Part shown: positions 1 to 64,000 of the stretch, in pieces
Numbering within the stretch: the stretch's first letter is position 1
How the letters are laid out: every line of letters begins with the position of its first letter
Assembly: GCF_902713615.1 (NCBI RefSeq)
Contig: NC_052159.1
Span: 128,980,432-129,044,431, forward strand
Source: Scyliorhinus canicula
Lineage: Eukaryota
Length of the DNA: 64,000 nucleotides
Reading direction: 5' to 3'
Notes under the pieces: model-generated
Seen by the model: only the letters and a program-made list of their open reading frames with translations
Told to the model about the DNA's origin: nothing
The model's database searches: none
Translations under genes and position numbers: made by a program

Positions 1-837
1 CCACATCCCGTAAATTATTTTTTAATAGAAATTCTGTCACAGGGAATGGAGACTCGCAGCCCCCAGATCTTCTGCAATGCCCAGCTCTCTGTAACCCTCA
101 CCACTCTGCTGATTACTCCCTTGTTTTATTTACTGGGTAAGTTTGGCTCTGTCAGGGATCTGTAATCAAAGAGCTGCCCATCAGTGCCCTTTATCACTGG
201 CAGCTCATTGATGATATTTAAATAAGGATTGATGATGAGAATGGTTCAGGCACTTGACCCTTCGTCATTCGGTCGTAAACTTGTTCCCATATCCACTCCC
301 TGTGGGTGCGATCACATGATAATGTACCCCTCTCCCTTGTTTGTTTGAAGAGACGGTATCTGGTTTCCTGACACAAAGAGGACAAAGTATATGGAATGCC
401 CATGTTTCAACATAAGCACGTTAAGAGATGATCGGGGCTAAATTGGATAGCAGTGTGCCATGTCTCCATGCTCATTTAGTGTAGCTGCCTATTCCTTCAT
501 GCTGTCGCCTCACTATCACGATTTCTGCATGCAGCTCTGTGCTAACCAGGCAGGTGACAAGCTGCACACATCAGCAGCGACCTAAGTTCATGTTACGAGC
601 ACTATTTAAAGTTAGCCCGCACCTCTTTAAGGAGACAGGCATTGTGAAAGAGCAGGTGCCGGAATCCTTTCTGAACTGAATTTTACATGGGAAAGACAGA
701 AGAATGGATGAATGTGAAAGAAAGCAAGCATCCAGATTTCTGTGCTGGAGTCTTTTGGAGGAGTAAAAAAAATGCCCTGAATCTGTTTAAGGGGCCAGAG
801 TGCTCTTCTGACACACATTAAGTTGGCATATGGAACA

Positions 838-1044
838 GGGGCTGGATTCTCTGTTGTGGGTCCACCCCACTACCGTTGCTAGCAAGGTGGCCGCTCGCTG
901 GTGGCAGAATTCTCTACTCCAACCGCTTGTCACTGGGAATTCCCATTAAAACACCCCACGCCTCCGTAAATTCACAGGTGGGGGTGCACTGCCGCCGGGA
1001 CCAGAGTATCCCGCTGCCAATGAACAGCCGGAAACGTCCGGCCC
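838..1044. mobile_element. MITE with GGGC-type TIRs (Harbinger-like)
   Basis: GGGCTGGATTCTC...TCCGGCCC; similar to 33743-33916. Confidence 0.55.
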
Positions 1045-1721
1045 AGATTGCTCTGGAGTTTTTGTCAAGAGTATTGTTTCAAGGGCTGGGTGCTGTTCCA
1101 CATTAAGGTTAATGATCTTACACGAGTGTTCAAGTTGAGTAAACGTATGTTCAACTGCACCATAAATCTCAGCCACGTCAAATCTACCAACAATCCCCAG
1201 ACCCATACCTGATGTTCATGTATCCCAACTCACAAATTTTAAGCTCTTGCAAACTTCATTAAAAATCTCATCGTTTACCCACACTTACAATTATTCATCC
1301 ATGATAGCCATGTCACTTAACTACATTGCAGCACACTAATGGCACTCTTCCCTCTCTCTTGGGGAAGAGTTTGCACATAACCAGCAACAGCAGGAAGTCA
1401 CTGGAGAAGGAGAGATATACTTACTTGCTTGAATTGCCTGGAGGGGAGGTTAGAGCCACTATCAATCGGGCTATTGCTGGCCAGCAGTAAGGCTGAATCC
1501 ACAATGATAACAGTACACGCACATCTAATCCTCCCTCTCACACTCCAGCACCCTGCTGGCCTCCTTTAGGAGCAGAATTGCTAATCCTGGGGCCGTGTTT
1601 ACGCCGTCAGGAAACAAGACGGCATTTCCGTCGGCGTCACCACTTAGCCTCAGGATCAGAGAATCCCGCCCAGGGTGCCGACTGGAATATAAAGCTTGAA
1701 AATGGCAGCACTTGTATCAAA

Positions 1722-2032
1722 TCATAGAATCCCTACAATGCAGAAAGAGATTGTTTAGCACATCGAGTGTGCACCAACTCTCTGAAAGAGCACCCTACCT
1801 AAGCCCACGTTTCTGTAGCCCCACATAACCTTGGGACACTGAGGGCAAATTGGAATGACCAATCCACCTAACCTGCACATCTTTGAACTTTTGGAGGAAA
1901 CCGGATCATCCGGAGGAAACCGACACAGACACGGGGAGAATGTATAAACTCCAGTCACCCAAGGCCAGAAATCAAACCCAGGTCCCTGGCGCTGTGAGGC
2001 AGCAGTACTAACCACTGTGCCACTGTCCCGCC
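1722..2032 (-). mobile_element. HE1-type SINE
   Basis: tRNA-like head, V-domain core, CR1-like tail with TTCTATG. Confidence 0.85.
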
Positions 2033-2270
2033 CATGAACTCAATATTGCATGCTGATTGACTTAAATTTTGGCTTGGCATCAACGCTTAGGAACGGAAAA
2101 TCCGGCTGAACGTCTTTTCTGTTATGATAAGCACTCAAGTCACGAGGGGATCATCGATAAATCTCCCCATGGATATCGTAGAATATAAGTTCCCCCATTG
2201 AGTGGGTGGAGGCTCCCCCAAGAGGAACTATTCAGCGGGAGTTTAAAACCTGTAGCCCAGACCTGGACTG

Positions 2271-3203
2271 TGTAGCCATGCTGGCCACGCAAAATGGACA
2301 CTGAGCCAAACTAAAATGGAAGACTGCTGGGAAACAGACAGTTTAGCCAGAACAGCAGTCTGCAAAGAGCAGTTTGCATTCTGCAGCAGCAGAAACCAGT
2401 TTGGGCTCAGGTGAAAAGACCTTAGCTAGGTGCAAATGGCAAAACGCTTTGCATGCTAATGAGGCCATCAGACTTGAACACCCACACAATAGATACATTT
2501 GGTTCTGAATGGACACATTCTAATCAAGACCCAGACATCGAGGCACCAGAAACCTCCAAACAAAAGGACATAAGAAACGCCCCCTCCATCACGGAGACCC
2601 CCTCGCATTGGGGAATTAATCCAGTATCGATAAGAAATTGATCCAATAGGTAGAGCCCGCCCGAGAAGAGGGAAGGACAATGGAACCCCTATAAAAGATA
2701 GGGACCTCGTGTTGTCCGGTCTGTTAAACCCGTGCTCCGGCTCTGACTGACATCTCGCATCCTGACTCCAGCCGTTGAGCACCAGCCGCCGAAACCGTAA
2801 GTTCAACGCTCGCTACGCGATCCAAGCCCACTAGACTCCCAAGTACCAGAACGCTTGCTGAAGGCTGCAGACAAAACCAGGACGAAGGCCTCGTTCTCTG
2901 ACCTTGCCTGTTCCTGTTAGATAAGTATTCTGTTTGCTTAAGTTTAGTTATAGCTTAGTCTCTTAGTGTGCATGAGTATTTATTATAACTGTATAATAAA
3001 TATTGATCGTTTGAACTTTACTAATCGGTGTATCGTCTTTATTACTTTGAACTTGACCTTGGAATACTTGTGACGTTGCCTATACGGCAACTGGCGACTC
3101 CAGAGCTAAATAATTACATAGAACAGAGCCTAGCAGTGTTAAGCACACGTCGAACTCGGAGGCGTGTTAATACACTCCAATAAACGCGTTTTACGCCCAT
3201 AGT
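2271..3203 (+). repeat. 5' LTR (last 13 bp displaced by an inversion)
   Basis: Matches 11196-12127; the only difference seen by eye is TATAAAAG vs TATAAAG. Confidence 0.95.
2643..3000 (+). promoter_or_regulatory. LTR promoter and processing signals: CCAAT (2643), GC box (~2656), TATA (2690), splice donor GTAAGT (2797), AATAAA (2995)
   Basis: Motifs in canonical order; all also present in the diverged solo LTR at 48127-49106. Confidence 0.7.
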
Positions 3204-3398
3204 CGGATGTCGCCACTAAATGTTGCACGTTTTACTATGGGCGTAAAACGCGTTTATTGGAGTGTATTAACACGCCTCCGAGTTCGACGTGTGCTTAACA
3301 CTGCTAGGCTCTGTTCTATGTAATTATTTAGCTCTGGAGTCGCCAGTTGCCGTATAGGCAACGTCACAAGTATTCCAAGGTCAAGTTCAAAGTAATAA
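3039..3398. repeat. Inverted repeat: 165-bp arms (3039-3203, 3234-3398) with a 30-bp spacer holding the reversed LTR end and PBS
   Basis: 3204-3398 is the reverse complement of the U5 end + TTTAG + TGGCGACATCCG. Confidence 0.95.
3204..3215 (-). promoter_or_regulatory. Primer binding site TGGCGACATCCG (inverted relative to the provirus); primer tRNA uncertain, resembles Arg(UCU) with a 1-nt bulge
   Basis: On the minus strand it follows the LTR end GCAACA after a TTTAG spacer and starts with TGG. Confidence 0.7.
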
Positions 3399-3582
3399 GC
3401 GAAATTCGGAAGTGTGTTTAGTGCATGCGTACTAACAGGGCTGTAAGGTAAAACTGAAAGCTTTTTGTTGCGACAAACTTTCGGTAGTTTTGTGATCGGA
3501 AAATAGCGTAAGCCGTACCCTTTTCACGAAACACCACCCCAACAACCCCCTGTTCCAAATTATAAAAAGAGAGTCAGAGGAA

Positions 3583-5331
3583 ATGGCCATGCAGGCAATG
3601 GAACGTCTGATGGATCCAGCAAAGTTTGTGGTCGCAGCGACCAGCAGCAGTAGCAGAGTAGGCCAGTGTCCCACGTGGGAGCTGGAACTCCGCAAATATT
3701 TACAAGGAAAGGGATGGCCCCTTTGGAAAGAGTTTTGTGCAAATGAGGAGACAGGTCCCGGAAGTATAGGTCATACTTGGTGGGAGAACCTCTCTCAAAT
3801 ACACAAAAAGAGTTTAGGTAAAGCACGCAAGCCGATGGCGATTGTGTCCTGCTTGGCACAGTTGCGAGGCGCAGAGGAGGTCATCAGGACGCTCCGGGCA
3901 GATTTAGAGGAAAGGAACCGAATGAGTAAGGTCGATGTCAGGGACATCGAGAAAGAAAACCTGGAATTAAAAGGGAAGTTGGCAGAGAAGGGTAGAGAGG
4001 TGGATGATGCCAAGAGGGCTCACCAGTCTTGTCTAGCTCATCTGAACAGTTCCCAGACCCAGTATGAGAAAGCCTATCAGGACGTGCAACGTGCCGTTCT
4101 GATAAGACAGGAATCGGAAAAGCAGGTGGAGGCATTGCAGAGGCAATGTTCTGATCTCAAAGCAGCTTTGAGAGCACTCCATGCTGCAACGACCGAACAA
4201 AGACAAAGCACAGTTGACCACGCGAAATGCAGGAAACAGATTGCGGAATTGCAATCTCTGCTTTCGGTGCAGAATGGCTTCCAAAGCACCTTTGGAGCTC
4301 AGTTAGATGGGGAAAACGCCCCAGATTGGCAGGAATTAAGCGAGACAGCGCAGCGTTATGTTCAGGGAACATGTGCGCCAGCAGCTCAGCAGAAACGACA
4401 GGCACCCCAACCCCCCACAGCTCAGATCATAACCGCACCCATGAATCCCGTAACCACACAGAGGAAAGCCGAATCAGAAGGCGCCCCAGACATAACTTAC
4501 ACCACCCCTTTAACAGTAACCCAGCTAAGGGACGCTTGTGAAAAGATCACTCCGTTCCTCCCCACCGCAGACCCCCACCAGTTTTTCGCTAAAGTAAAAC
4601 AGCAGGCTACCATGTACGGCCTGGATGAGAGAGAGCAGGTTAAGCTCACCGTGCTGAGCTTAGACCAGAGTGTAGTGGCAGCCCTCCCCGACCCACAAAA
4701 CGTGGCAGGAGGCAGCCTAGAGGAGATGCACACTGCCATTTTAGATGCCATCGGGTACAATAGAGGTGACCCCGTAGAAGGATTGAATAAGTGCAGGCAG
4801 AAGAGATCCGAACACCCCACAGCATTCGCAGGAAGGCTGTGGATTCATTTCAGCGCAGTTTTCGGACAGCTAGATAGAGCGCATTTAACCCGCGAAAACA
4901 TGGTTAAGTGGACGCGCACAATTATCTCACACGCAACAGAAGCAGGACAGAGCGCTTGCAATAGTTACGACCCCTCAGAAGAGGCCCATAACGAAAAATG
5001 GGTCCTGAAAAGATTGTCCCGCGCTTGGGAGCAATCGCTTCAGGCAAAAGGAAAAGTTAGATCCCCAGAAGAGGCTCAGGCTGCTGCAGATATCCAAGCA
5101 GTCAGAGAGCACCAGAAGCCCGCATGGGTAAATGAAGGCAAGAGCAGCCCTCAGCAGAAAGGACAGGAATGCTATAACTGTGGACAGTTAGGGCATTGGG
5201 CAAAAGAGTGCCAAGCACCCCAGCGATCTCAGAGAGGCCAGCAGACAGGCACTCTGAACCGCAACAAAGCAAAACCCATCCACAATGTAGCAGTACAGTC
5301 AGGACCCACCAATGTGGACGAGACGAACTGA
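3583..5331 (+). CDS. gag: Gag polyprotein (N-terminal coiled coil, capsid with MHR-like motif, single CCHC zinc knuckle)
   Basis: 582-aa intact ORF; CYNCGQLGHWAKEC; MHR-like QKRSEHPTAFAGRL; heptad-rich region ~aa 95-230. Confidence 0.92.
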   Translation: MAMQAMERLMDPAKFVVAATSSSSRVGQCPTWELELRKYLQGKGWPLWKEFCANEETGPGSIGHTWWENLSQIHKKSLGKARKPMAIVSCLAQLRGAEEVIRTLRADLEERNRMSKVDVRDIEKENLELKGKLAEKGREVDDAKRAHQSCLAHLNSSQTQYEKAYQDVQRAVLIRQESEKQVEALQRQCSDLKAALRALHAATTEQRQSTVDHAKCRKQIAELQSLLSVQNGFQSTFGAQLDGENAPDWQELSETAQRYVQGTCAPAAQQKRQAPQPPTAQIITAPMNPVTTQRKAESEGAPDITYTTPLTVTQLRDACEKITPFLPTADPHQFFAKVKQQATMYGLDEREQVKLTVLSLDQSVVAALPDPQNVAGGSLEEMHTAILDAIGYNRGDPVEGLNKCRQKRSEHPTAFAGRLWIHFSAVFGQLDRAHLTRENMVKWTRTIISHATEAGQSACNSYDPSEEAHNEKWVLKRLSRAWEQSLQAKGKVRSPEEAQAAADIQAVREHQKPAWVNEGKSSPQQKGQECYNCGQLGHWAKECQAPQRSQRGQQTGTLNRNKAKPIHNVAVQSGPTNVDETN

Positions 5332-8300
5332 CGGTGTTCGGGCTCCCCCACTTGGGTCTGTGACACACTATGGGACTCATCAGGGAGGCCCGTAGTCACG
5401 GCAAAAGTCAAAGGGAAGCCCATAGAGTTACTGTGGGACACAGGAGGATCCCGCACCACCATTAACTCCACAACCACGGCACACGCAGACACGTGGCCGA
5501 CCACCTCCACCATCACACTTAGCGGGTTCACCGGACACTCGCAGCAGGGACACATTACAGCACCCATAGCAATTCAGCTAGGGAACATTAGCACAAGGCA
5601 CCCCGTAGTTTTAGTAAATCTTCCCCGGACAGCAGAGCACATCCTGGGGATAGATTTTATGAACGCTCACAGCTTGTCGTTCGACCCAGTGAACCAGTGT
5701 GTCTGGCGAATGGCGAGATCAGACAGAGCCCCAGCCACCCTCACAGTAGGAGACTACGCTAATCGGATTAGCGCAGTGGGAGAGTACTCATTCGACCTGA
5801 CTACACTCCACACCGACAGACAAATTAAGGCCCTACTGAACAAACACAGGACAGCATTTGCAAGTCACCGTCATGACTGTGGCAGAATGACTGGACAAGT
5901 TCATGTTACCGGACAGGACCCCCGACCGCAAAAGCAGTATAGATTTCCCCTCGAGGCAGAGGTGGAAATAGAAAAAGTTATAGGCAGCTTGTTGGACCAA
6001 GGTGTACTGAGAACGGTAGCCTCCACCAACAATGCCCCTATTTGGCCAGTGAGGAAGCCCGATGGATCATGGCGTCTGACCATCGATTATCGGGAACTCA
6101 ATAAAGTAACCCCCGCAGTAGCCCCAACGGTAGCTACTAGTCCCGAGACCATGCTCAAGCAGGGTCTCAACGCCAAGTACTTCACGGTATTGGACATCAG
6201 TAATGGATTCTGGTCAATACCATTGGCAAAAGCGTGCCAATACAAATTCGCATTCACTTTTAAAACACAGCAGTACACGTGGACATGCCTCCCACAAGGA
6301 TTCCACAATTCACCCTCCATTTTCCACCGACAGCTGGCAAGTGGATTAGAAAAATTTTCCCGACCCGAATGTCTGGTACAGTATGTAGACGACCTACTAC
6401 TGCAGACAGACACAAAGGCAGAGCACATTTCGCTTCTGGCCGAACTCCTGGAACTCTTAACTGAAATTGGCTGTAAAGTTAACCCGAAAAAGGCCCAAAT
6501 ATTGGAAAGTAAAGTGATGTATTTGGGATCAGTCATCACGCACGGCAAACGCGAGATCGAATTCAAAAGAATTGATTCGATTGTCAAATTGCCCCTTCCC
6601 CAGAATGTATCAGCCCTCCGGTCGTTTTTAGGACTGGTTGGCTATTGTCGGAACCACATAGACGGATGCGCGACAAAAGCCGCCCCACTTTCAGACCTCC
6701 TTAAGAAAGGAGCCCCCTGGGAATGGCTTCCGCAGCATACAGGCGCTGTGGAAGAGTTGAAACGAGCCCTTAGTGCAGCACCCGCGCTGCTAGTCCCCGA
6801 CCAACTTTCACCGTACGCAATAGAGGTAGCGAGCACCGATCTGACCCTCTCGGCCGTGTTGCTTCAGGAACGGCACGAGCAGCTAAGACCAGTGGCTTAT
6901 GCCTCCCGACTGTTAGACCCGGTAGAACAAGGATTTTCAGCCTGTGAGAGGCACCTCCTTGCTGTCTTCTGGGCAGTGCAGTATTTCTCATACATCACCG
7001 GACTCAACCCCATTACTATTCTGACCGAACATACACCCACACAGCTACTACTAGACGGTCGACTGAAGGACGGTTCAGTTAGCCAGATTAGGGCAGCTAG
7101 GTGGACCCTACTTTTACAAGGACGGGACATTACAGTAAAACGGACACGCACACACACATACTTAGCAGACAACCTCCAATACCCCGGACAGCCCCATGAC
7201 TGTGAAATTGTAGCTCCCCTGCATAACACAGGACCCTTTTTAGCAAAAACACCCTCCAGGAAGATAGGGAACCCGAAACAAAGCCCCCAGCCCACAGACA
7301 CGTGTGGACCCTTGAGGATTTATGTAGACGGTTCCTCCACAGTTTTAAATGGTGAGCGTATCACAGGATGCGGCATCTATGTAGAGGACGCGCAGGGGCG
7401 CGCTCTCGAAGAGATAGCTCTTAAGTTACCAGGTCACTTAGGCGCGCAGGCAGCAGAGCTAGCAGCCATAGCGTACATAGTGGACCACCCCGATTCTTTC
7501 CCCAGCCCAGCGGACATATATTCAGACAGCTTATATGTATGCAATAGCCTAACAGATTTTCTGCCCCTGTGGAGGACACGAGGTTTTGTCTCCGCAGACG
7601 GAAAACCCCTTCCATCAGCCCCCTTACTCCAGCATATCCTAGAGAAAGCGAAGGACAGGACCTTCGGCATTATAAAAGTTCGCAGCCACCATAGGTCATC
7701 ACCCCCTGGGAATGTAAAAGCCGACGCGTTGGCTAAGGCAGGTTCTAGGAGAGGACACTTATGGACCCCCCCAGCTAGCGCACCAGCTAGCGCCCCTGTG
7801 AGCGCAGTCCAAGTCCCACAGACTGATATTAAAGATCTCGTGGCAGCACAGAAACAGGACGGAGACCTCAGGGAGGTTTTCAAGGGAAACTTTGTGCCTG
7901 CTTACGAGCACTTTAAACACGCACTGACCACACATGAGGGTGTGATCATTAAGGACCAACTTTATGTGGTCCCACAGCAGGACAGGAATCAGATGATTGC
8001 CTTGTTCCATGACGGACACGGGCATCAGGGAATTGATGCAACAACGAGGCACCTCAGGCAACTCTGTTGGTGGCCTAATCTCAGGAATGATGTAACGCAC
8101 TACATAGAGAATTGCCTGATTTGTGCTCAGAATAACCCGGAGCGGTATTCTAAGAAAGCACAACTTCGGCATACTCGCCCAGTTAACGGCCCTTGGACAA
8201 ACCTCCAGATCGACTTTATAGGTCCATTGCCCCCTTGCAGGAATGGCTATAAATACGTTCTGGTGGTGATAGATACCTTTACCAAGTGGGTAGAGGCATT

Positions 8301-9558
8301 TCCCTCACGAACAAATACAGCAAAGACAGCTGCAAAGATCCTGACCCACCACATCTTCACGAGATGAGGTTTACCCCGAAGTATCGATTCGGACCAGGGA
8401 TCTCACTTTACAGGACGGGTCATGAGGAACGTCCTGACAATATTCGGAATCAAACAGAACTTCCATATTGCGTATCATCCACAGTCCAGCGGGATTGTGG
8501 AGTGCATGAATCGGACCCTAAAAACTACCCTTAGGAAAATGGTTCAAGAGAATAATTCCACATGGGATTCAGTGCTCCCATTTGCACTTATGTTCATAAG
8601 GAACACTGTCTCCACATCGACAGGATACACACCACACACACTCATGACCGGACGCCCTATGAAAGGTACAGAATTCCTTTTAGGACTGGACATGACAAGC
8701 CCCGAAGTGACGGCCCTCACACATGAAAAGGCAGTTAAAGATCTAGTTGAGACTGTGAGGTCTGCACAGCTCGCAGCCGCAGTCCAGCTAGGGAAACGCC
8801 GACAGCAACGGACTGCCTGTTTCAATAAGACCGTCCACACCACAGAATTCCAGGTTGGGCAACAGGTAATGTTATCTGTTTATAACCCCAGCAGTTTTTT
8901 GGCTCCAAAATATTCCGGTCCCTACTCAATTTCGGACAAAATTAGCCCCTCCGTTTACAGAATAAAATATCCTAATGGGAAGACCGCGTGGTTCCATATA
9001 AACCAGTTAAAGGCATATGGAACACAGGCCAACCATGCTCACCATGTCCTGCTGGATGCAGCAGAACACTACACCCCGCCCACCAGAGACACTTTTCCAC
9101 CATCCCCCTCACAGACCAGTTCATCAACGGACTCGCCCACGACTCCGCCCACAGACCACAACAGACCACGCCCCGACACGCCCACAAGCTGCCACAGCAG
9201 AGACAGCAGGACTGACACTGACTCTGAAGACAGCGACACCACACAGCCATACAGCCCACACTGCACCAACTACGACCCCGACTCCAGTGACCCCATGGAA
9301 GTCACCTACCTCAAATATCCAGAACCACCACCCAACCCCGACTACCCCGACAACACACTCGACACTACACAATGGCACAGGGACAATTCATACAGACTTG
9401 TCCGCAATGACGAGAGTGACCCCCGGTCACACAATTCCAAAATAGCATGCCTGATCCACACAAGGGTGTGGGATCCGGGAGAGCAGGACGACACGGTGTC
9501 TGACTCCCGACACGGCAACCCCTTTGTGACCCTGTTCACAGAGGCAGAATCAAAGTGA
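5332..9558 (+). pseudogene. pol: Pol (PR-RT-tether-RNase H-IN), in frame with gag via UGA; one premature stop at 8365-8367
   Basis: LLWDTGGS (~5431); LPQGF and YVDD (6382); degenerate RH (IEVAS/ERHLLA/TEH); intact RH (YVDGS at 7321, AELAA, YSDS, GNVKAD); IN HHCC, LQIDFIG, DSDQG, GIVE, GPY; ORFs starting at 3583, 5659 and 8422 share one frame. Confidence 0.93.
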
Positions 9559-10510
9559 GGTGTCCAGATGATGCAAGATAGGAGTCGTTTGAGGGAAACG
9601 ATGTCCTTTCTGATGGAACCTGCACGTATGTTTGTCTTCGTTTTATGTTTGTTTGTCTCAGGATTGTACATTGTTCAGCTGGAGGATGGACATCTTCTTT
9701 TCAGCTGAAAAGATTGTGACCACCTCACATACACGTTAGCTTGTCCGCAGATACTTTTGAGAACTTCGGTTTGATTGGAGATCTTTTCCAAAGTTGTAAC
9801 ACTTGTGACAGCCTGGTGAGCAGCTCACCGTATCGTCTAAAATATCTGAAGACCAGCTCATGTCCTCAGTTGGAGCATCTTGGCTCCCATGGTTTTTTTT
9901 TTAAGGTGCCCCTCTATTCGGCGAAATAGAGACTGCAAGTCATGGTCAACACATTCGTACCCGTTTTTTCCAGGTTACTCAGGCAGTGGACAAACGGCAC
10001 TGAGGACCCGCCCTGTCTGAGAACCCACCCTTGGTCAGCCAAGCTCGGGTATGGCACAGCACGCCCTACCCGGGGATCCCATCCAACTCGTACCCGTAGC
10101 GGCCCATACGCAACTCATTCGGATGTTTGTTTCCAAGTTTGTTTTCATTTTACGTTAGGTAGCCCTTCGGCCGCCATCCCACATGCTATTTACATCCGGG
10201 AACATTCGGATGGTAAATCAGCAAAGCCTGCGAGACGGCTCGCAGAAGGAAGGATTGTTAGGTGTATGCTGGTCTTTAAATTCGCTTTTTGAAAAAAAAA
10301 AATGAGGGGAGTCACAGGGTGTGACTTAGCCAGTCATTTTAAAGGGTCAATTGGGTTTTGAAAGACAGATGCACTAACAAGTAAAGGTCTTAAACTGTGT
10401 ATTGACAGATACTGTGCTTGATCCCAAAGGTTTCAAAGGACGAGACAGAAGTCGAAGCCAGGATTGTCAATACCGGAGGAAGAAGGAAGAGAAAGAAGAA
10501 GAACAGCAAA

Positions 10511-10864
10511 ATGATGGAAGCCCACTTATTACTGTTTAATGTCATATGTATATGTGTGGAAACAAGACACGTTTCCCCCACAACCCCCACCGTAAATGTT
10601 AGTACAACAAACCCCCAGTGCTCAGCTCTGATCAGCGAGGTTCAGACCTGGTGTACTAAATTCATGACGTGGTACTCCATGTCCTACATAATCGAATCAC
10701 TGTTGGTGATCGCGATCCTCATCGTCCTAGTGCAGACCCTCAGGTTGAGGAAATGGAAGAGGAGAGCCTCTCGTTCCAGCACCTCACCCATCTATAGAGT
10801 GCAATCCCCCATCTTCGGATTCCACCAAACCCCTCAACCCCTCACTGATTACAACACTCTGTAA
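10511..10864 (+). CDS. 117-aa small single-pass membrane protein at the env position (FAST-like candidate)
   Basis: ATGATGG in good Kozak context; hydrophobic N-terminus, NVS sequon, C-x10-C, TM IIESLLVIAILIVLVQTL, RLRKWKRR, C-terminal YNTL; upstream branch point ACTAAC (10373) and acceptor CAG (10406-10408). Confidence 0.75.
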   Translation: MMEAHLLLFNVICICVETRHVSPTTPTVNVSTTNPQCSALISEVQTWCTKFMTWYSMSYIIESLLVIAILIVLVQTLRLRKWKRRASRSSTSPIYRVQSPIFGFHQTPQPLTDYNTL

Positions 10865-11185
10865 ATAAAATTCAGCCATGTATTATATTGTTCCATACTC
10901 GACTGCCGAGTTGGGAAGTGTGATGTTGTGGTGTGAATGGTTAAGATTTTAGAGTGATTAAATGTTTAAGTTAAGGTTAAGGTTAATAGTGATAGGTAGA
11001 GGTTCCCAATTGTAGTAATGCATGTCCCCTTTGACATAGGGCCAAGTAGAAATGTTAGTTAAAATTTTTTTTCTCTTCTTCCCATAGTTTAGAACAGAGT
11101 AGAACAGGAACTGGCAAGAGGTCAGAACACAAGGAAGGCAAAGTACATAGGTGATCCTTCACAATAGTATGATTGTGAGGATCAC

Positions 11186-11195
11186 AAGGAGGGAA
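11186..11195 (+). promoter_or_regulatory. Polypurine tract
   Basis: AAGGAGGGAA abutting the TG of the 3' LTR. Confidence 0.85.
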
Positions 11196-12140
11196 TGTAG
11201 CCATGCTGGCCACGCAAAATGGACACTGAGCCAAACTAAAATGGAAGACTGCTGGGAAACAGACAGTTTAGCCAGAACAGCAGTCTGCAAAGAGCAGTTT
11301 GCATTCTGCAGCAGCAGAAACCAGTTTGGGCTCAGGTGAAAAGACCTTAGCTAGGTGCAAATGGCAAAACGCTTTGCATGCTAATGAGGCCATCAGACTT
11401 GAACACCCACACAATAGATACATTTGGTTCTGAATGGACACATTCTAATCAAGACCCAGACATCGAGGCACCAGAAACCTCCAAACAAAAGGACATAAGA
11501 AACGCCCCCTCCATCACGGAGACCCCCTCGCATTGGGGAATTAATCCAGTATCGATAAGAAATTGATCCAATAGGTAGAGCCCGCCCGAGAAGAGGGAAG
11601 GACAATGGAACCCCTATAAAGATAGGGACCTCGTGTTGTCCGGTCTGTTAAACCCGTGCTCCGGCTCTGACTGACATCTCGCATCCTGACTCCAGCCGTT
11701 GAGCACCAGCCGCCGAAACCGTAAGTTCAACGCTCGCTACGCGATCCAAGCCCACTAGACTCCCAAGTACCAGAACGCTTGCTGAAGGCTGCAGACAAAA
11801 CCAGGACGAAGGCCTCGTTCTCTGACCTTGCCTGTTCCTGTTAGATAAGTATTCTGTTTGCTTAAGTTTAGTTATAGCTTAGTCTCTTAGTGTGCATGAG
11901 TATTTATTATAACTGTATAATAAATATTGATCGTTTGAACTTTACTAATCGGTGTATCGTCTTTATTACTTTGAACTTGACCTTGGAATACTTGTGACGT
12001 TGCCTATACGGCAACTGGCGACTCCAGAGCTAAATAATTACATAGAACAGAGCCTAGCAGTGTTAAGCACACGTCGAACTCGGAGGCGTGTTAATACACT
12101 CCAATAAACGCGTTTTACGCCCATAGTAAAACGTGCAACA
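11196..12140 (+). repeat. 3' LTR
   Basis: TG...CA termini, preceded by PPT, followed by TSD ACTG. Confidence 0.95.
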
Positions 12141-12589
12141 ACTGACATGTCCAATGGTCCCTGGGCTAGGACACAAGCAGTGTACGCTGCAGCGCTTTTG
12201 GTTATCCAAATAAACTGCAGTTCAAATGAAGCCTGGCCTTGGTGGCATGGCTACACTTTCCAAGCCCACCTTGTTATGGCTGTTCAAAATTTTATATGCT
12301 TCAATCAAGACATCTCTCACTCTTCTAAACTCCAGTGGAAACAAGCCAGTCTGCCCAACTATTCATCATTTCAGGTGTCAGCTCTACTCTGAATCGATGT
12401 TAGATGTTAACATCTAACAGACATTAGCTACATGCATGTAATGCCTCCATAAAGGTGGAGGCTGGCATGCTTCACATCAGAAACATGTGAAAACACAGTG
12501 GATGCCATTTTGGATCTTTCATAGCATCCAAATAACAAACACCACCAAGCCCAATTTCTCACCCAAAGGGGGGAAATTTATGAATGTAA

Positions 12590-13690
12590 TAAGAACATAA
12601 AAACTAGGAGCAGGAGTAGGCCATCTGGCCCCTCGGGCCTGCTCCGCCATTCAATAAGATCATGGCTGATTTTTTTGTGGGTTTAGCTCCACTTACCTGG
12701 CTGCTCTCCGTAACCTTTTATTCCTTTACTGTTCAAAAATCTATCTACCTTTGCCTTAAAAGCATTCAACGAGGTAGACTCAACTGCTTCGCTGGACAAG
12801 GAATTCATTTGGGTGAAGAAGTTCCTCCTCAACTCAGTCCTAAACTGCTCCCCATTATTTTGAGGACATGCCCTCTCGTTCTAGTTTTACCCGCCAGTGG
12901 AGACAATCTCCCTGCTTTCCTATCTATTCCCTTCATAATTTTATATATTTCTATAAGATCCTCCCTTATCCTTCTAAATTTTAATGAGTATTGTCCCAGT
13001 CTATTTAGTCTCTCCTCATAAGCTAATCTTCTCAACTCTGGAATCAACCTAGTGAATCTTCTCTGCACCCTCTCCAGTCTCAGTAAATCCTTTCTCGAGT
13101 AAGGAGGTCAAAACTGTACATTGTACTCCAGGTGTGGCCTCACCAGCACCCAAACAGCTGCACCATAACCACCCTGTTTTTAAACTCCATCCCTCTCACA
13201 ATGAAGCACAGAATTCCACTTACCTTCTTAATTACTTGCTGCACCTGCAAACCAACTTTTTTGCGGTTCATGCACAAGCACAATTTTAAAAAATTTAAAT
13301 AAAAGTCCATTTTGCCGTTATTCCTACCAAAATGGATGACCTCACATTTATCAACATTGAACTCCATCTGCCAGACCCTTGCCCACTCACTTAAACCATC
13401 TATGTCCCTCTACAGACGTGTAGTGTCCTCTGCACACTTGGCTCTACCACTCATCTTCTGTGAACTTTGACACATTACACTTGGTCCCCAACTCCAGATC
13501 ATCTATGTAAATTGTACACAATTGCAGACCCAACACTGATCCCTGAGGCACACCACTAGCCACTGATCGCCAACCAGAAAAACACCCATTTATCCCCACT
13601 CTTTGCTTTCTGTCAGTTAACCGATCCTCTATCCATGCTCATACATTACCTGTAACACCATGTGCCTTTATTTTATGCAGCAGCCTTGTG
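12590..13690 (-). mobile_element. CR1/HER1 LINE 3' fragment
   Basis: QRRFTRLIPELRRLAYEERL and MEFNVDKCEVIHFG peptides; CR1 3' tail. Confidence 0.88.
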
Positions 13691-13999
13691 TGTCACCTTT
13701 TATGGAGCCCATTACAGCAGGAAAAGTGATGCACCAGGGTGACTCAATTCGGTAGAATGTGAAATTTCAATTTCTGGATGGCAGCTTGAGATGCAGTGAT
13801 ACAACCAGCTGTGTGTTTGTGGTGTCAAAATATGTTCTAAGCTGTGGCAGGTTGATATTGCCATATATTTGTATGCCATGATTACTCATTAATGTAAAAC
13901 AGTTTCAATAAAGTCCCACCCTATGGATAAAGTCAGCCAGGCACAAGAATCTTGTGGCACTCGGTTCACAATCAGTTAATGGTGGTAGGTGGTGTGCAT

Positions 14000-14670
14000 C
14001 AGTCGTCTCGGTGCCATTGTAACTCTGTGATACAAGGTAGTGGGTGTTGAAAGATTGGTGTTTAGGTACAGGGAGATGCGGTGGAGGGAAGGGAAGGTAG
14101 ACAGAGATTGGTGTTCATGTGCAGGGTAGCTGCAGTGGGGGGAACAGCCTCACATCGTGGGTGTGGTAGTCCTGTAAGAAGTTGGGGTTGGATGGATCAA
14201 GCAGGGATTCAAAGTGTTGAAGGCTTGGAAGGGTGGAGTCCGTGCTGTTTATGATGGTGTCTGAAGAGTTGAATTGCTTGGTGGCAGAGGGGACAGCCAC
14301 AGTCAAAGGGAGAAGTTGGACTCGGTATGGGGGTAGCTCCCGAGTCAGAAACAGGCATCGCAAGGTCTCAAGCGGTGGGTCATGGGCATTAACAAAAGCA
14401 TGGAGGAGGATAATGTGAGGGGTCAGGGTGAGCTTTGGGATAGTGATTAATGTAGGCAGGAGCGGGTAGAGATAGCATATAAAGGTAAATGATGATAGGG
14501 TCCAGGATAATAGTGGGAGGTCCAGGGGTAAGAAACAGGAGAGAAAAGGTGACATTGCCTGGGTCAAAGGGTGATGGGGCAAGCATGAGAGGGACTGGGG
14601 GAGGGTAAAAGGTACTTGATTGGGTTTGGAATGTAATAAGCACCATGATCTGTGACTCGCTGAAATCACG
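14000..14670 (-). mobile_element. Degenerate LINE remnant (L2/CR1-group, tentative)
   Basis: C-rich minus strand with decayed ORF2-like peptides; no intact motif. Confidence 0.3.
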
Positions 14671-15099
14671 CACCTAAATTATGCAGATTGAACTGAGAAG
14701 AAGGAAATTTTGGGTGGATAGAGTTTGTGTTGTGCACAATTGATTGGTTAAAGGGACTCTCGAATAATTAGTTAAATGGATGAGAACCATGGTTGAGCAT
14801 TCTCTTAAATGTATGTCTGCCTCCTTCACAGAGTGCAATTTTGTATCATAACCATGGCTCTCATTCACCCAATATTCCTGCAACCTTGGGAACAGGCAAG
14901 GAGAATTAGAAGAAGCTCTTGCTGTTCAACAGAGGTGTCAAGGCCAATAGCAGACAGCAACAAAGGCTTTGTTGAAAATGGGCACTGGCGCGTAAACACA
15001 TCTAGAGGATAAGAACAAACTACCTCCAGATATCAGAGAGGTGATGTCAGAGGCGCCTCACGAAGTTGCAGGAAGTGGGCATGGAAGCAAGCCAAATTG

Positions 15100-15645
15100 T
15101 TTATGAAGAAGTACAGTCATGTGGATTTTGTGGAAATCCCATTCCAGTGCATCTCAAGGTTACAACAATGCTCAACTTCTTTATCTGCATTAAGCATGAC
15201 AGATAAACATGTAGTATCAAACAGGAGACCACATTAATGCATAAAGGAGATGACCAATGTCCTATTGAGTTCTGCCAATGATTTTATCCACTTCACCTTC
15301 GATGAAGACAGTCAGTCTGCAAGGTCAACCGCCTTTGGTATCACTGCTGTGTTCCCTCGAGTGCAGGGTGTCATCAACTGCACTTGTGGCCATAAAACTC
15401 CCTGGGAACAATCAATTCAATTTGCAAGTTGTGAAATGTTCCACTACATGAATGTAGAACTAGAGTGTGAACACAAGAGAAGAATAATACAGGTCAAAGC
15501 TCATTTCCCAGATGTTCACATCATCAGGCTGCTTAAATTGTGCTACTGCTGCCTTGACCAGTCTGGACGGGCTCTGCGATACACAAGCAGAGAGTGTCAG
15601 AAGTAGGAGTGATCTTCTGTGCAGTGCATAACCTGGCATACTGAG
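15100..15645 (+). pseudogene. Harbinger/PIF (HARBI1-like) transposase remnant
   Basis: FPRVQGVINCT, FHYMNVELEC, IRLLKLCYCCLDQSGRALRY, CAVHNL resemble Harbinger DDE motifs; internally deleted. Confidence 0.7.
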
Positions 15646-16854
15646 AGTCGAACTGAGGGTGCTTAGTGGCAGAGGTAACAGTCAGAGTCAAAGGGAGTAC
15701 TTAGGCTCAGTACATGGGACAGGTCCAGAGCCAGGTACAGGTGTTGGCAGATTTCAAGGGGTGCATCACGGGTGTGCACACCATTAGGCTGCTTAAAATG
15801 TACTTTTCTGCCTGAACTGTTCCTCCTCTAGTGCATTTGGCCCTCTTGCTGTTGTGGGTCAGCATGTCCTGCATGACAAAATGCAGGGTTAGTGATATAT
15901 CAAGTGATGTCAACCCCCTTGTGTGCATGCAACCTCGTCACACACAGAGGCCTAATTTGAAACATTACATCAAAGTACACACAAAAAGGAAAACCTCCAG
16001 ATGCTTTGGTTTCAATTGACATGCAGCACTGAGACTGATACCACATTCATTCTTCTGGCATGACTGCCATTCACACATATGCACTGATGATCACGCAAGA
16101 GACTCTTGCTGGAAATGCAGCACCGACACTTACCCTTGGGGATCAGAGCAGGTAACTGGCCTGTTTACTGCAGTGGGTGACCCCACTGTTGCTCACCTCC
16201 CTTGCCATCTCCGTCCATCCCAGCATGGTCTGGTGGGAGAACTTTCTTACACCATCTTCAGTTAAAGGTACCTCCTGCCTTTTCCTGATGACCTGGAGGA
16301 GAACAGATGCACTGATGCATTACCGAACCACAAGGCTCGGCTGTTGCAAAGGTTATGCTATTTTCATCCAGCAGTAGAGTATTCTGGCAGTGATGACAAG
16401 CCTCTCTGTTTGAGTAAAAGGCTCTACCAGACCGTACCTAGATTCCGCTGCTACTAAATGGCACATGTTTTCATACACACCGCTAGCTCTTCGATTTTTA
16501 ATGATAATGGCATGGGAAAAGGCAAAGAGAGAGAGAGCGGAAGTGACGATGGCAGGAATGAGACACTGTTGACAAAACTCTGGCCAACGTGTCTCAGACT
16601 ATTCCTGTTGGAATTTGAAAGGTCTTTCATTTCTGACTAGGTTTATTATTTTTATTATCCACTTGTGAACTGTTTCCATCCTTCTACTATCATTTTGAAT
16701 TGTGTAACGTCTCAACTAGATGGTGTGCTTTTGTCGCCAACTCCATTTCCTTTCAAAATTTGGTTAATTGTTTTACATTACTTACAATCTGACAATATGA
16801 GTTTAGTCCCACAGCTCACTCTATCCAACATATAAGATGCAAAATTGGACCAAT

Positions 16855-17031
16855 GATGTGTGGGTTCGATGGATTGGTCATGCTAAATTGCCCGTAGTGT
16901 ATCCAAAGTTTAGATGGGGTTACAGGGATAGGGTGAGGCAGTGGGCCTAGTTTGGGTTCTTATTCAGAGGGTTGGTGCAGACTCGATGGGCCGAATGACC
17001 TCCTTCTGCACTGTAGTATTCTATTCTATGA
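16855..17031 (+). mobile_element. HE1-type SINE 3' half
   Basis: GGATTGGTCATGCTAAATTGCCC...GGTGCAGACTCGATGGGCCGAATG...TTCTATG. Confidence 0.75.
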
Positions 17032-17654
17032 TCAAATTAAGAGCAATGCAGTATGGACTTGCCTATGGAAACTGCAAAAGTAAAAAAACAGTATTGGGAG
17101 AAGCCTGAACCACTAACATATTCATTAGAAAATGAGACGGTGTACCATTACATGAATTTGCAAACTTACCTGCCAGGTTGTCTTGTTCAATAACATCCAA
17201 AGTCAGATTTCCACATCCTATTATTTATGATTTTTTTGCCTCACTGATGTTTAGATTCCACCCAATCTGCTATATTTCGATGTATCGTCAGGGCACTGCA
17301 TTTGTCATTCTTCATACTTGTCAATCTGTTTACTAATCAGAATCACTATCTTGTGAATGCTGGGCTGCGACACCATGTAGGTAGGGGTTATTTGTGTTGT
17401 GTAATTAGAGCTTTCTGTCAGTACACTGATAAATATGAAACTGCGTGTGAGATTTCTGCCCAGCTAAATTGGATTATATCTTCCAATTTATTTCAGAAAG
17501 CTTTTGAGTTTACTCGTCCGCTCACAGTTCACGTTTTAGCTGTCTTCACATCAGACAATGTTTAATTAAAATTTCATGCGAGTGCTGCCTGCGAGTATGC
17601 GCCCTATGTTTACATTGGCAAATCAAGGATTCCTTACCATGGCGGGGTACTCAT

Positions 17655-18163
17655 CAGTCCAGGTTTTTGTATCTGTCACAAGGATAAGGAGATTGCCAGC
17701 AACAACGAATAAGATGGGGAAACGGGGAAGTTAGAAAGAAAAGGGACAGGAAAAACGAAAATAAAGACATCAGGTGGGAGAAACCACAGGAACACACAAC
17801 CTGGGGGGGGGGGGCGGGGAGGAGAAAAGACTGGAGGGACACAAAAGGGACAATGTGGGAGGGAGGAACACCCAATCATAGGGGGTAAACAGCAGAGGTT
17901 GATGGGGGAAGAAAAGAAAGGGGGAAGGGGGGAAGGGAAGGGGAGGGGGGGGGGTGAACCCCCTCCCAAAAAACGATCGGGGGGGGCAGAGGGTCAGGGA
18001 GGGGCAGGTTGGGGGGAGGGGGTCCACACGCCAAGCCAGGTGGCGGCAGAATGTAAACGGGAAATTAAGAGAAGGAAAAAACAAACCTTTATTGTACAGT
18101 GAATAAACACAACCAGCAATGTACATAACTGTTTATAAAGTTATAAAAAAGATTTTTAAAAAA
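17655..18163 (+). mobile_element. G-rich LINE 3' UTR-like fragment (L1/Tx1-like)
   Basis: Many G-runs followed by AATAAA and an A-rich end; similar in style to the L1 3' UTR at 21128-21400. Confidence 0.4.
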
Positions 18164-18333
18164 GGATAAGTAGATTGAAACCAATGCTTCAAATGCTAAG
18201 TGCTGTCTCACAGATAACAATGCCCCGAATCAGTTGTAAAAGAAGCTCAATATAAAATAAGCATTTTCTTTACTCATTAATTTCATTTTTGTCATTTAAG
18301 TTGATTTATTTTTCCTCTATTTTATTTGTTCTT

Positions 18334-18533
18334 AGTAAGAAGTCTTACAACACCAGGTTAAAGTCCAACAGGTTTGTTTCAAACACGAGCTTTCGGAGCA
18401 CGGCTCCTTCTTCAGGTGAAGAAGGAGCCGTGCTCCGAAAGCTCGTGTTTGAAACAAACCTGTTGGACTTTAACCTGGTGTTGTAAGACTTCTTACTGTG
18501 CTCACCCCAGTCCAACGCCGGCATCTCCACATT
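18334..18533. mobile_element. Penelope-like element terminal repeat in inverted configuration (81-bp perfect arms)
   Basis: 18334-18414 is the reverse complement of 18417-18497, with a GG spacer; followed by a CCCCAGTCCAACGCCGGCATCTCCACA tail. Confidence 0.8.
18384..18418 (-). ncRNA. Minimal hammerhead ribozyme motif
   Basis: Minus strand CAC-CUGAAGA-A-GGAGC-CGU-GCUCC-GAA-AGCU-C-GUG: core boxes, stems I and II, palindromic stem III. Confidence 0.7.
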
Positions 18534-19630
18534 ATTTGTTCTTCACCACATTGGTCACAGTATGTCCTCTGACTGGAACAACAGGATATTATTGTTAAAG
18601 CAATGGAATAGCAGCATTATTTATTGATCACCCGTTGGGATGCATAATTCATGAGGATTAGTCGAACATTGACCATTGTCTTTCTCTGCTCAAGGTGGCA
18701 CATCTAACTCTGTGCAGTGTTAAACTGAACAGCCAAAAGGACAATAGATACAATTCATTTAATTGAGTTCAAGTCACAAGAACGCAGTGATTTGAATTGA
18801 TGACTCTGTGGCTGGGAGGTAAGTAATAATCCACTTAACTAATCATGCTGTGTGGAGAAATAAGTTCAAGATTGTCAGCCTTATGGAGTAGAATTTGTTC
18901 AATTATATATTCTTTGCCAGAGGTGCTATGAAGAATGAACATATCTGTAAAGATTTTTATAGCATGTCTTGATAAACATTATTTGCATGTGCAAATATGT
19001 TTCATTATTAAATGCCAGCGAGGTACAACGTACATATCAGCAGGTTCCAGAATTGAAATGAAATGAAATCGCTCATTGCCACAAGTCGGCTTCAATGAAG
19101 TTACTGTGAAAAGCCCCTAGAGTGAGTAAGCCGGCTGGGAGGGATCTTTGATTATGCTGCTGGCTTTCCTCAGGCAGCGGGAAGTGTAGATGGAGTCCAT
19201 GGATGGGAGGCAGGTTTGTGTGATGGACTGGGTGGTATTCACGACTCTCTGAAGTTTCTTGCGGTCCTGGGCCGAGCAGTTGCCATACCATGCTGTGATG
19301 CAGCCAGATAGGATGCTTTCTATGGTGCATTTGTAAAAGTTGGTAAGGATTAACGTGGACATGCTGAATTTCCTTAGTTTCCTGAGGAAGTATAGGCGCT
19401 GTTGTGCTTTCCTTGTGGTAGCGTCGACATGGGTGGACCAGGACAGATTTTTGGAGATGTGCACCCCTAGGAATTTGAAACTGCTAACCATCTCCACCTT
19501 GGCCCCGTTGATACTGACAGGGGTGTGTACAGTACTTTGCTTCCAGCTCAATTACCAGCTCTTTAGTTTTGGTGGCCTTGAGGGAGAGATTGTATTCTGA
19601 CTCGTCGTTATTCGATATCCGTCCCACTAT

Positions 19631-19975
19631 TCGTAGAATTTACAGTGCAGAAGGAGGCCATTCAGCCCATCGAGTCTGCACCGGCTCTTGGAAAGAGCAC
19701 CCTACCCAAGGTCCACACCTCCACCCTATCCCCATAACCCAGTAACCCCACCCAACACTAAGGGCAATTTTGGACACTAAGGGCAATTTATCATGGTCAA
19801 TCCACCTAACCTGCATATCTTTGGACTGTGGGAGGAAACCGGAGCAGCCGAAGGAAACTCACACAGACATGGGGAGAACGTGCAGACTCCACACAGACAG
19901 TGACCCAAGCCGAGAATCGAACCTGGGACCCTGGAGCTGTGAAGCAATTGTGCTAACCACAATGCTACCGTGCTC
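19631..19975 (-). mobile_element. HE1-type SINE inserted in Rex1
   Basis: Full SINE; TSD CCCACTAT at 19623-19630 and 19976-19983. Confidence 0.9.
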
Positions 19976-21127
19976 CCCACTATGGTCGTATCGTCAACAA
20001 ACTTGGAGATGGAGTTGGAACCAAGTTTTGCCACACAGTCGTATGCGTACAGGGAGTAGAGTAGGGGGCTAAGTACGCAGCCTTGCGGGGCCCCGATGAC
20101 TATTGTGAAGGAGGTGTTGTTGTTCATTCTTACTGATTGTGGTCTGTTGGTCAGAAAATCGAGGATCCAGTTGCAGAGTGGAGAGCCAAGTCCTAGGTTT
20201 TGGATCTTTGATATGAGCTTGGCTGGGATTATAGTGTTGAAGGTGGAGCTGTAGTCAATAAAAAGAAGTCTGATGTAGGAGTCTGTGTTTTCGAGATGCT
20301 CTAGGGATGAGTGTAGGGCCAGGGAAATGGTGTCTGATGTGGACCGGTTGCAATGGTATGCGAATTGCAGTGGATCATGGCGTTCTGGGAGTATGTAGGT
20401 GATGCGTTTCATGATCAACCTCTCGAAGCACTTCATTACGATTGATGTCAGGACCACTGTATGGTAGTCTTTGAGGCACGTTGCCTGGTTTTTCTTTGGT
20501 ACCGGTATGATGGTGGTCTTCTTGAAGCAGGAGGGGACCTCGGAGTGGAGTAGGGACAGGTTAATGATGTCTGTCACTACCTCTGTCAGTTGGTCCACGC
20601 AGGCTCTGAGTAAATGACCAGGGATCCCGTCCGGGCCCGTCGCCTTCCGAGGTTTCTCTTTCAGGAAGGCTGATCTGACTTCGGAAGCTGTGATGGTGGG
20701 TATGGGTGAGTTATGGGCTGCTGGGGCACTCGACAGCAGATTGTTAGTTACCTACTCGAACCGAGCATAGAATGCATTGATTTCATCGGGGAGGGGTGCA
20801 CTGCTGCCAGAAATACTGCTCGGCTTCGCTTTGTAGCCCGTTATGTTGTTTAGTCCTTGCTACAATCGCCGAGAGCCTGTCTGTGACTCTAGCTTAGTTT
20901 GATATTCTCTCTTGGCATCTCGGATGGCTTTGCGGAGGTCGTACCTGGATTTCTTGTATATGTCAGGGTCGTCTGCCTTGAACGCCTCAAATCTATCCTT
21001 CAGTAAGGAGTCAATCTCGCGATTGAGCCAAGGTTTCTGGTTAGGGAATGTACGTACTACTTTCTTTGGCATGCAGTCGTCCACACATTTGCTGATGAAG
21101 TCTGTGACGGTGGTGGCGTACTCATTT

Positions 21128-22811
21128 TTTTTTTTTTATAAATGTTTTTATTCAGTTTTCGTATTTTATATTGAACAAATTACAAATTGTTAGGAGAGAG
21201 AAAAAAAAAACAAACAAAAACAAACACGCAAAAATTAACATACATATTTACAGGTAAGCATCTTCGTAGTAGTAACTGCGCCCCCCCCCCCCCCCTCCCC
21301 CCCTCAACATGTTTATTTAGCTTGGTTTTGGGCCTTAGCTAGCCATCGAACCCCCGTAACGAACCTGTAGCCCCCCCCCCCCCTCCCGCTACCTTCCCCC
21401 GACTATTCTTCCTCTTGTACATTGGCCACAAATAGGTCCCGGAACAGTTGCATGAATGGCTCCCACGTTCTGTGGAAGCCGTCGTCCGACCCTCGGATGG
21501 CAAATTTGATTTTCTCCATTTGGAGAGATTCCGAGAGGTCGGACAGCCAGTCCGCAGCTCTGGGCGGTGCTGCTGACCGCCAGCCAAACAGGATTCTACG
21601 GCGGGCGATCAGGGAGGCAAAGGCAAGGGCATCCGCCCTCCTCCCCAGGAATAGATCTGGCTGTTCTGAAACCCCGAAGACCGCCACTATCGGGCATGGC
21701 TCCACCCTCACTCCCACCACTTTGGACATTACCTCGAAGAAGGCTGTCCAGTACTCCACGAGTCTGGGGCAGGACCAGAACATGTGGGCGTGGTTGGCCG
21801 GGCCTCTTTGGCACCGTTCACATCTGTCTTCCACCTCCGGGAAGAACCTACTCATACGGGTTCTTGTTAAGTGGGCTCTATGTACCACTTTTAGTTGCGT
21901 CAGGCTGAGCCTTGCGCACGTGGAGGTGGAGTTGACCCTATGCAGTGCTTCGCTCCAGAGTCCCCACCCGATCTCCATCCCCAGGTCGTCCTCCCATTTC
22001 CTCCTTGTTGCGTCCAGTACGGTGTCGTCCCTATCTACCAGTCGGTCATACATGTCACTACAGTTCCCTTTCTCTAGGATACTTGCGTCCAGTAGGTCTT
22101 CCAGTAGTGTCTGTCGTGGCGGTTGTGGGTACGTCCTTGTCTCCTTTCGTAGGAAGTTTTTGAGCTGCAGGTAATGTAGCTCGTTCCCCCCAGCTAGCTG
22201 AAATTTCTCTGTCAGTTCGTCCAGTGTTGCGATCCTGTCGTCCGTGTATAGGTCCCTGACTGTCAGTGTCCCCCCGTCCTGCCTCCACCTTTTGAAGGTG
22301 GCGTCGGTCAGTGCTGGTTTGAACCTATGGTTGTTGCAGATGGGAGCCCTGTTCGACATTTTGGTCAGGCCAAGTTGCTGCCGCAGTTGGTTCCAGGATT
22401 GGAGGGTGGCTGTCACCACTGGGCTGCTGGAGTGTTTTTTGGGTGGGGATGGGAGTGCTGCCGTGGCGAGGGCCCGGAGGGAGGTTCCCATGCAGGAGGC
22501 CTCCTCCGCACGCACCCACTCAGCTTCTGGCTCCTGGATCCATCCCCTTACTCGCTCGGCTGTTGCTGCCCAGTGGTAGAATTGTAGATTCGGGAGGGCT
22601 AACCCTCCCCTGGTTTTTGTTTTTTGTAAGACCTTCTTTGGGATCCTAGCATTTTTACCCCCCCATACGAACGCCATGATGAGTTTGTCCAGCGCTTTGA
22701 AAAAGGCCTTGGGGATGTAGATCGGAATGGATCTAAACAGGAAGAGGAACCTGGGCAGTACGTTCATTTTGATCGTCTGAACTCTCCCCGCGAGGGAGAG
22801 CGGGAGTGTGT
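21128..22811 (-). mobile_element. 5'-truncated young L1-clade LINE
   Basis: Poly(A) tail; TSD TGGTGGCGTACTCATTT at 21111 and 22812; open ORF2 C-terminus. Confidence 0.92.
21403..22811 (-). CDS. L1 ORF2 C-terminal part (uninterrupted, 5'-truncated)
   Basis: SLAGRVQTIKMNVLPRFLFLF; CERC-x7-HMFWSC cysteine-rich motif. Confidence 0.8.
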
Positions 22812-22849
22812 TGGTGGCGTACTCATTTAACTTGGTCACTGAGACGCTT

Positions 22850-23970
22850 AAAAGACAGGAAGTTAAAGTAGATGTACTGGAGCAGGTTGAGGAAGGAAGT
22901 AGTTCGAGACATTAACCTAGTGGGGAGATGTTTACATTTCTGAAAGTTCTTCCAAAATTTGAGTAAAAGGATGTGGAAGCTTTTCTTTAAAAAGGTAGTT
23001 AAACAAATGGAATGACCTGAATAAATTTCAACATTACTTTTACAATGAAGGCTGGTACAGACAGCTACTGAGTTGGATGCATCATTGTCGGAAGAGGTAT
23101 CTGTAGATCATGATATAGTCAAGAAAGCAATCCTAGTGTATATGAGTTGGTCCCTGAGGCATAGAGGCGGAAATTTCAAAACGCAGGAAAATAGCCTGGA
23201 CAAACACATATTGAATTTGCAAGGGTGAAGCAAAATCATTTTGATTGCTGGATACGGGCATTAAAGAGAGACCAGATTTGTTTCCATCACCCTTTTAAAC
23301 CAGAGAAGGAAAGAAGGTGGAAAAAAACAAATAGTCAGGGAAAAGATGGAACAGTTGGGAATGAAGAGGAAATGTCACCTCAGATCGAAAGGGAAGGTGC
23401 TAAGGGTGGAAGTGACATTCAGAGAACGAAGTGTTTCCATTGTAATAAAGTGAGACATGTGAGGGCAGATTGTTGGAAATTAAATGGAAGACTAATTGCA
23501 ATAGTATGAAAGGAAGCATCTGAAAAAGAAACGGCTGCTCAAACTGCAGCAGTGGTGAAGGTGAAATATGCTCTTTCAGAGTCAGTGAGAAAAGGGGGAT
23601 AGACCTTAAGATAGTTCAGATAATTATTTAAGTATTGGAGACGTACTGGAGAAGGGAATCAAGATATTGGAGATTCAGGATGTTTTGTTCCAAAGGGAGA
23701 AGGTTTCCCTTACTCATCCAAGAAAATATGTAAACAAATTAAAATTTTGAAAGTTACAGGAGCAGATCAATCATTGATGATAGCTGATGACACAATTTGT
23801 ATTCCAGGAAGTTCTATGAAGGAAAAAGTATTAATAAGGGATATTACATGAAGGGATGACCTGTTTCTTTGTGTCAAGGTAATTTAAGAATTTTGTAGAT
23901 TGAATTGTTATCATGGGAAATTTCCTATTGGAGGAATAGATTTCATCCTTGGTAATAACTTCGCTTGCGG
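22850..23970 (+). pseudogene. Degenerate Gypsy (Gmr1-like) gag-protease remnant
   Basis: LPKFE.KDVEAF, YELVPEA, CFHCNKVRHVRADC knuckle, PIGGIDFILGN. Confidence 0.65.
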
Positions 23971-25099
23971 AGACAGTAATGTGATGACAACTGTATTGCA
24001 ACAGCCAGTTGATCATGGTGATCTTAGCAAACTTTTGAAAACTACTGTGGAGGAAAATAAGACACATATTACAGATAGCAATCAATTATTGAAAAATCTG
24101 ATTAATACAAAAAATCAACTTTCAAGTATGAAACTGGAGTTTGCGAGTGAAAAGAAGAGAACTGATGAGAACAATTGAGAATCAGACAGGAAAAGTACAA
24201 CTTTTGGCTGAGGATTTGAACGATCAGACAGGAAAAGTACAACATCTGGCTGAGGATTTGAACGATCTAAAGGATAAACTTGAAAAAGCAAACCTAGCAA
24301 AGATTGATCTTCAGTTAAAACTTGGTGAACTTCAAGCATCAGAAGTATTTATGAAGTATCATGGGAAATGCCTTGAAAAAGAAAAAGGGGTCTGGTCAAA
24401 CAAAATAAGTGGTTAAAGCAGAATTGAAAAGCAAACCGAACAAACTGTTAGAACATTTTTGTGAGAAGAACATGGAGATTTTTGAACTTGAAAGCAAAAC
24501 AGAGGAAATGAAGAAGAAGATGGATGGTACAGTTTCGCAATTCGAAAGTTATTCCTGTGACTAAAAACTAATTGTTGAATAGTGAACAAGTTGAGCAGAT
24601 AACTTATCCAAGTAATTGACGTATCAAAGTCAGTAATGGACAATAAGAAAATCACTGAAGTACCTGCAGAGTTTGAAAGTACGGATTGTCAACCAGAAGT
24701 ACTGACATTGCAAAATGATCTTTCTGAGTCAATGACCAGATACTCTGATTTAAACAGGCTTGTTAGTGATATTGCACAAAATGTAGCATTTGGAAGAAAG
24801 GCAAGTGAGCAGATGCCAAAGACCATTCAAACTCTACTGAGAACTGGACTGAGATAGATCAGAAATTATGTGAAAAAGTCAAAGGATTCGAACGAACTAT
24901 GAAACTCCAGAGAGGAAGTGATTGACATGGCTCAACACTGAATTGAAAAGAACTTGTTTGAAATGGAACTTGGAGAAACAATGACTAAGACATTGTAATT
25001 CTATAGTACGATATGTAATTGTGAACTCATTGTGAACTAAGAAAACTGTTTTTGTATGATGTAAGAACTTTCATGATTAGACAGTTGTCATGTTAAGTT

Positions 25100-26900
25100 T
25101 CGAACATCAACTGAGAACATCACGATACATCAGCTCTATAATTAGTTTGTGGCCATGCCACAGTGGCTCCTGAATCATGCCAGTGACTGGGAGTTGGACA
25201 CCCCCTACACTGTAGTGTGGGGTGTTTGTCTTTCAGCTGCCTTGGAGCCACTGCTACTTCTCCGATAGGACTGTCGCTCTGGCACATGAATTTAAATTAA
25301 AGTTGGTAGATGGACGGTCACGGAGATGTCTGTGTTCTAGAAGCAAAAGCTGCATCATCTGCTGTCACCCATGAAGAAAGGGTGTGCGTCTTCTGTGTCG
25401 GTTGGCCTTAACTTTGTGGATGACTCTCGGATTGCCGATGTACTGCGGAGGTCATGACTGGCACAGCTTACTGAAGTGTCACGATCTGTGGCAGTGGACG
25501 CATGTGACAGCACTCGCGGGGCATTGTCTTTTCTGCGAGTGGGCTTTGCACCGCAGCACTGACATAGTCGTTCGGCTGGGTGGTTGGATGATGGTTTATC
25601 CTGGCTTGGATGTTGCCTGCACTTGCGTGGCTTTTACCTGCTATGTGAAGTCCTGTATCCTTGCAGCATAGTCCAGCTTTGTTCATGTAGCTCCGATGGT
25701 CTCTTCCACTGAATGCTCTTGTCGAGGGTACAGAAGCCTGCAGGCCTGCGGCCTTTGTGCAGGGGTCTGGAGTAAAACTGTCCATTAGAGAAACTTTCCC
25801 GCAAAGTTTCAGCTCTGAGATTGATCAGCGCCATAGGTAAGACATGTCTGTGGTGGTCATAAAGATTTGTGTTGCATCTTCAACATACTTCAACGTGTGG
25901 GTGTCCCTTCAAGAGAGAAGGGGACTGCAAGATAGTGTCGGCGATATCGCTAAAGCTGGGATTTCTGCATGCATTGCAGTCTTGGTGCAAAAATCAAAAT
26001 GGCGGTGGCTATTCGCTGAGGAAGAACAAGCCACAAAATATGTTGCTGCTGAGGGTTGTTTTAGACAGCACGGTAGCACAAGTGATTAGCACTGTGGCTT
26101 CACAGCGCCAGGGTCCCAGGTTTGATTCCCCGCTGGGTCACTGTGCGGAGTCTGCACCTTCTCCCCGTGTGTGCGTGGGTTTCCTTCGGGTGCTCCGGTT
26201 TCCTCCCTCAGTCCAAAGATGTGCTGTTAGGTGGATTGGCCATGATAAATTGCCCTTAGAGTCCAAAAAGGTTAGGAGGGGTCATTGGGTTACGGGGATA
26301 GGGTGGAAGTGAGGGCTTAATTGGGTCGGTGCAGACTCGATGGGCAGAATGGCCTCCTTCTGCACTGTATGTTCTATGTTCTATGTGGACACAAAGACAT
26401 GCTGCAGGCTGGGGACGGGTCGGGAGGGCACAATACCCGCTGGTCGGAAGGCTGAAGAACAACAAGGCAATTGATTCTTATTAAAATTCTTTCATGTTTG
26501 ATCTTTTTTTTGCTTTTTTAAAACTTTCTTTTTCCAGACGTTCCGGACTCAAGGGTATGGAAGGTGTCAAGTCGGAGCTCCTTCCAGGGATGGAATGTAC
26601 AACTGGGTTTCTGGCTGGATGGACTTTTTTTTAATTGTTCATAGGACTGGCTTGCCTGGATCTTTGACATGATTTTCTCTCACCCTGCAGGTTGCTGACT
26701 CTGCTTTGTTGGAGCTGATCTTCCAGAGGGATTGAACGGAGACATTTGCTTCAGCTGAAACTCTTTTCTGCTGCCAGGCTCTCATTTCTCTGGAGTTTCT
26801 CAGGTGGCTTTTCTCAGCTTTTTGCTTCTTGAATGAGATTGCATCACTGCAGAATTGTTTCCGATGTCCTTTTTCTGTCTTTTGAATTTGTCAGTCTTTT
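25100..26900 (-). mobile_element. Degenerate LTR-retrotransposon gag-like remnant
   Basis: Frameshifted Cys/His knuckle-like peptide (CVHCHRS.HFSKLC) near 25450-25530. Confidence 0.35.
26065..26384 (+). mobile_element. HE1-type SINE
   Basis: Head, V-domain, tail with (TGTTCTA)n. Confidence 0.88.
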
Positions 26901-27857
26901 AATGAGGATGTGAATTTTTATCCGTCTCTGCCACCATTATTGTTGCTACCCTCGTTGGGGTATGGTTCTTACTGTGGGCGTTTTAATCAGCGAGATACCG
27001 TGTGCAAAACACCGATGACCACTTTGCTATTGTTTCCTATTAGTCAGGTCACAGGGAGGTGGCACGGTGTCACAATAGTTAGCACTGCTGCCTCACAGTG
27101 CCAAGGACCCGATTCTGACCTTGGGTGACTCTGTGTGGAGTTTACATGTTCGCCTTGTCTCTGCAGGTGAGCAGATTTGTGTATTATTCCTTGTGTCTGA
27201 ATAAAGCTCATAGTCTTAACAGTTGAAGTAGATGCTTTATTTCTATGGGTTCGTTCTCTCTCCAGCCTTTATACTATATGTTACATCTGAGCTGCCTGTC
27301 TGTGTCCTGCTCACCAGCTGCCGTTCCTGTGGAGAAACTACTTCCTGTCTGTCTATGTATTTATACATCTCTGGTGCTACCTCCAGTGGTTACTTAGTTG
27401 TAGTGTGTTTACCTTAACCCCTTGTGTATATACAGTGATGCATATCACTACAGACACCTTTTTTCTTTTTACATATTTTCTGTACTTTGTTAAAGAAAAT
27501 TGCATAACACAGGTAGATAAATGTTGATATGTACAAGCTGTGATGATGTTGATGTTTATACAAGCCAATTAATATTTATGAGTCCAATATTAATTTAAAA
27601 AATTAGGAGTCCAAACTTTATGAATTTGTACAGTTGAGTTGCTTTCTTCTTCTGTTGTAGTGATGTTGATGTTGTCATTTCTTTGTGAACGTTGTCAGTG
27701 TTCTTATGTTTAAGTAACCAAGAGGTCATCATGAGGTGTTTGAATGGTCAAATCACTTTGTTGTCTGATTTAGACTTCTTTTTACTATGCTTGTAGTAGC
27801 GATTCTGTATTTCATCTTTGTTGTCTGTCCTGGACTTTTTTCTGTGCTTGCGTTATT

Positions 27858-28165
27858 GGGCAGCATGGTAGCACACATGGCTAGAACTGTGGCTTCACAG
27901 TGCCAGGGTCCCAGGTTCGATTCCCCGCTGGGTCACTCTCTGTGCGGAGTCTGCACGTTCTCCCCATGTCTGGGTGGGTTTCCTCCGGGTGCTCCGGTTT
28001 CCTCCCGCATTCCAAAGATGTGCAGATTAGGTGGATTGGCCATGCTAATTTGCCCTTAGTGTCCAAAAAGGTTAGGAGGGGTTATTGGGTTATGGGGATC
28101 AGGTGGAAAGGGCTTAAGTGGGTCGGTGCAGAATGCCTCCTTCTGAACTGTATGTTCTATGTTCT
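27858..28165 (+). mobile_element. HE1-type SINE inside the LTR element
   Basis: Head, core and tail; flanking TTTGTTGTCTG.CCTGGACTTTTTTCTGTG is repeated on both sides. Confidence 0.85.
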
Positions 28166-28389
28166 ATTGATTCTGTATGTCGTCTTTGTTGTCTGACCTG
28201 GACTTTTTTCTGTGTTTGCGGTATTGATGCTGTATGTCAATACCACTCTTGAAAGCTGGTTTGCTTGTTTGTAGTGGAGAAAATGTGAATTTGTGAGACT
28301 CGTTGTCATGCCATGGCATGTTTGTACTCTTGCCATTGCTTTGAGCTTGCTATTACATTGTCCTTCTTGTGCAGAGTTGTACCATGTCG

Positions 28390-28632
28390 TACAAGTTGTT
28401 GTTTCATTGTTGTTATTTTTGTCGTTTGTCTTTGTTGTTTCCATTGTTGTTCTTGTTGTTTTTGTCGTGCTTGTTATTGCTGTTGCTGCCTTTGTTATGC
28501 TCTTTGTTGTTGTTTTTGTTGTTGTTCTTATAGTTTTTGTTGTCATGCTTGTAATTTGTTGTTGTGCTTGTTGTGCTTCTTGTTATTTCTGTTGTTTCTG
28601 TTGTTGTTCTTGTTTCTGTTGTGCTTCTTGTG
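28390..28632. repeat. Degenerate (GTT)n low-complexity tract
   Basis: Direct inspection. Confidence 0.85.
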
Positions 28633-30304
28633 TTTTTTGTTGTTTTTGTTGCGCTCAATGACTGTTCCATGTGGATAATTCGAGTCATTCAGTGTCCTTT
28701 GTGGTATCTGATGTTTCATTGAGCATTTCTTCTTGAGGATTGTGAGAATTATCTGATGTTGCATTGATCTTGGTGACATCACTCATTTGTGGTTGATGTG
28801 ATTCCTCTTTGGTTCCGAGATGCTCCTCTTCTGGAGTCATTTCTGGTTCACTTGAATCATCATTGATTTTGTGGTGCTCCTCTTTTGGAGTCATTTCAGT
28901 TCATTTGAATCATCTTTGGTTTCTTGGTGCTCCTCTTCTGAAGTCAAAATCTTCAAGATTTCATCTTCGTGTGAGTAGTTAAAAGTAGATGCGGTTTTAA
29001 TTGACGTGGTCTCACTGGAATCACAAGTGGTCGTGCCACTCAAGTCACGTTCTTTTGTACAGATGAGCTGAGATCTATCAGTCTCGCTGTGATCTTGCAC
29101 ATCTTGTATGGGAATTGTGATTTCTTCATAACTTGTCTCACATAGTGGGTAGACATTCAGTGTCTTCTTGCTGGTTTAATGAGCTGGGTAGACTTTCATA
29201 GTCTTCTTCTGGTGGCTCAAATAAGCTGGGCAGACATTCATAGTCTTTTTGTTGTTCACGTGAGCTTGGTAGACTTTCATAGTCTGCTGCTGGTTGCTCA
29301 GATAAGGTTGATAGACATTCATGTCTTGTTCATGCATGGACTTCGCTATGGTGTATTACGTTGCTTCCATTTTGGAGTCTGTCAACGAGCTCTCTGTGGA
29401 GACTTGCATCGCTCTCTGTGTGGAGTCTTTCATTGCTTTCTGTGTGGAGTCGTGCTGTGGTCTCTCTGTGGAGTTGATCTCAATGGAGTCGTTCAGTACT
29501 CGCTGTGTGGCATCGTTTTCTTCTTGGGTATTTGACAGGTTGCTGTCATCCAATGTATCGACGATCTGCCATTGCATCATGGTATTGGATTCATCTACTA
29601 TGAGTAGAGTCGTGTTGAGCTTTTCTACCGCGGCGCTTGTGCCTTTATGATCATCATATCTGAATAACTCAGCCATGTCTGATTAGTATTCTTTTGTTTC
29701 GGATTTCTCATTGTGCTCTGCACCTCGGGTGGTGCAAACAGGTTGTTCCAGGGTGCTGCGGAAGTTATTTTCAACTGATGGTAGAAGTTCAGTCATTGCT
29801 CTGTCTTTCAAGGTAAAAGAATTGTGTTTTGTAGCTATATAACTCTTTTTTTCAATTTTCGGGCATTTCCCCTTTAAATGGGTGTGGACTGGGGCCTCTG
29901 ACATCATGACGCTCATGACGTAAATCGCAAATCAATTTTCCTTTACTGTGCAGTTTATCGTAAACTGCGCATGCGCGACTTGCGCAGGCGCAGAACGATT
30001 TGCGCCCAAAAGGTATTTTTTCAATTCGCATGCGCGGCTGCTGTTTCCTGCGCATGTACAGACCTAGGTTTGCGTATTTTGTTCCCCAGGCAGTTTAAAA
30101 TGTGCTCAGACACCATTTTAACTTCTTCAGACCCATGGAAATGTATTTTTTTGCCATTTCTTCTGGTGAAAAACAAAGTTTTTTTTTCTTGCAATCTGCC
30201 CTTGTCAATCGCAATTTCCCTCAGTTAACCTTTCTGTTCTGATGATTGCTTGAGTTTCACAACACTCATTCCCTGTGTAATTTGGTCTCTGAGCATTAAA
30301 TGTC

Positions 30305-30577
30305 TTAAAGCGCATTGTTCCTGGTGTTACAGTAATTTTCTAATTTTTTAAGTATTACTTCTAATTCAGTGTTGTCTCCACCTTGCAAGTAATTAAAGCA
30401 GTTATAGATTTCACTAGCTTCATGTTCTGCTAGTAGAAGTGCTATTTTCATTTCTTCTGAGGCCGCACTTAACCCATTAGCTACGATATACAGTTTGAAC
30501 GTTTGTTTAAAGAATTTCCATCTATGTCTTAAATTATCGGTTGTTTTCAGCTGCGGTGGAGTTCCAACGAGTTTCAT
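30305..30577 (-). pseudogene. gag: Gypsy Gag N-terminal fragment
   Basis: PPQL..NL...WKFFKQTFKLYI...KIALLL...ILKKLENYC. Confidence 0.7.
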
Positions 30578-31194
30578 CGACTCAGCGAAGTCTCCCCACG
30601 TCCGAGTTTTCTTCTGTTTTCAATCTTGCTTTGTCTGCACCTTGTGTAACTTTTCTGGTAAACGTTCTGAAGTCTCCTGGTACCATGTATTATTCCTTGT
30701 GTCAGAATAAAGCTTGTAGTCTTACAGTTGACGTATATGCTTCATTCTATGAGTTTGTTCTCTCTCCAGGGCTTATACTATGTTACATCTGAGCTGCCTG
30801 TCTGTGTCCTGCTCACCAGCTGCTGTACCTGTGAAGAGAAACTACTTCCTGTTTGTTTATGTATACGTACATCTCTGGTGCTCCCTCTAGTGGTTACTTA
30901 GTTGTAGTGTATTTACCTTGACCCCTTGTGTATACACAATGATGCATATCTCTACAGTAGATGAATTGGCCGTTCTAATATTACCCAAAGGTTAGCTTCA
31001 GTTACGGGGACAGGGGCGGAGGATTGGGCCTAAGTCGGACGCTCCATTGGAGCAGGGGTCGGTGCAGACTCGATGGGCTAATGTCCTTCTTCTGCACTGT
31101 AGGGATTCTATGATTTCTACCCATGATGGCTACTGCCTGAACATCATGAAGTAGTCTTGTTAAAGTTACAAGAAAGTCTTTATTAACAGTTGTC

Positions 31195-31815
31195 ACTCCC
31201 ATCTACCAACTCACCCACATATCACCCTACTTGCATACCACCCTACCCATCTGTCACCCCTCCTGCCACTTCATCCGCCTGCCAAACTATGCAACTGCCA
31301 CCCGACCTATTTACAACTTAACCCATCTACCCATATACGCACCTACCATCTCACACACCCAACATCGTAGTCAACTGGCTCCCTGCCCACCAACTACCTC
31401 ACCCACCTGGCACCCTACCCAACTATCATCCCACCCAACTACTGCACGCCAACCGACCGCCCTATCCCTCTGTCACCCTGTGCGCATACTATGTCACCCA
31501 CCTACCACCATACCAACCTGCTATCCAAACCACCTACAACTTCACCACCCACCAGCCAGACCACCTGCCACCATACCTGTCGAGTAAAGGGTTAACTTCA
31601 TATGCTTACATAATGCTGATGTAATAATGATGTTAGAACACATGGCTGAGGAAGAAGGGGGACCTGGAAGGAGGTGAGCCTCCAGATTTGTGTACAGGTT
31701 CAAATGTGTAAATACTTGCTGCCAACCTATCAGCTAACCCAACTGCCTCCACACCCACCTATACCCTATCCACCTGCTACCCACCACTTCACCACAGACC
31801 TCATCCACGTACCCA
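31195..31815. repeat. C/A-rich low-complexity region
   Basis: Degenerate CCAC/CCTAC repeats. Confidence 0.6.
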
Positions 31816-32016
31816 CTGTGTTCAGCATTTCTGGAGAATTTAAACAGAGGCAGTCTTCATCTATTAGAACCATCATTGTTCCACTTTTCCCAATGCTGTA
31901 TTCTGAACTGGCGGGTCTTTCCCTTAAAAAAAAAACTTGCAATTATGTCACACTTTCCATGATCTAATCATGTTCCCAATGGATTTGACATCCAATGAAG
32001 AACTATGAGGTGAAGG

Positions 32017-32560
32017 GGAGGCACGGTGGCTCAGTAGTTAGCACTTGCTACCTCACAGCACCGAGGACCTGGGTTCCATCCCGGACCCAGGTCACTGTCC
32101 GTGTGGTAATTTCACATTCTCCCCGTGTCTGCGTGGGTCTCACACTGACAACCCAAAGATATGCAGGTAGATTCGGGGCCTCACGGTGGCATGGTGGTTA
32201 GCATCAATGCTTCACAGCTCCAGGGTCCCAGGTTCGATTCCCGGCTGGGTCACTGTCTGTGTGGAGTCTGCACGTCCTCCCCGTGTGTGCGTGGGTTTCC
32301 TCCGGGTGCTCCGGTTTCCTCCCACAGTCCAAAGATGTGCGGGTTAGGTGGATTGGCCATGATAAATTGCCCGTAGTGTAAGGTTAATGGGGGGATTGTT
32401 GGTATGTGGGTTTAAGTAGGGTGATCATGGCTCGGCACAACATCGAGGGCCGAAGGGCCTGTTCTGTGCTGTACTGTTCTATGTTCTATGTTCTATTGGC
32501 CACGCAAAATTGCCCCTGAACTGGACAAAAAAAGAATTGGGTACTTTAAATTCCAAAAAA
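32017..32560 (+). mobile_element. SINE containing a nested young HE1-type SINE (32174-32495)
   Basis: Outer SINE core GTAGATT|GGCCACGC is interrupted by a complete second SINE. Confidence 0.8.
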
Positions 32561-33742
32561 TAACTTTGAAATGTGCTGTCTCTTGTAATGTAACAACTGT
32601 GGTGGCCAATGTATGCACAGAAATGTCCCGTAAACAGCAATGACCAGATAATCTGTAGGAGTGATGGAGGTTGTGGGGAAATGGTTGGCAAGGAGGCAGA
32701 GCAAAGGGAAAAGCTGCAATGTTCCCTGGAGGAGCTGCTCTCAGTCCATTTCACTTCAAGGACTTTGCACACCATTTGTATTTTGCGGGTTCAGTGTCGG
32801 TGCAAAGGCAAAAGATCTCTACACTGATTCTAAATTTGTAGTGTGAATGCACCATTAAGCTTTTGCTTGCAGCACCCTTTGCCGCTCCTTGGAAAGTAAT
32901 GAGCTGTGGTGGGAGCAGACAGCCAAGACAAACTGCTGAGTCAGGATGTTTCAACAAGAACAACTTCTTAAATTAATGCACTTCTCATGGCAAAAAAAAT
33001 CCCAAGGTGCTTCAGGGACAGCATTCTGGGAAATGTTTTGAAAGGGGGGTGAAAGATGGATAGGCTGAGGGATTTAGGGATTGTATCCCAGAGAGTAGAG
33101 CCAAAGATGCTGAAGCTACAGGCTTGGAAAAAATAGCAAAGGAGCACAGCAAAACCAGGGGAGAATTTAAAAATAAATTTATTTAATCTATTTCAAACAT
33201 GAGGCATTTGGAAATAGAGGAACGGGTGGGTAGTTGAGTGAGACATGGTACAGGACAACAGACTTTAAACGGGGTGTAGTATATATAGAGGTGAATGATG
33301 CCAACAAAGAAGGGGCCATTAGCGTAATGAAGCCAAGGAGTAATAAAATCATGTGGAAGAGTTTCAGCTTTGTGGGGTTTGGTGGGGTGGGCGGAGTGGG
33401 GGTGGGGGAGTTTACTACCATGGATATAGCATTGCAGTAATGCAACTGACTGCACTTTCTGATGGAAAAGCGATCACACAGAATTGTTATAGTGTAGAAG
33501 GAGGCCAATTGGCCCATTATGACTGCATCGGCTCTCCAAATGAGCATTATGACTGTCTTTTCCCCACACCTCTGCACATTGTTTGTATTTAACTATGTGC
33601 AATGGTGGGTATTGAATGGATTAAGATTGGGCCCAATTGATTTGAAGTTCAGTTCAGGCATCTATGGTGTGCTGAGGTTCAGAACACTTTGGCTCAGCCC
33701 AAGAGAATGGCCAGTGAGACGGCTAATTGCGGCAGAGATAAT

Positions 33743-33916
33743 GGGCTAGATTCTCCGTCCTGCCATGCCACAATTCTGTTTCAGCACGCCGGCTGGATGC
33801 TCCATTATGTCGGCTGGTCAATGGGGGGGGCAGCCATTGTAGGGCAGTCCCACGCCATCGGGAAATCCCCAGGCTGCCGGCAAAATGGAGCATCCCGCTG
33901 GTGGAGAATCTAGCCC
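33743..33916. mobile_element. MITE with perfect 14-bp TIRs GGGCTAGATTCTCC
   Basis: TIRs at 33743-33756 and 33903-33916. Confidence 0.8.
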
Positions 33917-34069
33917 GTGGCTTTGGTCTGCCTATTGTTGAGCTGGAGGAATTTAAAACTCATCCGAAGCTGGATAAGATATTGTCACTGACCCAGTAAT
34001 CCAGAAACTTGGACTAATTCTCTCAAGTAACAAGATTTTACATTCAACTCAATTAATAAATCTAGATAA

Positions 34070-34570
34070 AAAACTCCCGGCTCCCACGCCAAAAACGGCA
34101 GGAGAATGGCCGGGGCCCTGGCCGCTCATGCGTACGGCTGAGGACCTGCAGCAATTGCGCCATACAACATTGTGCCAACCGTGCACGGGCCCGCCATCCG
34201 CGACCCCACAGGCCATCCCTGGCCACCCCCACCAGTTCCCCCAGCCCTCGCGGAAGCTCCCCCGGCCAGCGGCACGGATCCCGGCCGAGTGTGGCGGCGC
34301 TAGACACAGTCCGCAGCCCCCACGCGGGGTTCCTGACCGTTGAGACCACATATGTCCCATGCCATCGGGAACTTGTCCCATTGAGGGTGGAGCATAACGG
34401 GAGGGCCTGCCGATGGAAAGCCAACGCCGTTGCAACAGCGTGCAGTGCGCGATGCGATTACGCCATTTCTGGGGGTGCGGAGCATGGCTGACGGATCAAA
34501 CCTGCGCCGGCCCTGATTTGGGTGTCGGAATCGATTCTCCGCCTGATCGCCAATTCCGATATCACCGTTG
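34070..34570. mobile_element. GC-rich non-autonomous DNA transposon fragment
   Basis: Composition and motifs similar to 51156-51836. Confidence 0.5.
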
Positions 34571-34719
34571 GACAATGTACAATCCAGCCCATCATCTTCT
34601 TTCGCATGATGGATATCAGCCGAACATTATATCTAGCCGTACAAGCCATCTTCTCCTTATCTTCTACCCAATTGTAATCATTAAAAAATTTCCTCTTTAT
34701 GTTCTAAAGTGCTGATCAC

Positions 34720-35216
34720 CTGTGTCATAAGCTTCACCCGCACAGGACTTATAGGCTTCCCGCTAAGGGGGTGGAGAAGCTCAATTAATATTGTATAAAG
34801 GTCGGCCATTTGGGACGGCTGTTCAGAACCTGTTGGGTACCACTGAGAGCCATGTACCTTAAACATTGGAAATAAGCCTTTGTTTTGTTTGTTGCAACTT
34901 GGTGCAGACATATGCTCCTATGCCCGTATGCTCCTAAAACTAGCGGCGAGGAGTAAAACTGGTCTGCTGCTAATGCTGCAGCCCTGTCGCTTCTGCCAGC
35001 TCCCTGCATTCACATGCCCTAGTTGGAGCCTTGCTTTATCGCCATACCTATGCTCGGGCGGCTGGACACATTTGACGCCGGTGTTGAGGATTGGACTCAG
35101 TTTGCAGACCGGGTGCGCTATTTCTTTCGTGCAAATAGCACGAAGATGAGTGCCAGGTGGTGATCCTGTTGAACTCTGTGGAGCCCACACGTTTGGATCA
35201 TTCGGAGCCTTACGTA
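34720..35216 (+). mobile_element. Gypsy LTR + decayed PBS + gag start remnant
   Basis: MLGRLDTFDAGVEDWTQFADRVRYFFRAN gag-like peptide ~35050-35140. Confidence 0.55.
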
Positions 35217-35699
35217 CTGATCTGCATCAGAGGCTGTGTGATGCTCACCAGCTGTATCTGGGGAGTATTACATAGCCTCTGATGCAGATCAGGTGAAAAC
35301 AGGGACCTCCCAGGATCGAGCAGTCAGAGGCCAGCTAGATCCCAGAACACATCTATGCTGGGCAGGTGATGCGTCTCTGGACACATTTATCCCTCAGCTG
35401 CTTGAGATGCAAAGGCAGAGCTGGGAATACCAGGAGGGATTGTCAGTAACATTCCTGTGACTGCAAAGCCAAATGGAGGATTCCCAAAACCTTCAGTTGC
35501 AGAAGATGTTGCCAAAATTGCATGGCACCCAGGCCTGGGGCAAGATGCCAGTGTTATATCACCCAAAACTCGGCTGGGACCCTCCAGGTCCAGGCCTTCC
35601 AGAGGACGCCTGCCAAGGGCATCTCAGGCAATGGGGAGTGGAAGGCCGCAGGCCACCTCCACTTATGAACTGTATTCTGGGAATACAGTTGGACATAAT

Positions 35700-36520
35700 G
35701 GGAAGACAAGGAAAGAGAATTTGCTGGAAAATCTCAGCAGGTCTTGCAGCATCTGTAGGGAGAGAAAATAGCTAATATTTTGAGTCCGATGACTCTTTGT
35801 CAAAGCTAACAGACAGAGAAAGTGGGAAATATTTATATTGTGGAGTGAGAATGAAAGATGAGTCATAGTCACAGAAACCCAGGGAAACCGGCTGCTAATG
35901 GGCACAGAAACCACGGGGAAAGAGTGCTAATGACAGTCCCCAGAGAGGACAAAAGTTGTGAAAGCCAAACAGCAGAAAAACTAACTGTAGATGTGGGGGG
36001 AGGGGAAGGGGGAAGCAAAGAGGAGAAAGATTAAGGAAAGGTGGATAAGATTGGGGGGGGGGGGGGGGTTAATATATATTAAGAAAGAAATGGTAAAAGA
36101 CAGTTAAAATGAAATGGGATAAAAACAAATGGGTTGAGGTGGGGGAGAGCTGGTCATCTGAAGTAGTTGAATTCGATGTTGAGACCGGAAGGCGTGCCTA
36201 ACCGGAAGATGAGATGTGGTTCTTCCAGTTTACGTTGAGCTTCACTGGAACATTGCAGCAGGCCAAGAACAGATATGTGGGCATGGGAGCAGGGCCTTTT
36301 GTTAAAATGGCAAACAACGGGAAGGTCAGGATCCTGAATGCGCACAGACCAAAGATGCTGAGCAAAGTGATCACCCTGTCTGCGTTTGATCTCTCCGATA
36401 TGGAGGAGGCCACATTGGGAGCGGCGAATGCAGTAGACCAAATTGGAAGAGATGCAAGTGAAACTCTGCTTAACCTAGAATGAGTGTTTTGGGCCTGGGA
36501 TGTTAAGCATGGAAGAGGTA
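35700..36520 (-). mobile_element. Penelope-like element 3' end with GIY-YIG endonuclease remnant
   Basis: VYCIRRSQCGLLHIGEIKRR...RKLEEPHLIFRLGT..GLNIEF at 36154-36441; decayed hammerhead-like motif ~35770-35810. Confidence 0.85.
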
Positions 36521-38174
36521 ATAGTGGGAAGACACATAAGATGAAGGGGTTTTATGGGCACAGAGTTGCAGGGGTGAAATTCGGTAGTGATAGTTGTGGG
36601 TCAAAATAATTTGTCACCAAAGCACACATCACATTATTAAAACCGTTTGTTGCTCACAATCTTAGGGTCTCACTTTCTTTGACTCTCCTCCCACTGGGAA
36701 AAGTCCTCACCCCATCTGGACACAACTTTTATCTCAGTCCCTCAATCTAGGGAAACGGTTAGACCCACTCAAACTGAGAGTAGCAGCCATCTTGGCATTA
36801 ATCAATGAACCCTTTACCCTCGCCCCAAATCCCCCTATAGTGCTACTGGACAAAGGGGTGGAGGCCTGAATACCACTCACACATGAGTTGCGAAATCAGC
36901 ATGCTTGCAGCAGACAGATAGACAGGGGTCAGATCTATGTAATAGCTGAGGGGCATTAGAGCTTTCCTCACTGAGAGTCATCATCACCCTCCTGCATTGA
37001 CAGGCTAAGCAGCACAAGGACTCCCAGGCCCAGCACCCTGACAAGATGTTTTTATTGCGAATCTCTCCCTTGGTCATGGAGGGGATCACAAAGATCTTGT
37101 GGGCTGGGGGGCGGGGGGTTGCAGAGCTGTTAAACAACATGATAGTCTGAGTATGTGAACCATGAAGTGATGAGGACATCTCTGGTCCTACTGCCCATGG
37201 GAAACCTCGCCCTGCCGGGCGTCCATTCTCCGGCTCCTCATTGGCCCCTCCCTCCACTCCCTCCTGGACATCCTCCTCATGATATTGAAATGCATTTAGA
37301 TTCAGTCAAATCAGGTTCTCACCCTTCCTGTGCGTGAACCTGATCACATCACTGGGGAAGACCTGGAAACAATGCATTCTGAAATCTCACAGGCACAAAT
37401 CCTGTTTCTGGCCTCTTGTGATATTTTGCAGCCATTTGAGCCATGAGGTTAACAGAGTATCGGATTCACCAATACACAGTATATCTGAAGTACAGTATAC
37501 TTACTCTAATATTCAATTCTTCTTGTGACAAAGGATAGCACTAAATTATTCTTTTTAATTATTTGCTGTCCTTGCATACTAACCTTTTGTGGCTCATGCA
37601 TTAGAACACCTAGATCCTTCAGCACTTGACTTTCTCTGGGTGCTCACTAATGAATTTCAGGTATGTTGAAACAGGTACATCGCTACAGGATGTATATATT
37701 TGAAACTCTCAAAACATAAATCTGCAGTAACTATAAAGTAATGCTCCAGGGTACAGCATTGGTCTCTCAAGTTGAGCCCCTTCAACGTGGCCAGGCATTG
37801 GGCTGTATAATCCTCCGGGAAGTACATCACATGGAACGTAAATAATTCCCATAAATTTGTGCACAAAGAAAAGCTCGATTGTGGTGACAAGCTTAGTTCC
37901 GGTTTAAAAGATTGAGGAAATTCTAGCATAATCGTGTCTGCACATACTTATGATACACTCCAATTTTATTCTTGTTTTACGCCCATTCAATGAGACCTGT
38001 GCCCAGACGCACTATGACTTACTATCATAGCTTCACATTCCATGAAGGGGAGCAGTACACTCTAATTTCCTGTGAATACACAGTTCAAAGCATATTGAAG
38101 GCACAGCAGGATTCATGATCAGATTTCTGGTGTTTTATGATTTATTAAGATTTTTTTTCTGTTTCAATGAATTT

Positions 38175-38395
38175 TTTTTTTTAATTTAGATTAGCCAATT
38201 AATTTTTCCAATTAAGGGGCAATTTAGCATGGCCAATCCACCTACTCTGCACATTTTTGGGTTGTGGGGGCGAAACCCACGCTGACACGGGGAGAACGTG
38301 CAAACTCCACACGGACAGTGACCCAGAGCCGGGATCGAACCTGGGACCTCAGTGCCGTGAGGCGGTTGTGCTAACCACTAGGCCACCGTGCTGCT
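38175..38395 (-). mobile_element. Short tRNA/V-domain SINE
   Basis: Head and core with A-rich tail. Confidence 0.8.
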
Positions 38396-39141
38396 CCTGT
38401 TTCAATGAATGTGCACAGCATCATAATAAGTTACACTAAAAATGAAAAGCCTCCACAATTGTATTTTCTGAAATGTCTTTGAATTTCCTCTGTGTTTTCC
38501 TCCAGGGGCTCAAACAGACCAATTAAATGACTTAAAAGATTGAGGTTTCTTTCCAGCTAGATATATGCCTTAGCTGCACTAAACCTAGTTCTTCTTCGTC
38601 TTTCATGGGTCTCTATTAATCCCTCCACACAAACAGATCTCCACCCAAAAACGTGGCCCTGTCCCAAGAACTTCAAAAACAGGTCTCTACTTGCTCAGAT
38701 GTTAATTTCCAATTCCAACCAGATTTTCAGGCACAACAGGAAAGAAATTAATTTTACTGGTGTTTCGTTGCAATTTCTTGATATTTTTGTTTCCTAATTT
38801 ATCTTCACTGAGACCCTGTCTGCATTTTCTAAGTCTTTTCATGTATTATTACGGCATCAATATAAATCACATTAAAAATTGTAATCCTCCCATTTTGCAA
38901 GCTCTTTAACAATGCTGTGCGTGCTGGACATGAATGGAGGTTGAATGAGTTGAAACACAATATTAATTGTGAATTAATTGAAAGGAGTATGGTATGTGTG
39001 TTTCCTAGGCCTCAGTTGTTCATTTACACTGATTTGTATCCCCAATTTAGGCATACTCTCATAAGGTTTGAAAAAATTTGGACGTAATTTCATTTTGGCA
39101 AAAGAAGCAAGGTGATGGGCCCAATTTTGGATCTACCTTCT

Positions 39142-39560
39142 GATTTGGATTTGTTTATTGTCACGTGTACCGAGGTATAGTGAAAAGTATTTTTCTGCGC
39201 GCAACTCAAATAGATCAATTAGTATATGAAAGAAAAAAAAATACATAATAGGGCAACACAAGTTGCACAATTTAAATACCTAGACACTGGCATCGGGTGA
39301 AGCATACAGGAGTGCAGTATTAATCAGGTCAGTCCATAAGATGACCGTTTAGGAGTCTGGTAACAGTGGGGAAGAAGCTGTTTTTGAATCTGTTAGTGCG
39401 TGTTCTCAGACTTCTGTATCTCTTGCCGATGGAAGAACTTGAAAGAGTGAGTAAACAGGGTGGGAGGGATCTTTGATTATGCTGCCCACTTTCCCAAGGC
39501 TGTGTAGATAGAGTCAATGGATGGGAGGCAGGTTTGTGTGATGGACTAGGCTGTGTACAC
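39142..39560 (-). mobile_element. Rex1/Babar LINE 3' end
   Basis: GKRYRSLRTRTNRFKNSFFP peptide; overlaps in sequence with 19105-19230. Confidence 0.8.
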
Positions 39561-40302
39561 CCCACCTGGCTGGCTCTATTTCAGAGACAAAGATGTCCTC
39601 TCTTCCACAGATTTCATGGAGTCAGGCCAGGTATAAATAAATAATTAAATAAATAATGCAGAAGACAATTCCTAGATAACTGATCAAAGTCCATTGTTGC
39701 TATTTTAACAAACAATGGTGGATATCATTGTATAGGAAGGTAAATTGGACATTCCAAATTCTCCGTCAGTGTACCCGAACAGGGGATTAGGGGATTAGGG
39801 GATTTTCACAGTAATTTCATTGCAGTGTTAATATAAGACTACTTGTGACACTAATATTATGATTAGGTCTTAAAATAGTTATGGTTTATGGCAGAGGAGG
39901 TGCTTGGTCTATATACCACCTTGGCACCAGCCAGCCCCTGTGGCTTCTTCCGATCTGAATTTGAGGCTGACCGACCCGACTTTGTCCTTTACCCACGCAT
40001 TTCCAGAATGAAGAACTGAAGACCCCACCACTCAGAGCACTTCTTTTACCGAGGTGGGTGCAGCAAGCCAGGAAATACCTCAGTTGTGCACCCATGCCTC
40101 GTGAGTGAAAATTCAGGCCAATGTGTGACACTATTTGACAAAGAAAGATCTGCATTTATACCACACTTTTCATGACTGCTGTCTCAAATCACTTTAGGGG
40201 CAATGAAATACTTCCACCCTGGGCGGGTGCGCAGCTAATGCCAACCCCACAGGCCACAAAGTCCCAACGTAAGTGAATTAACCGATAATCTGTGTAAAGT
40301 TT

Positions 40303-40635
40303 GTAGCATGGTAGCACAAGTGGGTAGCACTGTGATTTCACAGCACCAGGGTCCCAGGTTCGATATCCTGCTGGGTCACTGTACGTGCGGAGTCTGCACA
40401 TTCTCCCCATGTGTGTGTTGATTTCCTCCGGATTCTCCGGTTTCCTCCCACAGTCCAAAAGACGTGCAGGTTAGGTGGATTGACCATAAGAAATTGCCCT
40501 TAGTGACCAAAAATGAAAGGTTAGGAGGGGTTATTGGATTCCGGGGATAGGGTGGAAGTAAGGGCTTAAGTGGGTCGGTGCAGACTCGATGGGCCGAATG
40601 GCCTCCTTTTGCACTGTATGTTCCATGTTCTATGA
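40303..40635 (+). mobile_element. HE1-type SINE
   Basis: Head, core, tail. Confidence 0.85.
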
Positions 40636-41669
40636 TTTAAGGCCCTCAACTGCTCCAATGACCTACAGGCATCAGATTTATAAGTAAAACATAAAAGAAC
40701 AGTTTATTTATATCAAGAGAAGAGTTAAAATGTAATGGCAATAGTTGCTGATCTAATTACTCCTCAGCCACCGTCTCACCCTCCACCCCCACACACACAA
40801 GACAGATACACAGTCGGGTTGGGAAGGATCAAAATAATGGGGATTAAAAGGGCATAAGAGTTGAGTATTTTTGCTGATGAGGTTATGGTCTTTGTAGTCG
40901 GTGCTTTCCTCAGGATGTGGAGTGATGAAACCCACCAGGTAGGTTGGACCTTCTGGTTTGTACCTTCAATTCGACCCCAGAAGATGTAGAATTCCCTCTC
41001 GGGAGTCATTTTCACTTGACTGATGCCCACCAGATTGGCTCTCAGTCTCGCGAAGACAATTTTAGAATTCTCTGCCTGAATTTCAAAGAGAATTTCCCTC
41101 CACTCTGCCACTCTAGTTCTTGTCTGGCTTTGTGGCTGCAGGGTAGAAAGAAAGGAAAAGGATTTTTCTTTAGGCCTTTAGAGGTCTCAGGAGAGAGCTG
41201 CCAGCACTGCTTTCCTCAGCCTTTCAAACTGGGCTTTCACAGACCTGGCTATAGAGACTCTTTGCAGTCTAATAATCAGAAGTTAAATACCAGCCTAAGC
41301 TGATAGAGAGTTCAAACCTACTCTCCCTAGGTATAAGCAGAACAAAATGCAAGATAGAGTCTGCACCCCTTCTTCCAGTATCATCTGAAGCTCCTCACCA
41401 ATCGACATCAAAAAACTCACATGTCCTGGGATTCGAAAAGAGATGATTGGCTGCCAGCCAAGTCCATCAAAATGTGGCATCACTGGATTATACCACATCG
41501 CACACTGCACTGAGGGGAGTCGTCGGGCCAGTTCAAACAGTACCTTGTAACCGGGGTCTTTCAGTTTAGAACCAAAGTCTTCAGAACTGTGGAATCCAGC
41601 ATAACAGAACATAAAGGAGATCCCACAGGTAAGCCAGATTTAAACGGGGAGATCAAAGTTTAAACATGA

Positions 41670-42030
41670 GGTTTCTTACAAAGTGTAGTCATTGTTGTAT
41701 TCTTGCAAACATGGCAGCTAATCTGCGCGCAGCAAACCTCTACAAATAACAATGTGATAGTGACCAGATAATCTGCTTTTATGATGTTGACCTCGGGATG
41801 AATATCGGCTCCGGGACAAGGAATAACTCCCCTGCTGGTCTTTAAATTAGTGCCATGAAATCTTTCACATCCAGCGGATGGGGCCCTGATCTCATCCAAA
41901 AGGCAACAGCTTGAAGAATGCAGCACTCCATTTGTATTGCACTCAAGTGCCAGCCTTAACTGTTTTGTTCTGGAGTGGGACTTGAACCCAGAACCTTGTG
42001 ATTCAGAGAGAAGCATGTTACTAAGACAAT
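41670..42030 (-). mobile_element. Deu-domain SINE (SacSINE1-like)
   Basis: GGGTTCAAGTCCCACTCCAG box-B head; GACCAGATAATCTG core also seen at ~32640 and ~40280. Confidence 0.65.
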
Positions 42031-42492
42031 GTATGGTGAGGGTAAGATTGTCATGAAAAACATGATAATGACAATGCAACTCATTGACAAAGCAATAAAA
42101 ATGTCTGCTATAATACTCCTGGTAACATTTTCTGTCTTGCTGTGATTTTTTAAAGATGTTTTGGAATAAAATACTGGAAAGCTGCCTGTCCTAGGATATT
42201 AATCCAAATTAACTGTGCATAAAAATAAGTTATAAACAGTTTAGTAGATGTATTATATATATTTGATCAAAGATTGACATTATTAAACAATTATTAAAGG
42301 CCCAGATCATCTGAAAGCATTTGGAAAACAACAGTTAAAATCGAACAAATGTCATGTGCTGGATAATTCACAAAACCCTGCAGCTTCACAGAGTCTATAT
42401 ATATTGAAAAAAATTGGGTAATCTGGATCAGCTCAACCAATGAAAGACTTTTGAGAGCATTATCTCCCACATTCTGGTTTAAAGTTGGTCTT

Positions 42493-42524
<32 letters not shown>

Positions 42525-42925
42525 GAAACTATAAGTTCGGAGAGGCAGTGTCCATTATTTTTTCACATTGTCCATCTATTTCGTGCAAATCTAAAGTCCC
42601 AGGTCAGTAATTCAATCGAGATTTTAGAACATAGTGTTAGTATTGTTTTCTTGCTTTCAGACAGTACAACTTTGAGCAGACCTGAAGGAGCTAATGCGGT
42701 ACTGTGGTACTGGGGTTGCTGCATAGAGCCAGGGACCTGGGTTCAATTCCCGCTTGAGTCACTGTCTGTGCGGAGTCTGCACATTCTCCACATGTCTGTG
42801 TGGGCATCCTCCGGGTGCTCCGGTTTCCTCCCACAAGTCCCGAAAGATGTACTGTTAGGTAATTTGGACATTCTGAATTCGCCCTCAGTGTATCTGAACA
42901 GGCGCCGGAATATGGCGACTTCTAA
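42493..42925 (+). repeat. Dispersed duplication, copy 1: (TG)n + ~200 bp unique + SINE core
   Basis: Colinear with 46335-46740. Confidence 0.85.
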
Positions 42926-44059
42926 GTAGATTTTACAGACTACAGTTCATTCATGAAAGCCCATGCTACATATTTAAACTTCCTAAATGGTAAATCCCTT
43001 CTAAAGCCAGACATTGTTATTCATAACCTCACATCAAAGACAGGTAATCCTGAGATCATTTTTGTTTGCTGTCAATCAAATTGTGAACTCACAGCCCCCC
43101 ACTGTGTTAATGATAGGTTGTGGAAAGCAGCCGAGCATTAATAATGTCAGAATGATAACACTTAGGATGCTGACAGTTAATTGTTAAAACTGCTTGCTCA
43201 TTTTTTTTCAACTCTCAGGCACAATCAGTCAGGTTTAATTTTCCATATTTTTAAAGGGCATGCATTGTAAATAATTTGTTAGCTCTATCAACCTTATCTC
43301 CCCTTTAAGAGCATTTATGTTTACTAATAATTTATAACTGACACACTGAGGGATAAGGCACTTTGCACTGAAAAATCTTGACCAACATAATTATTTTATT
43401 TCCAGGTTTATGATGCACCTTTTGGCATGTGAGCCCAGTGCCTATATTTAAGACATAGTTTTTAACACTTTGTTATTTTGTCAGGAAGTCTCAACTACAA
43501 AGAGTGTGTGTTGCAAATTCTGGCATTTGCAGCACAAATGTGCCGCACAAGTAATCATATTTCTGTGAGGCCAGAATTTCTAGCCTGTGCTTCTGACAGC
43601 AAGGTTCCCTGTTGCGTTTTAATTACTAAAGACAAAAAACAACTTATGCTAGCTTTACGTTCATTCACAGATGCCTTTCAACAGGATGCACTTCCAATTG
43701 ATTATGTTTCAGAAATAGCCACACAATTTTCTTTATACTTGAACAGCAATTAAATAGCTTAGTCTAGGTTAGATATTTAATACATTGTAGTTTTAGAGTC
43801 TACTGTTGATGCATCATTCTGGAATTTCCTATTGATTGTTAAACATTATCTGAGAGATTGATTAATGAAACAGTAGCCCCTGATATTATTATCTTTGGTT
43901 GGGGAATACATTGTGCAACAACACCAACCTGACCAGCAGACGTAGGTAGAGGACTGAGCAGTTGATGATAATGAAACCCATGCGTTTCAATGTGGTTGCA
44001 GCAAGCCAGTGGTTTACTCTTTCATATTGTTTCACAAGAATTATTGTAATGATAATAAT

Positions 44060-44342
44060 AATAGTCTTTCTTAGTGTCACAAGTAGGCTTACACTGCAAT
44101 TAATTTACTGTGAAAATCTCCTAATCATCACACTGTTTGGGTACGCCAAGCGAAAATTCAGAATGTCCAATTCACCTAATAAGCCCGTGTTGTGGGACTT
44201 GTGGAGAGGAAACCGCAGCACCCGGAGTAAACCCATGCAGACATGGGCAGAAAGTGCACAGACAGTGACCCAAGCGGGAATCAAACCTGGTACCCTGTCG
44301 CTGTGAAGCAACAATGGTAACCACTGTGCTATCGTGCTGCCC
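44060..44342 (-). mobile_element. V-domain SINE with a different tail (GTAAGCCTACTTGTGACACT type)
   Basis: tRNA-like head, core, (TAT)n tail. Confidence 0.75.
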
Positions 44343-45572
44343 TAATAATTGTGCCATTAAATATTTTACAATAAATGGACTGCTTGAAATCACTTCTTTG
44401 AGGTAAAAATGTTAACGATGTGCTTCTCTTCTGCTTCCACAGTGCTAAAAGTACAGTGACATCCCAACGATAGTCCCCGAGCAAGCCAGCCCTTCACAGG
44501 AGCCAGAACATGACTGCTCATCGCCTGTACCAGCCAGCAGCACGGAGATGCAGATCCAGGCAGATTCAATATCAGGTCATAGTTAACAGGCCAGGTCGCA
44601 CCAGAAGAGAGAGGACCAGAGCTAAGATCAAACAGCAGTCATCAGAACAGAATGTTAGCTGTGTTTCACCCTCCACAGAGGCTGGCTAACCTGCTGAACA
44701 TATCAAGTACGTTCTCTTTTTATTTCAAGTTTGCAGAATTTGCAGTGTTTTTCTCATGATCTTGGTGGATGATGTTAGTTTGAGGAAGTTACAGTGCAGG
44801 CACGAGAAGGAACAAATCGTGATGTCAGGTGTTTAGGATTGGGGCACTAGAACTCCATCAAACTGTCCCTAATACTCAGCAGCCAACCATCACGCTAATG
44901 TATTCCACAAAGAATAACACCAGGGTCTATTGCTGTTGTAATCAGTACAATAGGAAGACAGAATACCCTTTCTTGCCATCTGGTATCTCTGGCAATCCTT
45001 TTGAGTTGCTCGTTCTTCTCCATTAAGTCAAGTACTGAACATTGTTCCAATTTTTGTGGGTTTTCTGTCAGGAAAAGCTCAATGGAAACAGTTTTCTTCA
45101 GATTCCAATAAGATCTTTGCTTAGTCACATCACTGACCAGTCAACACCCACTGGGTATTGATTGTACGATCAATCGAAGGAACAAAATACAGATTTTGTT
45201 CACAATAAATTCTATAAGTTTCATTCCACCCATGTTGGATTAGCTTTGTGTTGAGATGTCTGTTCTCTAACCTCGTATGTGAGGCACTTGAACAGAGTTG
45301 TGTCTGTTGACAGTGAAGAATACCAGCCCTATTAGCCTAATTAAATTAGGCAACATTCACCTTGCTTGGATATTTAGCTTTGATGTGTGCGTACTGTAAT
45401 TGAATATATGAGTAAATTTCTCAGCAACTAGCAGTGCAAAGATCCCCTTTGGGGTGAAAAACAGGGGGTGCTTGTGTAACATATATGAGTGGCCTTTGCT
45501 ACTAATAGATGTTTTTTTCCTTTTGCGGCTGTTGTTTTATGTCGATGAACAGCTTCATAACAAAACCAATTC

Positions 45573-45720
45573 AATGTATTGAGGCCTTGGGCCTTGTGAT
45601 TGATGTGCTCGTGATTGTTAAATGTATTGAGGCCTTGGGCCTTGTGACTGATATGCTCATGTGACTGTCAAATGTATTAGCGGCCCTGTGCCTTGTGACT
45701 GTTTTATTCATATGAATGTC
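45573..45720. repeat. Minisatellite, ~3 copies of a ~49-bp unit
   Basis: AATGTATTGAGGCCTTGGGCCTTGTGA repeated. Confidence 0.8.
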
Positions 45721-46334
45721 GGAATGTTACCACAATAAAATAAGAGCACTGCAAAGATAATGTATGAAATTTACAGTGACATACAAAACCTCTTGTTTTT
45801 TTTAACACCGTCAAGCAAGTTGGAAATTAGGCAGTAAGCCAGAGATTTTCAAGGTGTGGGTAGCGACCCGCACCATGGGTGTAAGAAGGGTTGCGGGGTG
45901 TTCCCATCAGCTACTAACGCAGTGTTTCCCAATGGTAGCATTCTGAGGCCTGCAGGGAAAACACTGCCTAAAACACTACCTGACACTGGGAGTATTCTGC
46001 ATTTAAATAGCGTATTACTTGCACACTATAAAATAAGCTGAGAGCTACAAACCTGTCTACTCTTCCACGTGTAGTTGAGGAGAATCTGCAGCACACCCGC
46101 AGGTGCTTTGTGTGTGATCTCCAGCCGTCTTGGGTCTGACAGGCTGCCGACTTGCAGTGTTCCGCAAGGTGGACAGCTTGTGGACAGAGTCGCAGTTGAG
46201 GAAAAGGAGCATAAAATCCTCATCAAATTAAAAAGGACTTAGAAATCGGAAAGAAATGATAGGTGAGTAATATGCTGATTCCCAAGCATCTGCAAAACAA
46301 TAGGACCGGCTAACATTTGGGGTGCAGTGCGTTT

Positions 46335-46805
46335 GAGTGTGTATGTATGTGTATGTGTGTAGAAACTATAAGTTGGGAGATGCAGTGTCCATTATTTTTT
46401 CACATTGTCCATCTATTTCGAGCAAATCTTAAGTCACGGGTCGGTAATTCAATCAAGATTTTAATATGTAGTGTTAGTTTTGTTTTCTTGCTTTCAGACA
46501 GTATAACTTCGAGCAGACTTGTACGAGCTAATGCGGCACAGTGGTACTGGGGTTGCTGCACAGCGCTAGGGACCTGGGTCACTGTGCGGAATCTGCACAT
46601 TCTCCGCACGTCTGTGTGGGCTTCCTCCGGGTGCTCCGGTTTCCGCCCACATGTCCCGAAAGATGTGCTGTGAGTTAATTTGGACATTCTGAATTCACCC
46701 TCAGTGTACCTGAACAGGCACTGGAATGTGGCGACTTGGGGATTTTCACAGCAACTTCATTTTAGTGTTAATGTAAGCCTACTTGTGACACTAATAAAGA
46801 TTATT
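46335..46805 (+). repeat. Dispersed duplication, copy 2
   Basis: Colinear with 42493-42925. Confidence 0.85.
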
Positions 46806-47559
46806 ATGCGTATATGCAAGTTGATGGTGTAATGTAGAACAAGGGAAGCTCCTGCAAGCACTCCCCACCAACCGCAACCACCCCCCCAAAAGCAGCGTTC
46901 TCGCCGATTATCCACCACAGGAGGCCATTGCCAGAGGCCTGCCCCGCTACTCTCCGCCCCTGACTGACCGAATTCCCGACGGCGTAGACCACCCATGGTC
47001 GTGCTGTTCAGGATACTCGCGAAGTGGCTGCAGACTCAGTCCACGGCCGCCACAGTCGGGCACGGGCCGATCGCAGGGCAGGGGGTCCTCATTTGGGACT
47101 GAGGTATTTTTGTGTGGGCGGTCCGGGTCGGGCAAGCGGCCGACCAGGGAGCACTATTTCCACGGTCCAGGTCCGCAGTCTCGGTTCGCTGTGCACATGC
47201 ACGGCCTCTGATTCAGAAGTGCGGGGGGGTCGCATCGGCAGCTAGAGCTGCGAGCCCCATGAAAGCTGCCTGATCGCTCCCTGCAAGACTATGAATCTGG
47301 GTAAAAGACCACAGTTTTCACGACGGCGTGGGGACGTAGTCTCATAGATGGAGAATCCTGCCCTGCATCTCTCTCAGTGCTGGAATTATCACCCATCCAC
47401 TTGGTAAAAATTCATGTCAATTACAACTTCCAGCTTGTAATGTTTTCCTATCTTAAATGGTTACTCTCAGATGATGTTCACTGTTGCAATTCATTTGTAG
47501 AACCACTGTAATAATTTAATTGATGTGCATTGCTGAGGGACATTTTTATTGTCCATTTA

Positions 47560-47897
47560 GGGGCAGCACGGTAGCATGGTGGTTAGCATAAATGCTTCAC
47601 AGCTCCAGGGTCCCAGGTTCGGTTGCCGGTTGGGTCACTGTCTGTGCGGAGTCTGCACGTCCTCCCCGTGTGTGCGTGGGTTTCCTCCGGGCGCTCCGGT
47701 TTCCTCCCACAGCCCAAAGATGTGCGGGTTAGGTGGATTGGCTATGCTACTTAGTGTACTTTAAAGTAAGGTTAGGGGGGGGGGGTTGTTGGGTTACGGG
47801 TATAGGGTGGATACGTGGGTTTGAGTAGAGTGATCATTGCTCGGCACAACATCGAGGGCCGAAGGGCCTGTTCTGTGCTGTACTGTTCTATGTTCTA
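47560..47897 (+). mobile_element. HE1-type SINE
   Basis: Head, core, tail. Confidence 0.88.
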
Positions 47898-48126
47898 TTA
47901 CTCTTTCCCACTGATGCAAAAGGTTTTTACTGCTGCAAATGGATATGAAACTGTGCTGGAGAAAAAAGTAGCTTTTTTACCTTTAAGCAGCCTTTGGCCT
48001 TTAGTTTGGTACTTTCCAAGTCTCTATGGAGCCTCTTGTACAGACCTGCTACAGTTTTCATTTGAAGAGGCCAGTTTGTTTAGTTGCAGAACCTGTCCAC
48101 CTGTACCAAGAATTTCATCTCACGTC

Positions 48127-49106
48127 TGTAGCCACCTAAAATGGATGCTGAGCTACAAAAATAGGCCAAGCGCTAATACTGCTGGGAAACAGACAGTTTA
48201 GCCAGAACAGCAGTCTGCAAAGAGCATTTTGCATTCTGCAGCAGCAGAAACCAGTTTGGGCTCAGGTGAGAAGACCTTAGCTAGGTGCAAATGGCAAAAC
48301 GCTTTGCATGCTAATGAGGCAATCAGACCTGAACACCCACACAATAGATACATTTGATTCTGAATGGACACATTTTAATCAAGGCCCAGACATCGAGGCA
48401 CCAGAAACCTCCAAACAAAAGGGCATAAGAAACGCCCCCCCCATCACGGAGACCCCCTCGCATTGGGGAATTAAAACAGTATCGATGAGGAATTGACCCA
48501 ATAGGTAGAGCCCGCCCAAGAAGAGGGAAGGACAATGGAACCCCTATAAAAGATAGGGACCTCGTGTTGTCCGGTCTGTTTTGTGCTCCGGCTTAACTTC
48601 GGTCAAGGTCTGTTTTTCCGTGCTCCGGCTCTGACCACGACCTTGAAGATCCACTCTGACTCCAGCCGTTGAGCACCAGCCGCCGAACCGTAAGTGCCAG
48701 TACGACGCTCGCTACGCGAACTAAGCCCGCTAGAACCCCCAGTGACCAGAACGCTTGCTGAAGGTTGCAGCCCAAGACCAGGACGAAGGCCTCGCTCCCT
48801 GACCTTGCCTGTTCCTGTTAGATAAGTATTCTGATTACTTTAGTTTAGTCATTGCTTAGTCTCTTAGTGTGTGCATGAATATTTATTATTACTGTATAAT
48901 AAATATTATCGTTTGGACCTTACTAATCGGTGTATCGTCTTTATTACTTTGAACTTGACCTTGGAATACTAGTGACGTTGTCTATACGGCAACTGGCGAC
49001 TCCTAAAGCTGAATAAATACATAAGACAGAGCCTAGTGGTGTTAAGCACTTGGAAGTTAATACACCCCAATAAACGCGTTTTACGCCCATAGTAAAACGT
49101 GCAACA
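48127..49106 (+). mobile_element. Solo LTR of a sister subfamily of the 2271-12140 element
   Basis: TGTAGCC...GTGCAACA; colinear with the provirus LTR with scattered substitutions and an R-region insertion; TSD CGTC at 48123-48126 and 49107-49110. Confidence 0.95.
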
Positions 49107-49369
49107 CGTCATTTCTCTTTCTCATGTCCTGTTATCTTCTCCTCTCTCTTTCTCTCCCTCCTCATTTAGAATCAATAGTGTCATATATATTCTCATGCTT
49201 TGGTATTACCATGTAGTATTACAAGTATAAAAAAAAAGGTTCGGAGGGGTTATTGAGTTCCGGGGGTAGGGTGGAAGTGTGAGGGCTTAAGGGTCGTGCA
49301 GACTCGATGGGCCGAATGGCCTCCTTCTGCGCTGTATGTTCTATTACAATTTAATTGGGACATTTAGCG

Positions 49370-49875
49370 CTTGACTAGCATTGGAGGCAGTCGAGAGAAG
49401 GTTCACTAGGTTGCTCCGGGGTATGGAGGGATATTCTTCTGAGGAGAGATTGAGTGGACCTGTACTCATTGGAGTTCAGATGAATGAGATGTGATCTTAT
49501 TGAGACATGTCGGATTCTCATGGGGCTTGGGTGAGAACATGCTGCGAGAATGTATCATCTTGTGGGAAAGTAGGACCAGAGGGCATAACCTCAGAGTAAG
49601 GGTCACCTATTTAAGGCAGAGATGAGACAGAATTTCTTCTCTCAGAGGATAATGAATGTGTGGAATTCTTTAACGCAGAGGCTGGGTCATTAAATTTGTT
49701 CAAAGCGGAGATAGGCAGTTCTTTAATCAGCAAGGGAATAAATGGTTATTGGGATAAAGCAGGAAAGTGCAGTTGAGGATTATCATATCAGATCTGTCAT
49801 GGTCTCATTGAATGGTGGAGCAAACCCGATGGGCCAATTGGCTTACGGCTGTTCCTACATCTCATGATCTTATGG
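49370..49875 (+). mobile_element. CR1/HER1 LINE 3' fragment
   Basis: Decayed RRFTRL/EERL coding and CR1 tail. Confidence 0.75.
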
Positions 49876-51155
49876 TGTGTTGTTAGACCCACTCAAAGCA
49901 GGATTTAAATTGTTTGAAACAATGTATAATTTTGGCTGAGTTCTGTCATTTGTTTCAGAGCAGTTATCCGAAAAGGGACATCATCAACATGAGGAAATGC
50001 AGGATAAATCGTCTGCTACTGTGTATGCCACACGTGTATTTCATAAAATACCCACCCTAGCCTGCGATTTTCTGGTGACTTACCTTAATGATTGACACAT
50101 CATGGGTCTTGGCCTTTGCAACTTTGTGACATGAGCTCTCAATGTTGATCAACTGCACAGTAGTGGAGATTTACTCTTGGCTTTCCACTTAACCCAAACT
50201 AATGGATGGAAATTATTCTCCCTGCCATTGTTCAATGTGAAATTATTTGAATTGCCCTAATCTGTCGCAGTTGACCAGAAGTGAATTGAAGAAAATTGTA
50301 AGTAATGCCGTATCAATTGAAATTAAATTGTAAATCCTACACAAAGGAACAGGAGGATTGCGAGTGCTGACCATGTGTCCATAAAACTGCATACAAGCGC
50401 TCTAAAAGCTGTTCTCCTGATGCTTGGGGGAAGTTGTGTAATTGGAAATATCTAAAAGAAACTTTCCTCTGCAATACCTGAACTTTACATTGCTCATTAA
50501 TTAAGCTGGATACCAAACGTAAAAAAAAACTACTTTGCTTATTTTAAACATAAATGCTTTTCAAAAGAGGTTGATTAAGAGAGTTCTCCAAAGTTGAGAA
50601 ACAGAAATTTATACAGTTATTGATGTGAGCTCGCCACTGAAAGTGGTCCACAATTATGTTTCAATCAACAATGAAAGCTGCATAAAAAGATCATCAAATC
50701 AATGTGGTTGACTCTTAACTGCCCCCACAAGGGCAATTAGGGATGGGCAATACATGCTGGTCCAGCCAGCGATGCCCACGTCCCATGAACAACTAAAAAA
50801 AAAACCAGTTTAATTACTTCAAAAATTAACACCGATTAATTATCCTTTCAGTGGTGTTATATATACTCATTGGACTTCGAGAACAAAGTAGAATAAACTT
50901 GCATAACAAGGCTTAATAAATAAATTCTGTTGCCAGAGAAACACATTTCCTAGAATAATCATTGTGCCAAGTCAAGTGTTCTATAATTATAGAAATGACA
51001 AAGCAGGGATCGTATAAAATACAACATAAAATGACTTCAAAGACTGGTGTCAAACACAAAAGAAAATTCAGTGAGAAATAATCGAGTTATTTTCTGTAGC
51101 TCTGTCAACAAAAGCTTCATAATTCTGAGTCTTCGTGGTCCCAAGATGTAATTAG

Positions 51156-51836
51156 CGGGATTCTCCCGAATCCCAGCGACGGCCCGACGCCGGCATAAAA
51201 AGCGGCGCGAACCACTCCGGCGTCGGGCTGACCGGAAGTTGCGGAATCTTCCGCACTTCCGGGGGCTAGGTTGGCGGTGGAAGGGTTGACGCCACGCTAA
51301 CCGGAGCCAAAGGGCCGGCGCGAGTTAGCGCATGCACAGAACCGGAGGTGTGGTTCCGTGGATGCGCAGACCAGCCGGCGTATTCTAGCGCATGCGCAGG
51401 GGGGGTGTCGTCTCCGCGCCGGCCATGGCGGAGCCCTACAGAGGCCGCGAGGAAGGAACGAGTGCCCCCATGGCACAGGCCCGCCCGCAAATCGGTGGGC
51501 CCCGATCACGGGCCAGGCCATCATGGGGGCCCCTGCGGGGGCGGATCCCCCCCGCGCCACCCGACAACTGCACCAGCCAGCCTACCAGCCAGGTCCCACC
51601 GTGTGGGACCATGGCCAATCCACGCCGGTGGGACTGGCCAGAAACAGACGGCCGCTCGGCCCATCGGAGCCCGGAGAATTGCCGGGGAGGGCCGCCTCCA
51701 ACACCCCGACCAGCGTGGCGTGAAACCCGCCCCCGCACAAAAACCGGCTTCGGAGAATACGGCAGCCAGCGGCGGGGCTGGATTCATGTCAGCAATGGGG
51801 ATACTCCGACCCGGCGGAGGTCGGAGAATCCCGCCC
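51156..51836. mobile_element. GC-rich MITE with TIR GCGGGATTCTCC / GGAGAATCCCGC
   Basis: 12-bp perfect TIRs; CpG-rich and therefore probably young. Confidence 0.8.
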
Positions 51837-51837
51837 A

Positions 51838-53010
51838 ATATATCTGGACTTCCAGAAGGCATTTGATAAGGTGCCGCACAGAAGGTTAATCCACAAGGTA
51901 CGGTCACACAGGATTAGGTGTAATTTATTAACTTGGATAGAAGACTGGCTAACCGCCAGAAGGCAGAGATTCAGATAAATGGGTCTTTTTCTGGTTAGCA
52001 ATGTGTAACTAATGGGCTGCTATCGAGTTCAGTCCTCAGGCCCCAATTAGTTACAATATATATGAATGACTTGAATGTCAGGATAGTAGGTACAGAGCTA
52101 AATTTGCAGATGACACTAAAATAGGTGTGATAGTAAGTTGCAAATAGGTAATAAGAAATTTACAAATGGGCATAGATAGGTTAGGTGAGTGGGAAAAATT
52201 TGTCAGATGGAGTTTGATGTGTATAAGTGTGAACTTATCCATTTTGGTTGAAAAAATGCAACGCAACTTTGCATCTAAATGCAGAGAAAAACTTCAGAGT
52301 GCTTCAGTGCAGAGGGATCTGGGTGTCCTCATGCATGAATCTCAGCAAACTAGTCTACAGGTACAACAGGTAATAAGGAAGGCAAATGGACTTTTGCCGT
52401 TTATAGCTGAAAGGATAGAGCATAAAAGTAGGGAAGTGTGATTGCAACTTTACGAGATATTGGTGAGACCGCACCTGGAGTACAGTTTTTGTCCCCTTCT
52501 TTGAGGAGGGATGTAATTGCATTCGATGCAGTTCAGAGGAGGTTCACTAGATTGAATCCAGTGATGAGGGGTTTGTTTTACAAAGAGAGATTGTGAAGTT
52601 CAGGCTGATACTCTCTCGAGTTTAGAAGAATGAGAGGAGATCTGATTGAGGTATATGAGATCATTCAAGGTATTGAAAATGTAGACGTAGAGTGGATGCT
52701 TCCTCTTGTGGGGCAATCGAGAATGAGAGGTCATAGTTTTAGGATAAGGGGTAGCAGATTTAAAATAGAGATGAGGAGAAATTAATTCTCTCAGAGGGTC
52801 GCGAACCTGTGAAATTCAGTACCCCAGAATACGGTGGATGCCGGGGCTTTGCATAAATTTAAAAAGGAGATAGACAGATTTTTAGTTAGTGATGGGTTGA
52901 GGGGTTATGGAGAACGGGCTGGAAAGTGGAGTTGAGGCCGAGAGGAGATCAGCCATGATCGTATTGAATGGTGGAGCGGGTTTGAGAGGCTGAATTGCCA
53001 ACTATTCATT
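51838..53010 (+). mobile_element. CR1/HER1 LINE 3' fragment
   Basis: YLDFQKAFDKVPH, KFADDTK, QRDLGV peptides; CR1 tail. Confidence 0.88.
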
Positions 53011-53686
53011 CTGATATTTTTGTGCTTTGAACATAAAGTAGCAAACTTGAAGGGGACACTTTGGAAATTCAGAGTTTAAATGTTGACCTCAAACATCCAA
53101 AGTACTACACATTTTGTAGAGTCCTCTATTTTCCTGGTGGCAATATCCATTATTATTTTGCAGTGACATCTTGGTGAGATCGGTGGGAAACATAGACCGG
53201 AAGCATAAATGCACCAATCACGTAAATAGTGTAGCTACGAGAGAACAGAGACTCGGGACGCAATTCAGCAACCCCTTTGATCATGGTGCAGGTTCAGGTA
53301 CACCAGGTGAACCAGGCGAGAGCCACAAATTGGGTTTCAAGCTGCTCGCCGGGCCGATCGGGAGTCACGTGATTTGCTGTGCCCGGTGTGATCTGGATCT
53401 CACCCTCAGTAGGTGTAATCCAGATCGGCATATTCAAATGAGTCGAATGCCTCTTTGAAATACCTGGATGCCAGCTTCACCGGTGCCTGGGACTCAACAG
53501 CCGTGCCTGCGAGGTCCCGCCAGGGTGCCATTTAGTACTGGTTCACACTAATGTGGACCAGGTGTAATGACACCTCCGGGGGTCTCGCAGGGCATTGGAG
53601 CCCCCCGGGTATTTGGGGACAGGGAAGGGTGGTACACTTGCATTACCCCGTGCAGTTTGGCACTGCCAGTCTGGCAGTGCCACTTT

Positions 53687-54570
53687 GTACCGAGTGAAGA
53701 ATGTCGGAATTTCAGATATATTGCATTATAGTGCAGGTTAAAAGCCTGGGTTTGTGTGTGTATGAATGAAGCAGTAATGTTTTTAAAGAATCCTGGTGTG
53801 AAAGGATTTGGGAGCCAGAGGTACAATTAAGGCAGCTTAAAAAAGCTTGGGCAAATGGAGTTTTGTTTGGATTAAGGATTAATTGCACTCCCTGTGGAGT
53901 TAATTATATTTGAGCATGGTAAACTCATCTAATAAATGAGAAAAGCTAAATACCAGGCATTTCGCAGAAAAAAACAGTTTGGTTGAGTTTTAGAGTGAGA
54001 TGTGAGCAGAAGTCAAGTATCTGCTCTCATTGCAGTTCAGTTAAAGATATCTCTGTCCACTAACTAGCAGTTCCTTTCCAAATAGTTCAGAATTTTGTAG
54101 GTCGAAGGTAGGCTGAAACAAGCTGAGAAGTGGTTTCTGAAGAAATACAGCCAGAGTTTTTGCATGGTTCTGAGAGGGTTCAGGTCTTTTCTTTAAAACA
54201 GTTTTTAAAAATATCTCTGTACAGCAGATATTCCTGAGTGCTAATTGTATTTGAAAGTGGATTGAGATCTGAGATGATTCTGTTGTTTGAATAGAAATAA
54301 AGATAGCAGTTAAGGGCTATTGTGTCACTGTATTGATTAACATTGTTTAAGGGATAATTGTAAGCTATTTGTTTTGTGTGATGTTAAAGATAATTTAATG
54401 TTGTGTTAATAATAAAATTTGTTTTAATATAACATAATCTATTTTGTGCAAAATTACTCCTGGAGTGAGGTATAATTTCCTCACAGTCTTACAAAATTAA
54501 AATAAAATATTGGGGTTTCTGACCAGTATCGTAGCCACTGTTGGAGTCTGGTCCAAGGATCAGAATAATG
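53687..54570 (+). mobile_element. Solo-LTR-like element
   Basis: TG start, AATAAA, end resembling TGGTCC..GATC...A; no TSD confirmed. Confidence 0.4.
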
Positions 54571-54618
54571 ATCAGACACCAGCTGGACGTTGAAGGAGTG
54601 GTATCCCTTTCTTTTGTA

Positions 54619-54945
54619 CATAGAACATAGAACATAGAACAGGCCCTTCGGCCCTCGATGTTGTGCCGAACAATGATCACCCTACTTAAACCCACGTAAC
54701 CCGTATACCCGTAACCCAACAATCCCCCCATTAACCTTACACTATGGGCAATTTAGCATGGCCAATCCACCTAACCCGCACATCTTTGGACTGTGGGAGG
54801 AAACCGGAGCACCCGGAGGAAACCCACGCACACACGGGGAGGACGTGCAGACTCCACACAGACAGTGACCCAGCCGGGAATCGAACCTGGGACCCTGGAG
54901 CTGTGAAGCATTGATGCTAACCACCATGCTACCGTGAGGCCCCGA
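54619..54945 (-). mobile_element. Young HE1-type SINE (near-identical to 32174-32495)
   Basis: Shared diagnostic head TCGGGGCCTCACGGT.GCATGGTGGTTAGCATCAATG. Confidence 0.9.
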
Positions 54946-56855
54946 TCAGAACCATGCAAAAACTCTGGCTGTATTTCTTCAGAAACCACTTCTCAGCTTG
55001 TTTCAGCCTACCTTCGACCTACAAAATTCTGAACTATTTGGAAAGGAACTGCTAGTTAGTGGACAGAGATATCTTTAACTCCAACATCTTGGAGTTGACA
55101 TATGATATGCTTTCTGTCAATAGCAACCTGCACTATGGGAAAGGCTGCAATCCTCACACTGTTATGTGCTTGCTTTGCCTGCCTCTCTTTTCAAGAAGGA
55201 ATGAAATGTATTCATTTTTCTTGGAAGTTAGAACCTCCACGGCTTCCCTATTCCAGTCAGGACATGCCATAACACTCACTGTTAACTTCCACAGCTATAA
55301 ACAATAATGCTAACTTTACCAATTCCTGAAATGATCAACCACTTCTACAATCACAGCAAGAGCCAAAAGAAGTCAATCAGCAACTGAATAGCATGATGGT
55401 TTGGAGTGGGAGGAGTTGACGGGGGGGGGGGGGGGGGGGGGGGGGGTCCTTCCTGCTGCTAAATCTGTACTCAACGTTATATATTTAAGGGCACCTTCAG
55501 CACTGAATCCAAAATGGCAGTTCTGGTGCCCAATTGGTGTTACACTTGGAGTGATGTCAAAATGTGCCCCCTCTGCATCTGTCAGGCGAATGCTTCCTAA
55601 AAATTAATCAAATGCCAGCACAAGAAGTGTACGCGCACATCACATGTGTCACTTTGGAGGAAAAATGGCATTTGTAGCACTCAAATAATAGGCATTGCAA
55701 AACTAAATTTCATAGCCAGGTCCTGACAAAACGACATTCCCACACTACCAAAGTATTTTCCTGTACTGAAGTATTTTTCTGGACTATATAATATTCTGTA
55801 TATGATAGTATATATTATTCTAAAGTATATAGTCAAATTTGAGTGGGATTTCAAGCAAGTAAGCTCTGTCTCAGAAACAGGAATGAAGCAGAGATCTAAG
55901 TTGATGTGAATATCTAATTGATAACTTTGGAAACAAGTAATTGCTAAGGAACTCATCACATATGTTGGCCAAGTCTTAATTTGACAGTCAAATCTAAATA
56001 TTTTAGAAGCACAGCCTGTTATCTTCCGTAACTAGTCCATCCGAGGAAATGCAACTGGCCCCAAATTAATTTCAAACAGAAAAGTTGGCAAGTGCACTGG
56101 ACCTGTATGTACCAGAGCCTTTCAGCTCTCAACCATGGCAACCTTATACCCTCTCTCAGCCTCCCCCCACTCAACCCCTTACATAAAAAAACATTGGCGG
56201 AACATCTCAAACCACTTTACATACTGGCTTCCAGAAATATATTAATTCTGAGTGGAATGGGAATTCCCCTGGAATTGGCCCCAACAGCAGTTCCCTTCTG
56301 AAGGATGAGTGGAGGTGTTGACATTTTCAAAGCAAGTCAGAAAATTGCAGAAATCGGCATCATTTCCCATGTAGGTCCATTCACCTCCAATCCGAATAAT
56401 GATAGGAAACTGGTATTATCCCTGTTGTCGTAAAAACAACCACTCAAAACCTGTGAGCTTTCTGGTAAAAGGATTTAATTTTACAAGCATATGCTGGGGT
56501 GAGAGAACCACAGCATGCCATGGTGCCTCTCTCCATGGTACAGGTTCTGTAGTGCCTGTCTACAGTTCTTAACTGCCAACTTTTCATTATTATTTCTCTA
56601 TTAATATTTTATCTACATATACTATTCCATCAGCAGATGTTCCCATTTTCTCACCCTTGGGTATGGCCTTCAATTCCGCCGTATCTCCTTCTTGTCCTGT
56701 TCAGGAATGAATGCCTGTGAAAGCTGTTAGTGGACGCTGTCATACGGCCTTGTCATGCCCAACTTGGTGATGTGACGAGGCCGTTAAATCTTAAGAGAGA
56801 GAGAGAGAGAGGCCTCTCGTGGGATTTGCGACGCTCAGAATACCTTACGAGATCT

Positions 56856-57042
56856 TGGATTTGTTTACTGGATTGGATTTGTTTATTGTCACGTGTATCA
56901 AGGTACAGTGAAAAGTATTTTTCTGTGAGCAGCTCAACAGATCATTAAGTACATGAAAAGAAAAGGAAATAAAAGAAAACATATGAAAGGGCAACACACG
57001 GTACATAATATAACTACATCACACCGGCATCGGGTGAAGCAT
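56856..57042 (-). mobile_element. Rex1/Babar 3' UTR fragment
   Basis: Similar to 39142-39305. Confidence 0.7.
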
Positions 57043-58431
57043 AGGTCGCATCGCGATCTGAATCTCGCTCTCACTAGACGAGGTCCAGATTTACATATTT
57101 AAGTGACCAGTCAGGGTAATTAAAAATGCCAGTGTCCGAAGCACTCTCCTTGGCCAAGGATCCCATCATGCCTATAGTATTGGCTAATATTCCCATCCTG
57201 CCAAGAAAGACCTTTCATAACTGCATATGTCTACTCTAAAGCTATCAATATACGTTTAAATACCAATCTTGATATCAAATTATTTTGATTATCCTACTTC
57301 ATCCCTCTGAGAGCTCTGCCCAATAAGTTTTGGGTTTCATCTCATTCCAGGCTGTTCCAGGTTCTTACATAGAATTTTAAGAATACAAGGATGGAGGAAA
57401 TAGGAGCTGGAGTAGACTATGTGAGGTCTCAAGCCAGCTTTTCAATTCAATGCAATCACAGTTGATCTGCCTCATCTCCAGTTTCTTCCCCTTCCCCATA
57501 TCCCTTGATGGCCTGAGAGATCAAAGACCAACCAATCCGAGCCTTGAATATACTCAACGATGGAGCATCCACAAGTCTCTATGGTCGAGAATTTCAATGA
57601 TTTGTGATGCAGGAATACAATGGAAAACACTTAAAGCTGTGTTCAGCAGAATGCAAGAAATGTATATTCCAGTAAAAGCAAAGAATAAGCAAAATACAAC
57701 AGAAACTCCATGGGGACAATTGATGGTAAGAAGAGAGGCATGCATTAAGCATGGAGACAGCAAATGAGTGTGTGAAAAGACAGAATGGCAAGAGATCCAG
57801 AGAAAAGTAAAATAAAAACACAATTAGGAAGGCAAAAACGAACTGTAAAATCAAATATAAAACTAAATAGTAAACTATTTTGCAGCAACATAAATAAAAT
57901 ATAGCTGTGATGGGAATAGGATCATTATTGGATAGGTGAGATAATACCACAGGTTACGATAGAGAGATGTCAGCAGTATCACATTGTTTTGCCTTGGTAT
58001 TTAACAGGAAGTTTGAACAGGTGGGCATGCCATTTGTAAGACTCCTCTTCCACCTGGCCTGAAGGTTTCAGCCTTTGCTCTGGGTGTAAAAGACACATAA
58101 CAACTTGGATATTGTTCCACAAATTGTGGTGCATCCTTATTAAACCACTGAACAATATAACATACTCATGATTATCCTGGTTGCTTGTTTCCCTGTGAGC
58201 TGGAATCTGTTATTGTTAGTCAGTCTTCTGACGAGCCCTCCGTGCACACTTTCTGAGTGACTGACCGGGTCACCCTAACCACTGCAGCAATGATGCCTAT
58301 GTGTGGTCTTTCTTTACACTTTTTAGCTCTGAATTGTGCCATACCAGGCCAAACCTGTTTTTAACACATTCAATTGGTTTGTAATTACCTCACTGTCCTT
58401 CCCAGCTGTTACAACCTCACACAGAGGTCAA

Positions 58432-58765
58432 GGAGCAGCACGGTGGCACAATGGTTAGCACTGCTGCCTCATAATTTCAGCGACCCGGGTTCAATTGCGG
58501 CCTGTCTGTGTGAAGTTTGCACTTTCTCCTGTGTCTGCATGGGTTTCCTCCAGGTGGTCTGGTTTCCTCCCACAGTGCAAAGATGGGCAAGTTAAGTGGA
58601 TTGGCCATGCTAAATTGCCCCTGAGTGTCCAAAAGTTTAGGCCAGGTTGCTGGGTTTATGGAGACAAGGTGGAGGCGTGGGCATAAGCAGGGTGCTCTTT
58701 CCAAGGGCCGGTGCAAACCCGATGGGCTGATTGGCCTCCTTCTGCACTGTAAATTCTATGATTCT
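58432..58765 (+). mobile_element. HE1-type SINE
   Basis: Head, core, tail. Confidence 0.82.
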
Positions 58766-59560
58766 CTGCTGAGTATGAACGTACCCGGTAATGGGGACCC
58801 TTCATAAGGGGAGCCAGTGCAGTACAAAAATAAATCCACCAAAGTGAAGGCGGAGGTGGGAAAACCCTTTGGGAAGTGCGTCAATCTAGTTTAAGTATGT
58901 TAATGAGCCCAAATTTTGCATCCTATCCATTGCTTCCTTCTGGTCATTCTGTGCGGATTCTACACCAACACAAGTCATTAGGTTCACAGTTCCTTCTCCA
59001 GATGTCTCCTGGCTGCCTCCCTTGCAGGAATCCCAAGGCCACACTTGAAGCAACAAAGACAGTCTGACTCTGCTTTGATATCTCTAACACTGTTATCAAT
59101 CTATAAAGCTCAGAGGAGACATTTTTATTACCGTGAATGAGGGAATGTCTATATTTTCCCTGATGCCAGCATGTCTGCAGTAGAATTCATTTTTCAGAAC
59201 TTGCTAATTCTTTGTCTTTGTTAAATCATGCCCCTCTCTATACTCACTCCACAAATTCTTAGATATCTTCAACCTCAGATTCTTCTTTCACCTCATTTTT
59301 CCACCACCTGTCAAACCACATACACAGGGCGTACCACATACATAAAGATAAAAGTAGTTACAAAGTTAAAAATAGAAGCAGTTAATAAATAACATGTCTA
59401 ATACATAATGGACGCTGAGGGATAAGTACATTTTGTGAAAAAAAGAGATATATTGAATAAATTATTCAAACTCAAAGACAACAAAAAACCCTAATCTGGA
59501 TAGATGCATCCACATATTTTAAAATAATGTATGGAAGGGGTAACAGTGACAGCACATTTA

Positions 59561-59890
59561 GGGCAGCATGGTAGCACAAGTGGATGGCACTGTGGCTTCA
59601 CAGGGTCAGGGTCCCAGGTTCGATTCCCCACTGGGTCACTGTCTGTGCGGAGTCTACACGTTCTCCCCGTGTCTGCCTGGGTTTCCTCCGGGTGCTCCGG
59701 TTTCCTCCCAGAGTCCAAAGACGTGCAGGTTAGGTGGATTGGCCATGATAAATTGCCCTTAGTGACCAAAAAGGTTAGATGGGGTTATTGGGTTACGGGG
59801 ATAGCGTAGACGTGAGGGTTTAAGTGGGTTGGTGCAGACTCGATGGATCGAATGGCCTCCTTCTGAACTGTATGTTCTATGATCTATGTT
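59561..59890 (+). mobile_element. HE1-type SINE
   Basis: Head, core, tail. Confidence 0.88.
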
Positions 59891-59904
59891 CACATGTTTA
59901 ATAA

Positions 59905-60945
59905 TTCATCAGAAAGAGTGTAGTGCCAGAGGATTGCCAAATAGCTAATTCAGTAGCTAGATTTCAAAACATGCCCTGGAAATTGTAGACCGATCAGTTA
60001 TGGCATTGGTGTTGGGAAAAATAATGGAATCCCGACTAAAGGAGAGAATAGAAGAACATTTAGAACTGGGACATATAATAATGAGTAGTTGGCATGATTT
60101 TCAAAAGGAAAAGTATTTTCCCTTGAATAAAGAAGGCTGGATAACCTAACAGAGGTAGTTTAGGCTATAAAAGATTTTGATAGAGTGGATAGATGAATGT
60201 TTTCACTTAGAGGGAAGGGCATATGACTAGAGGCCATCAATAGAAAATGGTCACCAATAAATCCATGAGGGAATTCAGAAAACAATTATTTCACTCAAGA
60301 GTGGTGAGAATGTGGAAATCATTAGCACAGGGAACGGTTGAAGCAAATAGTCCAGGTGCATTTAAAGGGAGGCTAGTCATGCGGATAAGGAAGAATGGAA
60401 TGATTGGTTACACTGATAGGTGATGATGAGGAAAGATGAGAAAAGGCTTGAGCAGAGCATAAATGCTAGTTTGGACTGGCTGGGCTGAATGTCCTAATCC
60501 CGTGCCATTTTTCATACGTAACCCTACATAATCCTCTAAGTGAAGAAACCTCTCCTCACCTTATTCCTTAATGATCAATCCCTAATCCTGAGGGAAAGTC
60601 CCTGTGTTCTGGATTCCCCTGGCAATAGGAAATAAGCTCTCAGGTTCTAATCCATCTAGCCCCCTTCAGAGTCATTGTATGCTTTTATGATAAAAGATCT
60701 CATTGTTGCAAACTCCAGGCTTAATTTACTCTTCCCAGAAACCAGTTGAATGAATGTTCGTCATGTCACCTTCAAGGTGAGTGGATTCTTCCATAAATTC
60801 GGAGACCAAACCTGTGCACATATTCCCTGAGACCTACTCTTGTAGCAACAAGATGCCCTTGCCCATGCACTCCACCTCCCTTGAATCTTGGTCAAAATGT
60901 TATTTGCCTTTCTACTTGTTAGCCGTTTGAGATTTATTGAAAATA
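59905..60945. mobile_element. Old CR1 fragments (plus strand to ~60520, then minus strand)
   Basis: Decayed PGN.RP.S and QRVVRMW-like coding. Confidence 0.55.
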
Positions 60946-61244
60946 AATCGGGGGGGGGGGGGGGTTGCGGTTTAGTCAACATCGTGGGTTCAATTCCCAA
61001 ATTGGCTGAGGTTATTTATGAAGGCCTTCTCAACCTTGCCCCTTGCCTGAGGTGTGGTGATCCTCAGGTTAAAATCACCACTAGTCAGCTCTCCCCCTCA
61101 AAGAGGAAAGCAGCCTCTGGTTATCTGGGACTATGGTGGCATAACTTATTGAAAATAGCTTTGGTGGATACTGAACGCTTAAGGCACTGCAGATACTTGT
61201 ATCAGTGGAGGAAGTTTGGCTGAAAATAAAGAGATCCATGTTCT

Positions 61245-61470
61245 TTATTTTTTAATAAATTGAGTACCCAATTTTCTTTCCAATTAAGGGGCAATTTAGC
61301 ATGGCCAATCTCCCAACCCTGCACATCTTTTTTGGGTTTTGGGTTGAGGCCCACGCAGGCATGTGGAGAATGGGCAGACTCCATACGGACATTGGCCCAG
61401 GGCCGGGATCGAACCCAGGTCCTCGGTGGCATAAGACAGCAGTGCTATCCACTGCGCCACTGTCCTCCCC
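61245..61470 (-). mobile_element. Short tRNA/V-domain SINE
   Basis: Same type as 38175-38395. Confidence 0.75.
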
Positions 61471-62502
61471 AGAGATTCATGTTTAACTTCATGTATAGTG
61501 CCAATTCCGAATGCGTCCCACAGAATCTTAGTTTCTTCCCAGGAAATTCACAATGGTAACGAGGGTGGTAAGAAATACAAAACATTGCTTTCAAGTGTGA
61601 CATTTTTGGAAGTTGTTCATCTACTCTCTGCAGACAGCATTTTAAGTTGGAGACAAGCTGTTAAGACAGATCCAGGAGCCCTCCAGCACGAGATTCGCAA
61701 CAAGAAAGATGAGTCAGTTTACATGCACATCTTAATCTTGCCAAAAGAATGATCCTCCCAAAGAATAGCAATCTCAGATCATCACAAAGAAGTTTTTATT
61801 TAAAAGGAATGTAATCTGGATCTTTGATCACTCTGCCACTGCATTGCTGATAAATGTAGTATTACCTACGTCCAATCTACCACCTTTTGATGTGCACTCA
61901 GTCATCATTTATATTCCCCTGTTGGCAAAAGCCCATGACATTTCAAAGGTGCAATAGCAGGTTTTGCAATCATAGATGACAAAAGAGAAAAGACTTTCCT
62001 TCTTGTCTATAGGAGGTGAAGAATTGAAAGTCATTTTTGAGACACTTATGTCTGTGCAAGATTAGTACAACACAGCAAAAAATGCACCAACACCCAAGAA
62101 AAATGCATGTTATGAAACAATTGTCTCCTGACCCACTGGGCAAGAAGCAATGGGGTAATGTTGCATGGGCGAGAGACAATTAGCAACCAAACATGAATTA
62201 ATTGAGGTTGAACATATCAAGCAGCAAATCAAAACACACAGAAGTCAAGCTTGTCTCTCCCGTCAACTATGCTGAACAGCATGCATTGAAGACATAAAAC
62301 TGTCAGGGTTGTTAAAGTTAGTAAGATCAAGATTGCTTTCAGAGTCCAGAGCTATTGGAAGTTGAGGCTGCCCAGCAGTAGCTACCATAATTCATGTCCA
62401 ACTCATGCAAATACTGAACATTACTCAAATGCCAGGATGCCACATGCAAAACAACATCATTTTCACAAATAGAGTTGTGACTTGGCCAAGGAATATTTCC
62501 AC

Positions 62503-64000
62503 TGTGGTAGTTGATGCGACCACCAATTCACACGAGATGCAGAGTTGAAGTGAACAGTGGTTTTAATCAGCTAGAACTGTGCCTGCCTGTGACTGCTCTG
62601 CACTGAGAGCTGCCTGCAGGGCAGCAGCTCTATATACCTCCCCCGAGGGGGCAGAGCCATAGGCGGAGGCTGTGATGATATGCATCACTGTAAATACACA
62701 AGGGGTTAATGTAAATACACATAGACTAGTTCGACACTAGAGGGAGCACCAGAGACATGACACACAGACATTCAACCAATAGGTCAGTAAGATAGGACAC
62801 GACCAATGGGCACTCACGATACACAGAGGTGACGCTACCACAGGGGGGCATTACACCAACCAATATAAATGGACACAGCACACATGATCTTCCTCTTTCC
62901 AGTGGAAACACTCAGTGAGCACAGACACAGGGTTGATTCAACATCACACCCACCACTTGGATTGTAGCAGACTGGTTCGTCAGTCTGAGTAGCTATTGAA
63001 GGATTAAGAGTAGAGTCAAATCCAAGTAGGAGATTTGTTAACAGTTTAAATAAACGTGTTGAAGCTATCTCAAAGTCAGAACCTTCCTTTGTCAGAGTGC
63101 ACATCAAGGAAGCAGCTTATGCTACGACAAGAGCATAACAAGAAAGAGCCCACAAGGGCATCAACATAATACAATGTAATGTAATGTAATACACTGGTGA
63201 ATGGTAGTGATAATACATTCACCACATTCACTCCCTGTTAAAAATTGAAGTCCAGCGGGGGTGAAGTAGGCTCACAAATTGAGTATGTCCGGCGCCTTGA
63301 TTGTTTGCTGCGATCGCCTGAGCTCTGGTTTTGCTGCGGGCACGGGTGTTGAACTCGTCGCTGCGGGAACGGGCGTTGAATCTGGGAGCGTGTCTTCTGG
63401 AGCCTCATCCATGTAGGTCCCTGATGGGAGGAGGGGGTGTAGGAGAGGGGTGTAGGCCATGTAGGGGCGGGGGCAGTGTTCGGTGTAGGGTGGTAGGGGT
63501 AGGTGATAGTTGTAGGGGAACCGGCGGGTGCCAGGTCTCGGAGGGAGACTATATCTTGTCAGCCATCGTGGTGCACCATGTAGGCATACTGGGGGTTGGC
63601 GTGAAGGAGCTGGACCCTCTCGACCAGGGGATCGGACTTATGGCTCCTCACATGTTTTCGGAGGAGGACATGCCCCGGTGTCGTCAACCAGGACGGAAGC
63701 GAGACCCCGGAGGTGGATTTCCGGGGGAAAACAAATAGGCGGTTATGAAGGGTCTTGTTCGTCGGCGAGGACCTCCTGCCAGCGGGAAACTGGGAGACTC
63801 CTAGACCATAGGGCCAGAACGAGGGCCTTCCAATACCATCGCGTTCTCCCTCTCCAACTGTCCATTTCCCCGGGGGTTGTAACTAGTAGTCCTGCTCGAA
63901 GCAATGCCCTTACTGAGCAGGTACTGATGCAGCTTGTCGGTCATAAACTAGGAGCCCCGGTCACTGTGGACATAAGTGGAGAAACCAAACAGGGTGAAGA
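62503..64000 (-). mobile_element. Gypsy element 3' end: integrase remnant plus 3' LTR (~62503-63225)
   Basis: FG...YVHSDRGS*F...TTSYNPRGNGQLEREN at ~63840-64000; purine-rich tract next to the LTR start. Confidence 0.8.
62671..63140 (+). mobile_element. Solo LTR nested in the Gypsy 3' LTR
   Basis: TG...CA, CCAAT, TATAAA, AATAAA; first ~85 bp similar to the LTRs of 27180-30956. Confidence 0.75.

What the first reader, a model, noticed from the sequence alone, without database searches (positions are those of the whole stretch)
2271..12140. Recently active retrovirus-like lineage with a mosaic architecture matching no standard genus
Seen: a degenerate Ty3/gypsy-type RNase H (catalytic positions read IEVAS, ERHLLA, TEH) is followed by a second intact RNase H, the hallmark of retroviruses rather than ordinary Gypsy. 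The protease has W before the catalytic D (WDTG; foamy viruses have WDSG), RT is YVDD, the TSD is 4 bp, the LTR is long and there is a donor in R, all spuma-like. However, Gag has a CCHC knuckle and a long coiled coil, and pol is fused by a stop codon, unlike foamy viruses. From memory, dual RH plus coiled-coil Gag fits lokiretroviruses and Odin elements, which I do not recall being described in cartilaginous fish. Near-identical LTRs imply very recent integration.
Basis: partly seen in the sequence, partly recalled or inferred. Interest (0 to 1): 0.85.

Follow-up and report, generated by a model that had tools for sequence, protein, structure and literature searches.

The report
Envelope-less deep-branching retrovirus, small membrane gene
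This is one broken copy of a young virus-like family, present about two thousand times in this genome, that likely belongs to a deep, little-described branch of retroviruses and carries, where the envelope gene should be, a small conserved gene for a predicted membrane protein that might help it pass between cells.

Summary
The anatomy is confirmed: LTRs with 0 substitutions and 1 indel, ACTG target duplication, coiled-coil Gag with one CCHC knuckle, in-frame TGA, PR-RT-dead RNase H-active RNase H-IN. This copy is defective (stop in integrase; unique inversion at the primer site), but the family is large and young: 2,346 LTR-primer junctions; 26 of 40 sampled copies keep gag and pol open. The loki/Odin reading is not supported: AU tests reject it (p 0.006 on RT; 0.009-0.016 on RT+tether+IN). 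Pol groups with frog, coelacanth and turtle proteins auto-labelled 'NYNRIN-like' (45-51%), a clade outside lokiretroviruses, foamy viruses and Gypsy. The best concatenated tree makes it sister to the sampled canonical retroviruses; sister to foamy or snakehead retrovirus is not excluded. Priming is by tRNA-Arg(UCU), with a second site matching its anticodon arm. Verdict: new variant of a known kind; the small protein's role (fusogen-like or Gag anchor) is untested.

The parts
2267..2270 (+). 5' target-site duplication ACTG
   Evidence: 34 of 37 two-LTR copies have a perfect 4-bp TSD, one 5-bp, one with a mismatch, one tandem
2271..3203 (+). 5' LTR, lacking its last 12 nt; TATAAA 2690, GTAAGT donor motif 2797, AATAAA 2995 and 3179
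   Evidence: 0 substitutions, 1 indel against the 3' LTR
3204..3398 (-). Inverted duplication unique to this copy: last 178 nt of the LTR plus 17 nt of spacer and primer-binding site; replaces about 118 nt of leader
   Evidence: its right end lies in a natural 35-nt inverted repeat between LTR 768-802 and the leader
3204..3215 (-). Truncated, inverted primer-binding site for tRNA-Arg(UCU)
   Evidence: family PBS matches the 3' end of a genomic tRNA-Arg(TCT) gene: exact in 5 of 39 copies, with one extra base in 28 of 39
3583..5331 (+). gag, 582 aa: no N-terminal glycine, long predicted coiled coil (about 3832-4293), probable capsid region, one CCHC knuckle (5170-5211), TGA stop
   Evidence: shared-variant dN/dS 0.06; capsid fold not confirmed
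5329..5334 (+). In-frame TGA-CGG gag/pol junction, predicted read-through site
   Evidence: TGA in 35 of 35 gag-open copies, TGA-CGG in 34 of 35; read-through itself inferred
5332..9558 (+). pol: protease (WDTG 5434), RT (YVDD 6382), tether (6724-7119), active RNase H (7315-7746), integrase (HHCC 7969-8139, core, GPY 8917), Pro/Ser/Thr-rich tail; interrupted in this copy by a stop at 8365-8367
10399..10408 (+). Candidate splice acceptor; the first ATG after it is the small gene's start
   Evidence: motif in 39 of 39 copies; no ATG between 2720 and the donor; no splice joint seen in contigs
10511..10864 (+). Small membrane-protein gene, 117 aa: hydrophobic N-terminus (predicted signal peptide), Thr-rich N-glycosylation-motif ectodomain, Trp/Tyr-rich juxtamembrane stretch, one TM helix (about 57-77), RLRKWKRR, short tail
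   Evidence: open in 37 of 37 anchored copies; 0 stops in 40; dN/dS 0.13-0.20 against 11 older-subfamily copies; no family above cut-off
11178..11195 (+). Polypurine tract
   Evidence: same sequence in 37 of 37 two-LTR copies
11196..12140 (+). 3' LTR, 945 nt
12141..12144 (+). 3' target-site duplication ACTG

Best explanation
The stretch is a defective copy of a young, high-copy, envelope-less endogenous retrovirus family that likely belongs to a deep retroviral clade (also in frogs, coelacanth and turtles) outside lokiretroviruses, foamy viruses and Gypsy, and that likely spreads by copying itself within the host. Shown: LTRs, 4-bp TSD, gag-TGA-pol, dual RNase H, no env, about two thousand proviral 5' ends, purifying selection on gag, pol and a 117-aa membrane-protein gene, and tRNA-Arg(UCU) complementarity at two leader sites. 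Inferred working cycle: LTR transcription; Gag, and Gag-Pol by occasional read-through of UGA-CGG; priming by mature tRNA-Arg held at both the primer site and an anticodon-arm site about 60 nt on, inside a long U5-leader stem; integration with a 4-bp duplication. A spliced RNA from the donor in R to the acceptor at 10408 would make the small protein. I commit to it acting at the cell surface in place of Env, anchoring the unmyristoylated coiled-coil Gag and helping capsids pass between touching cells as proposed for insect sORF2/FAST-like proteins (about 30% for a fusion role; untested).
For: Copy number: 2,346 exact LTR-end/PBS junctions and 2,421 exact LTR starts, reversed-pattern controls 0; best 40 of 2,581 RT candidates are 99-100% identical. 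Youth: 18 of 37 LTR pairs have no substitution, maximum 3. Coding: gag open in 35 of 40, gag and pol open in frame in 26 of 40; shared-variant dN/dS 0.03-0.07. Clade: best hits frog, coelacanth, turtle 'NYNRIN-like' Pol at 40-53%; monophyly 97.3/94 on RT, 97.2/81 on RT+tether+IN; clade+loki rejected. No env: no env family in three frames of 9559-11195; 39 of 39 sampled copies align through the whole 3' region without an extra gene; four of four longer copies checked carry secondary insertions, not env; the older subfamily has the same short gap between pol and the small gene. Small gene: dN/dS 0.13-0.20 in 11 of 11 comparisons, against 0.76-1.36 for a neighbouring control ORF in 9 of 11 with enough cover; 0 of 2 distinct indels shift its frame against 56 of 67 in flanking DNA. 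Priming: one copy (L056) carries tRNA complement running across the spliced anticodon junction; second site 16-17/18 in 39 of 39 and 15-16/18 in 5 of 5 older copies; U5-leader fold z about -3.9 against doublet shuffles.
Against: Deep RT nodes are weak (67.6/70 for canonical retroviruses). Clade+foamy (p=0.35, 0.125) and clade+snakehead (p=0.11) are not rejected. Integrase and tether score closest to loki (median 211 and 89 bits against 131 and 5 for foamy) and the integrase alone cannot choose. Fish FLERVs, coelacanth EFV, ERV-L, ERV4, Odin and XtrFLERV/CmiFLERV were not in the trees. The 39 copies were picked as nearest to this one, so youth and intactness are biased upward. No splice joint was seen and no run is on record as RNA. 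The small protein lacks the N-myristoylation motif common in sORF2/FAST proteins and has a signal-peptide-like start; only 2 distinct indels fell in it, so that control is weak. An env-bearing member among the ~2,300 unsampled copies is not excluded.
Confidence: 0.72

Rival explanations
1. It is a lokiretrovirus (or Odin-like element) that lost env, extending that group to a new host class.
For: Dual RNase H with a tether close to loki; integrase groups near loki; coiled-coil Gag; no env, like Odin.
Against: AU rejects clade+loki on RT (p=0.006) and on RT+tether+IN (0.016, 0.009); loki is 100/100 monophyletic without it; RT identity to 16 lokis 33-40% against a median 51% within the clade; active RNase H does not group with loki; motifs of the frog/coelacanth relatives are absent from the stored (cut) loki supplement.
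Confidence: 0.07
2. It is a full-length, env-less member of an already reported group known from pol fragments: the frog/chimaera XtrFLERV-CmiFLERV cluster, or the snakehead-related clade Huo (CmiERV lineage I).
For: A frog+shark FLERV cluster known from pol only is reported (PMC5512871); Xenopus tropicalis proteins are among the nearest relatives; RT is 48% identical to the snakehead-type locus, which also has one CCHC knuckle and an in-frame stop; clade+foamy and clade+snakehead are not rejected.
Against: Best concatenated tree joins foamy, snakehead and epsilon/gamma to the exclusion of this clade at 99.2/99; CmiERVs were defined by having env. The published sequences could not be obtained. 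This rival is compatible with most of the best explanation and changes only the novelty of the clade.
Confidence: 0.45
3. The small gene is a shrunken env (signal peptide joined to the membrane anchor and tail after an internal deletion) kept for a non-fusion role such as trafficking, receptor interference or countering a host restriction factor.
For: It sits in the env position behind a splice-acceptor motif; signal peptide, Trp-rich juxtamembrane stretch and TM resemble the two ends of an Env (recalled); weak sub-threshold Pfam hits are small viral type I glycoproteins.
Against: No match to any Env or other ORF among 4,051 sequences held, including loki, foamy, snakehead and epsilon loci; no env remnant in the 950 nt upstream; the same small form is held across subfamilies with dS 0.8-1.1.
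Confidence: 0.35
4. It is an ordinary Ty3/Gypsy retrotransposon that captured a second RNase H independently.
For: Gag look-alikes are Ty3/Gypsy capsid clusters; integrase has a GPY motif and SH3 tail and lies near Gypsy integrases; unrelated dual-RNase-H elements do nest in Gypsy.
Against: RT lies with loki and retroviruses apart from 12-36 Gypsy sequences at 98.5/100 and 99.6/100; RT identity to Gypsy 24-32%; best solved-structure matches are foamy and MLV RT.
Confidence: 0.03

Closest known systems
Snakehead retrovirus and clade Huo / CmiERV lineage I (PMC6001957, PMC4422223)
   Same: Highest RT identity of any reference (48%); one CCHC knuckle and gag-stop-pol in frame in L119; dual RNase H.
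   Different: No env here; TGA rather than TAG; integrase and tether far from snakehead's; sister relation not favoured. The name of L119 is recalled from its 10,688-nt length.
Lokiretroviruses and Odin (PMC7947760, PMC9040795)
   Same: Tether plus second RNase H; integrase and tether most similar to loki; Odin also lacks env.
   Different: RT grouping rejected; no paramyxovirus-F-like env; loki reported absent from the chondrichthyan genomes screened; Odin is from sea anemones.
Foamy viruses and FLERVs, including XtrFLERV/CmiFLERV (PMC5512871)
   Same: Best solved-structure match for RT; long LTR; donor motif in R; coiled-coil Gag without N-terminal glycine; a frog+shark cluster is described.
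   Different: CCHC knuckle, read-through pol, tRNA-Arg rather than tRNA-Lys primer, no env or accessory genes; XtrFLERV/CmiFLERV are known from pol only.
ERV-Spuma.0-Sca (PMC10699275)
   Same: Shark ERV family with hundreds of elements and long LTRs, placed near foamy viruses.
   Different: 9,220 nt, LTR 866, gag 2,259, pol 2,946, a 1,326-nt env-annotated ORF, against about 9,815, 949, 1,749, 4,227 and a 354-nt gene here; six short motifs of this element not found in its supplements, whose long cells are cut.
MDG1-group sORF2 and reovirus FAST proteins (PMC11952523)
   Same: Env-less LTR element with a ~100-aa single-pass protein, short ectodomain and polybasic stretch right after the TM; some insect cases lie downstream of pol.
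   Different: Vertebrate retrovirus-grade host element; signal-peptide-like start and glycosylation motif, no MGxxxS/T; no sequence similarity tested or expected; fusion untested.

Membership tests
Lokiretroviruses | RT groups with lokiretroviruses | tested here: not met
   AU p=0.006, 0.016, 0.009; loki labelled by two motifs from the paper's supplement and host names
Lokiretroviruses | Tether plus second RNase H | tested here: met
Lokiretroviruses | Env related to paramyxovirus/pneumovirus fusion proteins | tested here: not met
   no env family in 9559-11195
Lokiretroviruses | Integrase of the loki/CGIN1 type | tested here: inconclusive
   closest by score; tree support low; AU cannot choose; no true NYNRIN sequence held
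Odin retrotransposons | Dual RNase H, no env | tested here: met
Odin retrotransposons | RT sister to lokiretroviruses | tested here: inconclusive
   no Odin sequence held; the clade+loki grouping is rejected, which argues against
Spumaretrovirinae / FLERV | Pol groups with foamy viruses | tested here: inconclusive
   outside the 100/100 foamy clade; sister relation not rejected, p=0.35 and 0.125; fish FLERVs not sampled
Spumaretrovirinae / FLERV | Gag without CCHC knuckle; pol from its own start in another frame | tested here: not met
   zf-CCHC; in-frame TGA in 35 of 35; foamy layout from PMC8278194 passage and recall
Spumaretrovirinae / FLERV | tRNA-Lys primer, env and accessory genes | tested here: not met
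   tRNA-Arg(TCT); no env; Lys primer
XtrFLERV/CmiFLERV cluster | RT clusters with CX312570.1 and the Callorhinchus sequences | not testable with these tools
   accessions seen but sequences not in the stored supplements
Snakehead retrovirus / clade Huo | Pol groups with snakehead retrovirus | tested here: inconclusive
   sister at 71/75 on RT; not favoured on the concatenation, AU p=0.11
Snakehead retrovirus / clade Huo | One CCHC knuckle, in-frame gag/pol stop | tested here: met
   (L119)
ERV3 / ERV4 | 5-bp TSD, no zinc knuckle, no GPF/Y motif | tested here: not met
   4-bp TSD 34 of 37, CCHC, GPY at 8917; criteria
Ty3/Gypsy (Metaviridae) | Single active RNase H; RT inside Gypsy | tested here: not met
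FAST / sORF2-like proteins | 60-200 aa, one TM, short ectodomain, juxtamembrane polybasic stretch | tested here: met
   criteria
FAST / sORF2-like proteins | N-myristoylation motif | tested here: not met
   starts MME in the young and MKS in the older subfamily
FAST / sORF2-like proteins | Causes cell-cell fusion | not testable with these tools
   needs an expression assay
Any Repbase/Dfam family | Match to a library entry | not testable with these tools
   neither library is held

The most novel reading that the evidence does not exclude
This clade is the earliest-branching lineage of canonical retroviruses, between lokiretroviruses and foamy/snakehead/orthoretroviruses, and this still-young family moves between cells with a FAST-like small fusogen instead of Env: a vertebrate retrovirus-grade element infectious without an envelope gene. 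My odds: basal position about 0.35, fusion role about 0.3, both about 0.1.
Probability: 0.1. Interest if true: 0.92.

Novelty: new variant of a known kind. Interest (0 to 1): 0.66.

Why it matters
The step from LTR retrotransposon to retrovirus is argued from a few deep lineages (loki, Odin, FLERVs). This family gives hundreds of near-intact, full-length examples of another deep clade that databases label 'NYNRIN-like' or 'Gypsy', and the best tree puts it at the base of canonical retroviruses while its integrase and tether stay loki-like. Screens that require env (PMC4422223, PMC10435555) would skip it. A small membrane gene held under selection in the env slot makes it testable whether env-independent cell-to-cell spread, shown for insect retrotransposons, also exists in vertebrates. 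The two-site tRNA-Arg pairing, with a copy that recorded read-through into the spliced tRNA, is a clean natural record of primer use.

Tried and rejected
Gag capsid fold: single-sequence and 14-row models were poor (pLDDT 46), Foldseek and a profile search of PDB found nothing; only language-model look-alikes point to retroelement capsids. Related loci in viral contigs: none. Expression: no RNA holder listed; four guessed-RNA contig sets from four studies cover all 30 bins of one natural copy but show no donor-acceptor joint, so no evidence either way. A 132-taxon IQ-TREE run did not finish; FastTree on it and IQ-TREE on 63 taxa were used; 3 rows were dropped from the RT set, 26 from RNase H, 39 from integrase, 21 from tether for short or missing domains; class II retroviruses are absent from the concatenation. 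The first AU test used fast constrained searches that handicapped alternatives by about 30 log units and was redone. A tRNA gene with the extra base of the commonest PBS was sought: the one hit was another provirus copy, so that base is a viral variant. The 120-codon ORF at 9930-10292 is rejected as a gene (dN/dS about 1, frequent frameshifts). The env scan of older relatives' 3' regions was not completed (18 of 21 frames not scanned); those loci are degraded and interrupted. P0377/P0387/P0389 are not Odin: they nest in Gypsy. Earlier scan notes: nothing. Paper searches found no description of this family or of a small TM gene in a vertebrate env-less ERV; subscription papers, Repbase and Dfam were not searched.


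Full report
Observation. The element runs 2271-12140 with TGT/ACA ends and the duplication ACTG; the LTRs differ by no substitution and one indel over 932 nt. Gag (3583-5331) has one CCHC knuckle and a long predicted helix; pol follows in frame after TGA and holds protease, RT, a Ty3-type RNase H that has lost its acidic residues, an intact second RNase H and integrase. Two defects were missed: a stop at 8365-8367 in the integrase core, and an inverted copy of the LTR end plus 17 nt of primer site at 3204-3398. That junction occurs once in the genome. Its right end lies in a natural 35-nt inverted repeat between the LTR and the leader, so a template switch is the likely cause; an assembly error is not excluded.

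The family. An RT probe gave 2,581 candidates, the 40 scored being 99-100% identical. Exact patterns count 2,346 LTR-end/primer junctions (young and older subfamilies together) and 2,421 LTR starts of the young type, many paired about 8.9 kb apart, with controls at 0. I fetched the 39 best matches. Of these 37 have two whole LTRs; 18 pairs have no substitution, the maximum is 3, and 34 have a perfect 4-bp duplication. The 26 substitutions over 37 pairs give about 0.7-1.7 million years at the two shark rates quoted in PMC10699275 and PMC4422223 (my arithmetic; the sample is biased to near copies). With the window, gag is open in 35 of 40 and gag plus pol in 26 of 40; the gag stop is TGA in 35 of 35 and TGA-CGG in 34. 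Variants shared by two or more copies show dN/dS 0.03-0.07 in gag, PR-RNase H and integrase. An older subfamily (Pol 80-90% identical; LTR pairs 93-97% in two full copies) has the same layout, and still older fragments about 40% identical exist.

Priming. The primer site matches the 3' end of a genomic tRNA-Arg(TCT) gene: exactly in 5 of 39 copies, with one extra base in 28, and in other forms in 6. A second site about 60 nt on is complementary to the anticodon arm of the spliced tRNA at 16-17 of 18 bases in 39 of 39 young copies and 15-16 of 18 in 5 of 5 older ones. In L056 the stretch between the two sites is replaced by continuous tRNA complement that crosses the intron junction, as expected if RT once copied on into a mature tRNA. 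The U5-leader segment folds well below doublet shuffles (z about -3.9). The two-site pairing is inferred from these sequences.

Placement. The nearest named proteins are frog, coelacanth and turtle Pols labelled 'NYNRIN-like' or 'Gypsy integrase-like' at 40-53%; eel loki Pol is 33-34%; unnamed sequences reach 59-80% on fragments. References came from viral contigs and protein searches. Foamy names come; MuLV, FLV, REV, WDSV and Xen-1 rows match text; the snakehead, alpha, beta, delta and lenti labels are recalled. On RT (63 taxa, 252 columns) the window and 13 relatives form a clade at 97.3/94, apart from loki and foamy (each 100/100) and Gypsy. With equal search effort clade+loki is rejected (p=0.006), while clade+foamy (0.35) and clade as sister to all canonical retroviruses (0.48) are not. 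On RT+tether+integrase (42 taxa, 662 columns) the best tree is Gypsy, then loki, then this clade, then foamy+snakehead+epsilon/gamma joined at 99.2/99; clade plus canonical is 97.3/87. Clade+loki is again rejected (0.016, 0.009); clade+foamy 0.125, clade+snakehead 0.11 and foamy-outside 0.058 are not. Tether and integrase score closest to loki and the active RNase H to snakehead/epsilon; the integrase alone cannot choose. This pattern fits a slow-evolving basal lineage as well as a recombinant; long-branch attraction among the others is possible.

No env, and a small gene. Three frames of 9559-11195 hit no env family. All 39 sampled copies align through this region, and four longer copies owe their length to inserted elements. 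One ORF, 10511-10864, is open in 37 of 37 anchored copies with no stop in 40. It encodes a hydrophobic N-terminus, a Thr-rich stretch with a glycosylation motif, a Trp/Tyr-rich stretch, one TM helix and RLRKWKRR. The older subfamily has a different N-terminal half with the same character and a conserved core; core dN/dS is 0.13-0.20 in 11 of 11 comparisons, RT about 0.1, a neighbouring ORF about 1. Within the young family the counts are small (dN/dS 0.37-0.52). A donor motif in R and an acceptor motif at 10408 are in 39 of 39 copies, and the first ATG of such a message would be this gene's; no joint was seen in contigs. No family or homologue was found. Pol-less derivatives keep gag and the 3' region with this gene, though nearness to the 3' end could explain that.

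How it likely works. Shown: structure, copy number, youth, selection, tRNA complementarity. Inferred: UGA read-through for Gag-Pol; two-site tRNA-Arg priming; amplification in cis without env; a spliced message for a surface protein. Gag has no N-terminal glycine and no standard late motif, so it may need another membrane anchor. I rate a fusion or transfer role like insect sORF2 (PMC11952523) at about 0.3, a shrunken env with another role at about 0.35, and other accessory roles the rest.

Literature seen. PMC7947760: parts 1-3 of 4 and supplement searches, file stored cut. PMC10699275: parts 1-3 of 4, first part of both supplements and searches. PMC9040795: parts 1-2 of 4 and a supplement search. 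PMC4422223: part 1 of 2. Passages only: PMC12440569, PMC9447858, PMC5512871 (supplement search 81), PMC11952523, PMC6001957, bioRxiv 10.64898/2026.05.06.723177 (87), PMC11979771, bioRxiv 10.1101/2024.03.25.586437 (102), PMC4299795, PMC8278194, PMC10435555. Unseen alignments in these supplements could show that XtrFLERV or CmiFLERV belong to this clade; I put that, or a snakehead-related home, at about 0.45.

Verdict. A real, young, high-copy, env-less endogenous retrovirus family of a deep clade that is not loki, not foamy in the strict sense and not Gypsy, with a conserved small membrane gene in the env slot. New variant of a known kind; interest 0.66. The host class was not tested.

Noticed in passing
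L056:230-460 (G000:C14:133068400-133069000): A copy whose primer site is extended by tRNA-Arg complement across the spliced anticodon junction, deleting the leader between the two tRNA-matching sites.
   Followed up: yes
L030; G000:C1:102284470-102302232; G000:C2:225875646-225884879: Head-to-tail proviruses sharing an LTR at about 8.9 kb spacing; also primer junctions spaced about 18 kb at C1:48.33-48.39 Mb.
   Followed up: partly
L039, L146, L160-L165, L167: Copies with 97% internal identity but LTRs only 79-83% identical in part of U3: LTR variants or swaps within the family.
   Followed up: no
L159, L166, L167: Pol-less derivatives that keep gag and the 3' region with the small gene; L166 has a different Gag C-terminus with its own CCHC knuckle.
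   Followed up: partly
L033, L044: 5' LTRs with a shortened, different 3' end just before the primer site.
   Followed up: no
L132-L142, L149: Degraded copies of an older related family, Pol about 40% identical to the window's and 61-76% to P0002's RNase H.
   Followed up: partly
P0377, P0387, P0389: Unnamed elements with two RNase H domains whose RT nests in Gypsy while the second RNase H lies next to loki's: possibly another independent capture.
   Followed up: no
P0280, P0250: A cuckoo and a softshell-turtle protein with very long branches near this clade; could be domesticated or decayed members.
   Followed up: no
L160:7095-9244; L162:7002-10000; L164:8390-9501: Insertions inside young copies: a 488-aa transposase-like ORF, Penelope-like RT pieces and a LINE RT piece (family names recalled), so those elements moved after this family did.
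   Followed up: no
window 19777-20751 (-), 21403-22911 (-), 12829-13409 (-): Non-LTR retrotransposon remnants: an RT ORF of 324 aa, a 502-aa LINE ORF2 C-terminal part, and CR1-like pieces (types recalled).
   Followed up: no

Follow-up and report, generated by a model that had tools for sequence, protein, structure and literature searches.

The provirus and its relatives

The window, i.e. the whole 64-kb stretch of Scyliorhinus canicula DNA that was analysed, carries on its forward strand an endogenous retrovirus (ERV) with a length of 9.87 kb, flanked by a 4-bp target-site duplication (TSD) whose left copy lies at 2267..2270 and right copy at 12141-12144. The 5' LTR (2271..3203, +), with a TATA-like motif at 2690 and AATAAA signals at 2995 and 3179, is deprived of its last 13 nt in the sense orientation; what remains of the 5' leader (3399..3582, +, delimited from the sequence and from reads of the family) leads into gag (3583..5331, +), which is recognised from its open reading frames and profile matches and has a CCHC zinc knuckle. 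The stop at the end of gag is in frame with pol (5332..9558, +), in which profile matches identify a protease, a reverse transcriptase (RT) with a YVDD motif, an RNase H-like tether plus RNase H, and an integrase, the core of which is interrupted by an in-frame stop at 8365-8367. The dual RNase H of Pol (RT_RNaseH at aa 465-596 and RNase_H at aa 662-805) scores above the cut-off for both domains. A polypurine tract (11186..11195, +) and an intact 3' LTR of 945 nt (11196..12140, +, from the LTR alignment) complete the element, and the TG...CA LTRs, the polypurine tract and the 4-bp TSD, all present, are features of a Retroviridae-type ERV. A primer-binding site (PBS) motif beginning with TGG is situated 5 nt beyond the LTR and continues further in reads of the family; no tRNA gene was found within the window. 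The spacer between the CA of the LTR and the PBS has 5 nt (3216-3220, antisense), and is longer than the 2-nt spacer of most retroviruses.

The element has no env: between pol and the 3' LTR, no frame exceeds 152 codons, and tblastn of this interval with the post-pol frames of four out of four retroviral records as queries gave no hit. The open frame of 152 codons that stands in the place of env (10406..10864, +) has a basic stretch and one hydrophobic segment, with no family match above the cut-off in the profile search, and possibly encodes an accessory membrane protein. The two LTRs show no substitution over 932 sites, their lone difference being one A in an A-run, which would correspond to an insertion age of up to ~7 My at the rate assumed in Han 2015 (PMC4422223). 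A solo LTR of a sister subfamily (48127..49106, +; 86.8% identical in the LTR alignment) lies further downstream. Both it and the 3' LTR end normally and each insertion has its 4-bp TSD, in agreement with an earlier, sequence-only reading of the window, which had called the two LTRs normal. The solo LTR also has a different 5' end and an insertion of ~33 nt, part of which is a duplicate of sequence close to the start site. Elsewhere in the window are found a 140-bp inverted repeat, 99% complementary (54039-54178 and 54941-55080, 762 nt apart), which overlaps a SINE-like copy and may be a MITE or DNA transposon, fragmented RT frames of the non-LTR type (19777-22911, -; RVT_1 and a weak zf-RVT), and a degenerate TTG-rich tandem array with units of 9/12 nt (28408-28669).

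With regard to the affinities of the element, the nearest RT-RNase H matches, among the 120 of 336 that were listed, are 'NYNRIN-like' proteins of frog, coelacanth and turtle (43-55%). A Mustelus match from this search and the shapes of the SINEs are suggestive of a shark-like host. A FastTree phylogeny of 136 RT cores (115 of the 120 proteins, 20 of 21 loci and the window), midpoint-rooted, with weak basal support and no named SnRV or Loki sequence among its tips, places the window RT in the frog/coelacanth/turtle clade (support 0.978), joined to the viral record L065 and to P0021 at 0.839; it groups with L065 and apart from a fish clade standing beside Gypsy-like rows. L065, which we take from its length and layout to be the snakehead retrovirus, has gag, stop and pol in a single frame, as in the window element. 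On these grounds, SnRV-like ERV is the likeliest label for the element, rather than a proven identity. Such ERVs have been reported in elephant shark and coelacanth, and those of fish and sharks (CmiERV lineage I) have in common with the window element the single gag-stop-pol frame, as in L065, and the dual RNase H (PMC4422223; PMC4977317); CmiERV1, with 9.56 kb, is also of similar length (PMC4422223). The window element differs from them in having no env, and the link to L065 is supported at 0.84 only. Lokiretroviruses are described as having a paramyxovirus-F-like env, an smc gene in some cases and an RT that is sister to all sampled retroviruses (PMC7947760). Open reading frames, profiles and tblastn revealed neither an env nor a separate smc frame in the element and, with the RT positioned beside L065, a lokiretroviral identity is unsupported.

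Among viral contigs, none of the seven candidates from a single-RT search was a close relative, and the exact pattern of the loop described below had no match. An alignment search yielded 12 loci in viral contigs (best segment 38-40% where stated) and 64 in metagenome contigs (25-47%), all too distant to reveal the leader of this family, and a Gag similarity search returned generic retrotransposon Gag clusters only. A literature search over titles and abstract openings, with few subscription papers and repeat-database entries covered, retrieved no published description of this repeat, nor of a comparable rearrangement in an ERV of fish or sharks; look-ups in PMC7947760, PMC9040795 and PMC12440569 gave no mention of the PBS or of anything inverted.

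A perfect palindrome at the LTR-leader boundary

The boundary between the 5' LTR and the leader is occupied by a perfect palindrome. Its left arm (3039..3203, +) is native LTR sequence according to the inverted-repeat scan and the LTR alignment, its right arm (3234..3398, -) is an inverted copy of this segment, and the two are complementary at 165 of 165 positions on either side of a 30-nt loop. The loop comprises the first 12 nt of the PBS (3204..3215), the 5-nt spacer (3216..3220) and, as established by LTR comparison for the latter two parts, the final 13 nt of the LTR, ending in CA (3221..3233), all in reversed orientation. The reverse complement of 3204-3398 accordingly reads as the last 178 nt of the LTR followed by 17 nt, namely the spacer and 12 nt starting with TGG. 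Among perfect inverted repeats of the 64-kb window with a loop of at most 200 nt, these arms rank as the longest, the next having 81 and 19 nt; the folding z-score is -33.8 and none of 100 shuffles folds equally well. The palindrome with 81-bp arms lies at 18334-18497, has a 2-nt loop and no further copy in the window, and resembles either the fold-back of a repeat end or another assembly fold-back.

The presence of the palindrome in the assembled window is confirmed, as a statement about the assembly, in the form that the sequence-only reading had given to it: a 5' LTR that breaks off at 3203, 13 nt before its proper end, then 195 bp of antisense sequence with perfect arms, and a leader that resumes at 3399. 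The description of the PBS as flipped stands for its orientation and has to be narrowed in extent, just 12 nt of a longer PBS being present and ~104 nt of the family leader missing. The label U5 given to the arm is unproven; the arm may be R or U5, because the LTR has two AATAAA signals. The inner junction shows no microhomology on either side, and the break sits 2 nt inside the 3' arm of a small 10-bp/7-nt hairpin at the LTR end, of which a remnant is left at 3185..3203 (+) and the complete form is found in the 3' LTR (12109-12135, -12.1 kcal/mol). At the outer end of the inverted piece, the last 14 nt of the right arm (3385-3398) are identical to the family's own leader. The Rfam matches for the region, MIR7486 (45.6 versus 67 bits, and simply the hairpin) and SNORD126, are both sub-threshold and were rejected.

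Other copies of the family were found in public sequencing runs, of which 24 were listed. Nineteen (X1-X19, from 9 studies, mostly guessed to be RNA) contain 76-82% of the words of 3204-5300, the share in X20-X23 being 0.11 or 0.00, and four of the 24 were aligned to 3174-4073: X24, with raw RNA reads (about 1 in 100 sampled, 1,246 placed), and the contigs of X10, X2 and X18. These runs are probably derived from other individuals, the window copy is a single locus among the many copies of the family, and libraries are depleted of strong hairpins. A multi-subfamily ERV lineage is widely present across the 19 mostly RNA-like runs, and the family is apparently widely transcribed and recently active. 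At 3204, the PBS goes on with other letters in all four aligned runs (26 reads of X24 with an agreement of 0.99, contigs of X10 and X2, and a joint contig of X18). Among the loose ends listed, reads enter the leader at 3385 with other letters ahead (72 in X24, four contigs each in X10 and X2, and record 10 of X18). When compared by eye, the last 17 of these loose letters and the adjoining 3385-3398 pair with the LTR at 3039..3073 (+) over 31 of 35 nt, with two small bulges. This natural imperfect inverted repeat was detected in four of four runs, and a more divergent subfamily entering at 3403 (42 reads of X24 and one contig of X2) bears a variant of it.

A 238-nt contig of X18 joins 3204(-) to 3385(+) with 57 and 77 aligned letters, which leaves ~104 nt in between, and one X24 read with a 21-nt short side is consistent with this gap if the read has 151 nt; the length of ~104 nt is derived from this one contig and one consistent read. 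Ordinary copies would then run from the LTR through the spacer, a longer PBS, ~100 nt and the short imperfect inverted repeat into the leader. In the window copy, 195 nt would replace ~148 nt, and ~87 nt of unique leader, among them what follows of the PBS, would be lost. The comparison with other copies, proposed by the sequence-only reading, has in this way revealed a different leader in all four runs and points to a deletion. Judged from its sequence, this provirus copy is a defective dead end: the truncated antisense PBS and the leader deletion are accompanied by the integrase stop and the lack of env, which bears out the expectation that it should be non-replicative.

It could be imagined that the 165-bp hairpin is the norm of the family, as a self-priming or fold-back device, and that the loop alone has been flipped in the window copy. 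This proposition is rejected as extremely improbable, because the mean depth over 3174-3203 is 0.13 in X24, against ~130 over the loop just to the right of the inner junction, and 0 in three of three contig runs (in which contigs show presence, not absence), and because the reads that come into the leader at 3385 or 3403 are preceded by other letters and the PBS continues with letters that are not those of the arm. None of the four runs shows the inner junction of this copy, and no fold-back joint to 3234 is among the joints listed for them.

Origin of the rearrangement

We propose, with a probability of roughly three in four, that the rearrangement is a real, copy-specific template switch, whatever its timing. 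The double template switch suggested by the sequence-only reading is sustained in part, in so far as the event is copy-specific, its geometry fits and the leader of other members differs. What is new with respect to that reading is the predicted source of homology for the outer switch, which is the family's ~31-nt imperfect LTR-leader repeat: the outer junction falls exactly within it. The product, a perfect inverted repeat with an inverted spacer, matches the '3-1-2-4' type of quasi-palindrome switch. This is the outcome described for '3-1-2-4 / 1-3-4-2' switches (PMC5453318), and perfect arms together with spacer inversion have been documented in yeast (PMC8604942). The inter-strand switch of Ripley shares with the present case the perfect inverted repeat and inverted spacer, a reverse-complement fragment taken from the immediate neighbourhood, and a prior imperfect repeat at one junction (PMC5453318; PMC8604942). 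The differences reside in the 165-bp arms and the 195-nt piece, which are much longer, in the loss of ~87 nt, in the location at a retroviral PBS and in the possibility that a reverse transcriptase, rather than a replication fork, made the switch. On this view, a single dead ERV copy bears a template-switch mutation of a known kind, here in a large form that is centred on the PBS and whose seed has been identified. Since the LTRs differ at 0 of 932 sites and the arms at 0 of 165, it is as young as the insertion within the resolution of these counts.

As to timing, we tentatively prefer, at slightly less than an even chance, two switches seeded by the natural LTR-leader repeat in the round of reverse transcription from which this provirus arose. 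Minus-strand synthesis would arrive at the leader half of the natural repeat, where the nascent 3' end would anneal to the complementary strong-stop segment. Copying would then proceed through the LTR end and across the 5-nt spacer into 12 nt of a primer that was still attached. The copied strand would next be linked, with no homology to guide it, to LTR DNA of the plus strand that stopped at 3203, inside the small LTR-end hairpin, with normal outer ends and a normal integration (4-bp TSD) as the outcome. Reverse transcription is favoured because the copied piece consists of LTR end, spacer and part of the PBS, as in primer-bearing strong-stop DNA, and the inverted piece would end inside the PBS because a template made of primer and strong-stop DNA cannot reach past it. 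Copying into a tRNA primer usually halts near 18 nt, which counts against this origin given the 12 nt seen here, as do the blunt second join, the absence of the copy's own inner junction from the four runs and the fact that a chromosomal fork switch yields an identical sequence.

The same two switches may have taken place after integration, at a germ-line replication fork or during repair, as a Ripley-type inter-strand event starting from the natural quasi-palindrome; in a variant of this scenario, the arms were extended first and the 30-nt loop was flipped afterwards. Such a chromosomal origin is less probable. In its favour, the imperfect repeat demanded by the classic model is already present in the family, this type of event represents 23% of high-confidence human-chimp template switches (PMC5453318), a loop held by perfect arms can be inverted and restored in yeast (PMC8604942), and the LTR clock permits up to ~7 My (Han 2015 rate, PMC4422223). 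Against it, a copied piece of 195 nt exceeds what a short-range switch would lead one to expect, arms of 7-16 bp being seen in yeast (PMC8604942), and a fork would give no reason for the copied piece to end inside the PBS. Defective proviruses of HTLV-1c (PMC13427564) and of the MSD-psi class of HIV-1 (PMC6625037) present a comparable configuration, in which the outer ends are intact and the leader has been rearranged or deleted, and for these also an origin in reverse transcription or later is debated. In HTLV-1c, 1.9% of proviruses have inversions of unresolved origin, and the authors lean towards a mostly post-integration origin of defective proviruses, which counts against a timing in reverse transcription (PMC13427564). 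The window copy differs from these proviruses in being a germ-line copy and in that its inversion duplicates LTR sequence and takes in the PBS.

An assembly or library artefact, whereby the polymerase folded back at the stem that LTR and leader naturally form and the product was kept in the consensus, or at least the loop was given the wrong orientation, is unlikely. It is suggested by the lack of any read or contig backing the inner junction in the four runs, by arms that are 100% perfect, by the second perfect palindrome at 18334-18497, and by the fact that the short k-mers of both loop orientations are identical, only reads longer than an arm being able to orient the loop. The weight of the missing junction is reduced by the composition of the runs, most of which resemble RNA data and probably represent other individuals, by the single locus concerned in a multi-copy family and by the loss of strong hairpins from libraries. 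Moreover, the sequence rejoins the leader cleanly after 195 nt instead of folding back to the end of a read, and read-level chimeras rarely persist in a consensus. If the template switch is real, the copy preserves in the germ line an aberrant strand transfer whose seed, the parental repeat, is still legible in sister copies, and it illustrates how a single step can turn the LTR of an ERV into a long hairpin.

Transcription and the family-wide stem

A lone dead copy is of little consequence unless transcribed. The sequence-only reading had seen in the hairpin a potential source of endo-siRNA or trans-silencing. The promoter half of the 5' LTR is intact, the ERV family is abundant in RNA data, and any RNA that was read through the 2995 signal would fold into a stem of 165 bp. 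The runs lend no support to this role: the 1,246 placed reads of X24 include none that backs transcription through the junction of the hairpin, depth collapsing to the left of it as given above, in samples among which carriers of the insertion are not singled out and from which hairpins drop out. In maize, the transcribed inverted duplications Mu killer and Ac killer have been shown to silence, a hairpin of ~4 kb being proposed for Mu killer, and they share with the present case an inverted duplication of an element end that comes from a rearranged element (PMC3440606; bioRxiv 2020.01.07.897926). By analogy, a hairpin RNA matching the family would be possible in principle; the differences are the length of 165 bp, the vertebrate host and the fact that the window palindrome is known from its sequence alone.

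The X24 reads over 3234-3398 belong mostly to the strand class of gag, i.e. they are antisense to the LTR, and an antisense AATAAA is located at 3038. The class prevailing among the reads of gag is likewise the prevalent one over the arm (150-167 versus 29-62), and 166 X24 reads run past 3398 into LTR-like sequence. Antisense transcripts may end in LTRs of the family and, if the library class is stranded as usual (four runs pooled), antisense LTR RNA would already be common from other loci, which would leave a lesser special role for one hairpin.

We consider the family-wide stem around the PBS to be a more interesting lead than the single hairpin copy, its function being a lead only. In the ~31-nt repeat, the leader is complementary to a T-rich segment of the LTR that lies 40-75 nt past the first AATAAA, and their pairing closes a loop of ~250 nt; because it involves both LTR and leader, the stem would be confined to the 5' end of the RNA. 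ASLV has a U5-leader stem around the PBS. Retroviruses are known to have to suppress the poly(A) site of their 5' LTR (PMC6625037). This need for occlusion and the pairing of LTR and leader across the PBS are shared with HIV-1 and with retroviral U5-leader stems. The candidate stem differs from retroviral U5-leader stems in its ~31-nt repeat and its loop of roughly 250 nt, and in all 12 retroviral records compared, exact inverted repeats within the first 1,600 nt reach 13 nt at most. It can be hypothesised, as a rather improbable extension, that the repeat is a functional long-range RNA stem which brackets the PBS, masks the U-rich region after the 5' poly(A) signal or gates the primer, and which recurrently yields hairpin copies that would act as LTR-targeting dsRNA loci and damp the family in their carriers. 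The stem of the family could represent an undescribed control of the 5' poly(A) signal or of the primer site in a little-studied retroviral lineage. The LTR segment of the natural repeat has a T content of 43%, and 88 of 911 LTR windows are richer.

Follow-up and report, generated by a model that had tools for sequence, protein, structure and literature searches.

Env-less endogenous retroviruses (ERVs) are usually seen as cell-confined retrotransposons that have lost their entry gene. A young endogenous provirus of the catshark Scyliorhinus canicula raises the question of why a small gene for a surface-type membrane protein stands where env would be expected, and what this protein does. The provirus occupies positions 2271-12140 of the analysed window, a stretch of 64,000 nucleotides (NC_052159.1, 128,980,432 to 129,044,431, forward strand), and is flanked by a 4-bp target-site duplication (ACTG, 2267-2270 and 12141-12144). 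Its 5' LTR (2271..3203, plus strand), whose last 13 nt lie inside an adjoining inverted block, and its 3' LTR (11196..12140, plus strand; 945 nt, TG...CA, with a TATA box at 11615 and AATAAA at 11919) are 99.9% identical over 933 nt, and loose poly(A) ends of RNA reads on the plus strand mark a polyadenylation site about 750 nt inside the LTR. The polypurine tract was read directly from the sequence at 11185..11195 (plus strand). According to the original prediction, no env-sized open reading frame (ORF) lies between the pol stop and this tract, and this is borne out: the pol stop ends at 9558, and the longest ATG frames that follow encode 116 aa (9942-10292) and 117 aa (10511-10864).

The window copy itself is defective, since its integrase carries an in-frame stop (8365-8367) and its LTR end and primer-binding site (PBS) are rearranged. 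An inversion at 3204..3398 (minus strand), specific to this copy, contains an LTR end and a tRNA-Arg(UCU)-type PBS, replaces about 150 nt of leader and yields a perfect 165-bp inverted repeat (3039-3398), which either originated by fold-back during reverse transcription or is an assembly artefact. A 165-bp hairpin as a family trait was rejected because the other scored copies have a normally oriented PBS. The PBS of the element matches a genomic tRNA-Arg(TCT) gene; in loci L053-L085 and L092-L126 it lies 5 nt past the LTR, frequently with an extra base, and varies widely around tRNA-Arg(UCU) isodecoders, and in L146 the tRNA copy extends past 18 nt. Elsewhere in the window, a solo LTR of a sister subfamily (48127-49106; 87% identical) is flanked by a 4-bp target duplication (CGTC), and broken RT frames of non-LTR type (RVT_1, zf-RVT) lie on the minus strand at 19777-22911.

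The gag frame (3496..5331, plus strand; 611 aa from stop to stop) contains one CCHC knuckle and ends in TGA followed by CGG, and pol (5332..9558, plus strand) continues in frame with protease, RT (LPQG, YVDD), tether, RNase H and integrase. This TGA-CGG junction (5329-5334) is present in 31/33 copies, the two exceptions being pol-less derivatives; we take it to resemble the UGA-C readthrough context of RNA viruses, in contrast to the UAG of gammaretroviruses. Neither Gly2 nor a PPxY, PTAP/PSAP or YPxL motif was found in the window-copy Gag. The element is a true retrovirus, with the domain order PR-RT-tether-RNase H-IN, LPQG/YXDD motifs (here CLPQGF and YVDD), a tRNA PBS, LTRs and an RT within the retrovirus clade. 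The top PDB matches are foamy-virus Pol and, second, MLV RT, and the proteins closest to the element in the databases, with an RT identity of 54-58%, are Pols from frogs and the coelacanth that bear the name 'NYNRIN-like'. RT trees, which were quick trees built without a curated reference set, join it to these Pols (SH-aLRT 87-92) and separate it from gamma-like rows and lokiretroviruses, and on this basis it is probably of class III grade. One frog Pol gene model (P0001) ends in a signal-like stretch and a segment that appears Ig-like by eye, with no Ig match in Pfam; this C-terminus may represent either a host exon fused to Pol or another accessory membrane gene, in a sister element.

Comparison with described retroviruses reveals both shared and differing features. 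Dual RNase H is shared with frog and coelacanth class III-like ERVs, ERV-L and XtERV-S; ERV-L is also env-less, and in XtERV-S, too, a TGA separates gag from a pol in the same frame, according to the available text of PMC8278194. In the accessible descriptions, however, XtERV-S and ERV-L have YIDD and a dUTPase and lack the CCHC knuckle, whereas the shark element has YVDD and one CCHC; XtERV-S has a full env, and no small transmembrane (TM) gene is described for XtERV-S, ERV-L or the frog and coelacanth class III-like ERVs. Lokiretroviruses, as presented in the available part of PMC7947760, also possess dual RNase H and have fish and amphibian hosts, but their RTs read RCPFGY/TPFGY and they carry an F-like Env; lokiretrovirus identity was rejected on the RT motif and the separate RT clade. 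A genome search with PF00523 (F-like Env) returned 0 matches but, with none in any control either, is uninformative. Among retroviruses of cartilaginous fish, ERV-Spuma.0-Sca, annotated with an 866-nt LTR, a 2.9-kb pol and a 1.3-kb env in the accessible portion of PMC10699275, was rejected by layout (945-nt LTR and 4.2-kb pol here), and the CmiERVs had the presence of env as their defining criterion (PMC4422223, as far as its available text goes), in contrast to the env-less element described here.

The absence of env extends beyond the window copy. Of the first 100 matches listed, sixteen loci, all on one contig, were chosen for their unusual RT codons without regard to the small ORF; 12/16 belong to the lineage of the element and 4/16 to other ERV groups. 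Eleven of the 12 lineage loci fall in one clade (SH-aLRT 100), L138 being too short for the tree. A homologue of the small protein was found 0.8-2.4 kb past pol in 8/12 of these older loci, in which the longest frame past pol encodes 137-232 aa and none is env-sized, and the remaining four are interrupted or cut off within the fetched stretch. A full env of which the small ORF might be a deletion remnant was not found in any clade member examined. The clade is env-less among these members, a rare env-bearing one being possible given the small one-contig sample. The four loci of other ERV families (L139-L142), among them L140 with a TLV_coat env and L141 with long unassigned frames after pol, gave no match to the small-protein profile. 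Across copies, LTR pair identity ranges from 94% to 100%, which indicates successive waves of amplification, the latest of them very recent. A degenerate 10-codon motif of the small ORF has 2,004 genomic matches with many synonymous variants (control 0), and a wider RT motif has 3,185, other ERV families included.

The gene in the env slot (10511..10864, plus strand) encodes a type I membrane protein of 117 aa, in which every feature read by the original prediction is present. A signal-peptide-like segment (residues 1-19, hydrophobic at 4-17, judged on hydropathy only) is followed by a Thr/Pro stalk with an NVS sequon at N29 (residues 20-36), an amphipathic aromatic helix that includes FMTWYSMSY and C37-x10-C48 (residues 37-58), a TM (residues ~59-77), the polybasic stretch RLRKWKRRASR (residues 78-88) and a disordered tail with Tyr95 and a terminal YNTL. 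The TM also holds an invariant Glu62, which the first reading had overlooked. A TM combined with a polybasic patch occurred in 0/55 other window ORFs of 80-200 aa and in 0/1000 shuffles of 9559-11195. The AlphaFold2 (AF2) model (mean pLDDT 66) consists of an N-terminal helix, a disordered stalk, a single helix spanning residues 36-89 and a disordered tail (pLDDT ~50), with C37 and C48 on one helix at moderate confidence; the hydrophobic moment reaches 1.2-1.6 across residues 35-53. Homodimer prediction scored 0.02, which is evidence neither way.

Conservation was assessed in 66 coding sequences taken from 69 fetched loci and the window, leaving out L095 (insertion), L097 (region absent) and L099 and L100 (5' halves of split loci). 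The best 150 of 5,325 candidate copies, a biased sample, are 99-100% identical and free of stops. The ORF is not disrupted in other copies: 64/66 encode at least 110 aa, and open full-length members have 111-124 aa and one TM by hydropathy and AF2. Among 16 aligned natural copies, TWC48, WYSxSY, E62, LL, A68, QTxRxxKWxxR, S89 and Y95 are invariant, as are R78, K81, W82 and R85 of the basic patch (16/16 rows). The sequon is present in 66/66 copies and 4/6 older rows. Two proposed signatures proved to be local: the cystine loop, read as a FAST-like trait, has its C37-C48 spacing in 60/66 mostly young copies, but C37 is absent from older families and C48 alone is invariant, and the terminal YNTL is confined to subfamilies (33/66 copies). 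Gly2 occurs in 0/66 copies, and a possible palmitoylation Cys in the inner TM or tail in 31/66, the window copy not being among them. A basic extension at the N-terminus, whose frame is open in L112-L124, was set aside because younger and older families have other or closed frames there; it presumably recalls Rem/Rec-type signal peptides.

The youngest copies have LTR pairs that are 99-100% alike, and an intact frame might therefore reflect nothing but youth, the ORF being a neutral remnant or chance ORF. This reading, to which the missing spliced RNA described below also lends itself, is refuted by the substitution pattern and has next to no probability left. Comparisons with 14 diverged copies gave a dN/dS of 0.14-0.30 in 14/14 cases (Fisher p 3e-10 to 5e-6), calculated without the 10 codons used for copy selection and with pairs that are not independent; dS among diverged copies reaches 0.5-1.0, with dN at most 0.22. 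By region, dN/dS is 0.11 in the TM, 0.14 in the basic patch, 0.17 in the tail, 0.21 in the ectodomain helix, 0.37 in the signal and 0.64 in the stalk, compared with 0.05-0.10 for RT and 0.21-0.37 for the pol C-terminus. Moreover, the core of the protein is kept in families with an RT identity of 79-87%, whereas the adjoining 116-aa frame, once considered as a second accessory ORF, was rejected since it is frameshifted in other subfamilies. The small ORF is thus a real gene, old and intact, under purifying selection that is strongest on the TM, basic patch and tail. Because selection on a provirus gene acts during element replication, its product aids the replication or spread of the element.

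Expression was examined in two raw RNA runs of unspecified tissue mapped on copy L056 (1,624 and 5,157 reads). In run X24, the ORF bin has a depth of 48.7 in the sense direction and 2.0 in the opposite one. Depth is 3-10 across most of pol and rises to 33-62 from just past a candidate splice acceptor, a pyrimidine tract and CAG at 9694..9704 (plus strand) found in 11/14 subfamily representatives. This step is compatible with a subgenomic RNA, but 3' bias and internal A-tract priming could also yield it. The candidate major donor is GTAAGT in the R region (2797..2802, plus strand; counterpart at 11721 in the 3' LTR), and GTRAGT occurs at most 170 nt past the TATA box in 58/62 LTRs, as well as in the older loci L136 and L143. 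A leader donor after the PBS was rejected, as it is not kept in older subfamilies. Upstream of the ORF, copy comparison reveals a branch-point-like CACTAAC and an acceptor CAG (10372..10408, plus strand) that precedes a purine-rich leader, CACTAAC being present in 59/66 copies and the CAG at 10408 in 64/66. These flanking splice-type signals suggest splicing; a donor-acceptor joint was absent from the 7 joints listed for the 6,781 mapped reads, and three junction probes for spliced retrocopies gave 0 matches each, which does not demonstrate that such retrocopies are absent. Between the two candidate acceptors, a non-coding block (10001..10300, plus strand) is more conserved than the small ORF itself, with 80-97% identity per 100 nt compared with 45-86% at 9801-9900. 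Its folding z-scores are weak (-0.1 to -2.6) and the overlapping frame is not kept; it is probably a cis-acting RNA or DNA element, with export, packaging, IRES or promoter functions as candidates.

Searches with the single small-protein sequence found no homologues. A search with the 16-row alignment gave 4 matches, every one a Scyliorhinus gene model, and a profile run against 1.84 billion representatives gave 5, of which three are models of the catshark sORF, one is a host gene model with the ORF at its end and one is a repeat artefact. The named homologues come from S. canicula and S. torazame only, in keeping with the shark origin given in the original prediction, and none was found outside catsharks in these searches. 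The PDB sequence search returned a single match (E 0.35) and the profile no solved structure, Pfam gave nothing at its cut-off, and Foldseek against viral models gave 0 matches at E 0.001 or better. Viral and metagenome contigs contained no close relative, with one match at 28%. Below the cut-off, Pfam pointed to TMEM156 (14/16 rows, best E 0.003), K1 and adenovirus E3A, and the ESM Atlas offered leads only (best 0.89), its neighbours TMIE, influenza M2 (0.85) and TMEM213 all scoring below 0.9 with a recognition value below 2300.

One origin that these searches bear upon is an ancient internal deletion of Env that left its signal peptide, membrane-proximal region, anchor and tail, the remnant being kept for particle assembly or release, or for potentiating fusion in the manner of truncated VSV G, whose stem behaviour is general background here. 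A place in the env slot, a signal peptide and a sequon, an aromatic helix next to the membrane and the splice-type signals are the remains expected of an env skeleton, and truncated VSV G serves as a binding-defective, fusion-competent protein in the available text of PMC3520013. However, the profile found no longer viral glycoprotein among the 1.84 billion representatives and no match in the four other ERV loci, the TLV_coat-bearing one included, and Gag has no budding motifs. Such a descent is unlikely, and it is compatible with the cell-to-cell function considered below.

The original prediction compared the protein to the reovirus FAST fusogens, a likeness that holds in part. FAST proteins (p10, p13, p14, p15, p16 and p22) have fewer than 200 aa and a single TM, and the accessible part of PMC3701659 gives size, TM, basic cluster, amphipathic motif and disordered tail as their general criteria; the shark protein shares the small size, the one TM, the juxtamembrane basic cluster, the amphipathic helix and the disordered endodomain. 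In FAST proteins the TM lies at most 40 aa from the N-terminus, compared with 58 aa here for the uncleaved protein and ~39 if the predicted signal is removed. FAST proteins use neither signal peptide nor glycosylation (PMC3952855, in its available text). The original prediction had itself cautioned that they lack a cleavable signal peptide, and on this point, by hydropathy and the sequon, the shark protein differs from them. It also differs in fatty acylation, with its absent Gly2 and inconstant inner-TM or tail Cys, and in the p10-type cystine loop, C37 being missing in older families. No link to FAST proteins was found by sequence, profile, feature or fold. The shark protein is not classed with the FAST proteins, although it may work in a FAST-like way.

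A closer functional parallel is offered by sORF2 of the MDG1 group (412, Mdg1, Stalker), env-less LTR elements in which sORF2 sometimes lies downstream of pol and has been proposed to serve Env-independent cell-to-cell transfer (10.1101/2025.03.14.642691, main text). Both are short selected single-TM ORFs in env-less LTR elements, with an amphipathic ectodomain and a polybasic juxtamembrane stretch. By that account, the insect proteins belong to Metaviridae, have 63-107 aa with an ectodomain of ~30 aa, are mostly N-myristoylated and are made from unspliced RNA, whereas the shark protein belongs to a vertebrate retrovirus and has a predicted signal peptide, a sequon and a TM Glu but no Gly2. 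It fits the published sORF2 screen (60-210 aa, one TM, N-out, MGxxxS/T, ectodomain 10-50 aa, as given there) in size and TM and is not retained by it, MGxxxS/T being absent. No link to sORF2 was found by sequence, profile, feature or fold. The main text of 10.1101/2025.03.14.642691 mentions no vertebrate retrovirus and no 'shark', its supplements possibly listing further hosts, and searches of the largely open-access literature, Repbase apart, found no small TM gene reported to replace env in retroviruses of sharks or other vertebrates.

By analogy with sORF2, the protein is tentatively read as a cell-surface protein for Env-independent cell-to-cell transfer, an assignment that falls somewhat short of even probability. 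Replicating lineages of the env-less clade would long have needed a small membrane protein in the env slot. The protein would be made from a subgenomic RNA joining the R-region donor to a 3' acceptor, enter the ER through its signal peptide and be glycosylated on its stalk, and the basic patch would direct it to the plasma membrane. Capsids would assemble in the cytoplasm while the protein remained in the membrane of the producer cell, where its aromatic amphipathic ectodomain helix and Tyr tail may help to open local cell-cell contacts. Cytoplasmic capsids could then cross such contacts and pass, for instance, from somatic cells of the gonad into germ cells, in line with the MDG1 sORF2 proposal, and the protein would act like sORF2 or FAST proteins without FAST family membership. 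The fuller scenario, in which Env was replaced by a myristoylation-free, signal-peptide-bearing mini-fusogen and the germline was invaded by capsid transfer in a family of at least about 2,000 copies, some with identical LTRs, is possible but rather doubtful.

Several observations favour cell-to-cell transfer: the consistent purifying selection and the homologues in older RT-chosen loci; the general FAST traits, including the short mature ectodomain expected after signal cleavage; the window-copy Gag without myristoylation Gly or late domain, which fits non-budding capsids; the conserved splice-type signals on either side of the ORF; and the sORF2 precedent, including its post-pol cases (main text of 10.1101/2025.03.14.642691). 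Conversely, the lack of Gly2, the signal-peptide-like N-terminus and the sequon of 66/66 copies are all unlike FAST, neither the cystine loop nor YNTL is conserved, the mapped RNA reads contained no splice junction, and many non-fusogenic small membrane proteins share the architecture. The invariant TM Glu would speak for binding to a particular membrane partner and against lipid mixing. Moreover, env-less ERVs reach high copy number without an entry protein (PMC10536682, available text), class III elements commonly lack Gag myristoylation (PMC8278194, likewise), and sORF2 fusion itself was not reproduced in cell culture according to the main text of 10.1101/2025.03.14.642691.

The invariant Glu62, Cys48 and Tyr95 draw attention to a different role, that of a host-modulating accessory protein which would bind a host membrane protein via Glu62 and the WYSxSY face and then traffic, degrade or decoy it, while the element retrotransposes inside germ cells. 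Models for such a protein are Vpu, adenovirus E3 proteins and signalling-dead mimics of charged-TM immune adaptors, and a glycosylated stalk with a signal peptide is usual in host-modulating accessory proteins. In the YIIESLL stretch we see a likeness to the YxxD-x-xL helix found in FcR-gamma and CD3-zeta, and the sub-cut-off Pfam matches to TMEM156, K1 and adenovirus E3A point in the same direction. Env-less amplification, in the available text of PMC10536682, requires no fusogen. The profile matched no adaptor family or solved structure, however, and a host-modulating role leaves the exact env-slot position throughout the env-less clade unexplained, so that it appears somewhat improbable. 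A viroporin or interference factor, which would form an oligomeric channel through Cys48 and a polar TM face or would limit re-entry or copy number, is very unlikely: the polar TM residues Glu62, Ser63 and Gln75, the one invariant Cys and the influenza M2 neighbour in the Atlas are in its favour, but this neighbour is a lead only, given its low Atlas score and recognition value, and there is no fold match.

That an env-less clade of shark retroviruses carries a new accessory gene under selection is well shown, and a mini-fusogen role for the product of this gene is a plausible proposal. An env-less retrovirus clade has retained a surface-type protein through many amplification waves, under selection near the level of its own pol C-terminus. 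If cell-to-cell transfer is true, spread without Env is not confined to the Metaviridae of insects but reaches Retroviridae and vertebrates, and screens that demand a myristoylation motif overlook a whole class. If the protein is host-modulating instead, retroviruses still gain a new accessory gene, and one from a host that stands at the base of adaptive immunity. Being tiny, intact and transcribed, the gene lends itself readily to testing.

Further observations concern derivatives of the gene and of the element. An S. torazame HEPACAM2-like gene model (isoform X2, P0082) has at its end the TM and tail of the small protein as found in an older family, possibly an exonisation that gave a host Ig protein a viral anchor, although this is a gene model only. 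L103 (G000:C3:120356600-120362700) is a 2.5-kb mini-element composed of LTR, PBS, 3' region, small ORF and LTR, whose deletion occurred at a 2-nt microhomology and not at a splice junction. L080, L085 and L114 are pol-less derivatives of ~6 kb that have kept gag and the small ORF, and in L080 and L085 the C-terminus of gag is new, carries a second CCHC knuckle and is hydrophobic at its end.
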